IMG/VR virus record: IMGVR_UViG_3300020707_000007
Span: 1 to 49,049 of that record
Length of the DNA: 49,049 nt
Strand: one strand, 5' to 3'
DNA from: a virus
Taxonomy: Duplodnaviria > Caudoviricetes
Positions 1 through 49,049 of this stretch are shown piece by piece. The stretch's first letter is position 1; each line of letters starts with the position of its first letter. The notes under the pieces are model-generated. The model saw nothing but the letters and a program-made list of their open reading frames with translations, made no database searches and had not been told where the DNA came from. A program made the position numbers and the translations under genes.

Positions 1-413
1 GGTTTAGAGACGTATCGTTTGGGATTAGCTTTAACAAAGTCGATAGCACTGTTGTAGTCCTTAAATTCAAATGAAGGGATAACTGCAAGTCCTGCCTTCT
101 TCATAATGTCTTGACCATAATCACGGTCTAGTTCCATCTTGGCACCAAGCATATTAGTACCGATAATTGGGTAACCCTCTTCATGGAACTTTTCTAGTTC
201 CCGCATTTGAAAAGCGTTATCCGATAATACGATTAGGTCTGCTTGTTTAGCATGAATCTGCCAGTTCTGAACTTGGTCAATAAGTCCTTTACCAATCTTA
301 GAACGCTCCTGACCGTGTGGACGCACCCATTGTTTAACTTCGTGTCCTTCTGCAAGGCAACGAATACCAAAGTCAACAAGAGCACCAGCAGGGTCGAGCA
401 ACAAGATTCTCAT
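1..413 (-). CDS. PurD-like ATP-grasp ligase, N-terminal part, truncated by window edge (copy A)
   Basis: ATG at 413 reads MRILLLDPAGALVDFGIRC, same as 41007..42335. Confidence 0.85.
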   Translation of the reverse strand, partial: MRILLLDPAGALVDFGIRCLAEGHEVKQWVRPHGQERSKIGKGLIDQVQNWQIHAKQADLIVLSDNAFQMRELEKFHEEGYPIIGTNMLGAKMELDRDYGQDIMKKAGLAVIPSFEFKDYNSAIDFVKANPKRYVSK

Positions 414-414
414 G

Positions 415-573
415 TTATTTCATTTTCTTTCTAGTCTTGCCTGAAGGTGGTTTACCTGCTCTAGCTTTAGAAAGAGCAATAGCAACTGCTTGCTTTTGTG
501 GACGACCAGCCTTCACCTCTTTGGAGATGTTAGATGAAATAGTCTTTTGTGATGAACCTGATTTAAGTGGCAT
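415..573 (-). CDS. Small basic peptide, 52 aa ([52 protein letters not shown]), copy A
   Basis: Hand-translated; TAATG coupling to upstream gene; conserved in copy B. Confidence 0.8.
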
Positions 574-2033
574 TATTTTTTCTTCCTTTGTGTTTCATAG
601 GCACCATAAGTTGCTTTAATAATTAAATTTGCTGCACGAGATAACTCTTTGTCAGTTCTAGCGTTATTAATCATATCAGTAACTTTTTTAAATTCCGTTG
701 GGTCTTTGATAATGGTTTTGTTAACATTTGCACCAATATTACTCCATAGTGTTTTCCCTTGTTCAACAGGAAGACCTTTTAAATAATATCCCAATTCTTG
801 TTTAAATACTTTTTGACCAACCTCATCTTTACCAAAATTACCCATTTGAGTATTAATAGTTCTGTAATCTTTACTTTTAAACATCTCTGGTAAATTATCT
901 CTAGCTTTTGCAATAAACTCTTTTTCAGAAGCGTTACGTGCAACCTTTTCAGCACCGCCTGGAATAAACTTGTTTACAGCTTCACGAACCTTCTCTTGTT
1001 CATTCTTGCTTAATGCTTTGAACTCATCTGATTTGAGGTTATTGATAACAGCATTACCATCTAAGGCATTACCATCTTCATCAAGAAATAGGTTTTTAAT
1101 CTTTTTAGCAGATGAAGCACGAGATTCTGCAGGAAACTCCGAAACAATATGTGTCAAATCTTCTTTTAAACCTGCACCAGTTTTTTCAGCTAATGCTGCG
1201 TCATATCCAGCTTTAGCGTCTTCATATAACTTATTAACTGTTGCGTCTTTTCCATGTTGTGCTTGTAACTCTTGAGTAAACTTATATGTTTCACTTGTTG
1301 GGTCAGTAGACACCTTAACACCAGCAGTTTTAGCTTCTGTACCTAATGCAGATTCAACATCACGAGCCGCAAGTTTTGCTTCTCCTTGAGGAATAAACTT
1401 AGATAACTTTGCAACTTTACCAGCTACTCCAGGCATCATTGTATAAGCCGCAGTTTCAGCCATACCAAATACTTTTTGAGCTAATTTGGACTTAACTAAA
1501 AAGTCTGTTGTAGATTTCACTGGGGCTGGCATACCAGTAGCTAATCCAGCAAGTGTTTGTGTACCTGTGCCATAACCTAAATCTTTAGCAACAGATTCAG
1601 CTAATCCAGATGCGGCACCCATTACAGCACCGCCAGCACCAGTAACTAATGCTCCTGGGCCAGTAAAACCACCAATTAATCCTCCAATAGCACCACCAGT
1701 AGCAGCACCTTTAGCAATATTAGAACCATATTCTGACATTGGTACTTTATTAACACGAGATGGGTCAAATCCAAATGTTTGTTTGGCTATTGGAACTTCT
1801 TTACGAAGAGAAGTTGGAGCCATCAATGCTGCACCACCTTCAGTTACTTGTGGTGTTGTCAATCCAGTTGCGGGTTTATAGTCAGTTTTTGGAATATCGG
1901 CAGGAGCACCTTCTACAGATACTTTTGCTTCTGGCTCAGACTTACCAAGGTGAGAAATAATCTTTTCTTTAGCTTTTGAAGGGTCTGTTTCAGAAATATC
2001 GTAATGCTGACCTTGGTATTCATATACTGGCAT
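573..2033 (-). CDS. Internal virion/DNA ejection protein (P22 gp16 position), allele A
   Basis: Gly/Ala-rich hydrophobic segment ([25 protein letters not shown]); position after two other ejection-like genes. Confidence 0.6.
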
Positions 2034-2041
2034 AGTAGTCT

Positions 2042-3391
2042 TTAATCTAGTTTGATTGGGTCTTCTTTAGTACCAGTGCCACGAGGCTTTTCACCACCAA
2101 TTGGATTCTTTGTAGTAAATTCTGTAAAACTCATATCAGGATTGTCTTGGGCTTCTTTTGCTGCCCTATCAATATCTTTTTGAGTAAATGGAATTGCTTT
2201 GCGAACTATGTCTAATTCTTGTTGAATTAAGGCTTTGCGTTCTGGAGCAATCTTAGGGTCACTCATTTGAGCTTTTGCAGAAGACTCAACAATACGACGC
2301 ATCTCACCAAGTTTATCTAATGTGACATTAAGAGACGAACCAGCTTGAATGAATACACCTTTTTCAATACTATCTGTCAATCCAACTAAACCAGTTGCTG
2401 CACCACCAGACTCCAATGCCGCCAATCCACGAGCAACACCAGTCATACGAGTTTGTAACTTTTGTGATGTTTCATCTGATAATTTCTGATTTAATGCAGA
2501 TAGTGGGGCTGTATACAAACTATTAAATTGTTTTTGTTGAAACATTGGGCCAGTAGTTGTAATTGGCAAATTAGCAAGATTTTCAAGTGCATCTGAGGTT
2601 TGCGTAAATGCTTGGATTACACGACTAGCGGCAGGAGATTCTTTACCACCGCCAGGGCCATTACGAATCAAAGCTACTAAATGTTGGTTTTGTAAATCTG
2701 CACGTTTCTCGGCACGGTCAGCAGCAGCTTCTGCACGGTCTTGAGATTCAATCTTGGCTCTCATAACAGGAGACATTTTAGAAAGTAATTTCTCTTTCAT
2801 GTCAGGAGTCCAAGTTGTAGGCATATCTTTAGGAGGTTCAATACCAGTACGCTCTAAAGCGTCTTTTAAACGACGGTCATAGTCTACTTGGCTCTTTGCA
2901 CCATACAAAGTAGAAGCAAAATCATCTTTAGCTTCAGTCTTTTGTTTTTGAGCATCTTTTAATGTTTCTTGAGACCTAGTTTGTAATATACGAGCTTCTT
3001 GTTCAGCTTGTTGAGCTTCTGCAGTCTTACCCATAGCTTTAAGATAACTAGCATCTTTAAGGGCTTTTTGAGCTTGTTGTGCTTCTGTTTGAGCAGTAAC
3101 CATAGTTTGGTTAACTAATCCAGCACTTGTCAACTCTCCATCAGGAGTGGTCAGCTTAAATTGTGGGCCTAACATATTGCCAGCCATAGCCCCTAATCCA
3201 GCTTGTGGTTTACCACCTGCACCCATACCACCAGCCATACCAGCTAATGGTTGTTGAGGAGCCATATCTTGTTTGGCTTGTTGTAATGCTTGATTTTGTA
3301 ACTGATATTGCTGATATGCAGTATCTTCCTGCCTAAATGCTCCAGCAGGGCTTGTTTGCAATACATTAGCTAATTCTGAAAGACTTGCCAT
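2042..3391 (-). CDS. Internal virion/DNA ejection protein (gp20 position), allele A
   Basis: Gln/Ala-rich helical protein; synteny. Confidence 0.6.
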   Translation of the reverse strand: MASLSELANVLQTSPAGAFRQEDTAYQQYQLQNQALQQAKQDMAPQQPLAGMAGGMGAGGKPQAGLGAMAGNMLGPQFKLTTPDGELTSAGLVNQTMVTAQTEAQQAQKALKDASYLKAMGKTAEAQQAEQEARILQTRSQETLKDAQKQKTEAKDDFASTLYGAKSQVDYDRRLKDALERTGIEPPKDMPTTWTPDMKEKLLSKMSPVMRAKIESQDRAEAAADRAEKRADLQNQHLVALIRNGPGGGKESPAASRVIQAFTQTSDALENLANLPITTTGPMFQQKQFNSLYTAPLSALNQKLSDETSQKLQTRMTGVARGLAALESGGAATGLVGLTDSIEKGVFIQAGSSLNVTLDKLGEMRRIVESSAKAQMSDPKIAPERKALIQQELDIVRKAIPFTQKDIDRAAKEAQDNPDMSFTEFTTKNPIGGEKPRGTGTKEDPIKLD

Positions 3392-3392
3392 A

Positions 3393-4331
3393 TTAACTCA
3401 CCGAAGGAGATGATTGATTGTATTGGGAATACAGTGTTTGTAATGGGTTTAGTACGTTTGCTGCTCCACCAGCTAACTGTTGTAATCCCAACGCACCTAG
3501 ACCTGCTTGACCAAAGTTAATACCTTGTTGAGCTTGTGCTGCACCTGCAGGAGCTTGATTAGCACCTGATAATGTGGCTAGTAAGTTTTGTTGTTGTTGT
3601 AAGCTAGAAGTAGCATATTGTTGACCAAACTGTTGAGCTTGCAACAATCCACCGCCTGATACTAAACGACCCTGTGCAGCTTGTTGAGCTTGTTGAGCCT
3701 GTAAGCCTTGTTGAAGGTTAAACTGGTAACCTGGAGTAGAGGTAATGGTATTTGGGTTTGCCAGTAAGTTCTGTAACTGGGAAGCTGCTTGTGAACGGTA
3801 TTGAGCGTATGGGTCTGCAACACCTGGTTTAGTAGCACCGCCACCAAGTAATGATGCAGCTTGTCCTAATTGTCCAATACCGCCTATTAATTGAGCGCCA
3901 GTCTTGGCATATCCAGCTAAGTCGCCTAGTGTAGTTCCTACGCCACCTTGGGCAATAACTTTACCAGAAGCATCAAGAATATCACCGCCTTGAATAGAAC
4001 CCATTGAACCGTCTGCTAATTGGAATGGCGTAGCTTGAGCACCTGCAGCAGCACCTTCTAATTGAGCCGCAGTTCCACCCGCTTGTGCAATTTGTTCTGC
4101 AGTTAATCCAGCTTGAGCTAATTGCTCTCCTGAAAGTCCAGCTTGAAGTAATTGACTTGCAGTTGCACCATTAGATAATGCGTCTGCAACAGACATTGTT
4201 CCTGCTGCTGCTTGTGCTGCGGCATCTGCTGAAAATGCTAATGCACCTGCATCTGCGGCTGCAACATCTGCTCCTCCAGCACCTAATACAGGGCCTACAA
4301 ATTCTGCTGCTGCTGCGGTTGATTCTGCCAT
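3393..4331 (-). CDS. DNA pilot/ejection protein (gp7 position), allele A
   Basis: Ala/Gly/Gln-rich; TPGYQFNLQQG...SGG motif typical of podovirus pilot proteins. Confidence 0.7.
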   Translation of the reverse strand: MAESTAAAAEFVGPVLGAGGADVAAADAGALAFSADAAAQAAAGTMSVADALSNGATASQLLQAGLSGEQLAQAGLTAEQIAQAGGTAAQLEGAAAGAQATPFQLADGSMGSIQGGDILDASGKVIAQGGVGTTLGDLAGYAKTGAQLIGGIGQLGQAASLLGGGATKPGVADPYAQYRSQAASQLQNLLANPNTITSTPGYQFNLQQGLQAQQAQQAAQGRLVSGGGLLQAQQFGQQYATSSLQQQQNLLATLSGANQAPAGAAQAQQGINFGQAGLGALGLQQLAGGAANVLNPLQTLYSQYNQSSPSVS

Positions 4332-4335
4332 GATT

Positions 4336-4788
4336 CTATCCTATTAATTTACCAAACACACGTTCAGTCTGTTTGTATCCTAAACGCTCAAATATTGCAC
4401 CAACATCTTGGTGTACTTTAGTATTCATTATTAAACGCTGAACACCATAGCTCTTTAGGATTTCCTCGTTCTTAATGAACAATTTTACTCCTGTTGAGCC
4501 TTTTCGATAATCTTTAGATATAAAAAATATATCATTTGTAGCTGTCAAACTATCTTTATAATGCAAATTATAGGCAATAATGCAAATACAATAACCTATT
4601 AATTTACCGTCATCTCTAGCGGTAACAATCCTCATTACCCCAGCATTGCACAGTTTTTCATACATTTCATAGTTTGGATTGAGTTTAATAACCTCTTTAT
4701 TTAAGGCTATTTCTTCCCAATGGTCTTCTAATAAAGGCTTAATTTCGTCAATTACTTGACTATAAGTCTCTTCTTTGTACTCAATCAT
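4336..4788 (-). CDS. GNAT-family acetyltransferase-like protein (virion operon)
   Basis: DIFFISKDYRKGSTGVKL (motif A-like) and FERLGY (motif B). Confidence 0.8.
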   Translation of the reverse strand: MIEYKEETYSQVIDEIKPLLEDHWEEIALNKEVIKLNPNYEMYEKLCNAGVMRIVTARDDGKLIGYCICIIAYNLHYKDSLTATNDIFFISKDYRKGSTGVKLFIKNEEILKSYGVQRLIMNTKVHQDVGAIFERLGYKQTERVFGKLIG

Positions 4789-6356
4789 GAATCCCCCTTT
4801 TCGACATCGACTTCAAAATATTCGAGTCTCAAGGGTACATTATCTTGGTGAAGTAAGTCAAACGCTCTTCTACGGCCCTGACCTAGTCTATGGACTTCGG
4901 ATTTAGCAGTATTGAGGTTAACGTTCTGCCACGCAGAAAAGGTTTGGTAGTCATCACTGGTATAACGTAAAAGGGCATAAGAATCAATCTTATCGCCTAC
5001 AACTTGAACGCTTCTCCAAAACTTACGTAGATTATCGCCACCATCTACTAATGGAGTACGAGCTAATACCGCAATTGGGTTACCGTCATCATTGTAAGTA
5101 TTAGGGTCAAACTCATAGACCTTACCATTGGTCTCGTGTTGGATTAAATCCATATCCTGATACTTGGTATAGAACTGACCCTTAAAATAACCTTCTACGT
5201 TATTTTCGGTGGAAGTCCAATATGTCCAACCATTTTGAGCAAAGTCATATACTAGGGTATACCCTAAGTCTCTAAGGGTTAATACGTATAAGGAGTGCCC
5301 TGATGTTTTGATGCTAAAAGCATAAGCAAGGTCAGGATTGCAATTATTAATAATTCTTTCAATATACTGGTTAGAGATAATCTGAGGGGATTGACCAGAC
5401 ATTGCCATTACTTGAAAACCTTTTTGGTGGCTTGTACCCATCCAAACAAGAGTGTTATCCATTTGTATTAAAGAGTCTTCTGCTGCGGCTCCAAATTGAA
5501 TGACAGAGTTCTGATATGGTAGAAATGGACTGCCTGGGGATGTACCTGCATCATAGAAGAACTCAATATGATGTGAGCCAAAAGTAACAATATAGTTAAT
5601 TGTTCTACCAATGGCTAAAAGAGGGTCGGCATCAGACACTACACCAATGTAGTTAATTGCTTGCCAAGTTGTAGGGTCTTCTACGTTAGAGTTATAAAGC
5701 AAACCCTGAGGAGTCCCAACAACATAATACCCGTCCACAAACACCGAACCCGATACAGTAGTACCAGGATAAGAGGTAGTAAAGGTAAGAGTAACGGTTG
5801 CAGAAGCTGTAGCATTTTGACTTAAAGTTAAGGCAGTACCAAATACGGTTAAAACATAAGTGCCAAGGGGAACACCTGTCCCTGTCACAATCTGTCCAAT
5901 CTGAATTGCGGGATTGGATGCAGATAATGTTACAACAGGCGTACCTGATATGGTCGTACCGTTTTGCGTCGTTATGGTGCCTTGTAAATCTAAAATGGTG
6001 CTTGTTGCAATGATATAGACATATCCGTGGCTCTCATTCTTAAAAAAGACTTGAGATTGGTCTACTGAGTAGATGAAATCATACTCATCTGAACCATCGA
6101 CAGGGGTAGCATTAGCAACTCCATTGTCATAGAAGGTAGTTCCAATAATAGTAAGTAAGTGGCTACCAGCGGCAAAGATACCAAGTCCTTCTCCTGCAGT
6201 TAGGGTTTGATAAGACTTAAGTCCTGGGCGTTTAACGGCTGCAATAGACTCTTTCTTCTCTACTTCAATAATGGCATTGCCTAGCTTTGAATCCTTGTTT
6301 AAGGTTCCATCACGACTACCAATGTTATGAGCAAGAGGTATACGGCTAATTGCCAT
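4785..6356 (-). CDS. Tail nozzle / packaged-DNA stabilization protein (P22 gp10-like)
   Basis: KRPGL N-terminal motif, beta-rich, TLVYD...W and RLG.GRRR C-terminal motifs; synteny. Confidence 0.8.
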   Translation of the reverse strand: MAISRIPLAHNIGSRDGTLNKDSKLGNAIIEVEKKESIAAVKRPGLKSYQTLTAGEGLGIFAAGSHLLTIIGTTFYDNGVANATPVDGSDEYDFIYSVDQSQVFFKNESHGYVYIIATSTILDLQGTITTQNGTTISGTPVVTLSASNPAIQIGQIVTGTGVPLGTYVLTVFGTALTLSQNATASATVTLTFTTSYPGTTVSGSVFVDGYYVVGTPQGLLYNSNVEDPTTWQAINYIGVVSDADPLLAIGRTINYIVTFGSHHIEFFYDAGTSPGSPFLPYQNSVIQFGAAAEDSLIQMDNTLVWMGTSHQKGFQVMAMSGQSPQIISNQYIERIINNCNPDLAYAFSIKTSGHSLYVLTLRDLGYTLVYDFAQNGWTYWTSTENNVEGYFKGQFYTKYQDMDLIQHETNGKVYEFDPNTYNDDGNPIAVLARTPLVDGGDNLRKFWRSVQVVGDKIDSYALLRYTSDDYQTFSAWQNVNLNTAKSEVHRLGQGRRRAFDLLHQDNVPLRLEYFEVDVEKGDS

Positions 6357-6358
6357 AA

Positions 6359-6898
6359 TTAGTTCCTAAAACTATTAGATTTAGAGCAGTTCTCAGATTG
6401 AGTAATTACCCTAAGATTATTTTCAACGTGAAGTCCGCATACAGTTTTTCCACGCAACGGAACAATATGGTCAACGTGCCACACATCTAATCCTTCACGA
6501 TTTAACATTGCAGCTACAGAATAATAGCATTTAATTCGTTCAATATTAGCCCATGAAGCAGTAGCATTAATTTTTGCTGCGTCATAACGAGCGCCATTTT
6601 CAGTGCATCTAGCACGATTGTTTTTTTGCCATGTTCCTACACGTACTTTAATTTTATCTTTATTAGCTTGATAATATTCTTTATCAGATTGTTTTTTGGC
6701 ATCTACATCTTGAAGTCTACGAGAATTAACTTTAGCTTTAATCTTTTTTTGATTTGCTAAATAATATTGACGTGCATATTCTTTTTTCTTGTCTGCATTT
6801 TTTTCAGACCATGCTTTAGAGCGAGCTTTACTAGCCTCTCTATATTCAGGGTGATTTTTGAGGTATTCCCTCATGTATTCGTTTTTATTGCGTTGCAT
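6359..6898 (-). CDS. Free-standing HNH homing endonuclease (absent from copy B)
   Basis: [36 protein letters not shown]; basic N-terminal repeats; TGATG coupling. Confidence 0.9.
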
Positions 6899-7593
6899 CA
6901 ATTTCGGAACCTATAATCGGGCGAAAAGGAAGTAGAAGCCTCTTCTTGGCTCCAATCTGTCATAACTTCTTCATACTTAGCGGCACGTTGAGCTAGTTCA
7001 GCACGTACTTGTGCAGGAACACCATACTCAAGGGCTAACTGGTCAGCCAAGCCAAACTTTAATGTATTGAACCATTCAGATGGAAACTGAGGGATTGAAG
7101 TAGGCGTTAGGATGTCTGAGATAGGTTGTTGTACCTGTAGGTGAATAGTCCATCCTGCAGCATTTGGGTTGTTAAATACATACAATACGCCATTACCTAA
7201 CTGTGGGTCGTAATAGACCTGATTAGGAGTGCCAGAAGAGGGTTTATAGCCCTGTTGCATATACTCTTGACGTGAGATGACCTGAAGGGTTGTATCGTTC
7301 CCCTGAGGGCTTCTAATGAACGCCATGACGACTCTTAATGGGCGGTCACAGACTACATCTCCTGTTGGGCCTAATGTGTAGGTATATTGACCTGCTATCA
7401 TAGGTACTGGGAGGTCTTCTACTAACCATAAGGGCATACCCTTAGTCTGTAGTTGTTTGATATACAGATTTAGGGCTTCTGAGCAGTTCTGATAGTCCTG
7501 TGGGGTTGGGCTATCTCCAGCACCAATTACTCCCAATACACGGAGTGCTCCATTAATAACTGCGTCCCTAGATTGTGAGTAAGTGGTTGTCAT
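6898..7593 (-). CDS. Head-tail adaptor / tail tubular protein A (P22 gp4-like)
   Basis: ALRVLGV...ALN N-terminal helices; position directly upstream of nozzle gene. Confidence 0.7.
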
Positions 7594-7594
7594 A

Positions 7595-7741
7595 TTATTC
7601 CGCTTTTGGTTCTTCAGTAATTAAAGCAAACTGCTGTTGGAGCTTTTGAAACAATGGAAAAGCACCTGACTGTGTAGGTAATTGTCCCATAACTTGAACA
7701 ATAAACTCTGCTTCTTGGTCTTCTAATGTAAATGTTTTCAT
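7595..7741 (-). CDS. Small hypothetical tail-region protein (MKTFTLEDQE...)
   Basis: Start 1 nt after upstream stop; fills the gap. Confidence 0.6.
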   Translation of the reverse strand: MKTFTLEDQEAEFIVQVMGQLPTQSGAFPLFQKLQQQFALITEEPKAE

Positions 7742-7742
7742 A

Positions 7743-8075
7743 TTAAGCCCAAGGCAAATTTTTAATTTTTGGGAAAACTGGAGGATTAGCAATTAATTGT
7801 AGCTGGCCATCAACGTCAGATTGAATATTCGACATAATATTTGGCAAATTTTTAATCCATTCAATAACTTGTTGTTCTGTTAAATTATTAAAATCTGTAT
7901 AACTTTCATTAGAATTTTCTATTGGAAATTGTGTGTTTCCTTCTACTGAAGTGCTATTTTTACCATCTGTTCCAGTAACTATATAATTTACATTAACAAC
8001 ATAGTCATTAATTGGGGCTGGAGGAGAAGAAATTGTTGTTAATGATTTTATTTTCCAAGTGTATGTATTATTCAT
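7743..8075 (-). CDS. Hypothetical tail-fibre-associated protein
   Basis: YTW...LTEQQVIEW...LPW pattern often seen after phage tail fibres. Confidence 0.6.
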   Translation of the reverse strand: MNNTYTWKIKSLTTISSPPAPINDYVVNVNYIVTGTDGKNSTSVEGNTQFPIENSNESYTDFNNLTEQQVIEWIKNLPNIMSNIQSDVDGQLQLIANPPVFPKIKNLPWA

Positions 8076-8096
8076 TTTATTCCTATTTAATTTTAT

Positions 8097-9458
8097 TTAA
8101 GCCCAAGAACTTACATTTGAAATACTACAACCTAAAAAACTTATACCAATATATGCTTGAGGAGATAAATTTGAGCCAGATGAAAAATTAATAATATTAC
8201 TATTACTGTTTTTCCAAATTCCCAATTGTAACGCTGTAGGGCTTGATGTATTTGCAAACACAGCATCAGGAGTGCCTACAAAATTAATTACTGAAGAATT
8301 ATTTGTTGCATAACATACAACACCTTTTCCAGAAGAATTTAATTGAACTAAAAAAAACATCATTGCACTATCTGTAGTTACAGTCATTGTTTTGCTATTT
8401 TGTATAACAAATAAATTAGTAAAACCAACAGCAGTTGCGCTATTAGTTGCAGGACTAATTGGAGCATAGCTAGAAAAAGGCATTCCTGGTTTTCCTATGC
8501 TATATTTAATTTGCGATACAAAATTAGTAGTACCAATTGTAGGAATTTCTACTTGACCAGCATACCCAATATGTATAGTAGTAGCATCATTATCTACATA
8601 AGTACCTAAAATACCTACGTTTTGAACTACATTGTACCCATTAGTAGAATTTATATATAAATCATTAGTTGTATTACCTTCTAAATCGCCACCTATAAAA
8701 GTATTGTTTGCCGCATTTGTGTTTAAATTAACGCCATATCTACCATTAGTTTCACAATGAACCCCAACAAAAGTATTTTTAACAGCTTTATCTACATAAA
8801 TACCATCAAGCGTATTATTAGAAGCCGATAACAAAGTACCTGTGCCACCGTTACTATCTACAATAGATTGATTATCAGAAAATACAAAACCATAATTATT
8901 AGCATTAGAAATACATTTGTCTAATCGCCAAAGATTTGCATTTACTGCTGGAGTGGCTGTAGCAGAACCAATAGTAAAACCTGAATCACCCATATTGCTT
9001 ACAGTAACTCTGGTTGCATTAAAATAAGGCCCAACTACATATATACCTGCGTTTGCATTTGCAGTACCGCCTTTTAAATAAATATCCTCAATAGTTACAA
9101 AGCCTTGAGTAACTTTAATGCCGACATCATTAACTTCTTTGAGAATTTGTGTAGCTGCGGTGTACCCTGTGCCTGTTTGTTCAATAGCACCATCACCATA
9201 CAGCTTAATACGCTTATCAATCAATATAGTTGCAGTAATTTTATACACTCCTGCTGGCATATAAACTGCACCTGAAATCGCAACACTATTAATAGCAGCT
9301 TGTATTGCAGCTGTATCATCCGTTGTTCCATCTCCTACAGCACCGAAATCTTTAACACTTACTGTTTCAGCAAGTTTGAGATTAATAGGTCTATTGACTG
9401 CTCCTACAGGTGAAGAACCACCATTTTGTAAATCAATCTTTGGTATTAAAGTTGTCAT
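8097..9458 (-). CDS. Tailspike, pectate-lyase-like beta-helix (depolymerase)
   Basis: VSVKDFGAVGDGTTDDTAAIQAAI...PAGVYKI motif; Asn/Gly beta-helix repeats. Confidence 0.85.
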   Translation of the reverse strand: MTTLIPKIDLQNGGSSPVGAVNRPINLKLAETVSVKDFGAVGDGTTDDTAAIQAAINSVAISGAVYMPAGVYKITATILIDKRIKLYGDGAIEQTGTGYTAATQILKEVNDVGIKVTQGFVTIEDIYLKGGTANANAGIYVVGPYFNATRVTVSNMGDSGFTIGSATATPAVNANLWRLDKCISNANNYGFVFSDNQSIVDSNGGTGTLLSASNNTLDGIYVDKAVKNTFVGVHCETNGRYGVNLNTNAANNTFIGGDLEGNTTNDLYINSTNGYNVVQNVGILGTYVDNDATTIHIGYAGQVEIPTIGTTNFVSQIKYSIGKPGMPFSSYAPISPATNSATAVGFTNLFVIQNSKTMTVTTDSAMMFFLVQLNSSGKGVVCYATNNSSVINFVGTPDAVFANTSSPTALQLGIWKNSNSNIINFSSGSNLSPQAYIGISFLGCSISNVSSWA

Positions 9459-9482
9459 TTTTTGCCTGTAAAATTGTTATTT

Positions 9483-11426
9483 TTAAGCGGTTAAATAAGT
9501 TATGTTAATAGTATATTGATAACCATTAACCCAAGTAAGATTTCCGCCTGTAATTGTTTGAACATTAATTTGTGTAGTTGAATTAAAAAATGGAACATAA
9601 AACACTCCAGTAGCAGCACTTTCTCTAGCAGTTCCAGATAATTGAAAATTTCCAATTAAAGAATAAGGTAAATTTGTAATAACTAATTGACCAGCAGCAG
9701 TTCCTACTGTTGTTAAAGTTACTATAGCTGTTAAATGTACAAATCTACCAATTTTAGTGTAATAACCGCTAGAAGTATAAGTTGTTATTGTTCCTGTTGA
9801 AGATGCTGCTGTAGGAGTCCAAGTACTTTCTTTATAATCATCCAATGTATTTACATCAGTAGAATTAGATTGAGTAGCAGGAAATGTAACGCCAGCACCT
9901 GAAGCAGCAGGAGTAGCTGCTCCAACACCAACAGTTGTACCAAACTTTCCAGTACCAGTTACAGATAAATTGTTTGCTCCTGGGTCTGTAGTGTTACCAA
10001 TAGATATACCGCCTGAAGAAAATATTGTTGCAGCTAAAGTGCTATTTGTTGAAAATCCTAAAGAATTTGTTGATGGTAAATATATTCCATTTGACGGAAT
10101 ACTAGAGCTAGAAGGAACAAAATTACCAGCAGATAAAGTTGTTCCGTTATATGTTAGTGTAGAACTAGAGTTAAATGCGCTTGTTCCATTGCCATAAGGA
10201 ATATAACCAGCAGTAAGAGTGGTTAATCCTGTACCTCCATTAGCTACTGGTAATGTACCAATACCACTTAATAATTGTGCAGTAGTGGCTACAGTATGGG
10301 CAGATGTTCCGTTACCATAAAGAATACCAGTTAACGTACCAGCTTCGCCTGTACCACCATAGGTAGCCGAAATAACGTTACCTTGCCAAGATACTGAACC
10401 TGAAATACTGCTTGAACTATTAAAGTTTAAAGTTGCAGTACCCCAAGATACTGTGCTAGGAATATAAGAATGGACATCCCAAGTTCCGTTTGAAGTGCTA
10501 TTGGTTAATAGAATTAAATGAGCAGCACCGCCAGCTTGTAGTGCTAATAATGATGTGCTTCCGTCATGAGCATTAATTTGAACGGAAGAATAAGTAATAT
10601 TGTTATTAAAGTAATATGTATCACCAACTGTCAAAGTTGTTGCATCAGGCATATTAAATGTCTGAGATGTAACAGAACCTGTAACAATTTGATATTGTGC
10701 TGATGCAACAGTTAAGTTGATTGGTGTAGAAGACGCAACAGTAGTTGTTGTATTTGGAATAAAGTTATTCGCAAAGACGTTTTGGTTGCTATCTCTTAAA
10801 ACGACAGAATTAGCACCGCTAGAGGCTGTTACACCAGTTCCACCATAGGCAACTCCTACAGTATTACCATTCCAAGTAGCTGTTGTAATTGCTCCACTTG
10901 AAGATAATTGCATCAATTTGGTATTGGCTATACCAGCGTTATACCATTGGAAACCATCTCCAGCAAAAGCACTAAAACGACCAAAGCCAGTTGCGTAGTC
11001 CATTACTAGACCATCGCTAGGAGCAGTTGCTGTAAATGTTCCTGTGGTTGCTAACCCAGCAGAAGAGGTTAATTGACCGCTAATAGCTTGGTCAGCATTA
11101 AATGTGTTTGTCTCATCTAGCTTTGGAAAGTCATTAAGACTTGCACGAACTAAACGAAGAGACACCACAGCACCTGCAGCAAACGCTGTAGCAGATGTTC
11201 CGTCCTGTGCTCTAGTAATAGCAAAAGTAGTTCCTGTTACAGAAGTAACTTTAACAATCTCGATAGTTGTTTGAGTGGCAGCATCAGCTAATGTGCAATA
11301 AAAATATTGAACTCCAGTAGGAGAAGGAAAGCCTGTCGCAGATGTAACCGACATTGAGGTTGCACCACTAGTAAGACTACTAGCTAAAGTAGTATTACAG
11401 TTGTTGGCGAAAAGCATATTAGCCAT
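9483..11426 (-). CDS. Tail fibre protein
   Basis: EIVKVT...RAQDGT N-terminal domain; V..GGTG repeats; LDDYKESTWTP...YTKIGR C-terminal domain. Confidence 0.8.
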   Translation of the reverse strand: MANMLFANNCNTTLASSLTSGATSMSVTSATGFPSPTGVQYFYCTLADAATQTTIEIVKVTSVTGTTFAITRAQDGTSATAFAAGAVVSLRLVRASLNDFPKLDETNTFNADQAISGQLTSSAGLATTGTFTATAPSDGLVMDYATGFGRFSAFAGDGFQWYNAGIANTKLMQLSSSGAITTATWNGNTVGVAYGGTGVTASSGANSVVLRDSNQNVFANNFIPNTTTTVASSTPINLTVASAQYQIVTGSVTSQTFNMPDATTLTVGDTYYFNNNITYSSVQINAHDGSTSLLALQAGGAAHLILLTNSTSNGTWDVHSYIPSTVSWGTATLNFNSSSSISGSVSWQGNVISATYGGTGEAGTLTGILYGNGTSAHTVATTAQLLSGIGTLPVANGGTGLTTLTAGYIPYGNGTSAFNSSSTLTYNGTTLSAGNFVPSSSSIPSNGIYLPSTNSLGFSTNSTLAATIFSSGGISIGNTTDPGANNLSVTGTGKFGTTVGVGAATPAASGAGVTFPATQSNSTDVNTLDDYKESTWTPTAASSTGTITTYTSSGYYTKIGRFVHLTAIVTLTTVGTAAGQLVITNLPYSLIGNFQLSGTARESAATGVFYVPFFNSTTQINVQTITGGNLTWVNGYQYTINITYLTA

Positions 11427-11970
11427 ATATATTTTCTACAAAAACAAATTCAACTACATCTCCAACATTTAATCCAGAATTAAATGTAACTACTGATGTA
11501 GATGTTTCTGCATAATTTAGATTTTTAATTTGTTTACTTCCGTTAACATAAACAGATAAAGAATTTACTCCAACTATGTAAGAAAAAGAACTAATAGTAA
11601 ATATTGTTTGTCCTTGCGTTGCCGTTTGATATTCTTCAAAAATGGTTACTGTATCTTTACTTGAAACAATATAATTTAAACCAGCAGCAGTAATACGCAA
11701 CTGTACGTTATCGCCAGTATTCCAGTACAAAGGTGTTGTGCCTTCTTGTCCACGCTCAATAGTAAAAATATCACCGTTACGTGCAGTACACTTTACAATC
11801 TCAATGATTGGGCCGCTTAGACTGATTAAGCTAACGTAGAAATAATCTCCTCCAACTGGGTTTGGGAATAATCCTCCAGCATTAGCAGACACCTGCATTG
11901 TTGTTGCTGTATTGGTTATTCCAAAAGCCAAATAAGTGGCTGCGTTATTAGTATATAAAGGACGGCCCAT
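11419..11970 (-). CDS. Tail/fibre attachment protein
   Basis: N-terminal domain paralogous to next gene (EIVKCTAR...RGQEGT); ATQGQT.F...VYVNG domain. Confidence 0.65.
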   Translation of the reverse strand: MGRPLYTNNAATYLAFGITNTATTMQVSANAGGLFPNPVGGDYFYVSLISLSGPIIEIVKCTARNGDIFTIERGQEGTTPLYWNTGDNVQLRITAAGLNYIVSSKDTVTIFEEYQTATQGQTIFTISSFSYIVGVNSLSVYVNGSKQIKNLNYAETSTSVVTFNSGLNVGDVVEFVFVENIYG

Positions 11971-11973
11971 ATA

Positions 11974-12255
11974 TTATCCTAGTGTATATGTATCGTTGAC
12001 AGTAAATCCATCAACTAATTCAATTGTTGATTGTACAATGCTGTATTCGTCTGGAGCTTGTGGTCTAGAAACTGGTACAGACATATTGTCTCGTACACCT
12101 TTTACATAGTCTTGAGGCTGGCGAATCTCCCAGTCGTAGCTACAAACATACAGCCCATCCCAACGTAACTTTAATTGCGAGAACTTATATTTGTGACCAC
12201 AAGCATCACATATACCGTTGTAATCGCCATTACGTAAGAAATCTGCGTGACCCAT
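11974..12255 (-). CDS. Small Zn-ribbon virion-operon protein
   Basis: CDACG...WDGLYVC...PQD motif; start moved to MGHADF. Confidence 0.6.
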   Translation of the reverse strand: MGHADFLRNGDYNGICDACGHKYKFSQLKLRWDGLYVCSYDWEIRQPQDYVKGVRDNMSVPVSRPQAPDEYSIVQSTIELVDGFTVNDTYTLG

Positions 12256-12256
12256 A

Positions 12257-12565
12257 TTAAATCTCGTCTGGAGAGTAAACTGGGATGTCACCAATACAGG
12301 TGTAAACGTTACCCTGGTTAGTACCACAAGTCATAATCAATCGGTAAGTATTATCAGCGACACCGCCAATAACCCTTTGAGATGCCTTGCCTAATGTAAA
12401 TACGGGTGTTCCTGAAAGGATGGCAGATGGATTTGTATCTGTACCTTGTGCTGTAATAGCAGTGCAATTAGCCGAGGTTAAAGTCTCGGATGTTTGCAAA
12501 ACAGGGTTAAAATCAAAGCTAAAGACCTCTGATTCTGTAGTTAATTTATACGAAAACTGGCTCAT
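12257..12565 (-). CDS. Hypothetical structural protein (fibre adaptor-like)
   Basis: Beta-sandwich-like pattern; coupled to neighbours. Confidence 0.5.
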   Translation of the reverse strand: MSQFSYKLTTESEVFSFDFNPVLQTSETLTSANCTAITAQGTDTNPSAILSGTPVFTLGKASQRVIGGVADNTYRLIMTCGTNQGNVYTCIGDIPVYSPDEI

Positions 12566-14136
12566 TTTGAGACCTTTTTATTACTTGTGTTTGCAAGGAC
12601 AGTTCGTTGCTTGTAAAGGTCAACCAATCTGTCTTTAAATTGTACTACGCTTAAACGCTCTTTATAAAGCTCTGTTACCCTGTCTCTAAAGTCTACTGTA
12701 AACGTATACCTTACTACAGCACCAAGTCTGTTAAAGTAAGCAGCGACTAATGTCACTATTGTAGCCGAAACTAGGGTGAAAGTTCTATACATTTGCTTAG
12801 TAAATGTGATAGTTGTTTGGGAAACTACAAAAAATAGCTTAGTCGGCAGCTTTGAGAAAAACACGGTATTACCAACCCCTAAAGCCAATATTTTGTGAAT
12901 AATTAGACCACGTATTAGGGTAATTACTGATGTCGATAAATAAGATATTAGCTTATTTAAAAACCGACCAATACTAATGGTTGTAGTACTTAGGTAAGAT
13001 AAAGTCCTAAAATAGCCAAAATTTATACTAGATACGCTAGTAGATAGGTAGCTTAATCCCTTGGTTATGCTTTTAAATAGCTTGCTATTATTGGTTACGG
13101 TATATGACAAACTAACCAAGTGCATTGCCATACTTGTCAAAACGACAATGGTATGTTCAATATAAGTGGTCATAAACTTGTTTATGAACCTTGGAATGGT
13201 AATGGTAGTGGTTACCGCATAGGCTAATAGCTTACGGTAATAGTTTCCAATAGTGGCAAAACTGGTAGATAAAACGCTTAATGTTGTTTCTACCATCTTC
13301 AATAAAGTGGCAGAAGAGGTTGAGTTATATGACAATGTCCTAAAGAAACTCACTAAACGAGCCATAGAGGTCGAACTAGTAACTAGGTAGCTTATGACCT
13401 TATATATAGGCTTTAAAAGCGTTACAGAGCTTGTAGACAGGTATGAAAGGGTTTTTGAAATGCTTTTTACTATTGTTACTGTTTCGGTTACTGCATAAGA
13501 GATAGTTTTAGCTATAGTCCTGCCAATAGTTACTGTAGAAGTACTTAAATAGGCAATTAACTTACCAATAGTCCTAGATATAGTTACTGAGCTTGTAGAA
13601 AGGACGCTTAGAATTCTAGCTAGTTGTTTTGTAATGGTTGCTGTAGAGGTAGATAGGTAGGTTATGTTCTTTAAAATAGACTTAACAATGGTTACTGCAC
13701 TTGTAGATAGGTAACTGATGGTCTTTGTAAGGCTTTTAATTATGCTGACTGTAGAAGTAACAGCATAGGTAATAACCTTAGATAGGCTTAGTAATCGATT
13801 CATTGTTGCCGTGCTGACAACGGTGACCGACAACAAAGCTAGGTGAAATGCTGATTCTGTTAATACAATTACCGACATTTCGGTAATACTACTCATTAAC
13901 TTTTTAATTGCCCTGCCAATGGTAATGGAGGTTGTAGATAGGTAATTTAGAGCTTTACCGTAGGTTTTATTAATTGTTGCTGTAGAAGTTACAGCATAAA
14001 TAAGGGTTCTAAATAATTTTAATACTGTGGTAATGGAACTAGTACTCGTAGAAGTAACACTTAACGAGGGAGTTAATGTAATATTATCTCCGTCATTAAT
14101 TGCTACTCTATCTATACTAGAACCATTAATTGCCAT
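12562..14136 (-). CDS. Ser/Thr-rich 18-aa-repeat virion protein
   Basis: Repeats such as KTISYLSTSAVTIVKSIL / KNITYLSTSTATITKQLA / RILSVLSTSSVTISRTIG. Confidence 0.7.
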   Translation of the reverse strand: MAINGSSIDRVAINDGDNITLTPSLSVTSTSTSSITTVLKLFRTLIYAVTSTATINKTYGKALNYLSTTSITIGRAIKKLMSSITEMSVIVLTESAFHLALLSVTVVSTATMNRLLSLSKVITYAVTSTVSIIKSLTKTISYLSTSAVTIVKSILKNITYLSTSTATITKQLARILSVLSTSSVTISRTIGKLIAYLSTSTVTIGRTIAKTISYAVTETVTIVKSISKTLSYLSTSSVTLLKPIYKVISYLVTSSTSMARLVSFFRTLSYNSTSSATLLKMVETTLSVLSTSFATIGNYYRKLLAYAVTTTITIPRFINKFMTTYIEHTIVVLTSMAMHLVSLSYTVTNNSKLFKSITKGLSYLSTSVSSINFGYFRTLSYLSTTTISIGRFLNKLISYLSTSVITLIRGLIIHKILALGVGNTVFFSKLPTKLFFVVSQTTITFTKQMYRTFTLVSATIVTLVAAYFNRLGAVVRYTFTVDFRDRVTELYKERLSVVQFKDRLVDLYKQRTVLANTSNKKVSK

Positions 14137-14504
14137 TAACTAAACTGGACTTTAAAAGTAAACTGAATGGAGTCGCCATTGTTCAATGGGATGCCACTAA
14201 AGTCACCTTTTACAAACAAGTTACCAGAAGTAGATGCGTCAAATAGACCAGCGTTGGTGATTGTCTCACTTGTGCCAGCAGTCTGAGTGCCTACAACTTG
14301 GTATGTATCGTTTGTTGTGCTAGTTGTTACTTGAGAAGTTGTGCCACTAACACGAGGCAATACTTCTGTAAATAATGTTGTATCAGTTGCGCTAGTAGTA
14401 CCTGCACCTGTACCCCAACCAATGTATTTAGGCTGAGTAGCTGCACCACCGTTTAGGTAGTTGGTAATAATAGCTTTTCCTGTGTTTACTAATAAGGTAG
14501 CCAT
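14136..14504 (-). CDS. Structural protein (tail-collar/fibre-like beta sandwich)
   Basis: YIGWGTG...DTTL..E...ITNAGLFDA...GN motif. Confidence 0.6.
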   Translation of the reverse strand: MATLLVNTGKAIITNYLNGGAATQPKYIGWGTGAGTTSATDTTLFTEVLPRVSGTTSQVTTSTTNDTYQVVGTQTAGTSETITNAGLFDASTSGNLFVKGDFSGIPLNNGDSIQFTFKVQFS

Positions 14505-14644
14505 TTTTTAATTCTCCAAATAATGCGTTTAATTGGGTTTTTATGCCAGTAATCAATAACGCCCAATTCCTCTACTGTACCGTCTGCACGTGTAATAGTA
14601 GCGATAATCTGTGCTTCTTTAGCGTTAGTGTTAACTACTTGCAT
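14489..14644 (-). CDS. Small hypothetical protein, 51 aa (MQVVNTNAKE...RADGTVEELG)
   Basis: Hand-translated; fills the gap, start 1 nt after upstream stop. Confidence 0.6.
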   Translation of the reverse strand: MQVVNTNAKEAQIIATITRADGTVEELGVIDYWHKNPIKRIIWRIKKWLPY

Positions 14645-14645
14645 A

Positions 14646-15053
14646 TTAATCTTTGATAATTTCTAAAACAATGGTGAATGATGTGAGTGCCGTTGTTGCA
14701 GCGCCACCAAAAGTTGTCAACGTAATTTTACCGTTAGGTGTTGTTGCGTTATCAGTAATACCACCAAATGACGCAGCTTTGATTTCGCCACGGCCAGCAC
14801 ATTCCCACAACAAAGCAGGTGTTGCACCATCCCAATTTAATGTAACTTGGATGCCGTCTTGAATGTCAAAATTAATACGTTTAATACGCACTAATTTTGG
14901 AATTGTTCCTTGTGCATCAATTTGACTTAATGTACTTGGGTCAAGAACCACGTAGTTGGTAATATCACCAGCGTTCACCCAGCCAGTAATCTTTAATGTT
15001 GCGTTGCGATAACCATCATTCAGAATCTGAAGTGGAAGAATCTGTGTTGCCAT
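14646..15053 (-). CDS. Hypothetical structural protein
   Basis: ORF in virion operon. Confidence 0.55.
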   Translation of the reverse strand: MATQILPLQILNDGYRNATLKITGWVNAGDITNYVVLDPSTLSQIDAQGTIPKLVRIKRINFDIQDGIQVTLNWDGATPALLWECAGRGEIKAASFGGITDNATTPNGKITLTTFGGAATTALTSFTIVLEIIKD

Positions 15054-15055
15054 GA

Positions 15056-15190
15056 TTAGTATCCGCCTTTAGGCTTCTTTGCTTTAGTTGATTGCATCGG
15101 GTTCTTAACTTTGTCTTTAGTAGGCTTTTGAACTGGAGCTTTTACGCCCATTCCAATAGACTGACCTTCACGTAATTTTTTATTAGGCAT
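15056..15190 (-). CDS. Small Lys-rich peptide, 44 aa (MPNKKLREGQSIGMGVKAPVQKPTKDKVKNPMQSTKAKKPKGGY)
   Basis: Hand-translated; AAGGA RBS upstream. Confidence 0.65.
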   Translation of the reverse strand: MPNKKLREGQSIGMGVKAPVQKPTKDKVKNPMQSTKAKKPKGGY

Positions 15191-15212
15191 AATTTTTTCC
15201 TTTAAGTTAGAG

Positions 15213-15249
15213 AAAAAACCCCCTAGAGACCTTTTGGGAAACTAGGGGG
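15213..15249 (-). terminator. Rho-independent terminator after major capsid gene
   Basis: CCCCCTAG/CTAGGGGG stem followed by T6 on minus strand. Confidence 0.8.
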
Positions 15250-15270
15250 AATCGCTCACGTGCGAGTTAA

Positions 15271-16212
15271 TTAAACTCCAGGTGTGCCCCACAATGCACG
15301 TGGGTCGCCCCAACCGAAGGCATAACGCTCATACGATTTAGCCTTAGCATTCATCGTATCAAAGTCATTGTCTTGGTCAAACGTGATTGCTTGACGCTCT
15401 TGGTGAATCATACCTGTATTCATAGGTACGTTAGCACGAATAAAGAATGCTTTAGTACTTGTGAGGTAATGGTTCATCTTGATACCTTCAGGCAATGCGT
15501 TAGTAGCGTGTAATACGTTTACAGCGTTACTTGCAGTACCAGGAGGGTTAGCACCAGTGTTGTATGAATATACAGACTTGAGAATGCGATTAGCTTCAAA
15601 CCAGTTGCTTGGGTGAACGATGATAGAACGTGGCATCAAGTTGATGCGTAGCCCACGGTCGTTCAACGCTAACATCTGTTGAATAATCAAGTTCTCAATA
15701 GCGGCTTCAGACAAGTTAGCTGCAGTAGTTAACAAGTTGCTGAATGTACCACCAGAGGTGTTAGGGTGAGTTGCGTTCAACAATGAAACACCATCGCCAC
15801 CAGCATAGCTGTTAGAGAAAGCGTTGTTGTATACGTTAGCAGCAACGTTCTCTTTGGTTTGACGCATAGAGAAAGCGTTAGCAGCAGCACGACGCTTGGA
15901 AACAACTTCATAGAGGTTGTCAGCAAGTTCTTCTTGGGTAACGATGTAGCCCAAGCCGTATGCAACGTTAGTTAAACGAGTTACGAAACCTTGAGTCTCA
16001 GAGTCGTAAACAACGCCTTGACCTTGTGGTTTTTGTGGAGCAAGACCAAAGCCAGTAGCTTGGACGTACTCTTCGTAGTTTTTGTCAGATGTGGTTGTAT
16101 CGAACAAGTCTGTGTATTCGATAGGATGTTCATTGTATGAACGACCCCACCAAGCCTTAATACCAGGCCACAGTGCTTTTGGAAACGAACCAGTTGTAAT
16201 AATACCAGCCAT
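15271..16212 (-). CDS. Major capsid protein
   Basis: HK97/Mu gpT-like pattern (DGVSL...HP; ERYAFGWGDPR); biased codon usage; downstream terminator. Confidence 0.85.
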   Translation of the reverse strand: MAGIITTGSFPKALWPGIKAWWGRSYNEHPIEYTDLFDTTTSDKNYEEYVQATGFGLAPQKPQGQGVVYDSETQGFVTRLTNVAYGLGYIVTQEELADNLYEVVSKRRAAANAFSMRQTKENVAANVYNNAFSNSYAGGDGVSLLNATHPNTSGGTFSNLLTTAANLSEAAIENLIIQQMLALNDRGLRINLMPRSIIVHPSNWFEANRILKSVYSYNTGANPPGTASNAVNVLHATNALPEGIKMNHYLTSTKAFFIRANVPMNTGMIHQERQAITFDQDNDFDTMNAKAKSYERYAFGWGDPRALWGTPGV

Positions 16213-16227
16213 TATTTATTCTCCTAA

Positions 16228-16824
16228 TTAAATGCCAGCAGATGGACGTAACATCTCTGAGTTGTTGAACAACACAAAGAAACGTACATAAGGCCCCAAG
16301 ATGTTACCTGGGATTGGTTCAATTCCAACAATCTTCAATGCTGCAGTAGAAGATGTGGTGGTACCAGTCAACACAGTTGCGGACATCTGATTTGAAATAG
16401 AAGGAGCAGCTACAGTGTAGGTTGCGTTCTTGTTCATGTCAGTTGTTGCAAAAGTAGTGCTGTCGCCTTGGATGCAATAGACTTGGTCTGGGTCATCGTT
16501 AACGAGCAGGTAGTAGGCTTGTGACTTAGAAGCAGGAACGCTAGTAGTCGTCAAGTCAATGTTTGTACCCTGAATAGAAGGGTTGTTTGGGTTAGCAAGT
16601 AATACGCCAGTTACAACACCACGAGGTGTTTGACCAGACGCACATTTTGCTACTTCAGGTGTACCGTTGGCATCACCACCGTCAACTGTGTAAACTGTGT
16701 CACCGATGTAATACGCAGAGGTATCAGTCGATGGAACATAGTAAATACGTTGTTGTTGGTTGCCTGGGTTACCTGTACCATAAATCACGGCTGAAAAGCC
16801 AAATGGTGCATTAAGGTTTGCCAT
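16228..16824 (-). CDS. Capsid decoration/cement protein
   Basis: MAN.NAPFGF start, V.DDPD motif; directly upstream of capsid gene. Confidence 0.6.
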   Translation of the reverse strand: MANLNAPFGFSAVIYGTGNPGNQQQRIYYVPSTDTSAYYIGDTVYTVDGGDANGTPEVAKCASGQTPRGVVTGVLLANPNNPSIQGTNIDLTTTSVPASKSQAYYLLVNDDPDQVYCIQGDSTTFATTDMNKNATYTVAAPSISNQMSATVLTGTTTSSTAALKIVGIEPIPGNILGPYVRFFVLFNNSEMLRPSAGI

Positions 16825-16851
16825 TATGATAAAGCTCCAATTAAATTAAGT

Positions 16852-17349
16852 TTAGTTCCGCTTAATCGAGATGCCAGCGTTATAACGCCCATCTTGACCA
16901 ACGGCTCCATTAATATTTCCACTAGCAATTGCGTCTTCTACCATCTTGTTTTGAGCTTCAATGCTGGCCATATCTTCCTCATGCCATTCATTTTTAATCT
17001 TCATCAAGTATGCGTAAAGTATATCGCCTTGCTGTGTAGTTCCTACCTTTTGTTTGATTTTGTCACTCATGTCGACGTTTGAAGGCGTTACGCCATTCTC
17101 TAACTCTGTCTCACCTCTTGTAACAAACTCATATCCGCTATCTAGTGCTGATTCTACGTTCCCATCGTCATTCATCCAGCAAAGGTGATGACCAGGAATT
17201 TCAAACTTTACAGCCAAAGTCAGTCTTGGAACACCAATTGAGTTACGTCTAGGGCGTTGAGCCTGTGACCGAACTGTCTCGGTTTCTCGTTCAGATACCG
17301 AACGAACTAATGTTTCAGGACTGCTTTCTTTTTTGCTTACTCTTGGCAT
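16852..17349 (-). CDS. Hypothetical head-module protein
   Basis: PG.HLCW.ND...GYEFV...LMKI motif; synteny. Confidence 0.55.
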   Translation of the reverse strand: MPRVSKKESSPETLVRSVSERETETVRSQAQRPRRNSIGVPRLTLAVKFEIPGHHLCWMNDDGNVESALDSGYEFVTRGETELENGVTPSNVDMSDKIKQKVGTTQQGDILYAYLMKIKNEWHEEDMASIEAQNKMVEDAIASGNINGAVGQDGRYNAGISIKRN

Positions 17350-17397
17350 TGTAATACTCCTAACTTATTTTAAGTGATTTTACTATAAATACAATGG

Positions 17398-18228
17398 TTA
17401 TTCACCAAAATATTCTTTTAAATAGGCTTCTCTTGTAATTAAACCTTGCTTTTCAAACTTCTGACAAGCTGCTTTAGCTTCAGGAGGCAAGTCGTTATAT
17501 CCCTTACCACCCTTTTGATTAGACTTAGGAGCAGTTGTTCCCTCTACAGGAGATGGTCTTGCACGGTTAGTATTGGTAAACTTTTCAGGATACATCTTTT
17601 TAACACGCTTAGTAACCTCGTCTAGGAACTCAGAACCAATCAGTGTTGGGTTTTGACGTTTGATAACTTCACCGATTAGGTTAGCTTCGTTGGTCAATTC
17701 TGTGTCTTTGCCAAACCAAGCATTTTCTTCATTCCATTGAACGAATGATGGGTCAGGTTGATTAGATGCACGAGCAGCTACAGGGTCAGGTTTACGAGCT
17801 TTAAGGTCATCAATAGCGTCATCAATCTGCAGAACCTTGTCTCCGTCACCAGTAGAAATAGCTTCTTTCTTTTGGTCACGTAGGTCTGCCATTGCACGGT
17901 CATAAGCCCGTTTTTCAGTCTCAGCATGGAACTTTTTAAATTCGTTCATTGTGGACTTCATTTCAGCCACTTCACGCTTTAGGAAGTCGTTGTCTTTTCG
18001 CAACAGAGCATTAATCTCTTTACCTTTTTTTACAAAGGTTTCTGCGTCAACCCATTTATCTTCTGGGCCGTTATAGTCTTCTTGGGGAACCCAACCTTGG
18101 CGTTTTGCCTCGGCTAACGTCTCTTCATCAATATCAGGTGTAGCGTCAGACTGCACACCTGCTTCTACTTCTTGGGATGCTGAACCATCTAATGATTCAG
18201 GTGCTACTTGGGCTAATTCTTCACTCAT
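17398..18228 (-). CDS. Scaffolding protein
   Basis: Acidic coiled-coil, GW.P.E...WVDAETF; between portal and capsid. Confidence 0.65.
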   Translation of the reverse strand: MSEELAQVAPESLDGSASQEVEAGVQSDATPDIDEETLAEAKRQGWVPQEDYNGPEDKWVDAETFVKKGKEINALLRKDNDFLKREVAEMKSTMNEFKKFHAETEKRAYDRAMADLRDQKKEAISTGDGDKVLQIDDAIDDLKARKPDPVAARASNQPDPSFVQWNEENAWFGKDTELTNEANLIGEVIKRQNPTLIGSEFLDEVTKRVKKMYPEKFTNTNRARPSPVEGTTAPKSNQKGGKGYNDLPPEAKAACQKFEKQGLITREAYLKEYFGE

Positions 18229-18548
18229 TTGCTATCTCCTAGTTTGGTAAGGCATATATCTAAATCGTTTAAGACTCGGTATTCGATTCCGTCTTCTGAT
18301 TCGTCTGGGGTGATAAGTTGACCAGCGTAACGTCCAAACTTGACGTAGTCACCGACTTTACACCAAGGGGATTCTTGGTCGGAATAAGCAGTATTCCCAA
18401 CTTCGACGACGATTCCACCGTCTTGACCAAGCTGTTCTCGCTTAGTAACGTCTTTGGGAATAATAATGCCGCCTTGAGATACTTCTTCAACTTTCGTGAC
18501 CTTTACCAAGACACGATGTCCTGTTGGCTTCCATCCTGATGTATTCAT
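18225..18548 (-). CDS. groES: GroES/Cpn10-like co-chaperonin
   Basis: KPTGHRVLVK...GGIIIP...VVEVG...KVGD.V.FGRYAG...ND.DI. Confidence 0.9.
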   Translation of the reverse strand: MNTSGWKPTGHRVLVKVTKVEEVSQGGIIIPKDVTKREQLGQDGGIVVEVGNTAYSDQESPWCKVGDYVKFGRYAGQLITPDESEDGIEYRVLNDLDICLTKLGDSK

Positions 18549-18754
18549 TAGACCCCCGTAATATCTTCATAAGTCAAATCAAGAATTTGATTGATGGAAT
18601 ATACCCCACCCAATGCAAACTGATTTTCCCCGTCAGTTACAAACTGTCGATTAGCCCACGCCTCTTGGGTTTCAACTTTAGCCTTCTTTAAAAAATTAAA
18701 GAATTCCTCAGTTACGTGGTAGCTCTTCCATTCCTTGAATTCCTGCTCCGTCAT
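18548..18754 (-). CDS. Hypothetical protein after portal
   Basis: EF.EW...VT..F pattern; coupled to groES. Confidence 0.55.
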   Translation of the reverse strand: MTEQEFKEWKSYHVTEEFFNFLKKAKVETQEAWANRQFVTDGENQFALGGVYSINQILDLTYEDITGV

Positions 18755-20732
18755 TGCTTGATTCCTTATCTAAGTTTTGCATCATCTCTATTGACTTAAT
18801 AATCCCATCTACGTGTGCTCTCTTAGCACCGATTTGGGCTTCTAACATAGCTATAGCATGACCAGATTGAACGCCATCTGCTTGTTCAAGTTCCAATACT
18901 GCTTTAGCTTGTAGCTCCGTAATCTTGGCTTGTTGTAGCTCTGCTTCTTGCATGAGCTTGGCAATACCAAGTTTAAATTTGAGTTGGTGATTCATCTGAC
19001 GCTCATCGTTCTTCATCTTCTCGATTTGCATTTTTTCCGATGGGCCTGGCTTGATAGCGTTAGGGCCTTTAGGGTCAGGGAGAATCTGGTCAATAGCGTT
19101 TACTTTGAGTGCATCTAAGTAACGCTTTTGGACTTCATACATATTGAAGCCACCAGAGGATTGTGCTAACTGTAATACGGCTTGTGCTTGCATCTGACGT
19201 TGACTATCTGAAACAACATTAGGGTCGGCAGCAGGTTTAACTAACTTCATATCCATAGAATAGTCGTCAGGCAACACGAATTGTAGTTCATTGTTGTATT
19301 CAAACTCTACTGGCTCACTTGGCAGATAGAGTTGGTTTAGACGATATAGCTTTTGGAATTCTTCTTTCATGGCTCTCCAAGTACGCTTGTAGATACCATT
19401 AAATACTTTCATACCCTGCTCTACTACGTTACGACTTGTCTCAGCAGGAGTATTTTGACCAGGGCTTACGCCTGTCATCATATCGGTTGCACCAGCAATA
19501 CGCTCACCATAGTTGATGAGGAGTTGCAATAATTGGAATGACACACCGTTAGGTTCACGGATAGGCAATGGGAAGATGTTGGCACGTAAGTCATCGCCAG
19601 TACTGTCTACACGTTTCCACTCATGTGGTTTGAATGTGTAGTCGCCACCTTTAATCTTAACGCCACGTCCTAAGAATCCACCACCAGTAACACTCATCGT
19701 ACCAGCATCAATCAACTGGTTAACAATCGTGTTTACCGAATCATTAGTAGGCCCAAGCAATACGCCAAAGCCAAGGTCATAGAATCCACCGTCTGGGCTA
19801 GGTACAAAGCCATACTTTGTGAAGTACTGTTCAGGCTTAATGCGGATAATTTCACCGTTGTGGTACTCAATCGAGTCTTCAAAGTAACGGGCGACAATAC
19901 GGTAGATTTTGCCAGTGTCTCTACGGATGTAGGCAATGTACGGCTCTTTGTATCCATCTTCATCAAAGTCATGCCAAAAGTGAGTTTCAAAAAATTCGTA
20001 AGGGGTATCAGGGTCACCTGATTGCTGACGAACACCTTGTGCGTCTTCTTTAGCTTGGGTAAGCATAGAGACGTTAGGAAGACTAGGTTGTACTTCGTCT
20101 TCTACTTTTAAAAATACGCCACGTACCTGACGCTCGTGCAGGTCGTTGCTTGACAATAGAATTCTATGTGAGACTCTTGGGGATTCTGCAATTGACTTGG
20201 TGTAGTAATTGACAATGAAATCATTAGGAAGAACAAGCTCAGAGACATTATGACCTTTTACTGGGTCAAAGTAAGACTTCTTGATTGCGGTACCAGCAAT
20301 AGCTTGAACCAGCAAAGTCTTGTCAGTGTTCTCTTCCCAACCTTCATCTTCTTCCATTACTTGGTAAGTCATGTGACGGGAGATGCGGTCTGCACGTTTG
20401 TGCATTTCGCCATCGTCATCTTTACCGTACACCTTACATTTGACCACTTCGTTGTTGGAGATTAATGCAGGGTAGGCACGACTATGATACTGCATTGCAG
20501 CAATAGTAATCAAGGGGAACTTCACATTAGAAGCACCAGGCCAAGGGAACGTTTTACGTTCAACTACTTGAAGAGCCAACTTGCTGGCTTTCTCATTACG
20601 CTCTTCCCAATCTAAACGGGAAGTTAAGTCAAGATTGATTTCATCCATCAATCGGAAGCCTAATGAGGATAACTCCTCTGAATCCATATCTTCAGCGATA
20701 TTGGGGGAACGTAGGAGTTCTTCTATTTTCAT
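18708..20732 (-). CDS. Portal protein
   Basis: 674 aa following TerL; PWPGAS, FYDLGFG motifs; C-terminal coiled coil. Confidence 0.85.
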   Translation of the reverse strand: MKIEELLRSPNIAEDMDSEELSSLGFRLMDEINLDLTSRLDWEERNEKASKLALQVVERKTFPWPGASNVKFPLITIAAMQYHSRAYPALISNNEVVKCKVYGKDDDGEMHKRADRISRHMTYQVMEEDEGWEENTDKTLLVQAIAGTAIKKSYFDPVKGHNVSELVLPNDFIVNYYTKSIAESPRVSHRILLSSNDLHERQVRGVFLKVEDEVQPSLPNVSMLTQAKEDAQGVRQQSGDPDTPYEFFETHFWHDFDEDGYKEPYIAYIRRDTGKIYRIVARYFEDSIEYHNGEIIRIKPEQYFTKYGFVPSPDGGFYDLGFGVLLGPTNDSVNTIVNQLIDAGTMSVTGGGFLGRGVKIKGGDYTFKPHEWKRVDSTGDDLRANIFPLPIREPNGVSFQLLQLLINYGERIAGATDMMTGVSPGQNTPAETSRNVVEQGMKVFNGIYKRTWRAMKEEFQKLYRLNQLYLPSEPVEFEYNNELQFVLPDDYSMDMKLVKPAADPNVVSDSQRQMQAQAVLQLAQSSGGFNMYEVQKRYLDALKVNAIDQILPDPKGPNAIKPGPSEKMQIEKMKNDERQMNHQLKFKLGIAKLMQEAELQQAKITELQAKAVLELEQADGVQSGHAIAMLEAQIGAKRAHVDGIIKSIEMMQNLDKESSNDGAGIQGMEELPRN

Positions 20733-20783
20733 TGTTTACCTTGTGAATTCTTTAAAGGAAAATACCACAGGATTGTAGCATAG

Positions 20784-22208
20784 TCAATAGCCTGTATAGA
20801 CTGACTGACCTTCAAATAAACCGCCACCGTATTCTTTTTCGTACTCTTCATCGTCTATTTCTTCTTTAGTCGGTGCCATAGTTACCTTGTCTAAAGCTAG
20901 ACCAATATAGGCTAGTGCATCAACCTGGTCATCGTGCTGACCTCTTGGAAATACCAACATTTCATCTATTAGACCAGCGTACCAGTTCTTGTCCTTATTA
21001 AACCGTACCCCACCAGCCCTCATACGAGCCTGTAATGGTTTAGCACGTTGTTCTTTGTCAACCTTTGGGGTGACTGCGTGTAGGTTAATGTACATTCCCC
21101 GTTTAACCATCTCGGCATTTAAGAACGCATCTAGGGTATGTTTAATCTGCCCTTTCTCTGCTATGAATAGGTTAGGTTCATATTTTTCTTGTATCCAAAA
21201 CATATTTTCGATAATTTCAAAACCATCCCACCTGCCACGTCTTATATCGACTACGTGTACTAATCCTTCTTGGTCGATGCCCGCCACCGCAATAACGGTA
21301 TAGTCAGACTTGGTCTTCTTTGTAATAGCAAAGTCAATTGCCGCATAATACTCAAGGTAATCAGGAGTATCGCTATGAATAAAATCGTCCCTATGAAAAT
21401 AGGCATTTTCAGCGTCGATAGGCTTATTGAGATATTCCTGGCTATATCCATCAGGGTTTCCTTGGTTAATATAGGATTGTCGGATTTCTTCTAGTTTGGC
21501 TTTCCCGAGCTTCTCAGGCCATAGTATCTCGGTAAAGTCTTCATTGTGCGCTGCAAAACGTTCAGAATCCCATAGGCTATCTTTTAATAGGCGTTCTAAG
21601 GCAGAGTCCATGTGTAGTACAGTACCTACCATCCGTATCTTGCAGTATTCTGAGCCGCAAGGGAATAGGTCATTAAACAACCAGTTACGGAACTTCTCAC
21701 GACGCTGTGGGTTCATTACCTGTTCGGCACCCTCGGCATCGTCAATAATGATTAGGTTAGGTCGTTTGCCGTTCCACTGTAGTCCTCGGACTTCTTGTTC
21801 AGAACCTTTAGCTATTATACAAAACTGGTGTCCGTCTAATAACTCAACTACCACCTCAGTCTCGGTGTCCTTTATAAACCGTTTTACCCCAAACTGGGAC
21901 TTGAGTTCTTCATTGACCAGAAGCTCAGTTTTGATATTGGCAAGGAACCTAGCAACCTGTCCTTCGGTCTTGGAGACTAAAAGGATGAAGTCACGGTCAC
22001 GAAAGAGAGCAGACGCTAACGTACCAGAGAATGTAACGGCAGTTGTTTTGGCGGTTCCACGTGGAGCAGCGACTACTACTCTAGAACCTTCTGAACAAAA
22101 CTTATCCCAAAGAACCCTATGAAACGCAGGGATTGCCTTGACTGCATCCATCCGAGGGACAAGAAACACCCTTACAAACCCCTCTATTAACTGTGCGTCT
22201 AGCTTCAT
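20784..22208 (-). CDS. terL: Terminase large subunit
   Basis: Walker A APRGTAKTT, Walker B IIIDD, GTVLH, nuclease AIDFA...SDYT...HDDQVDA. Confidence 0.95.
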   Translation of the reverse strand: MKLDAQLIEGFVRVFLVPRMDAVKAIPAFHRVLWDKFCSEGSRVVVAAPRGTAKTTAVTFSGTLASALFRDRDFILLVSKTEGQVARFLANIKTELLVNEELKSQFGVKRFIKDTETEVVVELLDGHQFCIIAKGSEQEVRGLQWNGKRPNLIIIDDAEGAEQVMNPQRREKFRNWLFNDLFPCGSEYCKIRMVGTVLHMDSALERLLKDSLWDSERFAAHNEDFTEILWPEKLGKAKLEEIRQSYINQGNPDGYSQEYLNKPIDAENAYFHRDDFIHSDTPDYLEYYAAIDFAITKKTKSDYTVIAVAGIDQEGLVHVVDIRRGRWDGFEIIENMFWIQEKYEPNLFIAEKGQIKHTLDAFLNAEMVKRGMYINLHAVTPKVDKEQRAKPLQARMRAGGVRFNKDKNWYAGLIDEMLVFPRGQHDDQVDALAYIGLALDKVTMAPTKEEIDDEEYEKEYGGGLFEGQSVYTGY

Positions 22209-22350
22209 GTAATGCTTTCCTAGTGAAGTCTAACAGGAGTTGCATATCATTCCTAATGCGCCATCCTGCGTCTAACCTTGCTTGTATCTCATCTAATACT
22301 TCTTCCGTTACGGGCCGAGATAAATCCGTGGAAGGGATTATGTTACCCAT
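22117..22350 (-). CDS. Hypothetical protein
   Basis: ORF coupled (TGATG) to upstream gene; overlaps terL start. Confidence 0.4.
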   Translation of the reverse strand: MGNIIPSTDLSRPVTEEVLDEIQARLDAGWRIRNDMQLLLDFTRKALHEARRTVNRGVCKGVSCPSDGCSQGNPCVS

Positions 22351-23030
22351 CATTTGCTTTTTAGATACTCGTTTACTTTATCTAATAATTGTAACTGGTC
22401 TGGTCTATATGCTTCTTTAATCTCTTGTGGCTTCCATTGACCAAAAGTATAACCTCTAAAGTATGAGGGTAAACCCGAACGCTCGTACCACTCTTTATAC
22501 GTGGGGGTGCGTTCTTTAGGGTCTTCTTGCTTCATCCTAATGACTTCGTCTGCGTATTGGCGTTTTAAGTCTTTCTTTTGATTGTCGTCTAAAGACTTCT
22601 CAAAGTCTGAATATATCTTTTTAAGGGTTGGGTCAGTATTGACCATGTGGTGAGAAACAATATCCCCTGCCACATCTTCAGGTCTAGTTGTGGGTTTATA
22701 TACCTCCACCCCTAGTTTATTGATGTCTATATCTTTTGGCCGTGGTCTATCTTTAGAGCCTTCTTCTTTTTGTGGCCAGAATTCCAAGAAAGGAACATCC
22801 GCTTTATCGGTTAATGACTCTTTGTATGCAATTGGCACGGAAGATAGCTTTGGATACATTTCAAGGGCTTTTTCATACCTATTAGGTTCTTTTGCCCTTT
22901 CCATAGCTTGCTGTGCTAGTGGGTTTTGTAGCCCTAATTGGTCACCCATTGGATTACCCATCGGAGGTTGGCTTGCACCGTTTTGGCCGCCCATAAACAA
23001 GCTAGACAAGTAATTATTGATGTAATCCAT
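22350..23030 (-). CDS. Hypothetical protein, first gene of late operon
   Basis: 226-aa ORF; no recognised motif. Confidence 0.6.
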   Translation of the reverse strand: MDYINNYLSSLFMGGQNGASQPPMGNPMGDQLGLQNPLAQQAMERAKEPNRYEKALEMYPKLSSVPIAYKESLTDKADVPFLEFWPQKEEGSKDRPRPKDIDINKLGVEVYKPTTRPEDVAGDIVSHHMVNTDPTLKKIYSDFEKSLDDNQKKDLKRQYADEVIRMKQEDPKERTPTYKEWYERSGLPSYFRGYTFGQWKPQEIKEAYRPDQLQLLDKVNEYLKSK

Positions 23031-23220
23031 ATATAGAGGAGAGTATAACCTCTAAATTTGAAAATTACTATATACGCAGGAAAGCGATATTGATTTTGAG
23101 TGAAAGTCTCATTTTCCTATAGAGAGAGGAAAGTCTAAATTTGAAATTTGGTTGCGTCGTCGGAAGCGTGGTTATAACTATATTAAGCACAATCCGTTTC
23201 CCCCTCCCCTACCCAATACC

Positions 23221-23234
23221 TAGGGTTTACCCTA
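23221..23234. promoter_or_regulatory. Palindromic operator TAGGGTTTACCCTA
   Basis: 6-2-6 palindrome; related sites at 23558-23570 and 30415-30429. Confidence 0.5.
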
Positions 23235-23236
23235 AC

Positions 23237-23252
23237 CTGTATGGATATACAG
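23237..23252. promoter_or_regulatory. LexA (SOS) box
   Basis: CTGTATGGATATACAG = CTGT-N8-ACAG with AT-rich core, intergenic. Confidence 0.7.
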
Positions 23253-23506
23253 CGCTGCCTGGCAAGGGGATAGCATGGTGGGGGGAGTGTGTCTCCTATA
23301 TATAGAGAGAGTAATTAAGGGGTCTCCTTAGCCTAGGGGTAGCCTTGGGGAATTCCCATGAGGGGGCGGGTGACTGTGTAGCTGACCCATACGGGGTAAA
23401 ACGGGGTGAGATATGTCTTACTCTCTATGTATTCCCCTATAGTCTTATTCTCTCTCTATTTAATGGTTTAACTAGGTTTGTATAAGGTTTAATGTCGGCC
23501 GCTTCA

Positions 23507-23570
23507 TAACACTTTGATATTGCTTAAAAAATAGGCAGCGTTGTATCTTTACAACTAAGGGAATATCCCT
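23507..23570. promoter_or_regulatory. Cluster of IHF-like, Fis-like and palindromic sites upstream of early genes
   Basis: TATCAAagtgTTA on minus strand (23507-19), GCTTAAAAAATAGGC (23522-36), GTTGTAtcttTACAAC (23540-55), AGGGAataTCCCT (23558-70). Confidence 0.55.
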
Positions 23571-23657
23571 AGTAAATATATTACAAAAGTTATTTGTATT
23601 GATGTATAGTTCTTACATGGCATCGGGGGATGTCTAATTACTTAAAGGGAATACATC

Positions 23658-23924
23658 ATGCTAGGAATTACTACTAAATACTTGTCACCTACAAACACAA
23701 GGGGAGCACGCATCAAAGCATCTGTATGGAATTGGGCTAAAGATAAAGAAGAGAGCGTAACAATATCTTATCCCCATGCTTTTAGCGGCGAGTTGTGCCA
23801 CTTTGAAGCTGTAAAAGAATTGGTTAAGAAATTAGACTTGCAGGTGTCTATTAACAATATGCGCTTTGGCGGTCTTAAAGATGGATATTGTTTCACCTTT
23901 GAATCTTCTGTAGTAAAGGGTTAA
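23658..23924 (+). CDS. Early hypothetical protein
   Basis: ITTKYL.PTNTRGARIKA motif common in phage early genes; AAGGGA RBS. Confidence 0.7.
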   Translation: MLGITTKYLSPTNTRGARIKASVWNWAKDKEESVTISYPHAFSGELCHFEAVKELVKKLDLQVSINNMRFGGLKDGYCFTFESSVVKG

Positions 23925-23927
23925 ATC

Positions 23928-24026
23928 ATGCGTAAATTATTAGACCAAATTATCAATACTCTTTTGTTCCTTGCGTTAGGTTTTACGCTAGGCTATCTCG
24001 GTGCAGTAGCTTTGACGGGGGTTTAA
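23928..24026 (+). CDS. Small membrane peptide, 32 aa
   Basis: Hand-translated MRKLLDQIINTLLFLALGFTLGYLGAVALTGV; RBS AAGGG. Confidence 0.55.
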   Translation: MRKLLDQIINTLLFLALGFTLGYLGAVALTGV

Positions 24027-24028
24027 TC

Positions 24029-24265
24029 GTGAGTAAATTTATTGTGACATGGGTAAGAATATCCCATTTAGCAGAAGATATAGAGGTGGAAGCGCAAACA
24101 GAGGAACAAGCTAAAAAGATAGCCAGCCAATTATTTACGGGTGGAGAAGAGGTCTACGCAGAAGAGTTTTGTAATGACATAGAAGAGGTTGAAGAAGAAG
24201 AGCAACAAAAGAAAGATGAATGGCTTAGACAGACTAACAAAGAGATAAGAGAGGGGGCAGTATGA
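24029..24265 (+). CDS. Acidic early hypothetical protein
   Basis: VEA.TEEQA motif; GGGGG RBS. Confidence 0.6.
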   Translation: MSKFIVTWVRISHLAEDIEVEAQTEEQAKKIASQLFTGGEEVYAEEFCNDIEEVEEEEQQKKDEWLRQTNKEIREGAV

Positions 24266-24372
24266 CACAGACACAACGCTTTCACTACACACTTACTAGG
24301 GCTTATGGCCGTGGCTTAGTATCAGCCCAACAGATAGCCGAATTAGTAGCCATTTACAGGGGTTTTAAATGA
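24262..24372 (+). CDS. Small hypothetical peptide, 36 aa
   Basis: ATGA coupling at both ends; RBS GAGGGGG. Confidence 0.45.
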   Translation: MTQTQRFHYTLTRAYGRGLVSAQQIAELVAIYRGFK

Positions 24373-24545
24373 GAGTTCCAGCCATACCCATTACAGACCC
24401 ACGGTTCCAGTATGTCCCAGCAGCTAAAACCGACATAAGAGACACATTCAGACGAGCAAGGGAACAAATGCAGACACAGAAAGAGCCTATTCTGAGTCCT
24501 GGGGCGTTTGTTCTACCTGCTGAATGGTTTGAGATTTTGGAGTGA
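24369..24545 (+). CDS. Small hypothetical protein, 58 aa (..DPRFQYVPAAKTDIRDTFRR..)
   Basis: Hand-translated; ATGA coupling. Confidence 0.5.
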   Translation: MRVPAIPITDPRFQYVPAAKTDIRDTFRRAREQMQTQKEPILSPGAFVLPAEWFEILE

Positions 24546-25029
24546 TGTCTATTGCTTCTTGGGTAATGGTTCGCAACTTATCGGCCAATGATTCAATCGT
24601 TACATGGTTTATAGATGTGGCCTTACCCTGTAGCAACTGATTAGCTTTTAATGTTACATCGGCAATTGTGGCGAGGTGATTGGCTTTGACCTTTGTTCTA
24701 ACGTGGCCTTCATTGGGTATATAGGTCTCATCCCCATTTATAAGCCTTTCCCCGATTTCGTCATAGGTCTTATTGATAATCTGCCGCTGTTTAGCTAGTA
24801 GTTCATCCTTATAGTTTAGGAGTATCTCTTCAACCATGTTGTGCCACCAAGACTTATTTTTCCATTGGAATGCTGTTTGATATGGCACATCGTGTTTACG
24901 GCAAACGGCTGCTAAATTGGGGTCTAAAAGGTAATCATTTACAAATGCAAGCCGCTTTTCCTGTGAATAGTTTGAGCCTTCTTCGTTTAAGTATCTTGCT
25001 TCCCATTGTTCGGGGGTCATGTTACCCAT
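24487..25029 (-). CDS. Probable terminase small subunit
   Basis: N-terminal HTH (NLAAVCRKHDVPYQTAFQWK..WW), helical core, IDITP tail. Confidence 0.6.
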   Translation of the reverse strand: MGNMTPEQWEARYLNEEGSNYSQEKRLAFVNDYLLDPNLAAVCRKHDVPYQTAFQWKNKSWWHNMVEEILLNYKDELLAKQRQIINKTYDEIGERLINGDETYIPNEGHVRTKVKANHLATIADVTLKANQLLQGKATSINHVTIESLADKLRTITQEAIDITPKSQTIQQVEQTPQDSE

Positions 25030-25477
25030 TTTCTCTTTCCTTTTGTCCGTAATAAGCAATCAATAGGGCTTCTGCTATGTTATGGTCTTTCTTCTTAAAC
25101 TGCACCGAGGGGAATAAATCTTTTGAAGCCTTTAGTGAGTCCTCTTTACTAGAGACTTCTAGAGCCTTTTTCCATTTAGATGGGGACACAGTATAGACTG
25201 GAATGTTTAAAGCTCCCAAAACGCCTCTAATCGCTCCGTAGGTATCCCCAAATGAGAACACCGATGCTACACCCTGACCAGGCCGTGAAGCTACCCCCTC
25301 AAGATAACATACCAAGTCAGGGTAAACCCTAAGTATGTTGCTTAATTTTTCAGCATCCACTTGTCTTTTGATAAATCCGCTTTTAGTCTGTGTCGGAATG
25401 GTCTCTAGTAGTTCAATGGCCGACCCGTCAATAATGGCAAGTCCTCCGTCTAAACCTGGGTCAATTCCTAATATCAT
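25022..25477 (-). CDS. RuvC-like Holliday junction resolvase
   Basis: ILGIDPG, YLE.V..RPGQGVAS.FSFG, P.KWKK, AEALLIA. Confidence 0.85.
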   Translation of the reverse strand: MILGIDPGLDGGLAIIDGSAIELLETIPTQTKSGFIKRQVDAEKLSNILRVYPDLVCYLEGVASRPGQGVASVFSFGDTYGAIRGVLGALNIPVYTVSPSKWKKALEVSSKEDSLKASKDLFPSVQFKKKDHNIAEALLIAYYGQKERENG

Positions 25478-25638
25478 TTTTTATCCCTACAAGAGCAAAC
25501 TTGACCGCTTGCATCATAACCAATACCAAAACAATGTTTGCACTCTTGATTTTTCTTGAAAATAGCATCCCAATTATCCCGATACTTTTGAGGGTCAGGA
25601 ATTGGTCTAGGTTTGCTGCCTTTACCTCCGTCACTCAT
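25474..25638 (-). CDS. Small protein with C-terminal CxxC..CxC
   Basis: GGKGSKPRP...NWDAIF motif; coupled at both ends. Confidence 0.55.
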   Translation of the reverse strand: MSDGGKGSKPRPIPDPQKYRDNWDAIFKKNQECKHCFGIGYDASGQVCSCRDKK

Positions 25639-25973
25639 TGAAATTCTCTCCCGTGTGTGTTTCCGATTGGATTGATTATCAGGTAATTGTGCGTCATTAG
25701 CCAATGGTAAGTCTTTGCCATAGCCTCAAACCATTCTTGCTTCTTTTCTAAGTAAGTTCCTGCCCCTTGGTCAATCCTTGAATGGCATTTTTGACATAGA
25801 AATGCAATGTAGCAATCGTCAGCTTTTCGTCCCATTCCTTTTCCATGCTCTAGTAAGTTAGAATGAGCAGACACGGTAGTTCCGTATGAACAACAAATTG
25901 CACAGGGCGCATCTTTTGCTAATTTTAGCAACTGAGGGTTACGGTATGGCTTCGTCTTGAGATAACTAGACAT
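25635..25973 (-). CDS. DUF1364/YbcO-like Zn-binding nuclease
   Basis: CAIC...AHSN...GKGMGRKADD...CQKCH..ID. Confidence 0.75.
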   Translation of the reverse strand: MSSYLKTKPYRNPQLLKLAKDAPCAICCSYGTTVSAHSNLLEHGKGMGRKADDCYIAFLCQKCHSRIDQGAGTYLEKKQEWFEAMAKTYHWLMTHNYLIINPIGNTHGREFQ

Positions 25974-26283
25974 TTGCATTAGCCTTTTCCATAGTCTGCC
26001 ATGCTGAAATCTTAATCTTAGCTGCTTCAATTAGGAATCGGAGCTTCTCATCTTCATAGATGGCCTCTTTCATAGCTTCTAAATGTGTAATATATTCAAC
26101 ATTTTTATAAGCCTCTCGTTCTTGAGCATTGACCGCCATATCAAGGTTCTCTGACATGAGTTGAGCCTTAAGGGATTTGCGGTATTCCTCCATATATACC
26201 CTATTAGAACGGTTTACGGCTGCAGCTTCAGCAGAATCACGCAAAAAGTCTAGAGCTTTCTCAATATCACGCTGACTTATCAT
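25966..26283 (-). CDS. Coiled-coil protein (recombination-mediator-like)
   Basis: AQEREAY...WQT.EKAN helical pattern. Confidence 0.45.
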   Translation of the reverse strand: MISQRDIEKALDFLRDSAEAAAVNRSNRVYMEEYRKSLKAQLMSENLDMAVNAQEREAYKNVEYITHLEAMKEAIYEDEKLRFLIEAAKIKISAWQTMEKANANV

Positions 26284-26956
26284 TGTTTGCCTCATAATTT
26301 GCATTGGCAATCTCTACATATTTCTTAAAATCCCCATACCAAGTCTTTTTACCTGTGTGTGACACGTTAATCTCAGGGTGAACGTACACTTTTTCACCTA
26401 AATCACGCCACTTTTGACAGAATGCTACGTCTTCACCAAGTAATTGACCATCTACTACCTTGGTCTCAAATACATGACGATATTCTTTACCGTGGTCGGT
26501 GTATTTTTCTGACGCATCCCACATCATCTTGATTGCACGTTTAGAGATACGCATAAAGCCAGTTCCCACGGCACGAGCATCAATCAAACCATAGTAAAAG
26601 TCATATTTCTTATCAAAGGTCTTGACGTTATAGTGAGATAAATCATTCTTACTGACTACTGCCCCACCAATGACATCCACAGTCGGAGAAATGAGATTGC
26701 CAAAGTCTTTCTGCTCCCATCCCTGGTCAGCATCAATAAAGATAAGGTCATCTACTTCTGCTTCGTAAGCCATACGGAATAGCTCATCTCGTGCCTTTTG
26801 AATCAATGAGCATCCCACAATAGTTTTGAGGGTCATTTCAATTTCATTGAGAATACATAACTCCATAGTCTTGAATATGGAAGTCATAAAGTCTAGTTCT
26901 AGTTTTCCGTCATAGCACGGAGTACCAATCATTATTCTACGGGGTTTATTGTCCAT
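26267..26956 (-). CDS. GT-A fold glycosyltransferase
   Basis: IGTPCY, LIFIDAD (DxD), GTGFM, GEDVAFC, H.G. Confidence 0.85.
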   Translation of the reverse strand: MDNKPRRIMIGTPCYDGKLELDFMTSIFKTMELCILNEIEMTLKTIVGCSLIQKARDELFRMAYEAEVDDLIFIDADQGWEQKDFGNLISPTVDVIGGAVVSKNDLSHYNVKTFDKKYDFYYGLIDARAVGTGFMRISKRAIKMMWDASEKYTDHGKEYRHVFETKVVDGQLLGEDVAFCQKWRDLGEKVYVHPEINVSHTGKKTWYGDFKKYVEIANANYEANNDKSA

Positions 26957-27557
26957 ACCATTCCTTAAAGTATTCTGGTCTATTCTGTTTAATCCAATCT
27001 TTTGGGCCATCTATTAGCTTTTTAAAGTCTCTGCCAATAGACTGTGAGCCTACATGATGCACATAAGACCTTGAAATAAAGTTCAAATAACCTGCTTTAA
27101 TGAGGTCTTTACACATCACATCGTCAGAGAACCAATTTATCGGTGGAAACTTAGCTTGTGCAAATGTTTCTTTATTGATGTAAGCAAATAGCGGTGAGAC
27201 TATTGGTGATTGAAGAATATTCTGTTCAGGTTGATGAGCTATGCTTTGGTGTGGCCTAACCCAATCGGAACGTGCAGCAACAAACCCCAAATTACGTGGG
27301 TGTCGGTTTTTGAGAAAAGTTACATCCTCTACCAATAAGTTATAAGAGTCAGGGTTTACCACTATATCGTCATTAGCAATAATGATTTCGTCGTATTCTC
27401 TAAATGCCAACTCCATGACTGCGTTATAGTCATCCCCAAAGTTACCCATAAACCCTTCAAATATCATTAAATTGACATCTGGGTTATAGATTCTGACGGA
27501 AGTTTGCATCACCGATAAGCTACGAGAGCCTACGGTACACACAACAATAGGTATCAT
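26946..27557 (-). CDS. GT2-like glycosyltransferase
   Basis: IIIANDDIVV, WFSDD, YVHHVGSQS. Confidence 0.75.
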   Translation of the reverse strand: MIPIVVCTVGSRSLSVMQTSVRIYNPDVNLMIFEGFMGNFGDDYNAVMELAFREYDEIIIANDDIVVNPDSYNLLVEDVTFLKNRHPRNLGFVAARSDWVRPHQSIAHQPEQNILQSPIVSPLFAYINKETFAQAKFPPINWFSDDVMCKDLIKAGYLNFISRSYVHHVGSQSIGRDFKKLIDGPKDWIKQNRPEYFKEWYGQ

Positions 27558-27559
27558 AA

Positions 27560-27799
27560 TTATTGCGTGACGATAGGGCTAGGCTTAGGCTCTGCTGGCT
27601 TTAACCATTCTTCTCGTTGGCGTAAGAATTCTTTAGCAAAGGCAAATCCAATAGCAGTCATCTGTTCCATTGGTTTTTCTAATTGCTTGCCAAGGTCACT
27701 TGATACCATAGCTTCAATAACGGCTAGGGCTACCATGTCTGACATCATGGCTGCTTCCATAGGGAAGTCTTTAATAGCATCGGTTTGTTTCTCGCTCAT
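27560..27799 (-). CDS. Hypothetical protein
   Basis: ORF with RBS, coupled. Confidence 0.55.
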   Translation of the reverse strand: MSEKQTDAIKDFPMEAAMMSDMVALAVIEAMVSSDLGKQLEKPMEQMTAIGFAFAKEFLRQREEWLKPAEPKPSPIVTQ

Positions 27800-27993
27800 T
27801 TCTTTTTCCTTTTTTCTAACTTACGTTCATCAATACACGGAACTACATACTTACTAGTGTCAGGCTTCTTACCAATACGGTAATCACCTTCTTCTGCATA
27901 CAATACTTTAATCTTCGGGAAGACCGTCCTGAATGAATCCACTACTTTTGCCGTTTCGGGCATTAACATTCGGTTTTTTGTCTTGCTGTCCAA
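27796..27993 (-). CDS. Hypothetical protein
   Basis: MPETAKVVD.FR.VF...YAEE pattern. Confidence 0.5.
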   Translation of the reverse strand: MDSKTKNRMLMPETAKVVDSFRTVFPKIKVLYAEEGDYRIGKKPDTSKYVVPCIDERKLEKRKKK

Positions 27994-28082
27994 AGCGAAT
28001 CCTTAAAATTCTTGCTACCTCTGGGCCACTTAACGTGGATTTGTAATAGGATGTTTCAAAAATAATTGCGACATCTTCCACA

Positions 28083-28901
28083 TCAATGTATGTTGGCATT
28101 TTTACTAATCCTTAACTTGTTCATTTCTACTGTTGGTTGATAATTCATCATACTTCTAGCTATGGTAAACACTTCTAACTTACTCATTGGCGGTTCACAC
28201 CGTTGTACATTTTCCTCTTGCAAACAGGCTTGAATTGCTTTAAACGAAACTCCCCTACTTCTTAATGCCCCACCTATACTACACAGATACGAACTTCGCA
28301 ATCCTTCCATGATTTTTTCGGAGGCGAATTCAAGCTCTTTATTTTTGTTAAGTAATTGTAATACCCAAGCTGGAGCTTTGACAATCGGACACTCTGAAGG
28401 GTCGCTGCTTGCTTCCCATTCATAAGTTCCCATAAGTCCTTTTGAAGGTGCGGCAACGATGTATCCACCATCACCACGAGTATCAATACCCCTGCCCAAC
28501 TTACCAGCAGTAGTCCTAAACCCTTGCTCATACTGAAAAATGATGTGACGACCTGAAGACTGCGTAATTGCTTCAACTGTGTCAGGAATCTTGCCGTATT
28601 TATTTGTAAGCTCATCTAATGAATCTCCCCCTCCGTGTTTTGGGTCAATGTCAATGACACCGATACCCGAAATTGCCCCTGTTGCAATACCAATGTTGGC
28701 TTTTGGCCAGTGTTTAAACCATGTGTTAATTGTATCTAAATCTGTACTAGCAGCTTTTAATCCATTCATTGTCTGTGGATGTTTTCCTGCGCTAGTGCAT
28801 CCTACCTTACCACAAGTACATTTACCATCAATGACAGAATGTAAAGGTAATACGTGCCATCCTCGTTCTGCATACTCTACTGCGTGGTCTACTGCTTTCA
28901 T
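28083..28901 (-). CDS. Bifunctional primase-polymerase (Prim-Pol) with PriCT-like C-terminus
   Basis: GKHP, NIGIATG, IDID, GRHIIF, DTRGDGGYIVAAPS. Confidence 0.9.
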   Translation of the reverse strand: MKAVDHAVEYAERGWHVLPLHSVIDGKCTCGKVGCTSAGKHPQTMNGLKAASTDLDTINTWFKHWPKANIGIATGAISGIGVIDIDPKHGGGDSLDELTNKYGKIPDTVEAITQSSGRHIIFQYEQGFRTTAGKLGRGIDTRGDGGYIVAAPSKGLMGTYEWEASSDPSECPIVKAPAWVLQLLNKNKELEFASEKIMEGLRSSYLCSIGGALRSRGVSFKAIQACLQEENVQRCEPPMSKLEVFTIARSMMNYQPTVEMNKLRISKNANIH

Positions 28902-28936
28902 GCGTTCATGCCTTCATGCGTTAATGCGTTCATGCC
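28897..28936. repeat. Tandem 8-bp repeat x5 (TTCATGCG consensus)
   Basis: ttcatgcg ttcatgcc ttcatgcg ttaatgcg ttcatgcc, spanning helicase stop and primase start. Confidence 0.85.
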
Positions 28937-30378
28937 CGTTTAGCTCCGTGTCTAAATGCAATCATGCGTGATTTAATATAGTTAAGTGTGTCTAGTGAGG
29001 GTATACGTGGAACGTCATTGAGTCCCTTAGGCCATACTCCACATTTATTACGATACATCTGCGCTGCAAAGCCTCTTTTATACCCTTTTTCTACTTCAAC
29101 ATAGAGAAGCTCGGAATAGAGGTTTTGCTTGTCTTCCATTGTGACTTTCTTCCTGGTAACCTCCAGTAAGTCCCCCTCCTGGACATCAATACCCGCATCT
29201 TTCTTTTTCGGAACAAATCCGCAACATGGACACGAATACTCGTGCTTTTTCCTGACAAAAGCGCATGACGGGCAGATGCGCCCTTTCTCTTCCTGTACCT
29301 TCGTAGTTCTTTCCACCTTCTTTTTAGTCCCATCATCTAATTCCTGTGGTAGTTCATCGGTTACAAAACCATGTGCTTGGGTGTTTCCTGCATGGTCTAA
29401 AATGATTGCATCTTCTTTACTAGAGTGTGTACGTAACACACGCCCTGCTTGTTGTATATACAGCATGAGGGACTTGGTTGGTCGTGCCATAATAAGGCAT
29501 GAAGTCTCAGGATAATCAAAACCCTTGTCTAGAATGCCTACGTTAAATAATACTTTGATATATCCCTCTTTAAAACTTTTGACCGTCTCTTCACGTTCTT
29601 TCTTTGGCATATATGCGTCAATATGGGCTGCACGGATACCACGGTCTTTAAATTGCTCGCATAATGCTTGACTATGCAAGACATTGACAGCGAAGCCAAT
29701 TGTTGGGCGGTTCTCTCCTCGCTTTATCCAAGTATCTACAATGTCTGCGACGAGTTTTGGTTTATTGACACGGGCGAAAAGCTCTTTTTCGTCATAATCG
29801 CCCCCTATCATCCTGATTTTGGTAAGGTCTGGCTTACTTGGAGCAAAGACTTTAACGGGGACGAGGTAACCTTCGTCTGTCAGTTTGGATGTAGTGGCAC
29901 CTATCACTAGGTTGCTATACATTTTTCCCAGTCCTTTGGTAAAAGGAGTTGCTGACAGGCCAATAAATACGGTATTTGGCATGGCTTCCATCATCTTACG
30001 GTGGACGTTATAGGCTACGTGGCACTCGTCAATAATGACTAAATCTGCAGGAGGAGTAGCTCTACGAGTCAGTGTTTGAGGACTACATACTTGATTAATA
30101 GAATGAGGCTTATAACGAGGGTTATCCGCCATAATAATTCCGTGGTCAATACCTTCATAATCTAGCCTTTTACTGGTTTGTTCAACAAGTTCAATGCGGT
30201 CAGCAAGGAATAAACACTTCTTACCTTTTTCATTTGCTTTCCTAATCATTTCAGATGCAATTGTAGTTTTGCCACCACCTGTCGCAAGTTGTAGAACTAT
30301 GCGCTTGTGTCCACGGAGAATAGCTTTTCTAAGGTCGTTGATGGAATCGACCTGGTACTGCCTTAAATTGTTCTTCAT
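28930..30378 (-). CDS. SF2 DExH helicase (RadD/YejH-like) with Zn finger
   Basis: ATGGGKT, DECH, SAT, QQAGRVLR, CPSC...CPCC. Confidence 0.92.
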   Translation of the reverse strand: MKNNLRQYQVDSINDLRKAILRGHKRIVLQLATGGGKTTIASEMIRKANEKGKKCLFLADRIELVEQTSKRLDYEGIDHGIIMADNPRYKPHSINQVCSPQTLTRRATPPADLVIIDECHVAYNVHRKMMEAMPNTVFIGLSATPFTKGLGKMYSNLVIGATTSKLTDEGYLVPVKVFAPSKPDLTKIRMIGGDYDEKELFARVNKPKLVADIVDTWIKRGENRPTIGFAVNVLHSQALCEQFKDRGIRAAHIDAYMPKKEREETVKSFKEGYIKVLFNVGILDKGFDYPETSCLIMARPTKSLMLYIQQAGRVLRTHSSKEDAIILDHAGNTQAHGFVTDELPQELDDGTKKKVERTTKVQEEKGRICPSCAFVRKKHEYSCPCCGFVPKKKDAGIDVQEGDLLEVTRKKVTMEDKQNLYSELLYVEVEKGYKRGFAAQMYRNKCGVWPKGLNDVPRIPSLDTLNYIKSRMIAFRHGAKRA

Positions 30379-30414
30379 AAACTCTATTATCTCACTACTA
30401 AAAAAGAGTACTAG

Positions 30415-30760
30415 TAGGGACTTTCCCTATGTAAGAAAAAGTTTCCCGAACGGGAAGAATTGATAAAAAAGTGTGCAAAAGTAGAAAAATATTCCCGAAC
30501 GGGGCATTTTGTAGAATTTAGTAAATGACTCATTAATAAGGCTTTAAGTTATTTAAGGACTCTTTAATAAGTCTTTAACTTTACAATTCTGTCTCCATAA
30601 CTTTACAATCCGTCGGAATAACTTTACAAATACCGACAATATGTATATTTTTTGCTGATTTTTATACATATAAATATCCATGTATATACAAAATATATAC
30701 CTTTAGGTATCAAATAAGAATCATTCTCATGTAAATTTCATGCAAAAAATGGTCTTTTTG
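30415..30760. promoter_or_regulatory. Dense array of palindromes and direct repeats (operators and/or origin)
   Basis: See findings; includes Fur-box-like TAAGAATCATTCTCA at 30715-30729. Confidence 0.6.
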
Positions 30761-30784
30761 ATTATTTAATACTAAGGTAAGTTC

Positions 30785-30995
30785 CCGTTGACTTTGGTGA
30801 AGATGAACTCAGCCTACCCCATTACTGAGGTGGCCTTCATCTAATTTGACTTATGGAGCCAGATAGAACCCGTCAGTCTTGCGAGGAATCGGCACTAACT
30901 TCGCCACCGATATTGCGTTGTTACATCCTCTTACCCTGCTAGTAACGCTTGTATCTAGGTTGCTACGATGTCGTTAGAGCCGCCAACCTAAACCG
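30785..30995 (-). ncRNA. Candidate multi-stem structured RNA
   Basis: At least four hairpins in an ORF-free, GC-richer island. Confidence 0.5.
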
Positions 30996-30998
30996 CAG

Positions 30999-31124
30999 AA
31001 AACAAAACCCCTTGGGGTTACATTAAGGTGACTTGTTTAATAAATGGCTCTAATTCATTTACTAAACACTCAATGCAACCCGAAGGGGTCTGGTTTAGAG
31101 CAATTGTACTAAGCAGAAGTCACC
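30999..31124 (-). ncRNA. C4/CI-like antisense RNA with upstream target boxes
   Basis: Stem 31008-24/31072-88 then U-tract; inner stem; loop and bulge complementary to 31095-101 and 31117-124. Confidence 0.65.
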
Positions 31125-31154
31125 CTGCCAATACAGAATACCACACTTTTTAAA

Positions 31155-31367
31155 TTATTCCAACTGGGTGAAGAAAGATTTATACGGAACCCCATACTTC
31201 TTGTGTAAAAGAATCTTATATTCATCTGGAATGGCCTTTACCTTGTTCCAATGAAATATTCGTTGTTGGCTAACTCCCAAGGCTTTTGCCGAAGCATTTA
31301 ACGAACCGTGTTTTTTTACAACATAAATAAGTGGTAAATAAAACCTATCTGTAGTACCCGTTTCCAC
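31155..31367 (-). CDS. Cro/YdaS-like HTH regulator
   Basis: GSLNASAKALGVSQQRIFHW...IP; GTG start with AGGAG RBS. Confidence 0.75.
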   Translation of the reverse strand: METGTTDRFYLPLIYVVKKHGSLNASAKALGVSQQRIFHWNKVKAIPDEYKILLHKKYGVPYKSFFTQLE

Positions 31368-31412
31368 ATTTTCTCCTATATCTAGTATTAGGGAATATAC
31401 CACAAAATATAT

Positions 31413-31442
31413 TTGCACAAGTAATATTTGTAGTGATATAGT
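31413..31442 (+). promoter_or_regulatory. Sigma70 promoter of rightward operon
   Basis: TTGCAC-N18-TATAGT with extended TGn. Confidence 0.6.
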
Positions 31443-31473
31443 TTAATCTCACTAACACAAAGGGAGAAGTGAC

Positions 31474-31767
31474 ATGGGATATGACAGTTGGTTGCAAAGC
31501 GGTGCTTATGACAATGAAGATGAAGAAATCTACATTGAGAACAGAGTTCCTGAGTTGATGGAAGAAGAGGACTATGACCCTTCAGATGTATCACACATGG
31601 CAGAGGCTATCTCTGAGGCTTCAGAAGATGACCAAGCTACCATCCGTGACTACATTGAACAAAAGGATTGGGCTAAGTTGGGATTGAAGTTGTACGTAAT
31701 GTCGTACGACTACATGGAGAAGTTTGCTGAATCTGCAGCACAACGTGAAGTGGAGCAAGGACTATGA
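31474..31767 (+). CDS. Highly acidic hypothetical protein
   Basis: YDSWL motif, Asp/Glu-rich; AAGGGAG RBS. Confidence 0.7.
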   Translation: MGYDSWLQSGAYDNEDEEIYIENRVPELMEEEDYDPSDVSHMAEAISEASEDDQATIRDYIEQKDWAKLGLKLYVMSYDYMEKFAESAAQREVEQGL

Positions 31768-31837
31768 GAATACCGCCTGTAATGCCCGTTATTCCGCTTG
31801 TGCCAACTCACAACAAACAACCACCAAAGGATAGAAA

Positions 31838-31981
31838 ATGAAACAACTATTATTATTAAGCATTACTTTAGTCGGATTGACTATGTGCCACTATGCACCT
31901 GCTCAAACCACTCAAATCATTACGCCAGACGGTAAAATGGTTACTTGCATTCAAAACGGACAGCTAATTACCTGCTTTTAA
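31838..31981 (+). CDS. Small secreted peptide, 47 aa
   Basis: Signal-like MKQLLLLSITLVG..APA then TPDGK..TC...TCF. Confidence 0.6.
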   Translation: MKQLLLLSITLVGLTMCHYAPAQTTQIITPDGKMVTCIQNGQLITCF

Positions 31982-31982
31982 T

Positions 31983-32183
31983 ATGACAACCTTTACATTT
32001 GAAGACTACACACCATTTGAACCACCTAGAAAGGCATTAACAGATGAAGAAATCGACGTTATCGGATTTAATCTTAACTATCCGTTCTCTATTCGAAAAA
32101 TTGCTAGGGCCATCGAAGTCGCCCACGGAATTGTCCAGGAGAGCAGTATCCAAACCAAGGAGAGCACCAGTGAAAACAGTTAA
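31983..32183 (+). CDS. Hypothetical protein
   Basis: LTDEEI...ARAIE.AHGI motif. Confidence 0.6.
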   Translation: MTTFTFEDYTPFEPPRKALTDEEIDVIGFNLNYPFSIRKIARAIEVAHGIVQESSIQTKESTSENS

Positions 32184-32403
32184 AGTACCTGCAGTAAAAA
32201 AGACTAGCGGTAAAGTAGTCAAGGCTAAATCTAAACAACAGTCACATGATGATTTAAAGACTGAGGGTCAACGTGGATTTATTCTGTCAGACGGAACATT
32301 TGCAGGGCGTGAAGAGGCTGCAACAGTAGCCAAGAAGGCCAAGCAAGTTCCTAAGACTGTAAAGAAATTACACTTTGAAGACTTGCGGAAGAAAAAGAAA
32401 TGA
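32170..32403 (+). CDS. Basic hypothetical protein
   Basis: GTG start with AAGGAG RBS; GF..SDG.F..REEA...L..EDL motif. Confidence 0.6.
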   Translation: MKTVKVPAVKKTSGKVVKAKSKQQSHDDLKTEGQRGFILSDGTFAGREEAATVAKKAKQVPKTVKKLHFEDLRKKKK

Positions 32404-32498
32404 AATTTAACAATGTTGAAGGACTGCTTATTGTAATCCTCTGCATTACATCAGTTGTGGACACAGTGGTTAATATCTTAACTTACATTAAAGGGTGA
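32400..32498 (+). CDS. Small membrane peptide, 32 aa
   Basis: ATGA coupling; hydrophobic core. Confidence 0.45.
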   Translation: MKFNNVEGLLIVILCITSVVDTVVNILTYIKG

Positions 32499-32499
32499 T

Positions 32500-32718
32500 A
32501 TGGGTGAGGTTATAGACTTTCCAGACGGCACAGTAGGAGATGTACCAGTAGATGGTGTTCTTGATGGTGCCAAGCTATTGCAGATGGTTTGCATCATGGG
32601 TTACGACAAAGATGGTAATGAATACTTTGCTAGTAGCTCTGGGGACATTAAAGAGATTAATTGGTTGTTAGATAGGTATAAAAACTTTTTACAGGGGATT
32701 GCAGATGACGGGGAATAA
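32500..32718 (+). CDS. Hypothetical protein
   Basis: GYDKDG.EYFASS...WLLDR pattern. Confidence 0.6.
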   Translation: MGEVIDFPDGTVGDVPVDGVLDGAKLLQMVCIMGYDKDGNEYFASSSGDIKEINWLLDRYKNFLQGIADDGE

Positions 32719-33211
32719 ATGGGACGCTTTACAAGAGTTCAAAAATTGGTGGATGAATAATGGTTGCCCCATAGTTCCTCCATTTGAAAGTCCTATTCAC
32801 TGTACTGATATTGCCTATGCCTTGTGTATATACAGGTCAGGAAGATTCCAAGTAGAGCTATATGTTGTCAAGCCCAATACAGAGACTACAAAGCATAGTC
32901 ACCCTAATATTGAGTCTATCTCTATGTACCTTACTGGCAATATGTCATTTGCTAAAGAAAATGGTGATTACCTTGATTTAAGTGCATTACAGAAAGAAGC
33001 AGAGAATGGTACTCATGTTCTTTTAGGCACCGTTGCAGAATCAAACGATGGTCAAGTTCATTCACTTAAAGTAGGCCCTGAAGGTGGTGCTTTCTTAATA
33101 TTTGAATTTTGGAAAGATAGAGACCCTGTATCAGTAACTGTACATTGGGAAGGTGATTTGGTGGGAGACCAACACGCACAAACGAAAGGTAGTTATGTGG
33201 TCAACAGTTGA
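32705..33211 (+). CDS. Cupin-like protein, paralog 1
   Basis: HSHPNIES...H metal motif. Confidence 0.6.
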   Translation: MTGNKWDALQEFKNWWMNNGCPIVPPFESPIHCTDIAYALCIYRSGRFQVELYVVKPNTETTKHSHPNIESISMYLTGNMSFAKENGDYLDLSALQKEAENGTHVLLGTVAESNDGQVHSLKVGPEGGAFLIFEFWKDRDPVSVTVHWEGDLVGDQHAQTKGSYVVNS

Positions 33212-33836
33212 GGAGTTTAGAGATTGGTACATGGGTAATGGTATGCCAATCAGACCACCATTTAAAAATCCAGTATTTGTTACTGACAATGCAATGTCAT
33301 TGTGTTTGTTTCGTGAGGGAAGGTTTCAGGTTGAGTTGTATCTAAATGAACCATTTGCCACCTCTCCTCCACATACTCACCCAGGTGTCGAGTCTGCATT
33401 TGTCTATCTAGCAGGAAATATTCAATTTAATCTTGAAGGTAGGGATAACCCTGACGCACAACAATGGCAAAAACCATCACCTGAAGGCTATCATATGTTG
33501 TTTGGCAAAACTGTTAGCTCTCCAGATGGAATTCCACATTGGTTAAAGATTGGGCCTGAAGGGGGAGCATTCCTATCTTTTGAATATTGGAAAGACCAAG
33601 ACCCAGTATCGGTTACGGTAAACTGGAATGGGGATTCAGTAGGAAAAGAGCACGATAAGATTTTAAACAAGGGGGATAAAGTGAGCAAGATACAAGATGC
33701 CTATGAAGATTGGGCGGAAGAGTGGAAACCAGTAAACAAAATGCAACACCATCCAAGCAGCTATGAAGGATTTGAAGCTGGATGGATGGCTGCTATTGAG
33801 GTGATGTTAGAACGCCTAGAACTGGCTAAAACATGA
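33195..33836 (+). CDS. Cupin-like protein, paralog 2, with C-terminal extension
   Basis: HTHPGVES...H; shares GRFQVELY, GPEGGAFL, DPVSVTV.W with paralog 1. Confidence 0.6.
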   Translation: MWSTVEEFRDWYMGNGMPIRPPFKNPVFVTDNAMSLCLFREGRFQVELYLNEPFATSPPHTHPGVESAFVYLAGNIQFNLEGRDNPDAQQWQKPSPEGYHMLFGKTVSSPDGIPHWLKIGPEGGAFLSFEYWKDQDPVSVTVNWNGDSVGKEHDKILNKGDKVSKIQDAYEDWAEEWKPVNKMQHHPSSYEGFEAGWMAAIEVMLERLELAKT

Positions 33837-34018
33837 ATTTAAAAGATATGCAAACTGACCTAGAAATGGTTGCTGTTCAAGAGTTTAGATTTGACTACCA
33901 TCCGTTTTATTCTTATCCAGTAATTTATACAAAGCATGGTTGGAAAAACGCAAAAACTGGTGAAATAACTTGGGAAAAAGTTAATATCGAACCATTGGGA
34001 AGGGCGCAAAACAAATGA
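33833..34018 (+). CDS. Hypothetical protein
   Basis: ATGA coupling. Confidence 0.5.
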   Translation: MNLKDMQTDLEMVAVQEFRFDYHPFYSYPVIYTKHGWKNAKTGEITWEKVNIEPLGRAQNK

Positions 34019-34188
34019 TTGAAACTCTAGTCAAGCCTGTCCCATTAGATAACGATATTGCCGTAATGAAGATATTGCATTTGATGGGGCAGTTAAGCCC
34101 TAAGGACATTAAACACGTTTTGACTATTGGTATGAGTGTATACAAGGTGGTAAGCAAGGAGGAGCCTGTTGATTCCAGCTATGCGTAA
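34015..34188 (+). CDS. Hypothetical protein, 57 aa (MIETLVKPVPLDNDIAVMK...)
   Basis: Hand-translated; ATGA coupling. Confidence 0.5.
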   Translation: MIETLVKPVPLDNDIAVMKILHLMGQLSPKDIKHVLTIGMSVYKVVSKEEPVDSSYA

Positions 34189-34540
34189 CGCACAGGCTAC
34201 CCATGTAGACTTTGGATTCTTACGAGGGTTTATACCTAGTAACCCTAAATTCATGCCATCTAACATTGATATGGTTCTAGAGCGTAGAGGCGTATTTTTG
34301 TTTGGGGAGTGGAAGCGTGAAGATGAAGAAATTAGCCAAGGACAAAAGATATTACTGACCAATCTAGCTTGGCACCATACGGTTATAATTATTACGGGAT
34401 ACGTAGACGACAAGCCTCACATTGGGTTAATTCAAAAGATGACCCCAACTGGTAAGTTAACTGTAGTGGGACAAGGTGAAGAGGACTTAATTAACTTTTT
34501 ACGTGGCTGGTATGTAGAAGTAGAACGAGGTATTTTGTAA
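34169..34540 (+). CDS. Small PD-(D/E)XK-like nuclease
   Basis: SNID...GEWK...SQGQ..LL. Confidence 0.55.
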   Translation: MIPAMRNAQATHVDFGFLRGFIPSNPKFMPSNIDMVLERRGVFLFGEWKREDEEISQGQKILLTNLAWHHTVIIITGYVDDKPHIGLIQKMTPTGKLTVVGQGEEDLINFLRGWYVEVERGIL

Positions 34541-34554
34541 ATTTAGGAGAAGTG

Positions 34555-34722
34555 ATGATTGATTATTCTGAAATGAAAATGAACATTCAGAAATTAAACG
34601 AGCAAATTTATAGTTATATGAATGCTCGTAATGTAGTAGCAGCACAAGAAGTAGCAGAGAAGTTAGAAATGTCAGCAAGTATGTTAAAAAAATACATTGA
34701 CTGGATTGCAACACACAAGTAA
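34555..34722 (+). CDS. Hypothetical protein, 55 aa (MIDYSEMK...)
   Basis: Hand-translated; AGGAG RBS. Confidence 0.55.
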   Translation: MIDYSEMKMNIQKLNEQIYSYMNARNVVAAQEVAEKLEMSASMLKKYIDWIATHK

Positions 34723-34725
34723 AAT
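34697..34725 (+). promoter_or_regulatory. Sigma70 promoter for recombination genes
   Basis: TTGACT-N17-TAAAAT. Confidence 0.6.
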
Positions 34726-34744
34726 TTGTAAGGGAGGTGGGAAA

Positions 34745-34933
34745 ATGTCACAACAAGAACACTATGAAACAGTCATGCGTGAGCAAGAGCAGTTAGAGGC
34801 TCGCTTACAGGACTATAAATTTCACAAAGATAAGTTGGAATGGGAATTAATGTCAGTAACAAATGACATAGAAAAGATTGAAACTTTAATAGCGCAATTA
34901 GAAAAGGAGTTAGGTAATGTCTCTCACAGTTAA
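34745..34933 (+). CDS. Small coiled-coil protein
   Basis: GGAGG RBS; heptad pattern. Confidence 0.55.
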   Translation: MSQQEHYETVMREQEQLEARLQDYKFHKDKLEWELMSVTNDIEKIETLIAQLEKELGNVSHS

Positions 34934-35525
34934 TGCAGGTAACGGTGGTGGTGGTGATTTTGAACAGTGTCCAGCAGGTTCATTTGCTGCACGATGCTAC
35001 CAAATTATTGATTTAGGTCATCAAACCTTTGAATGGAAAGGTGAGGCCAAAGTAGCACCTAAAGTTCGCATCACTTGGGAACTCAATGAGATGATGCAAG
35101 ATGGTCGTCCATTTTCAATCTCACGTGAGTACACAGCATCCATTGGTGATAAGGCTAACCTACGTAAGGATTTAGAAGCCTGGCGTGGTCGTCCATTTAC
35201 AGCAACCGAATTACAGAACTTTAGTCTTGAGAATGTATTGGGTGCTCCATGTTTGTTAGGTGTGGTACATAAGCCATCTAAGGACGGTTCTAAAGTTTAT
35301 GCCAACGTAGGCTCAATCATGGCTTTACCAAAAGGTATGGCTTGCCCTGAGTTGGTTAACCCTGCTGTCAAGTTTGACATCGGCACCTTTGACCAAAAGG
35401 TATTTGACGGATTGTCTAGCTATGTTCAAAAGAAGATTCTGATGAGCAAAGAACTAGAAGAGAATGGGATTCCACAGACTCGTCAAGATGAGCCTGTAAT
35501 TGAATCGGAAGAAGTACCGTTTTAA
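34917..35525 (+). CDS. Phage ssDNA-binding/replication protein
   Basis: PAG...ARC..IIDLG, KANLRKDLEAWRG; acidic EEVPF tail. Confidence 0.7.
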   Translation: MSLTVNAGNGGGGDFEQCPAGSFAARCYQIIDLGHQTFEWKGEAKVAPKVRITWELNEMMQDGRPFSISREYTASIGDKANLRKDLEAWRGRPFTATELQNFSLENVLGAPCLLGVVHKPSKDGSKVYANVGSIMALPKGMACPELVNPAVKFDIGTFDQKVFDGLSSYVQKKILMSKELEENGIPQTRQDEPVIESEEVPF

Positions 35526-35646
35526 TATCTGGGCGGAATCGGGGATTCTCGAAAGTAGCCCTTGTTCGGACAGTGCAGTAGTAATAAAGAACACGGAGAG
35601 GCTACCCCCGTCTGCATAGGTAGCCACTAATTTAGGGGATTTAGGG

Positions 35647-36459
35647 ATGAAACTTACAAACAAATTTAACCTGCCTGACCCAATAGTCAACGCAGTACAA
35701 AACCAAGGGTATACCCCAGGTAGTAGTGATATTACGGTTACGCAGCTAATCCAACCGCCTTTGATTCGTCAATTACGGATACAGCACGATAATGACATCG
35801 AGGAAGATGCTTCAGACCGTGTTTGGGCGTTGTTTGGGACTGCAGTCCATCACCTGCTTGAAATGGCCTATAAAGGGCGTACAGCACGTGTAGAGGAGCG
35901 AGTCTATGCCGAGGTATCAGGATGGAAGTTAGGGGGCGCATTCGACGTTTTAGAGGGTTCTAGCCTATCTGATTACAAGGTGACTTCCGTATACTCTTCA
36001 GACGGCAAAATTGAGTGGGAACGCCAGTTAAACGTCTTGAGATGGCTATTGCATAAAAACAACACAGAAGTGACAAAATTGAGCATTACAGCCATTTTTA
36101 GGGATTGGAGACCTCGTGAGGCACAGAAAAACCCTGACTATCCTAGAAGACCAATTATGACCCTTCCTGTACGGATGTGGACACTAGATGAGGCAGAGGC
36201 TTATGTCAAAGAACGTATTGCATTGCATCAATTAGCCGAGCCACCAATGTGTACAGATGAGGAAAGATGGACTACTCCTGAACAGTGGGCTTTGATGAAG
36301 AAGGGTGGCAAACGAGCTATCAAACTATATCCGTCACAAGAGGGTGTTACACTCGGCACAGACCAGTTCTGGGAACATAGACCAGCTACTTACCGACGAT
36401 GTGAAGATTACTGCTCTGTTGCGAAATGGTGTCCTTTGTGGCAAGATGTAACTTTCTAA
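35647..36459 (+). CDS. Cas4/RecB-like PD-(D/E)XK exonuclease
   Basis: GTAVH..LE, G.FD, DYK, QLN, C..YC....WC. Confidence 0.8.
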   Translation: MKLTNKFNLPDPIVNAVQNQGYTPGSSDITVTQLIQPPLIRQLRIQHDNDIEEDASDRVWALFGTAVHHLLEMAYKGRTARVEERVYAEVSGWKLGGAFDVLEGSSLSDYKVTSVYSSDGKIEWERQLNVLRWLLHKNNTEVTKLSITAIFRDWRPREAQKNPDYPRRPIMTLPVRMWTLDEAEAYVKERIALHQLAEPPMCTDEERWTTPEQWALMKKGGKRAIKLYPSQEGVTLGTDQFWEHRPATYRRCEDYCSVAKWCPLWQDVTF

Positions 36460-36468
36460 GGAGAGTTT

Positions 36469-36951
36469 ATGTTGACGCAAGAATTGGCAAACAAGTATTT
36501 TGAATATAAGGATGGCACTTTGTATTGGAAAGAAAAGACAAGCAACAAGAGTAACGTAAAGATTGGTGATGCTTGTGGTCGTCAAAACAAAGATGGATAT
36601 ATTCAAACAACGGTACATCACAAACTATATGGTAATCACAGGATTATATTTTTGATGCACCACGGATACTTGCCAAAAGAGATTGACCATATTGACGGAA
36701 ACCCATTTAATAACAGGATTGAAAATTTAAGAGAGGCTACGAGGGCCGAAAACCAATACAACAGAAAAGTTGGTAAAAACAACACATCTGGTGTAAAAGG
36801 TGTAAATTGGCACAAATATAAACAGAAGTGGACTGCTAAAACTAGCGTAAATGGTAAGAGGCATTACTTGGGATATTTTGACACAATTGAAGACGCTGCA
36901 AAAGTAATTCACCAGTTTAGAGAAGACAACCACGGCAATTTTGCTAGGTAG
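36469..36951 (+). CDS. HNH endonuclease with AP2-like C-terminal domain
   Basis: HRII...IDHIDGN..NNRIENLR...N; SGVKGV.W...YLGYF. Confidence 0.9.
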   Translation: MLTQELANKYFEYKDGTLYWKEKTSNKSNVKIGDACGRQNKDGYIQTTVHHKLYGNHRIIFLMHHGYLPKEIDHIDGNPFNNRIENLREATRAENQYNRKVGKNNTSGVKGVNWHKYKQKWTAKTSVNGKRHYLGYFDTIEDAAKVIHQFREDNHGNFAR

Positions 36952-36988
36952 TATGGTCTAACGTAACCTTTTAAGATAAACTAACAAA

Positions 36989-37054
36989 TGACACGGCAAG
37001 CACTCATCCCCCACTTCCCCCCGACGGTTCCCCTCCGTCTAGCTTGTCGTGTCA
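36989..37054 (+). ncRNA. Candidate sRNA with C-rich anti-SD loops
   Basis: 13-bp stem TGACACGGCAAGC/GCTTGTCGTGTCA, inner GACGG/CCGTC hairpin; upstream TTGCTA-N17-TAACCT (36941-69). Confidence 0.6.
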
Positions 37055-37070
37055 CCTATTAGAGATTGAT

Positions 37071-37496
37071 ATGACTACCATTGTTGGCGATTGGATTAAT
37101 AAAAAATTAGTTGCAGACAGTCAGTTTTCAGATGATGATTCTGGTATTAAATACTTTGAAGATAAGATTATTGCAATAGAAGGTGGTTACCTTGGTGTTG
37201 CAGGTAGTTGGGTAGATGGGGAAAAGGTTGTTGATTATATAAATAAGAAACAAAAGACGAAACCGAAACTACATACCGATAGTTCTTTCCTAAAATTGAC
37301 CGATGAAGGTCTTTTTTCTTGTGGAGATGACCTAGAATGGGAACGAGTTAGAACCTTTATGGCTATTGGCAGTGGCTCAATGGCTGCAGAGGTTTGCATG
37401 AGAATGGGATTAACTGCAGAAGAAGCTGTCAAATGGGCGTGTAATGTGGACTTAAAAAGCCACGAGCCAGTCAAAACATATAAATTGGGCGAATAA
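37071..37496 (+). CDS. HslV/proteasome-beta-like Ntn peptidase
   Basis: N-terminal MTTI, ADSQ, K, GVAG, AIGSG, A...D. Confidence 0.75.
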   Translation: MTTIVGDWINKKLVADSQFSDDDSGIKYFEDKIIAIEGGYLGVAGSWVDGEKVVDYINKKQKTKPKLHTDSSFLKLTDEGLFSCGDDLEWERVRTFMAIGSGSMAAEVCMRMGLTAEEAVKWACNVDLKSHEPVKTYKLGE

Positions 37497-37497
37497 C

Positions 37498-38454
37498 ATG
37501 GTACAAGCACGATGTAGCGATGAAGATTTTATAGAACTGTGGCGAAAGCATAAATCTGGAACCAAAGTAGCAAAAATATTAGAGATTGATGTCCGAGCGA
37601 CAATGGGGCGACGAAAGCGAATAGAAAAGAAATACAACATTAAATTAGAAGCAAAAGAATATGGCACTCCTAGATTAACTATTCCTGAGAACAAAGTCCG
37701 CACCAATCTTTCTATGGAAAATGGAACGATTGTTGTGGGTTCTGATTGCCACTACTGGCCTGGATATGTCAGTACCGCCCATAGAGCATTTGTACATTTA
37801 ATTACACGTTTAAAACCACAGGGAATAGTTCTTAACGGTGACATTATGGATAATGCCACGATTAGCCAGCACAATAGGATTGGGTGGGATAAAGCCCCAA
37901 CTGTGAAGGAAGAATTGGAAGAAGTACAGGCTCGTCTAGGTGATATTGAGAAGGTTAGACCTGCAGGAGCATTTATGCACCGCACCATTGGTAATCACGA
38001 CCTACGCTTTGATGGCAAATTATCTAATGTATTAGGGCAGTATGAGGGCGTACCTGGTATGGCACTAGCCGACCATTTACCTGGATGGACATACAGTTGG
38101 TCATTGATGGTTAACAACACTTGTATGATTAAGCACCGTTGGCATAATGGTCAACATGGTGTATTTAACAACACCCTTAAATCGGGGGTAAGTATGGTTA
38201 CAGGTCATCTACATTCCTTGAAAGTGACTCCGTGGACTGACTATAATGGTGACAGATATGGCGTTGACACAGGAACAATGTCGGCAATTGGAGGAGACAA
38301 GTACATCTACACGGAAGACTCGCCCGTCAATTGGCGTTCAGGATTCGCAGTACTTACATTCCGTGATGGAGAACTTATGCCGCCAGAACTTGTACAAGTC
38401 ATTAGTGAGGATGATGGATTGGTGTTCTTTCGAGGAGAGGTAATAAAGGTCTAA
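37498..38454 (+). CDS. Calcineurin-like metallophosphoesterase with N-terminal HTH
   Basis: SDCH, NGDIMD, GNHD, GHLH. Confidence 0.85.
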   Translation: MVQARCSDEDFIELWRKHKSGTKVAKILEIDVRATMGRRKRIEKKYNIKLEAKEYGTPRLTIPENKVRTNLSMENGTIVVGSDCHYWPGYVSTAHRAFVHLITRLKPQGIVLNGDIMDNATISQHNRIGWDKAPTVKEELEEVQARLGDIEKVRPAGAFMHRTIGNHDLRFDGKLSNVLGQYEGVPGMALADHLPGWTYSWSLMVNNTCMIKHRWHNGQHGVFNNTLKSGVSMVTGHLHSLKVTPWTDYNGDRYGVDTGTMSAIGGDKYIYTEDSPVNWRSGFAVLTFRDGELMPPELVQVISEDDGLVFFRGEVIKV

Positions 38455-38455
38455 T

Positions 38456-38665
38456 ATGGATATTAAAGTCAAAATCATTAAGGAAAACAAAGATGGTTCA
38501 GCCAATGCTCAAGTCGATTTCGATAAAGAAGGGCTTGAAACACTTGTCCAATGGGGGCTTGTTGCTATGCTTACCAAAGCAATTGATGAATACAAGGTTA
38601 GACCCGATGAAGATGAAGTCACTCTTGAGCCTGAATTCCCAATCAAGAAAAGGAAAAAGAAATGA
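38456..38665 (+). CDS. Hypothetical protein
   Basis: KEN.DGSA motif. Confidence 0.55.
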   Translation: MDIKVKIIKENKDGSANAQVDFDKEGLETLVQWGLVAMLTKAIDEYKVRPDEDEVTLEPEFPIKKRKKK

Positions 38666-38674
38666 GGTACTATC

Positions 38675-39187
38675 GTGAACCGTAATTGGGATAAATGCTT
38701 TGACCTAGTTATTGTCAACGAGGGAGGCTACGTTGATAATCCTGCCGACCCTGGAGGTGCTACTAACTGGGGATGTACTAAAGCTGTATGGGAACAATAC
38801 ATAGGGCATGAAGTTTCAAAAGAAGATATACGCAATCTGACAAAAGAAGACGTTAAGCCACTTTATAAAAGGAACTATTGGGATGCCATACACGGAGATG
38901 CTCTTCCTTCGGGACTTGACTATTGCCTTTTTGATTGTGCTATCAATAGTGGTGTTGGCCGTGCAACCAAGTTTATCCAAGAAATTGTGGGTGTTTTTGC
39001 TGATGGTGCAATCGGCAATAATACTGTTACTGCTATAAATCAAATGAATACAGTAACAATGATTAATGAGTTTTCGGATAAGCGTCAAGCATTCCTAGAG
39101 ACACTCAAGACTTTCCCTGTATTTGGCAAAGGTTGGACTAAACGGGTAACTGAAGTTAGAATTAAATCTTTAGAAATGGCGGAATAA
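38675..39187 (+). CDS. Endolysin, glycoside hydrolase family 108 with PG-binding domain
   Basis: EGGYVD.P.DPGGATNWG, FD.A.NSG, DG.IG..T, FGKGW..R. Confidence 0.9.
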   Translation: MNRNWDKCFDLVIVNEGGYVDNPADPGGATNWGCTKAVWEQYIGHEVSKEDIRNLTKEDVKPLYKRNYWDAIHGDALPSGLDYCLFDCAINSGVGRATKFIQEIVGVFADGAIGNNTVTAINQMNTVTMINEFSDKRQAFLETLKTFPVFGKGWTKRVTEVRIKSLEMAE

Positions 39188-39188
39188 T

Positions 39189-39338
39189 ATGGCAACTAAA
39201 CCTGGTTTGTACGCAAACATTCATGCTAAACAAAAACGTATCAAGGCTGGTTCAGGCGAGAAGATGAGAAAGCCTGGAACTAAAGGTGCTCCTACTGCTA
39301 AAGCATTCAAAGAGTCCGCTAAGACTGCTAAAAAGTGA
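39189..39338 (+). CDS. Small basic peptide, 49 aa (MATKPGLYANIHAKQKRIKAGSGEKMRKPGTKGAPTAKAFKESAKTAKK)
   Basis: Hand-translated; starts 1 nt after endolysin stop. Confidence 0.7.
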   Translation: MATKPGLYANIHAKQKRIKAGSGEKMRKPGTKGAPTAKAFKESAKTAKK

Positions 39339-39427
39339 GGGGACAGCCTCTCGACTCCCGATTCGTTGATGGTCTAGTTGGAAAGCCACAAAACAACTAG
39401 ATTAAGCATACCCTCTCGGTGGCTTGA

Positions 39428-39841
39428 CTATTTGATACCCACTTGTTCTCGAATCCACTCTTGAAGTGACTCAAGTTGCTGAGTCGTCATTGCACATTTT
39501 TCAACAAATTGTGGGTCGGAGGGCGTTCCATCAACGAAGGGGACGGCTGTGCTGGTGATGGACATTGCACTGCTACTGGCGTTGACGTGCAACCCACCAT
39601 AGTAAGTATGAATGCGAGCAATACTATTCTTGTAATCATTGGTAATTCTCTCCGTTGTTACTTGTTGTTCCTTGAGGATTTGTTCATTCTTTGCTTCTTG
39701 CGCTTTTCCTGCTGCTTCAACACGCTCCTGATATGCCATAAATCGTGAATGCTCAAAGCTATAGCCAAGATACACGCACCCACAAAGTACCAAAGCAACC
39801 AATCCAATTTTGACATAATTAATAACCGATAAAGGGAACAT
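39428..39841 (-). CDS. i-spanin (Rz-like)
   Basis: N-terminal TM helix, coiled coil, C...LQEW end. Confidence 0.75.
   Translation of the reverse strand: MFPLSVINYVKIGLVALVLCGCVYLGYSFEHSRFMAYQERVEAAGKAQEAKNEQILKEQQVTTERITNDYKNSIARIHTYYGGLHVNASSSAMSITSTAVPFVDGTPSDPQFVEKCAMTTQQLESLQEWIREQVGIK
39487..39639 (-). CDS. o-spanin (Rz1-like) embedded in i-spanin
   Basis: Alternate frame MITRIVLLAFILTMVGCTSTPVAVQCPSPAQPSPSLMERPPTHNLLKNVQ; lipobox MVGC, Pro-rich. Confidence 0.8.
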   Translation of the reverse strand: MITRIVLLAFILTMVGCTSTPVAVQCPSPAQPSPSLMERPPTHNLLKNVQ

Positions 39842-40062
39842 TATTGTGGCTCCGCATCTTTTTTCATCATTACAGAAGCACCACCTGCACCAGACACAAT
39901 GCCTAATGCTTCAGCAAGTTCTCTAAGGCTAACAGTAGTGTGCATTACTTCAAAAGCCGCAATTACGATAACAGCAATAAAACCAAGAAACCAAGTTACT
40001 CGACCAATGTCATAAGTTTCATTATCTTTACCAGTTAAAAGGTGTTGGAATATCTGTTTCAT
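39841..40062 (-). CDS. Probable holin
   Basis: Two TM segments, charged tail, next to spanins. Confidence 0.6.
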   Translation of the reverse strand: MKQIFQHLLTGKDNETYDIGRVTWFLGFIAVIVIAAFEVMHTTVSLRELAEALGIVSGAGGASVMMKKDAEPQ

Positions 40063-40415
40063 TTTTTTGTTGTAATGGTATCTGAACCTTTGGTTATTGT
40101 GACTTTATCGCCATCTACAGTAACTGACATTGGGGGTTCTTTATCTGCCAAATGGTCTAGTTTTTCAATTAAATTTTGAATAACGGCAAACTCAGGCTTT
40201 TCTTCTTTTTCAGTTGTACCTGATACAGCGTTCATCATATTGATAATAGCCATAATTGCACCACCAGCCATACCAATAACTGCGGCAATTTTAGAAGCGT
40301 CTAAAAATATACTAGCGGCAACGCTAATAACAATAATTGCTGTAATGTAAGCCAATCCATGTTGACCAATGGATTTACCAGCTACTTCTTTTGCGGATTC
40401 AATTTGTTCGTTCAT
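40059..40415 (-). CDS. Membrane protein (2 TM), lysis region
   Basis: Hydrophobic hairpin plus soluble C-terminus. Confidence 0.5.
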   Translation of the reverse strand: MNEQIESAKEVAGKSIGQHGLAYITAIIVISVAASIFLDASKIAAVIGMAGGAIMAIINMMNAVSGTTEKEEKPEFAVIQNLIEKLDHLADKEPPMSVTVDGDKVTITKGSDTITTKK

Positions 40416-40606
40416 TTTATTGGAAAGTGTCCTGTACCTGCAGCCCACATTAATAGTGCAACAGCAGCAAAGCCAATGAGTTTGGTAATCCGTTTAACAA
40501 CAGATTCGCCTACGGAGGTATAAAAATTCTTAATAACTTTTTCGGTAACTCTTTCTACAAGCTCCTCAAGTTGTTCGTCGGTTAATGGTAATTGAGTATT
40601 TGACAT
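40412..40606 (-). CDS. Small membrane protein (holin/antiholin-like)
   Basis: Acidic N-helix, C-terminal TM. Confidence 0.5.
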   Translation of the reverse strand: MSNTQLPLTDEQLEELVERVTEKVIKNFYTSVGESVVKRITKLIGFAAVALLMWAAGTGHFPIK

Positions 40607-40608
40607 GA

Positions 40609-41007
40609 TTAGGTAGCTTGGGTTTGTGCAGTTAGTATGCCGTTGGTAAATGTCATGCTTCCGTTGGTGCCGCCAGAAGTTAATTTAGCTGTAGTAATTG
40701 TGACAGATAACCCAGTTGGTGTGCCTGTAATTGCTGAATAAGGAATAGTAGTAGAGGCTGTAACTGGCCCTGTGTTATGACCGTATAAATATCCAGTTAA
40801 TCCTGGAGTTTGAATATTTGATAAATTTGTATTGGCAACGTTACCGCCTGTAATATTGACATTATCATAATTTTGATAAGCCATTGTTCCTAGCTGGTCT
40901 AAATTACCATTGGTTTGAGAAAAAATGGTATAAAACCAATCCCTAAATTGTCTAGTATCTAATGCTTGATTGGTTGGAGGAGGGGGAGGAAGCATCTTGA
41001 TTGGCAT
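40609..41007 (-). CDS. Tail needle/fibre-like virion protein
   Basis: LGTMAYQN...VNITGG and GS.TFTNGILT motifs. Confidence 0.5.
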   Translation of the reverse strand: MPIKMLPPPPPTNQALDTRQFRDWFYTIFSQTNGNLDQLGTMAYQNYDNVNITGGNVANTNLSNIQTPGLTGYLYGHNTGPVTASTTIPYSAITGTPTGLSVTITTAKLTSGGTNGSMTFTNGILTAQTQAT

Positions 41008-42335
41008 TACTCATCCTCTTCCATTTCGTCATAGCACCAATTCTCAGCATATCCATACTTCTGTAAAGCGGGGATTTGATGCTCCATACCCTCACCAATG
41101 TCATCCCTTACGTTAATACAGTCAGGAATCTCAATTTTCTTGACGTTTTTATAGGCACGTTCACAGGCTTGTTTAACGGTCTTTCCTACCCCGTTTGCAA
41201 CGAGTACATAGTCACCTGCCGTCACTAAGCAAGGACGCTCTACAACCCCGTTTTCGTCGTTCTGAGGGGCATTGCCAACCATGACCTCACATAAGGCATA
41301 ATCTTTTGTTAATTCATCTGGAAGACCATAGATAGGAAATCCTGTATGGTCACGCCCCGTAGTCTTAGACCTAGGGTAATCCCCAATAGGGATAACAATG
41401 CCAGTAGCAGTGTCGTAGCTAACTTTGAGAGTATCTTTGCCATCTAATAGGTCACACATCCAATCTACAACAGACCCCTTATGGAGGGCTTGCTGAATGT
41501 TAAATAAAGGCCATCCTTTACGCATAGTCCACTCTAATGGGCGTGGCTCACCTTTTTCATCAATAATGAATGCCAAGTCTACATATCCAGTATGTCCGAT
41601 ATAGCATAGGTAGTCTTCAAAGCGTTTGAGGGTGTCATTGAATAGGTTGGACTCGGTGTAATACTTAATGACAGTTCCCTGTTCACCTGTATTACAGCCA
41701 TAGTTACCTGACATGAGCTTCTTATGCTCAAAGCCTTCTAGGATGTTCTTACCAAATCCATTAGGGCCTATCCAAGCACCTACTCCGAACTCTATTCCTG
41801 GGACAAACTCTTGTAGGATGAAATCACGTCGTTTACCAGTTTCTTTCCATCGTTGAAGCATGAAGACCATATCTGCCGCTGATTTAGATACATAAGATAG
41901 AGCCTTGTCTGCATCACCACTGGGTTTAGAGACGTATCGTTTGGGATTAGCTTTAACAAAGTCGATAGCACTGTTGTAGTCCTTAAATTCAAATGAAGGA
42001 ATAACTGATAATCCAGCCTTCTTCATAATGTCTTGACCATAATCACGGTCTAGTTCTAGTTTTGCACCAAGCATATTGGTACCGATAATTGGGTAACCCT
42101 CTTCATGGAACTTTTCTAGTTCACGCATTTCAAAAGCGTTATCCGATAATACGATGAGGTCTGCTTGTCTGGCATGGATTTGCCAGTTCTGTACTTGGTC
42201 AATCAATCCACGACCAATCTTAGAACGCTCCTGACCGTGTGGACGCACCCATTGTTTTACTTCGTGTCCTTCAGCAAGACAACGAATACCAAAGTCAACC
42301 AATGCTCCTGCAGGGTCAAGCAATAATATGCGCAT
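41007..42335 (-). CDS. PurD(GARS)-like ATP-grasp ligase
   Basis: AKLELDR, VSKP.G, LQEFVPG.E, EHKKL..GN.G.NTGEQGT, LEW..R.G.P, R.DIG. Confidence 0.8.
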   Translation of the reverse strand: MRILLLDPAGALVDFGIRCLAEGHEVKQWVRPHGQERSKIGRGLIDQVQNWQIHARQADLIVLSDNAFEMRELEKFHEEGYPIIGTNMLGAKLELDRDYGQDIMKKAGLSVIPSFEFKDYNSAIDFVKANPKRYVSKPSGDADKALSYVSKSAADMVFMLQRWKETGKRRDFILQEFVPGIEFGVGAWIGPNGFGKNILEGFEHKKLMSGNYGCNTGEQGTVIKYYTESNLFNDTLKRFEDYLCYIGHTGYVDLAFIIDEKGEPRPLEWTMRKGWPLFNIQQALHKGSVVDWMCDLLDGKDTLKVSYDTATGIVIPIGDYPRSKTTGRDHTGFPIYGLPDELTKDYALCEVMVGNAPQNDENGVVERPCLVTAGDYVLVANGVGKTVKQACERAYKNVKKIEIPDCINVRDDIGEGMEHQIPALQKYGYAENWCYDEMEEDE

Positions 42336-42493
42336 TATTTCATTTTCTTTCTAGTCTTGCCTGAAGGTGGCTTACCTGCTCTAGCTTTAGAAAGAGCAAT
42401 AGCAACTGCTTGCTTCTGTGGACGACCAGCCTTCACCTCTTTGGAGATGTTAGATGAAATAGTCTTTTGTGATGAACCTGATTTAAGTGGCAT
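42335..42493 (-). CDS. Small basic peptide [10 protein letters not shown]..., copy B
   Basis: Same 52-aa protein as 415..573; TAATG-coupled to ATP-grasp gene. Confidence 0.8.
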   Translation of the reverse strand: MPLKSGSSQKTISSNISKEVKAGRPQKQAVAIALSKARAGKPPSGKTRKKMK

Positions 42494-42494
42494 A

Positions 42495-44252
42495 TTATTG
42501 TCCTTTATATGATTCAACAGTTACTTTACCGCCAGTATACAATGCAAAAGTTCGTAATAATTGTGTTTTCAATCTACGCTCTAATGGCTCTGAATTTCCA
42601 CCTTCTTTTTGAAGTTTGTCAATTTGCTTAACAATTTTTCTGTATTTATCTAACTCTTTTGGAGTTGCTAAACCAGATGCTTCAAGAAGTTTATCCATTC
42701 TTTTAAACTCTGTTTTAATTTCACCAACATTAGTGTTGGCTAATCTTTGTTGAATAGCTTTATCTAAAACAGGTTTAAGGTATGGGTCTTTAGAAATTTG
42801 AAGTGCCATTTTCTTGGCTTCTCCAGTTTTTCCGTACTGAGAAATAATATAAGGAATCTTGTCTTTAGCTTCAGCAGTTTTCTCTGCTCTAAATGCTTCA
42901 CGATATGCTTTTTCAGGAGTGCCTAAATTATTCTTTTCTGCCCATTGAGAAAATGCTTCACGCAAATCTGTTCTGATATTTTTAGCCGTTGCAGCATCAA
43001 CTGCAGCTTCTCCAGTAGCACCAATTTTTGGTTGCCATTTTCTAATAAGGTCATCTACAGTTTGAGCATATTGTCTTCTTGAAGCAATACTACCCATATC
43101 AGTTTCAAGAGCTTGTTTTAAACCTCTTAAATCTGTATTGCTTATTCCGCCAGCATCACGTCCTTTAGCAAGAATTGGCTGTAAATCAGATAAGAACTTT
43201 TTGTATTCTGGACTAGAAGAAAATCTATCTTCAGGTCTCATTTTTACAGTTGTTTTATTAACATTAGAATAAAATTCATCACGCAATGCAGTGGATACAG
43301 GAACTTCTTTTTTAGTGATTGGGTCTTTAGGTAATTCTTTTGTTATCGTTTCACCAGTAGGCTTTAATGTTGAAGGCTTAATACCAACGCCTGGTACGCT
43401 CATATCTGTTCCTGGAACCATTAATTCACGACCAGTTTCAGGAGCCAACACTTCAGTAGGCTTGCCATACCCAAATTTTTGTTTTAATTCTTCTTGAGTT
43501 TGTGATTGGAATTTTTTACCAACCTCTCCTTCAACCATTTCTGTTGGTTGACCAAATGCTTGTTTTTGCCTAAACATAGCTTGAGCAGTACGTTGCTCTG
43601 GAGTTTGACCTAATGTTCCACCTAATTGTGCAAGTGCAGTAGCACCACGGCCTTGTAATGCGGCAAATGTAGATTTACCAAGTGCTAATACAGATTGAGA
43701 TAATTTCTGACCAACAATATCACCAGTCAACCCAGAAAGAGCTTGTAATGGTAATGTTACTGCAGGTGGTTGACCAGTTTCTTCTCCATATGCTCCAGTA
43801 AGGTATTGCAATGCACTACCAGCGGCACCGCCCATTGCACGAGGAATGGCTGGTACAGCTTCCATACTATAGCCAAGTGCTTTAATATAAGCATTAGGGG
43901 CTTTTTGTAATACTTTTGGAAGTCCGTATCCAATTGCAGCACCTACTCCAGTAGATACTCCTAATTCACTGGCACGTTGCCCCATAGGTTTTTGTATTGG
44001 AGCAACTGGCTCATACATTTTCCCACCGCTTGCCTCATCCAATTTTTTTGTAAGGTCTGTGGTTAATGCCTGTGGTCTTGTTAATAGAGATTTAATATCA
44101 ACAATACCACCTTGTTTCAATACTTTTTCAGATACATCACCAATGGCTTTACCAGCCTTTTGCAACATTGATGGCTCTGGAGCCTCTTCCCAATTATCAC
44201 CAGCAGGAGAGACTGTTACCGAAGCAGATGGAGCATCTTCCCATTGAGCCAT
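42495..44252 (-). CDS. Internal virion/ejection protein (gp16 position), allele B
   Basis: Same locus as 573..2033, little recognisable identity. Confidence 0.6.
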   Translation of the reverse strand: MAQWEDAPSASVTVSPAGDNWEEAPEPSMLQKAGKAIGDVSEKVLKQGGIVDIKSLLTRPQALTTDLTKKLDEASGGKMYEPVAPIQKPMGQRASELGVSTGVGAAIGYGLPKVLQKAPNAYIKALGYSMEAVPAIPRAMGGAAGSALQYLTGAYGEETGQPPAVTLPLQALSGLTGDIVGQKLSQSVLALGKSTFAALQGRGATALAQLGGTLGQTPEQRTAQAMFRQKQAFGQPTEMVEGEVGKKFQSQTQEELKQKFGYGKPTEVLAPETGRELMVPGTDMSVPGVGIKPSTLKPTGETITKELPKDPITKKEVPVSTALRDEFYSNVNKTTVKMRPEDRFSSSPEYKKFLSDLQPILAKGRDAGGISNTDLRGLKQALETDMGSIASRRQYAQTVDDLIRKWQPKIGATGEAAVDAATAKNIRTDLREAFSQWAEKNNLGTPEKAYREAFRAEKTAEAKDKIPYIISQYGKTGEAKKMALQISKDPYLKPVLDKAIQQRLANTNVGEIKTEFKRMDKLLEASGLATPKELDKYRKIVKQIDKLQKEGGNSEPLERRLKTQLLRTFALYTGGKVTVESYKGQ

Positions 44253-44254
44253 TA

Positions 44255-45733
44255 TTATTGTCCTTTTGGTCGTCTAGCAAATTTACCAGTTGCAGGATTA
44301 ATGCCATATTCATATTTTTCTGGCTCATAAGAACCAAATGCTGTTGTTGCTTGACCTTTAATATCTGGAGCTTTAGATTCAGCAGGTTTTACTTCTTCTG
44401 ATTTCTTAATGTCCATTCCTTTGATTTCTTCAGGTTTAATACCATACCTAGATTGAAGTTTATCAAGGTCTCCTCTAGCCAATTCTCTATAAACAAATGG
44501 AGCAGATTCTGGAGTAAGTCCAGAAGATTTTAATACTTCAGCTTGACGATTCAATTCTGAAATTAATAATCTACCTCCTCCAGATGCTGCTAATGCTCTT
44601 TCATTAACAACGTCCAAAACTTTTTTGGCAATTGCTCTTGACCAGTTTATTTCATCTTGGGAAGCATTTTTTGCCTTCATAGACTTTTCAACATCGTTAA
44701 GAATCTTGGATTCATTAACAGCACCTTCTTCATCTTTTTCGTAACGAGAAGGTAAATATCTTTCAAATGAATTGATAATTTGCGCTGGAACACCAGTTGA
44801 TTGTGGGTGCTTTTCAACCAAATCAGCAAGTTCACTTGTTGCTCTAATAGATTGAACAGTTGATGAAACTTTTGGAATCTCTTTACCAGACAACCTTTTA
44901 ATCCTATCGTCTGGTAAAAATGCTCTTAAACCTTCAACCTGACCTTTAACGTCTGCATATTCTTTACCAACAATAGCACCTAAAATACCAGTCATTTCTT
45001 TTTCACGGGCATATTCTCTATTGCGTTGAAATTTTTGGTCTTCTTGTCTACGCAATTCTTCATTTTGTCTATCAATACGAGTTTGGATAGTTTCTGCAGT
45101 TTTTTGAGAAGCACGAGGCAATATTTCATCTTTTAAATCAGGAGACCATTTTTCAGGCAACCAAGAAGGTCTATTTTTAAGGCCAGCCCTTTCCATAGCC
45201 GCTTTAACTTTTGCATCATATTCTGCTTGGCTTTTAGCTAACGTAGCATTGTATACAAGAGCATCCGTTCCTTCTTGTTTAAAGGTGGCGGCTTTATTTT
45301 TAGCTTCCGTCATTGCGGCATCAGCACGACGAGCTTCTTCCATTGCTTTGCTTTGAGCGTTTACATCGCCAGTCAATCCAGCAATCTTTGCTCTTTGTTG
45401 AGCTTTATTAAACAGTTGTTGTTCTGTATTGGCTTTTTGCAAATATGTTGATGCTTGACCAGCAAGAGTTTCTTCACCATCTGCAGTTTTTAAATTAAAT
45501 TTACCGCCAAATGGGTCTACAGCCATTTGTCCTAATGCTTGTGGTTGTCCACCTACAGCACCAATACCACCAGCCATTGCTGGAAGGCCTTTAGCTTCAG
45601 CGGCTTGTTCTGCCTGAACTTCTTTTAATCCTTGTGATTGCAATTGATATTGTTGCGATGCAATATCTTCCTGCCTAAATGCTTGAGCAGGGCTTGTTTG
45701 CAATACATTAGCTAATTCTGAAAGACTTGCCAT
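44255..45733 (-). CDS. Internal virion/ejection protein (gp20 position), allele B
   Basis: First ~23 aa near-identical to 2042..3391, then diverges. Confidence 0.6.
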   Translation of the reverse strand: MASLSELANVLQTSPAQAFRQEDIASQQYQLQSQGLKEVQAEQAAEAKGLPAMAGGIGAVGGQPQALGQMAVDPFGGKFNLKTADGEETLAGQASTYLQKANTEQQLFNKAQQRAKIAGLTGDVNAQSKAMEEARRADAAMTEAKNKAATFKQEGTDALVYNATLAKSQAEYDAKVKAAMERAGLKNRPSWLPEKWSPDLKDEILPRASQKTAETIQTRIDRQNEELRRQEDQKFQRNREYAREKEMTGILGAIVGKEYADVKGQVEGLRAFLPDDRIKRLSGKEIPKVSSTVQSIRATSELADLVEKHPQSTGVPAQIINSFERYLPSRYEKDEEGAVNESKILNDVEKSMKAKNASQDEINWSRAIAKKVLDVVNERALAASGGGRLLISELNRQAEVLKSSGLTPESAPFVYRELARGDLDKLQSRYGIKPEEIKGMDIKKSEEVKPAESKAPDIKGQATTAFGSYEPEKYEYGINPATGKFARRPKGQ

Positions 45734-45734
45734 A

Positions 45735-46619
45735 TTAACTCACCGAAGGAGATGATTGATTGTATTGGGAATAGAGTGTTTGTAATGGGTTTAGTACGTT
45801 TGCTGCACCACCAGCTAACTGTTGTAATCCCAACGCACCTAGACCTGCTTGACCAAAGTTAATACCTTGTTGAGCTTGTGCTGCACCTGCAGGAGCTTGA
45901 TTAGCACCTGATAATGTGGCTAATAAGTTTTGTTGTTGTTGTAGGCTAGAAGTAGCATATTGTTGACCAAACTGTTGAGCTTGTAACAATCCACCACCTG
46001 ATACTAAACGACCCTGTGCAGCTTGTTGAGCCTGTTGAGCCTGTAAGCCTTGTTGAAGGTTAAACTGGTATCCAGGAGTGGAAGTAATGGTATTTGGGTT
46101 TGCCAGTAAGTTCTGTAACTGGGACGCTGCTTGTGAACGGTATGCTGCGTATGGGTCTGCTACACCTGGCTTAGTTTTTCCACCACCACCCAACAATGAT
46201 GCAGCTTGTCCTAATTGTCCAATACCGCCTATTAATTGAGCACCAGTCTTGGCGTATCCAGCCAAGTCGCCTAATGTAGTTCCTACTCCACCTTTAGCAA
46301 CAATGTTACCTGCAGCGTCAAGGATGTTTCCACCTTGAATAGAACCCATTGAACCATCAGCAAGTTGGAATGGGATAGATTCAGCGGCTGAGGCAGCACC
46401 TTCTAATTGAGCGGCAGTACCGCCAGCTTGTGCAATTTGCTCTGCAGTTAGTCCAGCTTGAAGTAATTGTTCTCCAGTTGCTCCTGCTGAAATAAGGTCT
46501 GTGGCTGAGGCACCTGCAGCTAAAGCCTCTTCAACAGTCATAGCACCTGATGCTACGGCTGCTGCTGCTTCGCCTCCTCCAAATATTGCCCCTCCAATTG
46601 CTGCGGTTGATTCTGCCAT
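45735..46619 (-). CDS. DNA pilot protein, allele B
   Basis: C-terminal part near-identical to 3393..4331; different N-terminus. Confidence 0.7.
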   Translation of the reverse strand: MAESTAAIGGAIFGGGEAAAAVASGAMTVEEALAAGASATDLISAGATGEQLLQAGLTAEQIAQAGGTAAQLEGAASAAESIPFQLADGSMGSIQGGNILDAAGNIVAKGGVGTTLGDLAGYAKTGAQLIGGIGQLGQAASLLGGGGKTKPGVADPYAAYRSQAASQLQNLLANPNTITSTPGYQFNLQQGLQAQQAQQAAQGRLVSGGGLLQAQQFGQQYATSSLQQQQNLLATLSGANQAPAGAAQAQQGINFGQAGLGALGLQQLAGGAANVLNPLQTLYSQYNQSSPSVS

Positions 46620-46623
46620 GATT

Positions 46624-47076
46624 CTATCCTATTAATTTACCAAACACACGTTCAGTCTGTTTGTATCCTAAACGCTCAAATATTGCACCAACATCTTGGT
46701 GTACCTTAGTATTCATTACTAAACGCTGAACACCATAGCTCTTTAGGATTTCCTCGTTCTTAATGAACAATTTTACCCCTGTTGAGCCTTTTCGATAATC
46801 TTTAGATATAAAAAATATATCATTTGTAGCTGTTAGACTATCTTTATAGTGCAAGTTGTAGTTAATAATGCAAATACAATAACCTATCAATTTACCGTCA
46901 TTTCTAGCGGTAATAATTTTCATTACCCCAGCATTGCACAGTTTTTCATACATTTCATAGTTTGGGTTAAGTTTGATAACCTCTTTATTTAAGGCTATCT
47001 CTTCCCAATGGTCTTCTAATAAAGGCTTAATTTCGTCAATTACTTGGCTATAAGTCTCTTCTTTATACTCAATCAT
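46624..47076 (-). CDS. GNAT-like protein, copy B
   Basis: Five substitutions versus 4336..4788. Confidence 0.8.
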   Translation of the reverse strand: MIEYKEETYSQVIDEIKPLLEDHWEEIALNKEVIKLNPNYEMYEKLCNAGVMKIITARNDGKLIGYCICIINYNLHYKDSLTATNDIFFISKDYRKGSTGVKLFIKNEEILKSYGVQRLVMNTKVHQDVGAIFERLGYKQTERVFGKLIG

Positions 47077-48644
47077 GAATCCCCCTTTTCGACATCCACT
47101 TCAAAATATTCGAGTCTCAAGGGTACATTATCTTGGTGAAGTAAGTCAAACGCTCTTCTACGGCCCTGCCCTAGTCTATGGACTTCGGATTTAGCGGTAT
47201 TAAGATTGACGTTCTGCCACGCAGAATAGGTTTGGTAATCATCACTGGTATAGCGTAACAGGGCATAAGAATCAATCTTATCGCCTACTACCTGAACGCT
47301 TCTCCAAAACTTACGTAGATTATCGCCACCATCTACTAATGGAGTACGAGCTAATACCGCAATTGGATTACCATCGTCTTGATAGGTATTTGGGTCAAAC
47401 TCATAGACTTTACCGTTAGTCTCATGTTGGAGTAAATCCATGTTTTGATACTTGGTGTAATACTGCCCTTTAAAGTAGCCTTCTACGTTGTTTTCAGTAG
47501 AAGTCCAATATGTCCAACCATTTTGAGCAAAGTCATATACTAGGGTATACCCTAAGTCTCTAAGGGTTAATACGTATAGTGAATGTCCTGAAGTCTTAAT
47601 GCTAAAGGCATAAGCAGATGCAGGATTACAGTTATTGATAATTCTTTCAATATATTGGTTAGAAATGACTTGTGCTGATTGACCAGCCATTGTCATTATT
47701 TGGAAGCCCTTTTGGTAGCTTGTAGACATCCAAACAAGGGTATTGTCCATTTGCACTACTGAAGACTTTGCTGCTACACCAAATTTGATTACTGAGTTTT
47801 GGTACGGTAAAAATGGACTACCAGGAGAGCTTCCTGCGTCATAAAAGAACTCAATATGGAATGAACCAAATGTAACAATGTAGTTAATTGTCCTACCAAT
47901 AGCCAATAATGGGTCGGCAGAGGACACTACACCAATGTAGTTAATTGCTTGCCAAGTTGTAGGGTCTTCTACGTTAGAGTTATAAAGTAACCCTTCAGGA
48001 GTCCCAACAACATAATACCCATCCACAAACACCGCACCTGGTACAGTAGTAGCAGGATAAGAGGTAGTAAAGGTAAGACTAACGGTTCCAGAAGCTGTAG
48101 CATTTTGACTTAAAGTTAAGGCAGTACCAAATATAGTTAAAACATAAGTGCCAAGGGGAACTCCTGTCCCTGTCACAATCTGTCCAACCTGAATTGCAGG
48201 ATTAGATGCAGATAATGTTACTACGGGGGTACCTGATACAGTAGTACCATTTTGCGTCGTAATGGTGCCTTGTAAATCTAAAATGGTGCTTGTTGCAATG
48301 GTATAGACATACCCATGATTGGCATTCTTAAAAAAGACTTGAGTTTGGTCTACCGAGTAAATAAAGTCGTATGACCCCGTGCCATCAACAGGGGTAGCAT
48401 TAGCCACTCCATTGTCATAGAAGGTAGTTCCAATAATAGTAAGTAAGTGAGTACCAGCGGCAAAGATACCAAGTCCTTCTCCTGCGGTTAGAGTCTGATA
48501 GGTTTTGAGTCCTGGGCGTTTAACGGCTGCAATAGACTCTTTTTTCTCTACTTCAATAATCGCATTGCCTAGCTTTGAATCCTTGTTTAAAGTTCCATCA
48601 CGACTACCAATGTTATGAGCGAGAGGTATACGGCTAATTGCCAT
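47073..48644 (-). CDS. Tail nozzle gp10-like protein, copy B
   Basis: Colinear homolog of 4785..6356. Confidence 0.8.
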   Translation of the reverse strand: MAISRIPLAHNIGSRDGTLNKDSKLGNAIIEVEKKESIAAVKRPGLKTYQTLTAGEGLGIFAAGTHLLTIIGTTFYDNGVANATPVDGTGSYDFIYSVDQTQVFFKNANHGYVYTIATSTILDLQGTITTQNGTTVSGTPVVTLSASNPAIQVGQIVTGTGVPLGTYVLTIFGTALTLSQNATASGTVSLTFTTSYPATTVPGAVFVDGYYVVGTPEGLLYNSNVEDPTTWQAINYIGVVSSADPLLAIGRTINYIVTFGSFHIEFFYDAGSSPGSPFLPYQNSVIKFGVAAKSSVVQMDNTLVWMSTSYQKGFQIMTMAGQSAQVISNQYIERIINNCNPASAYAFSIKTSGHSLYVLTLRDLGYTLVYDFAQNGWTYWTSTENNVEGYFKGQYYTKYQNMDLLQHETNGKVYEFDPNTYQDDGNPIAVLARTPLVDGGDNLRKFWRSVQVVGDKIDSYALLRYTSDDYQTYSAWQNVNLNTAKSEVHRLGQGRRRAFDLLHQDNVPLRLEYFEVDVEKGDS

Positions 48645-48646
48645 AA

Positions 48647-49049
48647 TTAACCCCTAAATCTATAATCAGGTTGGAAAGAAGTAGAAGCCTCTTCTTGGCT
48701 CCAATCAGTCATTACTTCTTCATACTTAGCAGCACGTTGAGCTAGTTCAGCACGTACTTGTGCAGGAACACCATACTCAAGAGCTAACTGGTCAGCCAAG
48801 CCAAACTTCAATGTATTGAACCATTCAGATGGAAACTGAGGGATTGAAGTAGGGGTTAGGATGTCTGAAATAGGTTGTTGTACTTGTAGGTGGATAGTCC
48901 ATCCTGCAGCATTTGGGTTATTAAATACATACAGTACGCCATTACCTAACTGTGGGTCGTAATAGACCTGATTAGGAGTGCCAGAAGAGGGTTTATAGCC
49001 CTGTTGCATATACTCTTGACGTGAGATGACCTGAAGGGTTGTATCGTTC
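48647..49049 (-). CDS. Head-tail adaptor, C-terminal part (5' truncated by window edge), copy B
   Basis: Matches C-terminal half of 6898..7593. Confidence 0.75.
   Translation of the reverse strand, partial: NDTTLQVISRQEYMQQGYKPSSGTPNQVYYDPQLGNGVLYVFNNPNAAGWTIHLQVQQPISDILTPTSIPQFPSEWFNTLKFGLADQLALEYGVPAQVRAELAQRAAKYEEVMTDWSQEEASTSFQPDYRFRG

Follow-up and report, generated by a model that had tools for sequence, protein, structure and literature searches.

The whole stretch of phage DNA analysed here, 49,049 nucleotides in length (the window), contains a conserved phage RNA element of about 67 nt that is real and uncatalogued. The element has a definite fold, lies on the plus strand, occupies a fixed place after the exonuclease gene, and possesses an unpaired C-rich bulge that co-varies with the leaders of early genes. 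We consider it probable, with moderate confidence, that the element is a trans-acting antisense small RNA. Its bulge is predicted to pair with leaders of the genes that the phage itself expresses first, and would thereby damp them. Such pairing is likely because the C-rich strand changes in step with these leaders. The features concerned are listed in Table 1.

Table 1. Positions of the RNA element, its predicted targets and neighbouring features in the window
Feature	Position	Strand	Remarks
Predicted target 1: hairpin with GGGG loop, predicted 5' end of second early transcript	23619..23634	+	-10 box at 23605-23610
Predicted target 2: RBS and spacer of gene 31474-31767	31462..31471	+	net -9.9 kcal/mol
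Gene 31474-31767	31474..31767	+	first gene of rightward early operon; acidic helical protein, 97 aa
Predicted target 3: RBS of gene 34745-34933	34732..34741	+	10-bp pairing; net -17.2 kcal/mol
Gene 34745-34933	34745..34933	+	62-aa coiled-coil-like protein; precedes ssb-like gene
Sister hairpin with GAA/AGUA closing stem	35531..35561	+	1 in window; shuffle mean 0.05
Predicted target 4: RBS and start codon of exonuclease	35635..35649	+	two-seed pairing; net -15.3 kcal/mol
Exonuclease gene	35647..36459	+	phrog_2139
HNH endonuclease gene	36469..36951	+	phrog_99; most relatives lack it at that place
Candidate -10 box TAAACT	36977..36982	+	start would be 36988-36990, at stem base
RNA element, about 67 nt	36989..37056	+	outer stem 36989-37001/37042-37054, then ACC (37054-37056)
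Unpaired C-rich bulge, 21 nt	37002..37022	+	two predicted seeds: 5' CAUCCCCC, 3' CACUUCCCC
Inner hairpin, 5 bp, 7-nt loop	37023..37039	+	100% of cells paired; double-sided change in 4 of 5 pairs
HslV-family peptidase gene, downstream of element	37071..37496	+	phrog_1040

Structure and conservation of the RNA element

The original prediction had described a 13-bp closing stem, an unpaired bulge and a 7-nt loop, and all three were found as claimed. The energy of the fold was -30.2 kcal/mol (z -3.1), a value equalled by 1 of 200 shuffled sequences, and the cost of opening the bulge was 0.1 kcal/mol. When viral and metagenome contigs were searched by pattern and by protein, 29 distinct versions of the element were obtained, 24 of which were aligned. 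In this alignment 94% of the cells were paired (34-51% in slid controls), double-sided changes occurred in 13 of the 17 pairs (none of 500 shuffles was as high), and RNAalifold recovered the same fold unaided. The unpaired cells come from four of the 24 sequences (L247, L249, L251 and L252), in which the middle of the outer stem is a GAA/AGUA internal loop.

The outer stem consists of 12-13 bp. The bulge, 17-24 nt in length, is C-rich and unpaired in all variants, and UCCC is present in it in the variants of the 24-sequence alignment. The loop of the inner hairpin had also been proposed as a pairing strand; it is C-rich in the window, but not in several relatives (L182, L183, L203, L207, L243 and L734).

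All 25 wobble cells are G-U on the plus strand. A minus-strand RNA or terminator was rejected from this result and from the scores of the covariance model, which were 96 bits on the plus strand and 11.6 on the minus strand. We also rejected a small ORF beginning at the ATG at 36988, since its frame and length vary among relatives and the stem changes are not synonymous. The view that the element is merely the leader of the HslV-family gene was abandoned as well, because this gene is exchangeable and HslV genes 78-87% identical mostly stand without the element.

Distribution and genome setting

The window contains one copy of the element, as does each of five further records. It was present at 31 of 32 distinct loci with an exonuclease at least 60% identical, loci with less than 200 nt of flank being left out of the count; at the one remaining locus the contig ends 258 nt on, inside an HNH gene. 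When the exonuclease was less than 60% identical, 1 of 64 loci gave a match, which was obtained with the loose descriptor only and is not confirmed by the covariance model. No Rfam family matched the element, and no similar DNA was found in annotated phages. Chromosomal copies were not found in 151 Burkholderiaceae-centred genomes examined with 30 candidates each, in which three weak matches were unrelated plain hairpins. That is, the element was found in phage contigs only. Our literature search yielded no description of this RNA. Its family may be included in PMC5737381 or among the more than ten thousand candidate viral RNAs of PMC10690425.

The structural genes of this 49-kb virus record lie on the minus strand. 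Small genes form two rightward modules (23658-24545 and 31474-39187), and a leftward replication block lies between them. In every relative examined, the element sits 3' of the exonuclease gene or of an HNH gene inserted there. As for the HNH gene of the window, the last codons of an exonuclease-like end are repeated behind it, as after a homing event, and in other relatives this site is occupied by different HNH genes. The HslV-family gene downstream is swapped for another gene in some carriers of the element, and more distant phages have this gene without the element. A PHROGs scan of the 72 proteins of the window, many of which had no match at all, found no integrase, antirepressor or named repressor, and the only lead to a repressor was a weak Cro-like match.

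Gene 31474 encodes an acidic protein of four helices, which has 187 relatives, none of them named, and matched no Pfam family, PHROG family or Foldseek entry. There were two weak leads to lambda Gam, a feature score of 0.82 and a comparison with GamS (Z 4.8, rmsd 5.0, 71 aligned residues) that was within noise.

Co-variation of the bulge with early leaders

Bulges were sorted into types. Type A comprises the window and most relatives; B is L203; C, L207 and L243; D, L247-L252 and G002; E, L165, L244 and L246; F, L238, L239 and L253; G, L176; and H, L734. Leaders were at hand for types A-D and H, and for type F by way of a contig overlap of 99.6%. Types B, C, F and H each come from one genome or population, and there are four to six seed types in all.

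Co-variation between the element and ribosome-binding sites, a check that the original prediction had proposed, was found for genes 31474 and 34745, neither of which it had listed, and for the site at 23625. The two genes were chosen after the pattern had been seen by eye in types A-D, and types H and F were added later. With five types, the pairing of leaders with their own seeds ranked 2nd of 120 for gene 31474 and again 2nd of 120 for gene 34745. The addition of type F gave rank 4 of 720 for gene 34745, and rank 1 of 24 when B was merged with C and F with H. When type D was left out, the 3x3 matrix for gene 31474 was still diagonal. In type D the first gene is a positional equivalent that does not align to 31474, and the counterpart of 34745 has the first ten residues alone in common.

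Single-letter changes in the spacer occur in both genes at once, namely AAGU with seed ACUU, AAUU with seed AAUU, and GGAUG with seed CAUCC. The letters that vary are those of the spacer, which are not read by the ribosome, and the leaders of 31474 and 34745 share the same few words across the phage group. Fifteen other genes were ranked as controls, and three genes had too few types. The ranks were 1, 3, 4, 4, 6, 8, 19, 20 and 22 for the nine genes with 24 pairings and 7, 11, 32, 84, 84 and 108 for the six genes with 120 pairings, with weaker energies in both groups.

The start of the exonuclease gene, which had been proposed as a target, was retained with its two-seed pairing, but its co-variation was weaker (rank 6 of 120); one exonuclease leader is common to several seed types, and one has no match. 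Two further mosaic exceptions were noted. L668, L737 and L739 have an A seed with H-type leaders, and the L237 group showed a poor match at 34745 (-9.6).

When 13 sites of the window were scored with the opening costs of the target included, the five best were all early: 34745 (-17.2 kcal/mol), the exonuclease (-15.3), 33681 (-11.4), 31474 (-9.9) and 23625 (-9.6). The others were five minus-strand leaders (-8.9 to -1.6) and three plus-strand sites (-8.3 to -7.7). Against its own bulge, the 34745 leader was the best of 87 leaders in the window, the second of 73 in G001 and the best of 79 in G002, the rankings in these three complete genomes being based on automatic gene calls, spurious frames included. 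In G001, three of the ten same-strand exact 8-nt complements of the own seed are the leaders of 31474, 34745 and the exonuclease. Gene 41007 was rejected as a target; the 8 nt that match there belong to the coding end of the gene before it, lack conservation and are buried. The comparative evidence for self-targets is direct to an unusual degree, but the independent types are few.

G-rich leaders within the window

The five G-rich sites named by the original prediction (23625-23632, 24251, 32693, 33671 and 35634-35650) are present, and the capsid gene uses AGGAG as it had said. Poly-G leaders are enriched on the plus strand as a tendency, but they do not define a class of genes. With hand-curated starts, GGG was found at -20 to -4 in 12 of 24 plus-strand and 5 of 44 minus-strand genes (Fisher p 0.0009), and GGGG in 6 of 24 and 4 of 44 (p 0.15). 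The division of early and late genes by the type of ribosome-binding site is not clean: five minus-strand genes are G-rich (4788, 18548, 25477, 47076 and 48644), and five plus-strand genes carry GGAG without GGG. For the site at 33671, which ranked 22nd of 24, co-variation was not seen.

If the window is taken by itself, pairing was no better than the C content predicts (p 0.19-0.73 when non-C letters were permuted), and none of its sites exceeds this C-preserving control. The support comes from comparison between genomes. The idea of one trans-acting RNA directed at early leaders was supported in silico for specific targets, but its extension to all poly-G sites was too broad.

Leader hairpin of the second early transcript

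The site at 23625-23632 had been taken for a ribosome-binding site. In fact these letters form the loop and the 3' strand of a hairpin in the leader. The real start codon, at 23658, follows 26 nt later, and the second early transcript is predicted to begin 8 nt before the site. It is an exact complement of the 5' seed, and the sole plus-strand one among the four exact 8-nt complements of the bulge in the window. The GGGG-loop hairpin is kept in G001 and G004, and that of G001 matches its own seed over 7 nt only. In G002, which is of type D, a hairpin stands at the same place in the homologous module, and its loop and 3' strand (GAGGGAGUG) are an exact complement of the D seed; among five sites, this is the sole same-strand exact 8-nt complement of the genome's own seed. 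Exact 8-nt matches to the own seed occur in 0.2-0.3% of 60-nt windows.

The energies of the hairpins alone favour the own seed both ways (-17.2 against -13.2 and -14.7 against -10.4) in what is a single contrast of A with D. Over whole leaders this preference at the hairpin is lost, because a downstream G-run pairs with any C-run. Opening of the G002 hairpin costs 8.4 kcal/mol, leaving a net value of -6.3. The leader hairpins contain G-U pairs, which favours an RNA structure over a DNA operator. Pairing at 23619-23634 would have to be in trans, because the leftward block stands between the element and this transcript.

Start and end of the RNA

The original prediction had placed a promoter, TTGCTA-N17-TAACCT, before the element. 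The letters are present, but they score 7/12 and were missed by the promoter scan, the -35 hexamer falls in the end of the HNH gene that most relatives lack, and TAnnnT occurs at this -10 position in just 12 of 26 distinct upstream sequences. In contrast, TAnnnT is found 13 or 12 nt before the first G of the stem in all 26, where the window has TAAACT. The conservation of this candidate -10 box is not explained by coding, because it lies past the exonuclease stop codon. Its -35 is weak, at most 3/6. The stem begins with G behind an A-rich leader, and its first letters are GAC, GAG or GGG.

No terminator-like site was found on the plus strand between 34000 and 40000, and no U-run follows the stem in the 24-sequence alignment. 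The three bases after the stem were ACC in 16, AAC in 5, CCC in 5 and CCA in 1 of 27 variants. The RNA may have a promoter of its own with the start at the foot of the stem, may be released from the early transcript by processing, or may arise in both ways. Since there is no terminator, its 3' end may be formed by processing near ACC, or the RNA may be the 5' leader of the peptidase-phosphoesterase-endolysin transcript.

Proposed action of the element and alternative explanations

We suppose that the RNA would accumulate once transcription of the early operon is over. The 21-nt strand with its two seeds would be kept open by the stem, and helices of 8-10 bp would fit within one turn. The bulge may cover the Shine-Dalgarno site and spacer of 31474 and of 34745, as well as the exonuclease start, and may open the 5'-terminal hairpin of the second early transcript. 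Both early transcripts contain predicted targets, one at its first gene and the other at its 5' end, and so do the recombination genes. Early genes that are strongly translated would in this way come under negative feedback after a delay, and a phage that enters later with the same leaders would be hit too. Delayed feedback and kin exclusion give the same sequence picture and cannot be told apart by sequence.

Only a small number of trans-acting phage RNAs have known targets in their own phage, and most of them come from temperate phages (c4 and others listed in PMC12197685). If the present reading is right, it would show that the spacer letters between the Shine-Dalgarno site and the start codon can serve as an RNA address. 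Early shut-off in a phage with no obvious repressor or polymerase of its own becomes testable, because the natural variants are compensatory pairs (A, B, D and H).

Among the other explanations, we regard as unlikely a general anti-Shine-Dalgarno RNA acting mainly on host mRNAs or on any G-rich site, for which the phage matches would be side effects. The C-runs do supply most of the pairing energy, UCCC-type seeds of RsaE act on many mRNAs (PMC2790875), and the recurrence of the sister-hairpin insert in unrelated phages suggests host-facing RNAs in these cassettes; however, a fixed host target leaves unexplained both the spacer letters linked to the seed in two genes and the leader hairpin. 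Co-variation with distant leaders and a C-rich bulge of 17-24 nt that is unpaired in all variants are unaccounted for if the element works in cis only, whether it stabilises the downstream transcript at its 5' end, serves as a processing site there, or gives 3' protection to the exonuclease mRNA. A role in cis would agree with the candidate start at the stem base, the lack of a terminator, the 10-45 nt that separate the element from the next start codon, and the short duplicate stems ending in ACC or CCC that follow the element in L166, L179, L203 and L238. The downstream gene is nevertheless exchangeable and its leader has no match to the bulge (hslV mean -3.3), and we think this explanation quite unlikely.

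It is very unlikely that the element is antisense to the G-rich stretch of host 16S rRNA at about 186-206 and disturbs the assembly or function of the ribosome. The A bulge gave -30 kcal/mol against one 16S gene from a Burkholderiaceae sample (L784), with none of 30 full shuffles as good, and types C and H pair too. This site was, however, the best of about 1500 positions, and its opening costs 12.9 kcal/mol. Permutation of the non-C letters gave p values of 0.01-0.03 for one C variant and the majority of the A variants, and of 0.16-0.70 for types B, D, E, F and H. The stretch also differs in two other 16S genes. Rho prefers C-rich RNA, and the long unpaired pyrimidine tract on a rigid scaffold, with a loop-E-like module in the distant form, could be a decoy for such a binder or a site for a phage protein. 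We give this reading as little credence as the preceding one, because the element is short for such a site and protein binding does not predict sequence-specific co-variation with leaders.

Comparison with known RNAs

In its predicted manner of working, the element is like c4 or RsaE, and it is a member of neither. The loops of c4 pair near the ribosome-binding site and set P1/P7 heteroimmunity (PMC12197685, PMC5320573). Like c4 (RF01695), the element is a short phage RNA within an early operon, and the segments that its paired scaffold leaves unpaired are complementary to mRNA of the same phage close to the ribosome-binding site (same sources for c4). In both, seed and target differ together between relatives, for the element as seen in silico. 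However, c4 gave no match at the gathering score in the window and six relatives, and none at E up to 5 in 30000-39500. While c4 has three stem-loops, P1-P3 (PMC5320573), the element consists of an outer stem, a large bulge and one hairpin. c4 targets ant mRNA, whereas the element has several predicted targets on two transcripts and a candidate promoter of its own. c4 also controls an antirepressor operon in a lysogeny immunity region, and no such names were found with PHROGs among the 72 proteins of the window, many of which had no match. RNase P releases c4 from a longer precursor by a cut at the foot of the stem, which gives a GGW start. The stem of the element likewise starts with G behind an A-rich leader and is followed by ACC, CCC, AAC or CCA, but its first letters are GAC, GAG or GGG, and the -10 box could give the same 5' end as an RNase P cut.

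RsaE possesses an unpaired UCCC directed against ribosome-binding sites (PMC2790875) and acts on its mRNA targets by blocking the initiation complex, and the element resembles RsaE/RoxS in having an unpaired UCCC(C) predicted to cover Shine-Dalgarno sites. In contrast to RsaE/RoxS, which are chromosomal genes of Staphylococcus and Bacillaceae, the element is phage-encoded and was found in phage contigs only, has another fold, and shows no Rfam match and no terminator. Its predicted targets are leaders of its own phage that co-vary with the seed.

The CI RNA of phage-plasmid P4 is a processed stem with a bulge and a loop and is encoded in the transcript that it controls, and the element would resemble it in these respects. 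CI acts on its own leader, where it makes transcription terminate at two sites; the element has no Rfam match, and its predicted targets are kilobases away. The prophage anti-sRNAs AgvB and AsxR carry exchangeable seeds on a shared scaffold and have an intrinsic terminator with a U-tail at the 3' end. Their exchangeable seeds resemble the hairpin cassette around the exonuclease gene, whereas no terminator or U-tail was seen in the element. They act on host sRNAs (PMC12197685), and the element matches phage mRNA leaders.

Sister hairpins around the exonuclease gene

Upstream of the exonuclease gene, the relatives have one or two hairpins with a GAA/AGUA closing stem, which we take to be a loop-E-like motif. 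They have varied inserts, mostly end with ACC, all lie on the early strand, and are often in tandem (seen in L155, L178, L207, L238, L254, L539 and L549-L652). The distant form of the element (L247 and L249-L252) is built on this same stem. One GAA/AGUA pattern led to 104 loci in viral contigs, and no Rfam match was obtained for these hairpins in the loci scanned. One insert (core CUUCACAUAC) recurs in unrelated phages, and because part of it sits in the type B bulge, it suggests that seeds may move between scaffolds. An exact complement of this insert was found in 1 of 201 genomes, no more than for the reversed control.

These hairpins give a first view of a larger family, so far uncatalogued, in which loop-E stems close inserts that can be exchanged. 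A tentative and rather doubtful extension of our reading is that there is a modular small-RNA cassette near recombination genes, of which the member in the window is a one-RNA early shut-off switch acting on two transcripts, and that the seed types are exclusion groups. If this were true, a shared closing stem, plain or of loop-E type and ending in ACC, would take swapped seeds, and the letters of the RBS spacer would form an RNA 'immunity' code among phages that show no lysogeny genes.

Two more small stems lie before the exonuclease gene, at 35566-35627 (+). The second of these (about 35599-35624) has a C-rich loop and shows a compensatory change in L163.

Other features of the record

The two ends of the contig share diverged copies of the same structural genes, 87-95% identical (1-573/41923-42493, 3181-6375/45520-48663 and 6908-7300/48657-49049). 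It is therefore probable that two related strains are joined in the record or that the assembly is too long. An Rfam Betaproteobacteria-1 RNA (90.7 bits) occurs at 30868-30993 (-), within the leader of the helicase-primase block and behind a Cro-like gene, and hints that the phage host is a betaproteobacterium; this RNA is present in L203 too.

The region 23100-23480, between a terminase-side gene and the second early promoter, is non-coding and has many inverted repeats and G-runs; it is possibly a packaging or origin region. The strongest raw duplex of the bulge (-30 kcal/mol) falls at 23265-23292 (+), in non-coding G-rich DNA that precedes the point where the second early transcript is predicted to start. 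We also observed a GroES-like gene at 18225-18548 (-), two similar genes in tandem without a family match at 32705-33836 (+), and an ATP-grasp (GARS-like) gene at 41007-42335 (-).

A second conserved structured RNA lies after the spanin gene at 39332-39449 (-), and it is weakly like Rfam Atu_At1 (44 bits, cut-off 60). Among 33 variants, changes in a short segment close to the 5' end are matched by changes in an internal loop (GCCAC/GUGGC, GACGG/CCGUC and GCCGA/UCGGC), which suggests that this RNA may hold a pseudoknot.
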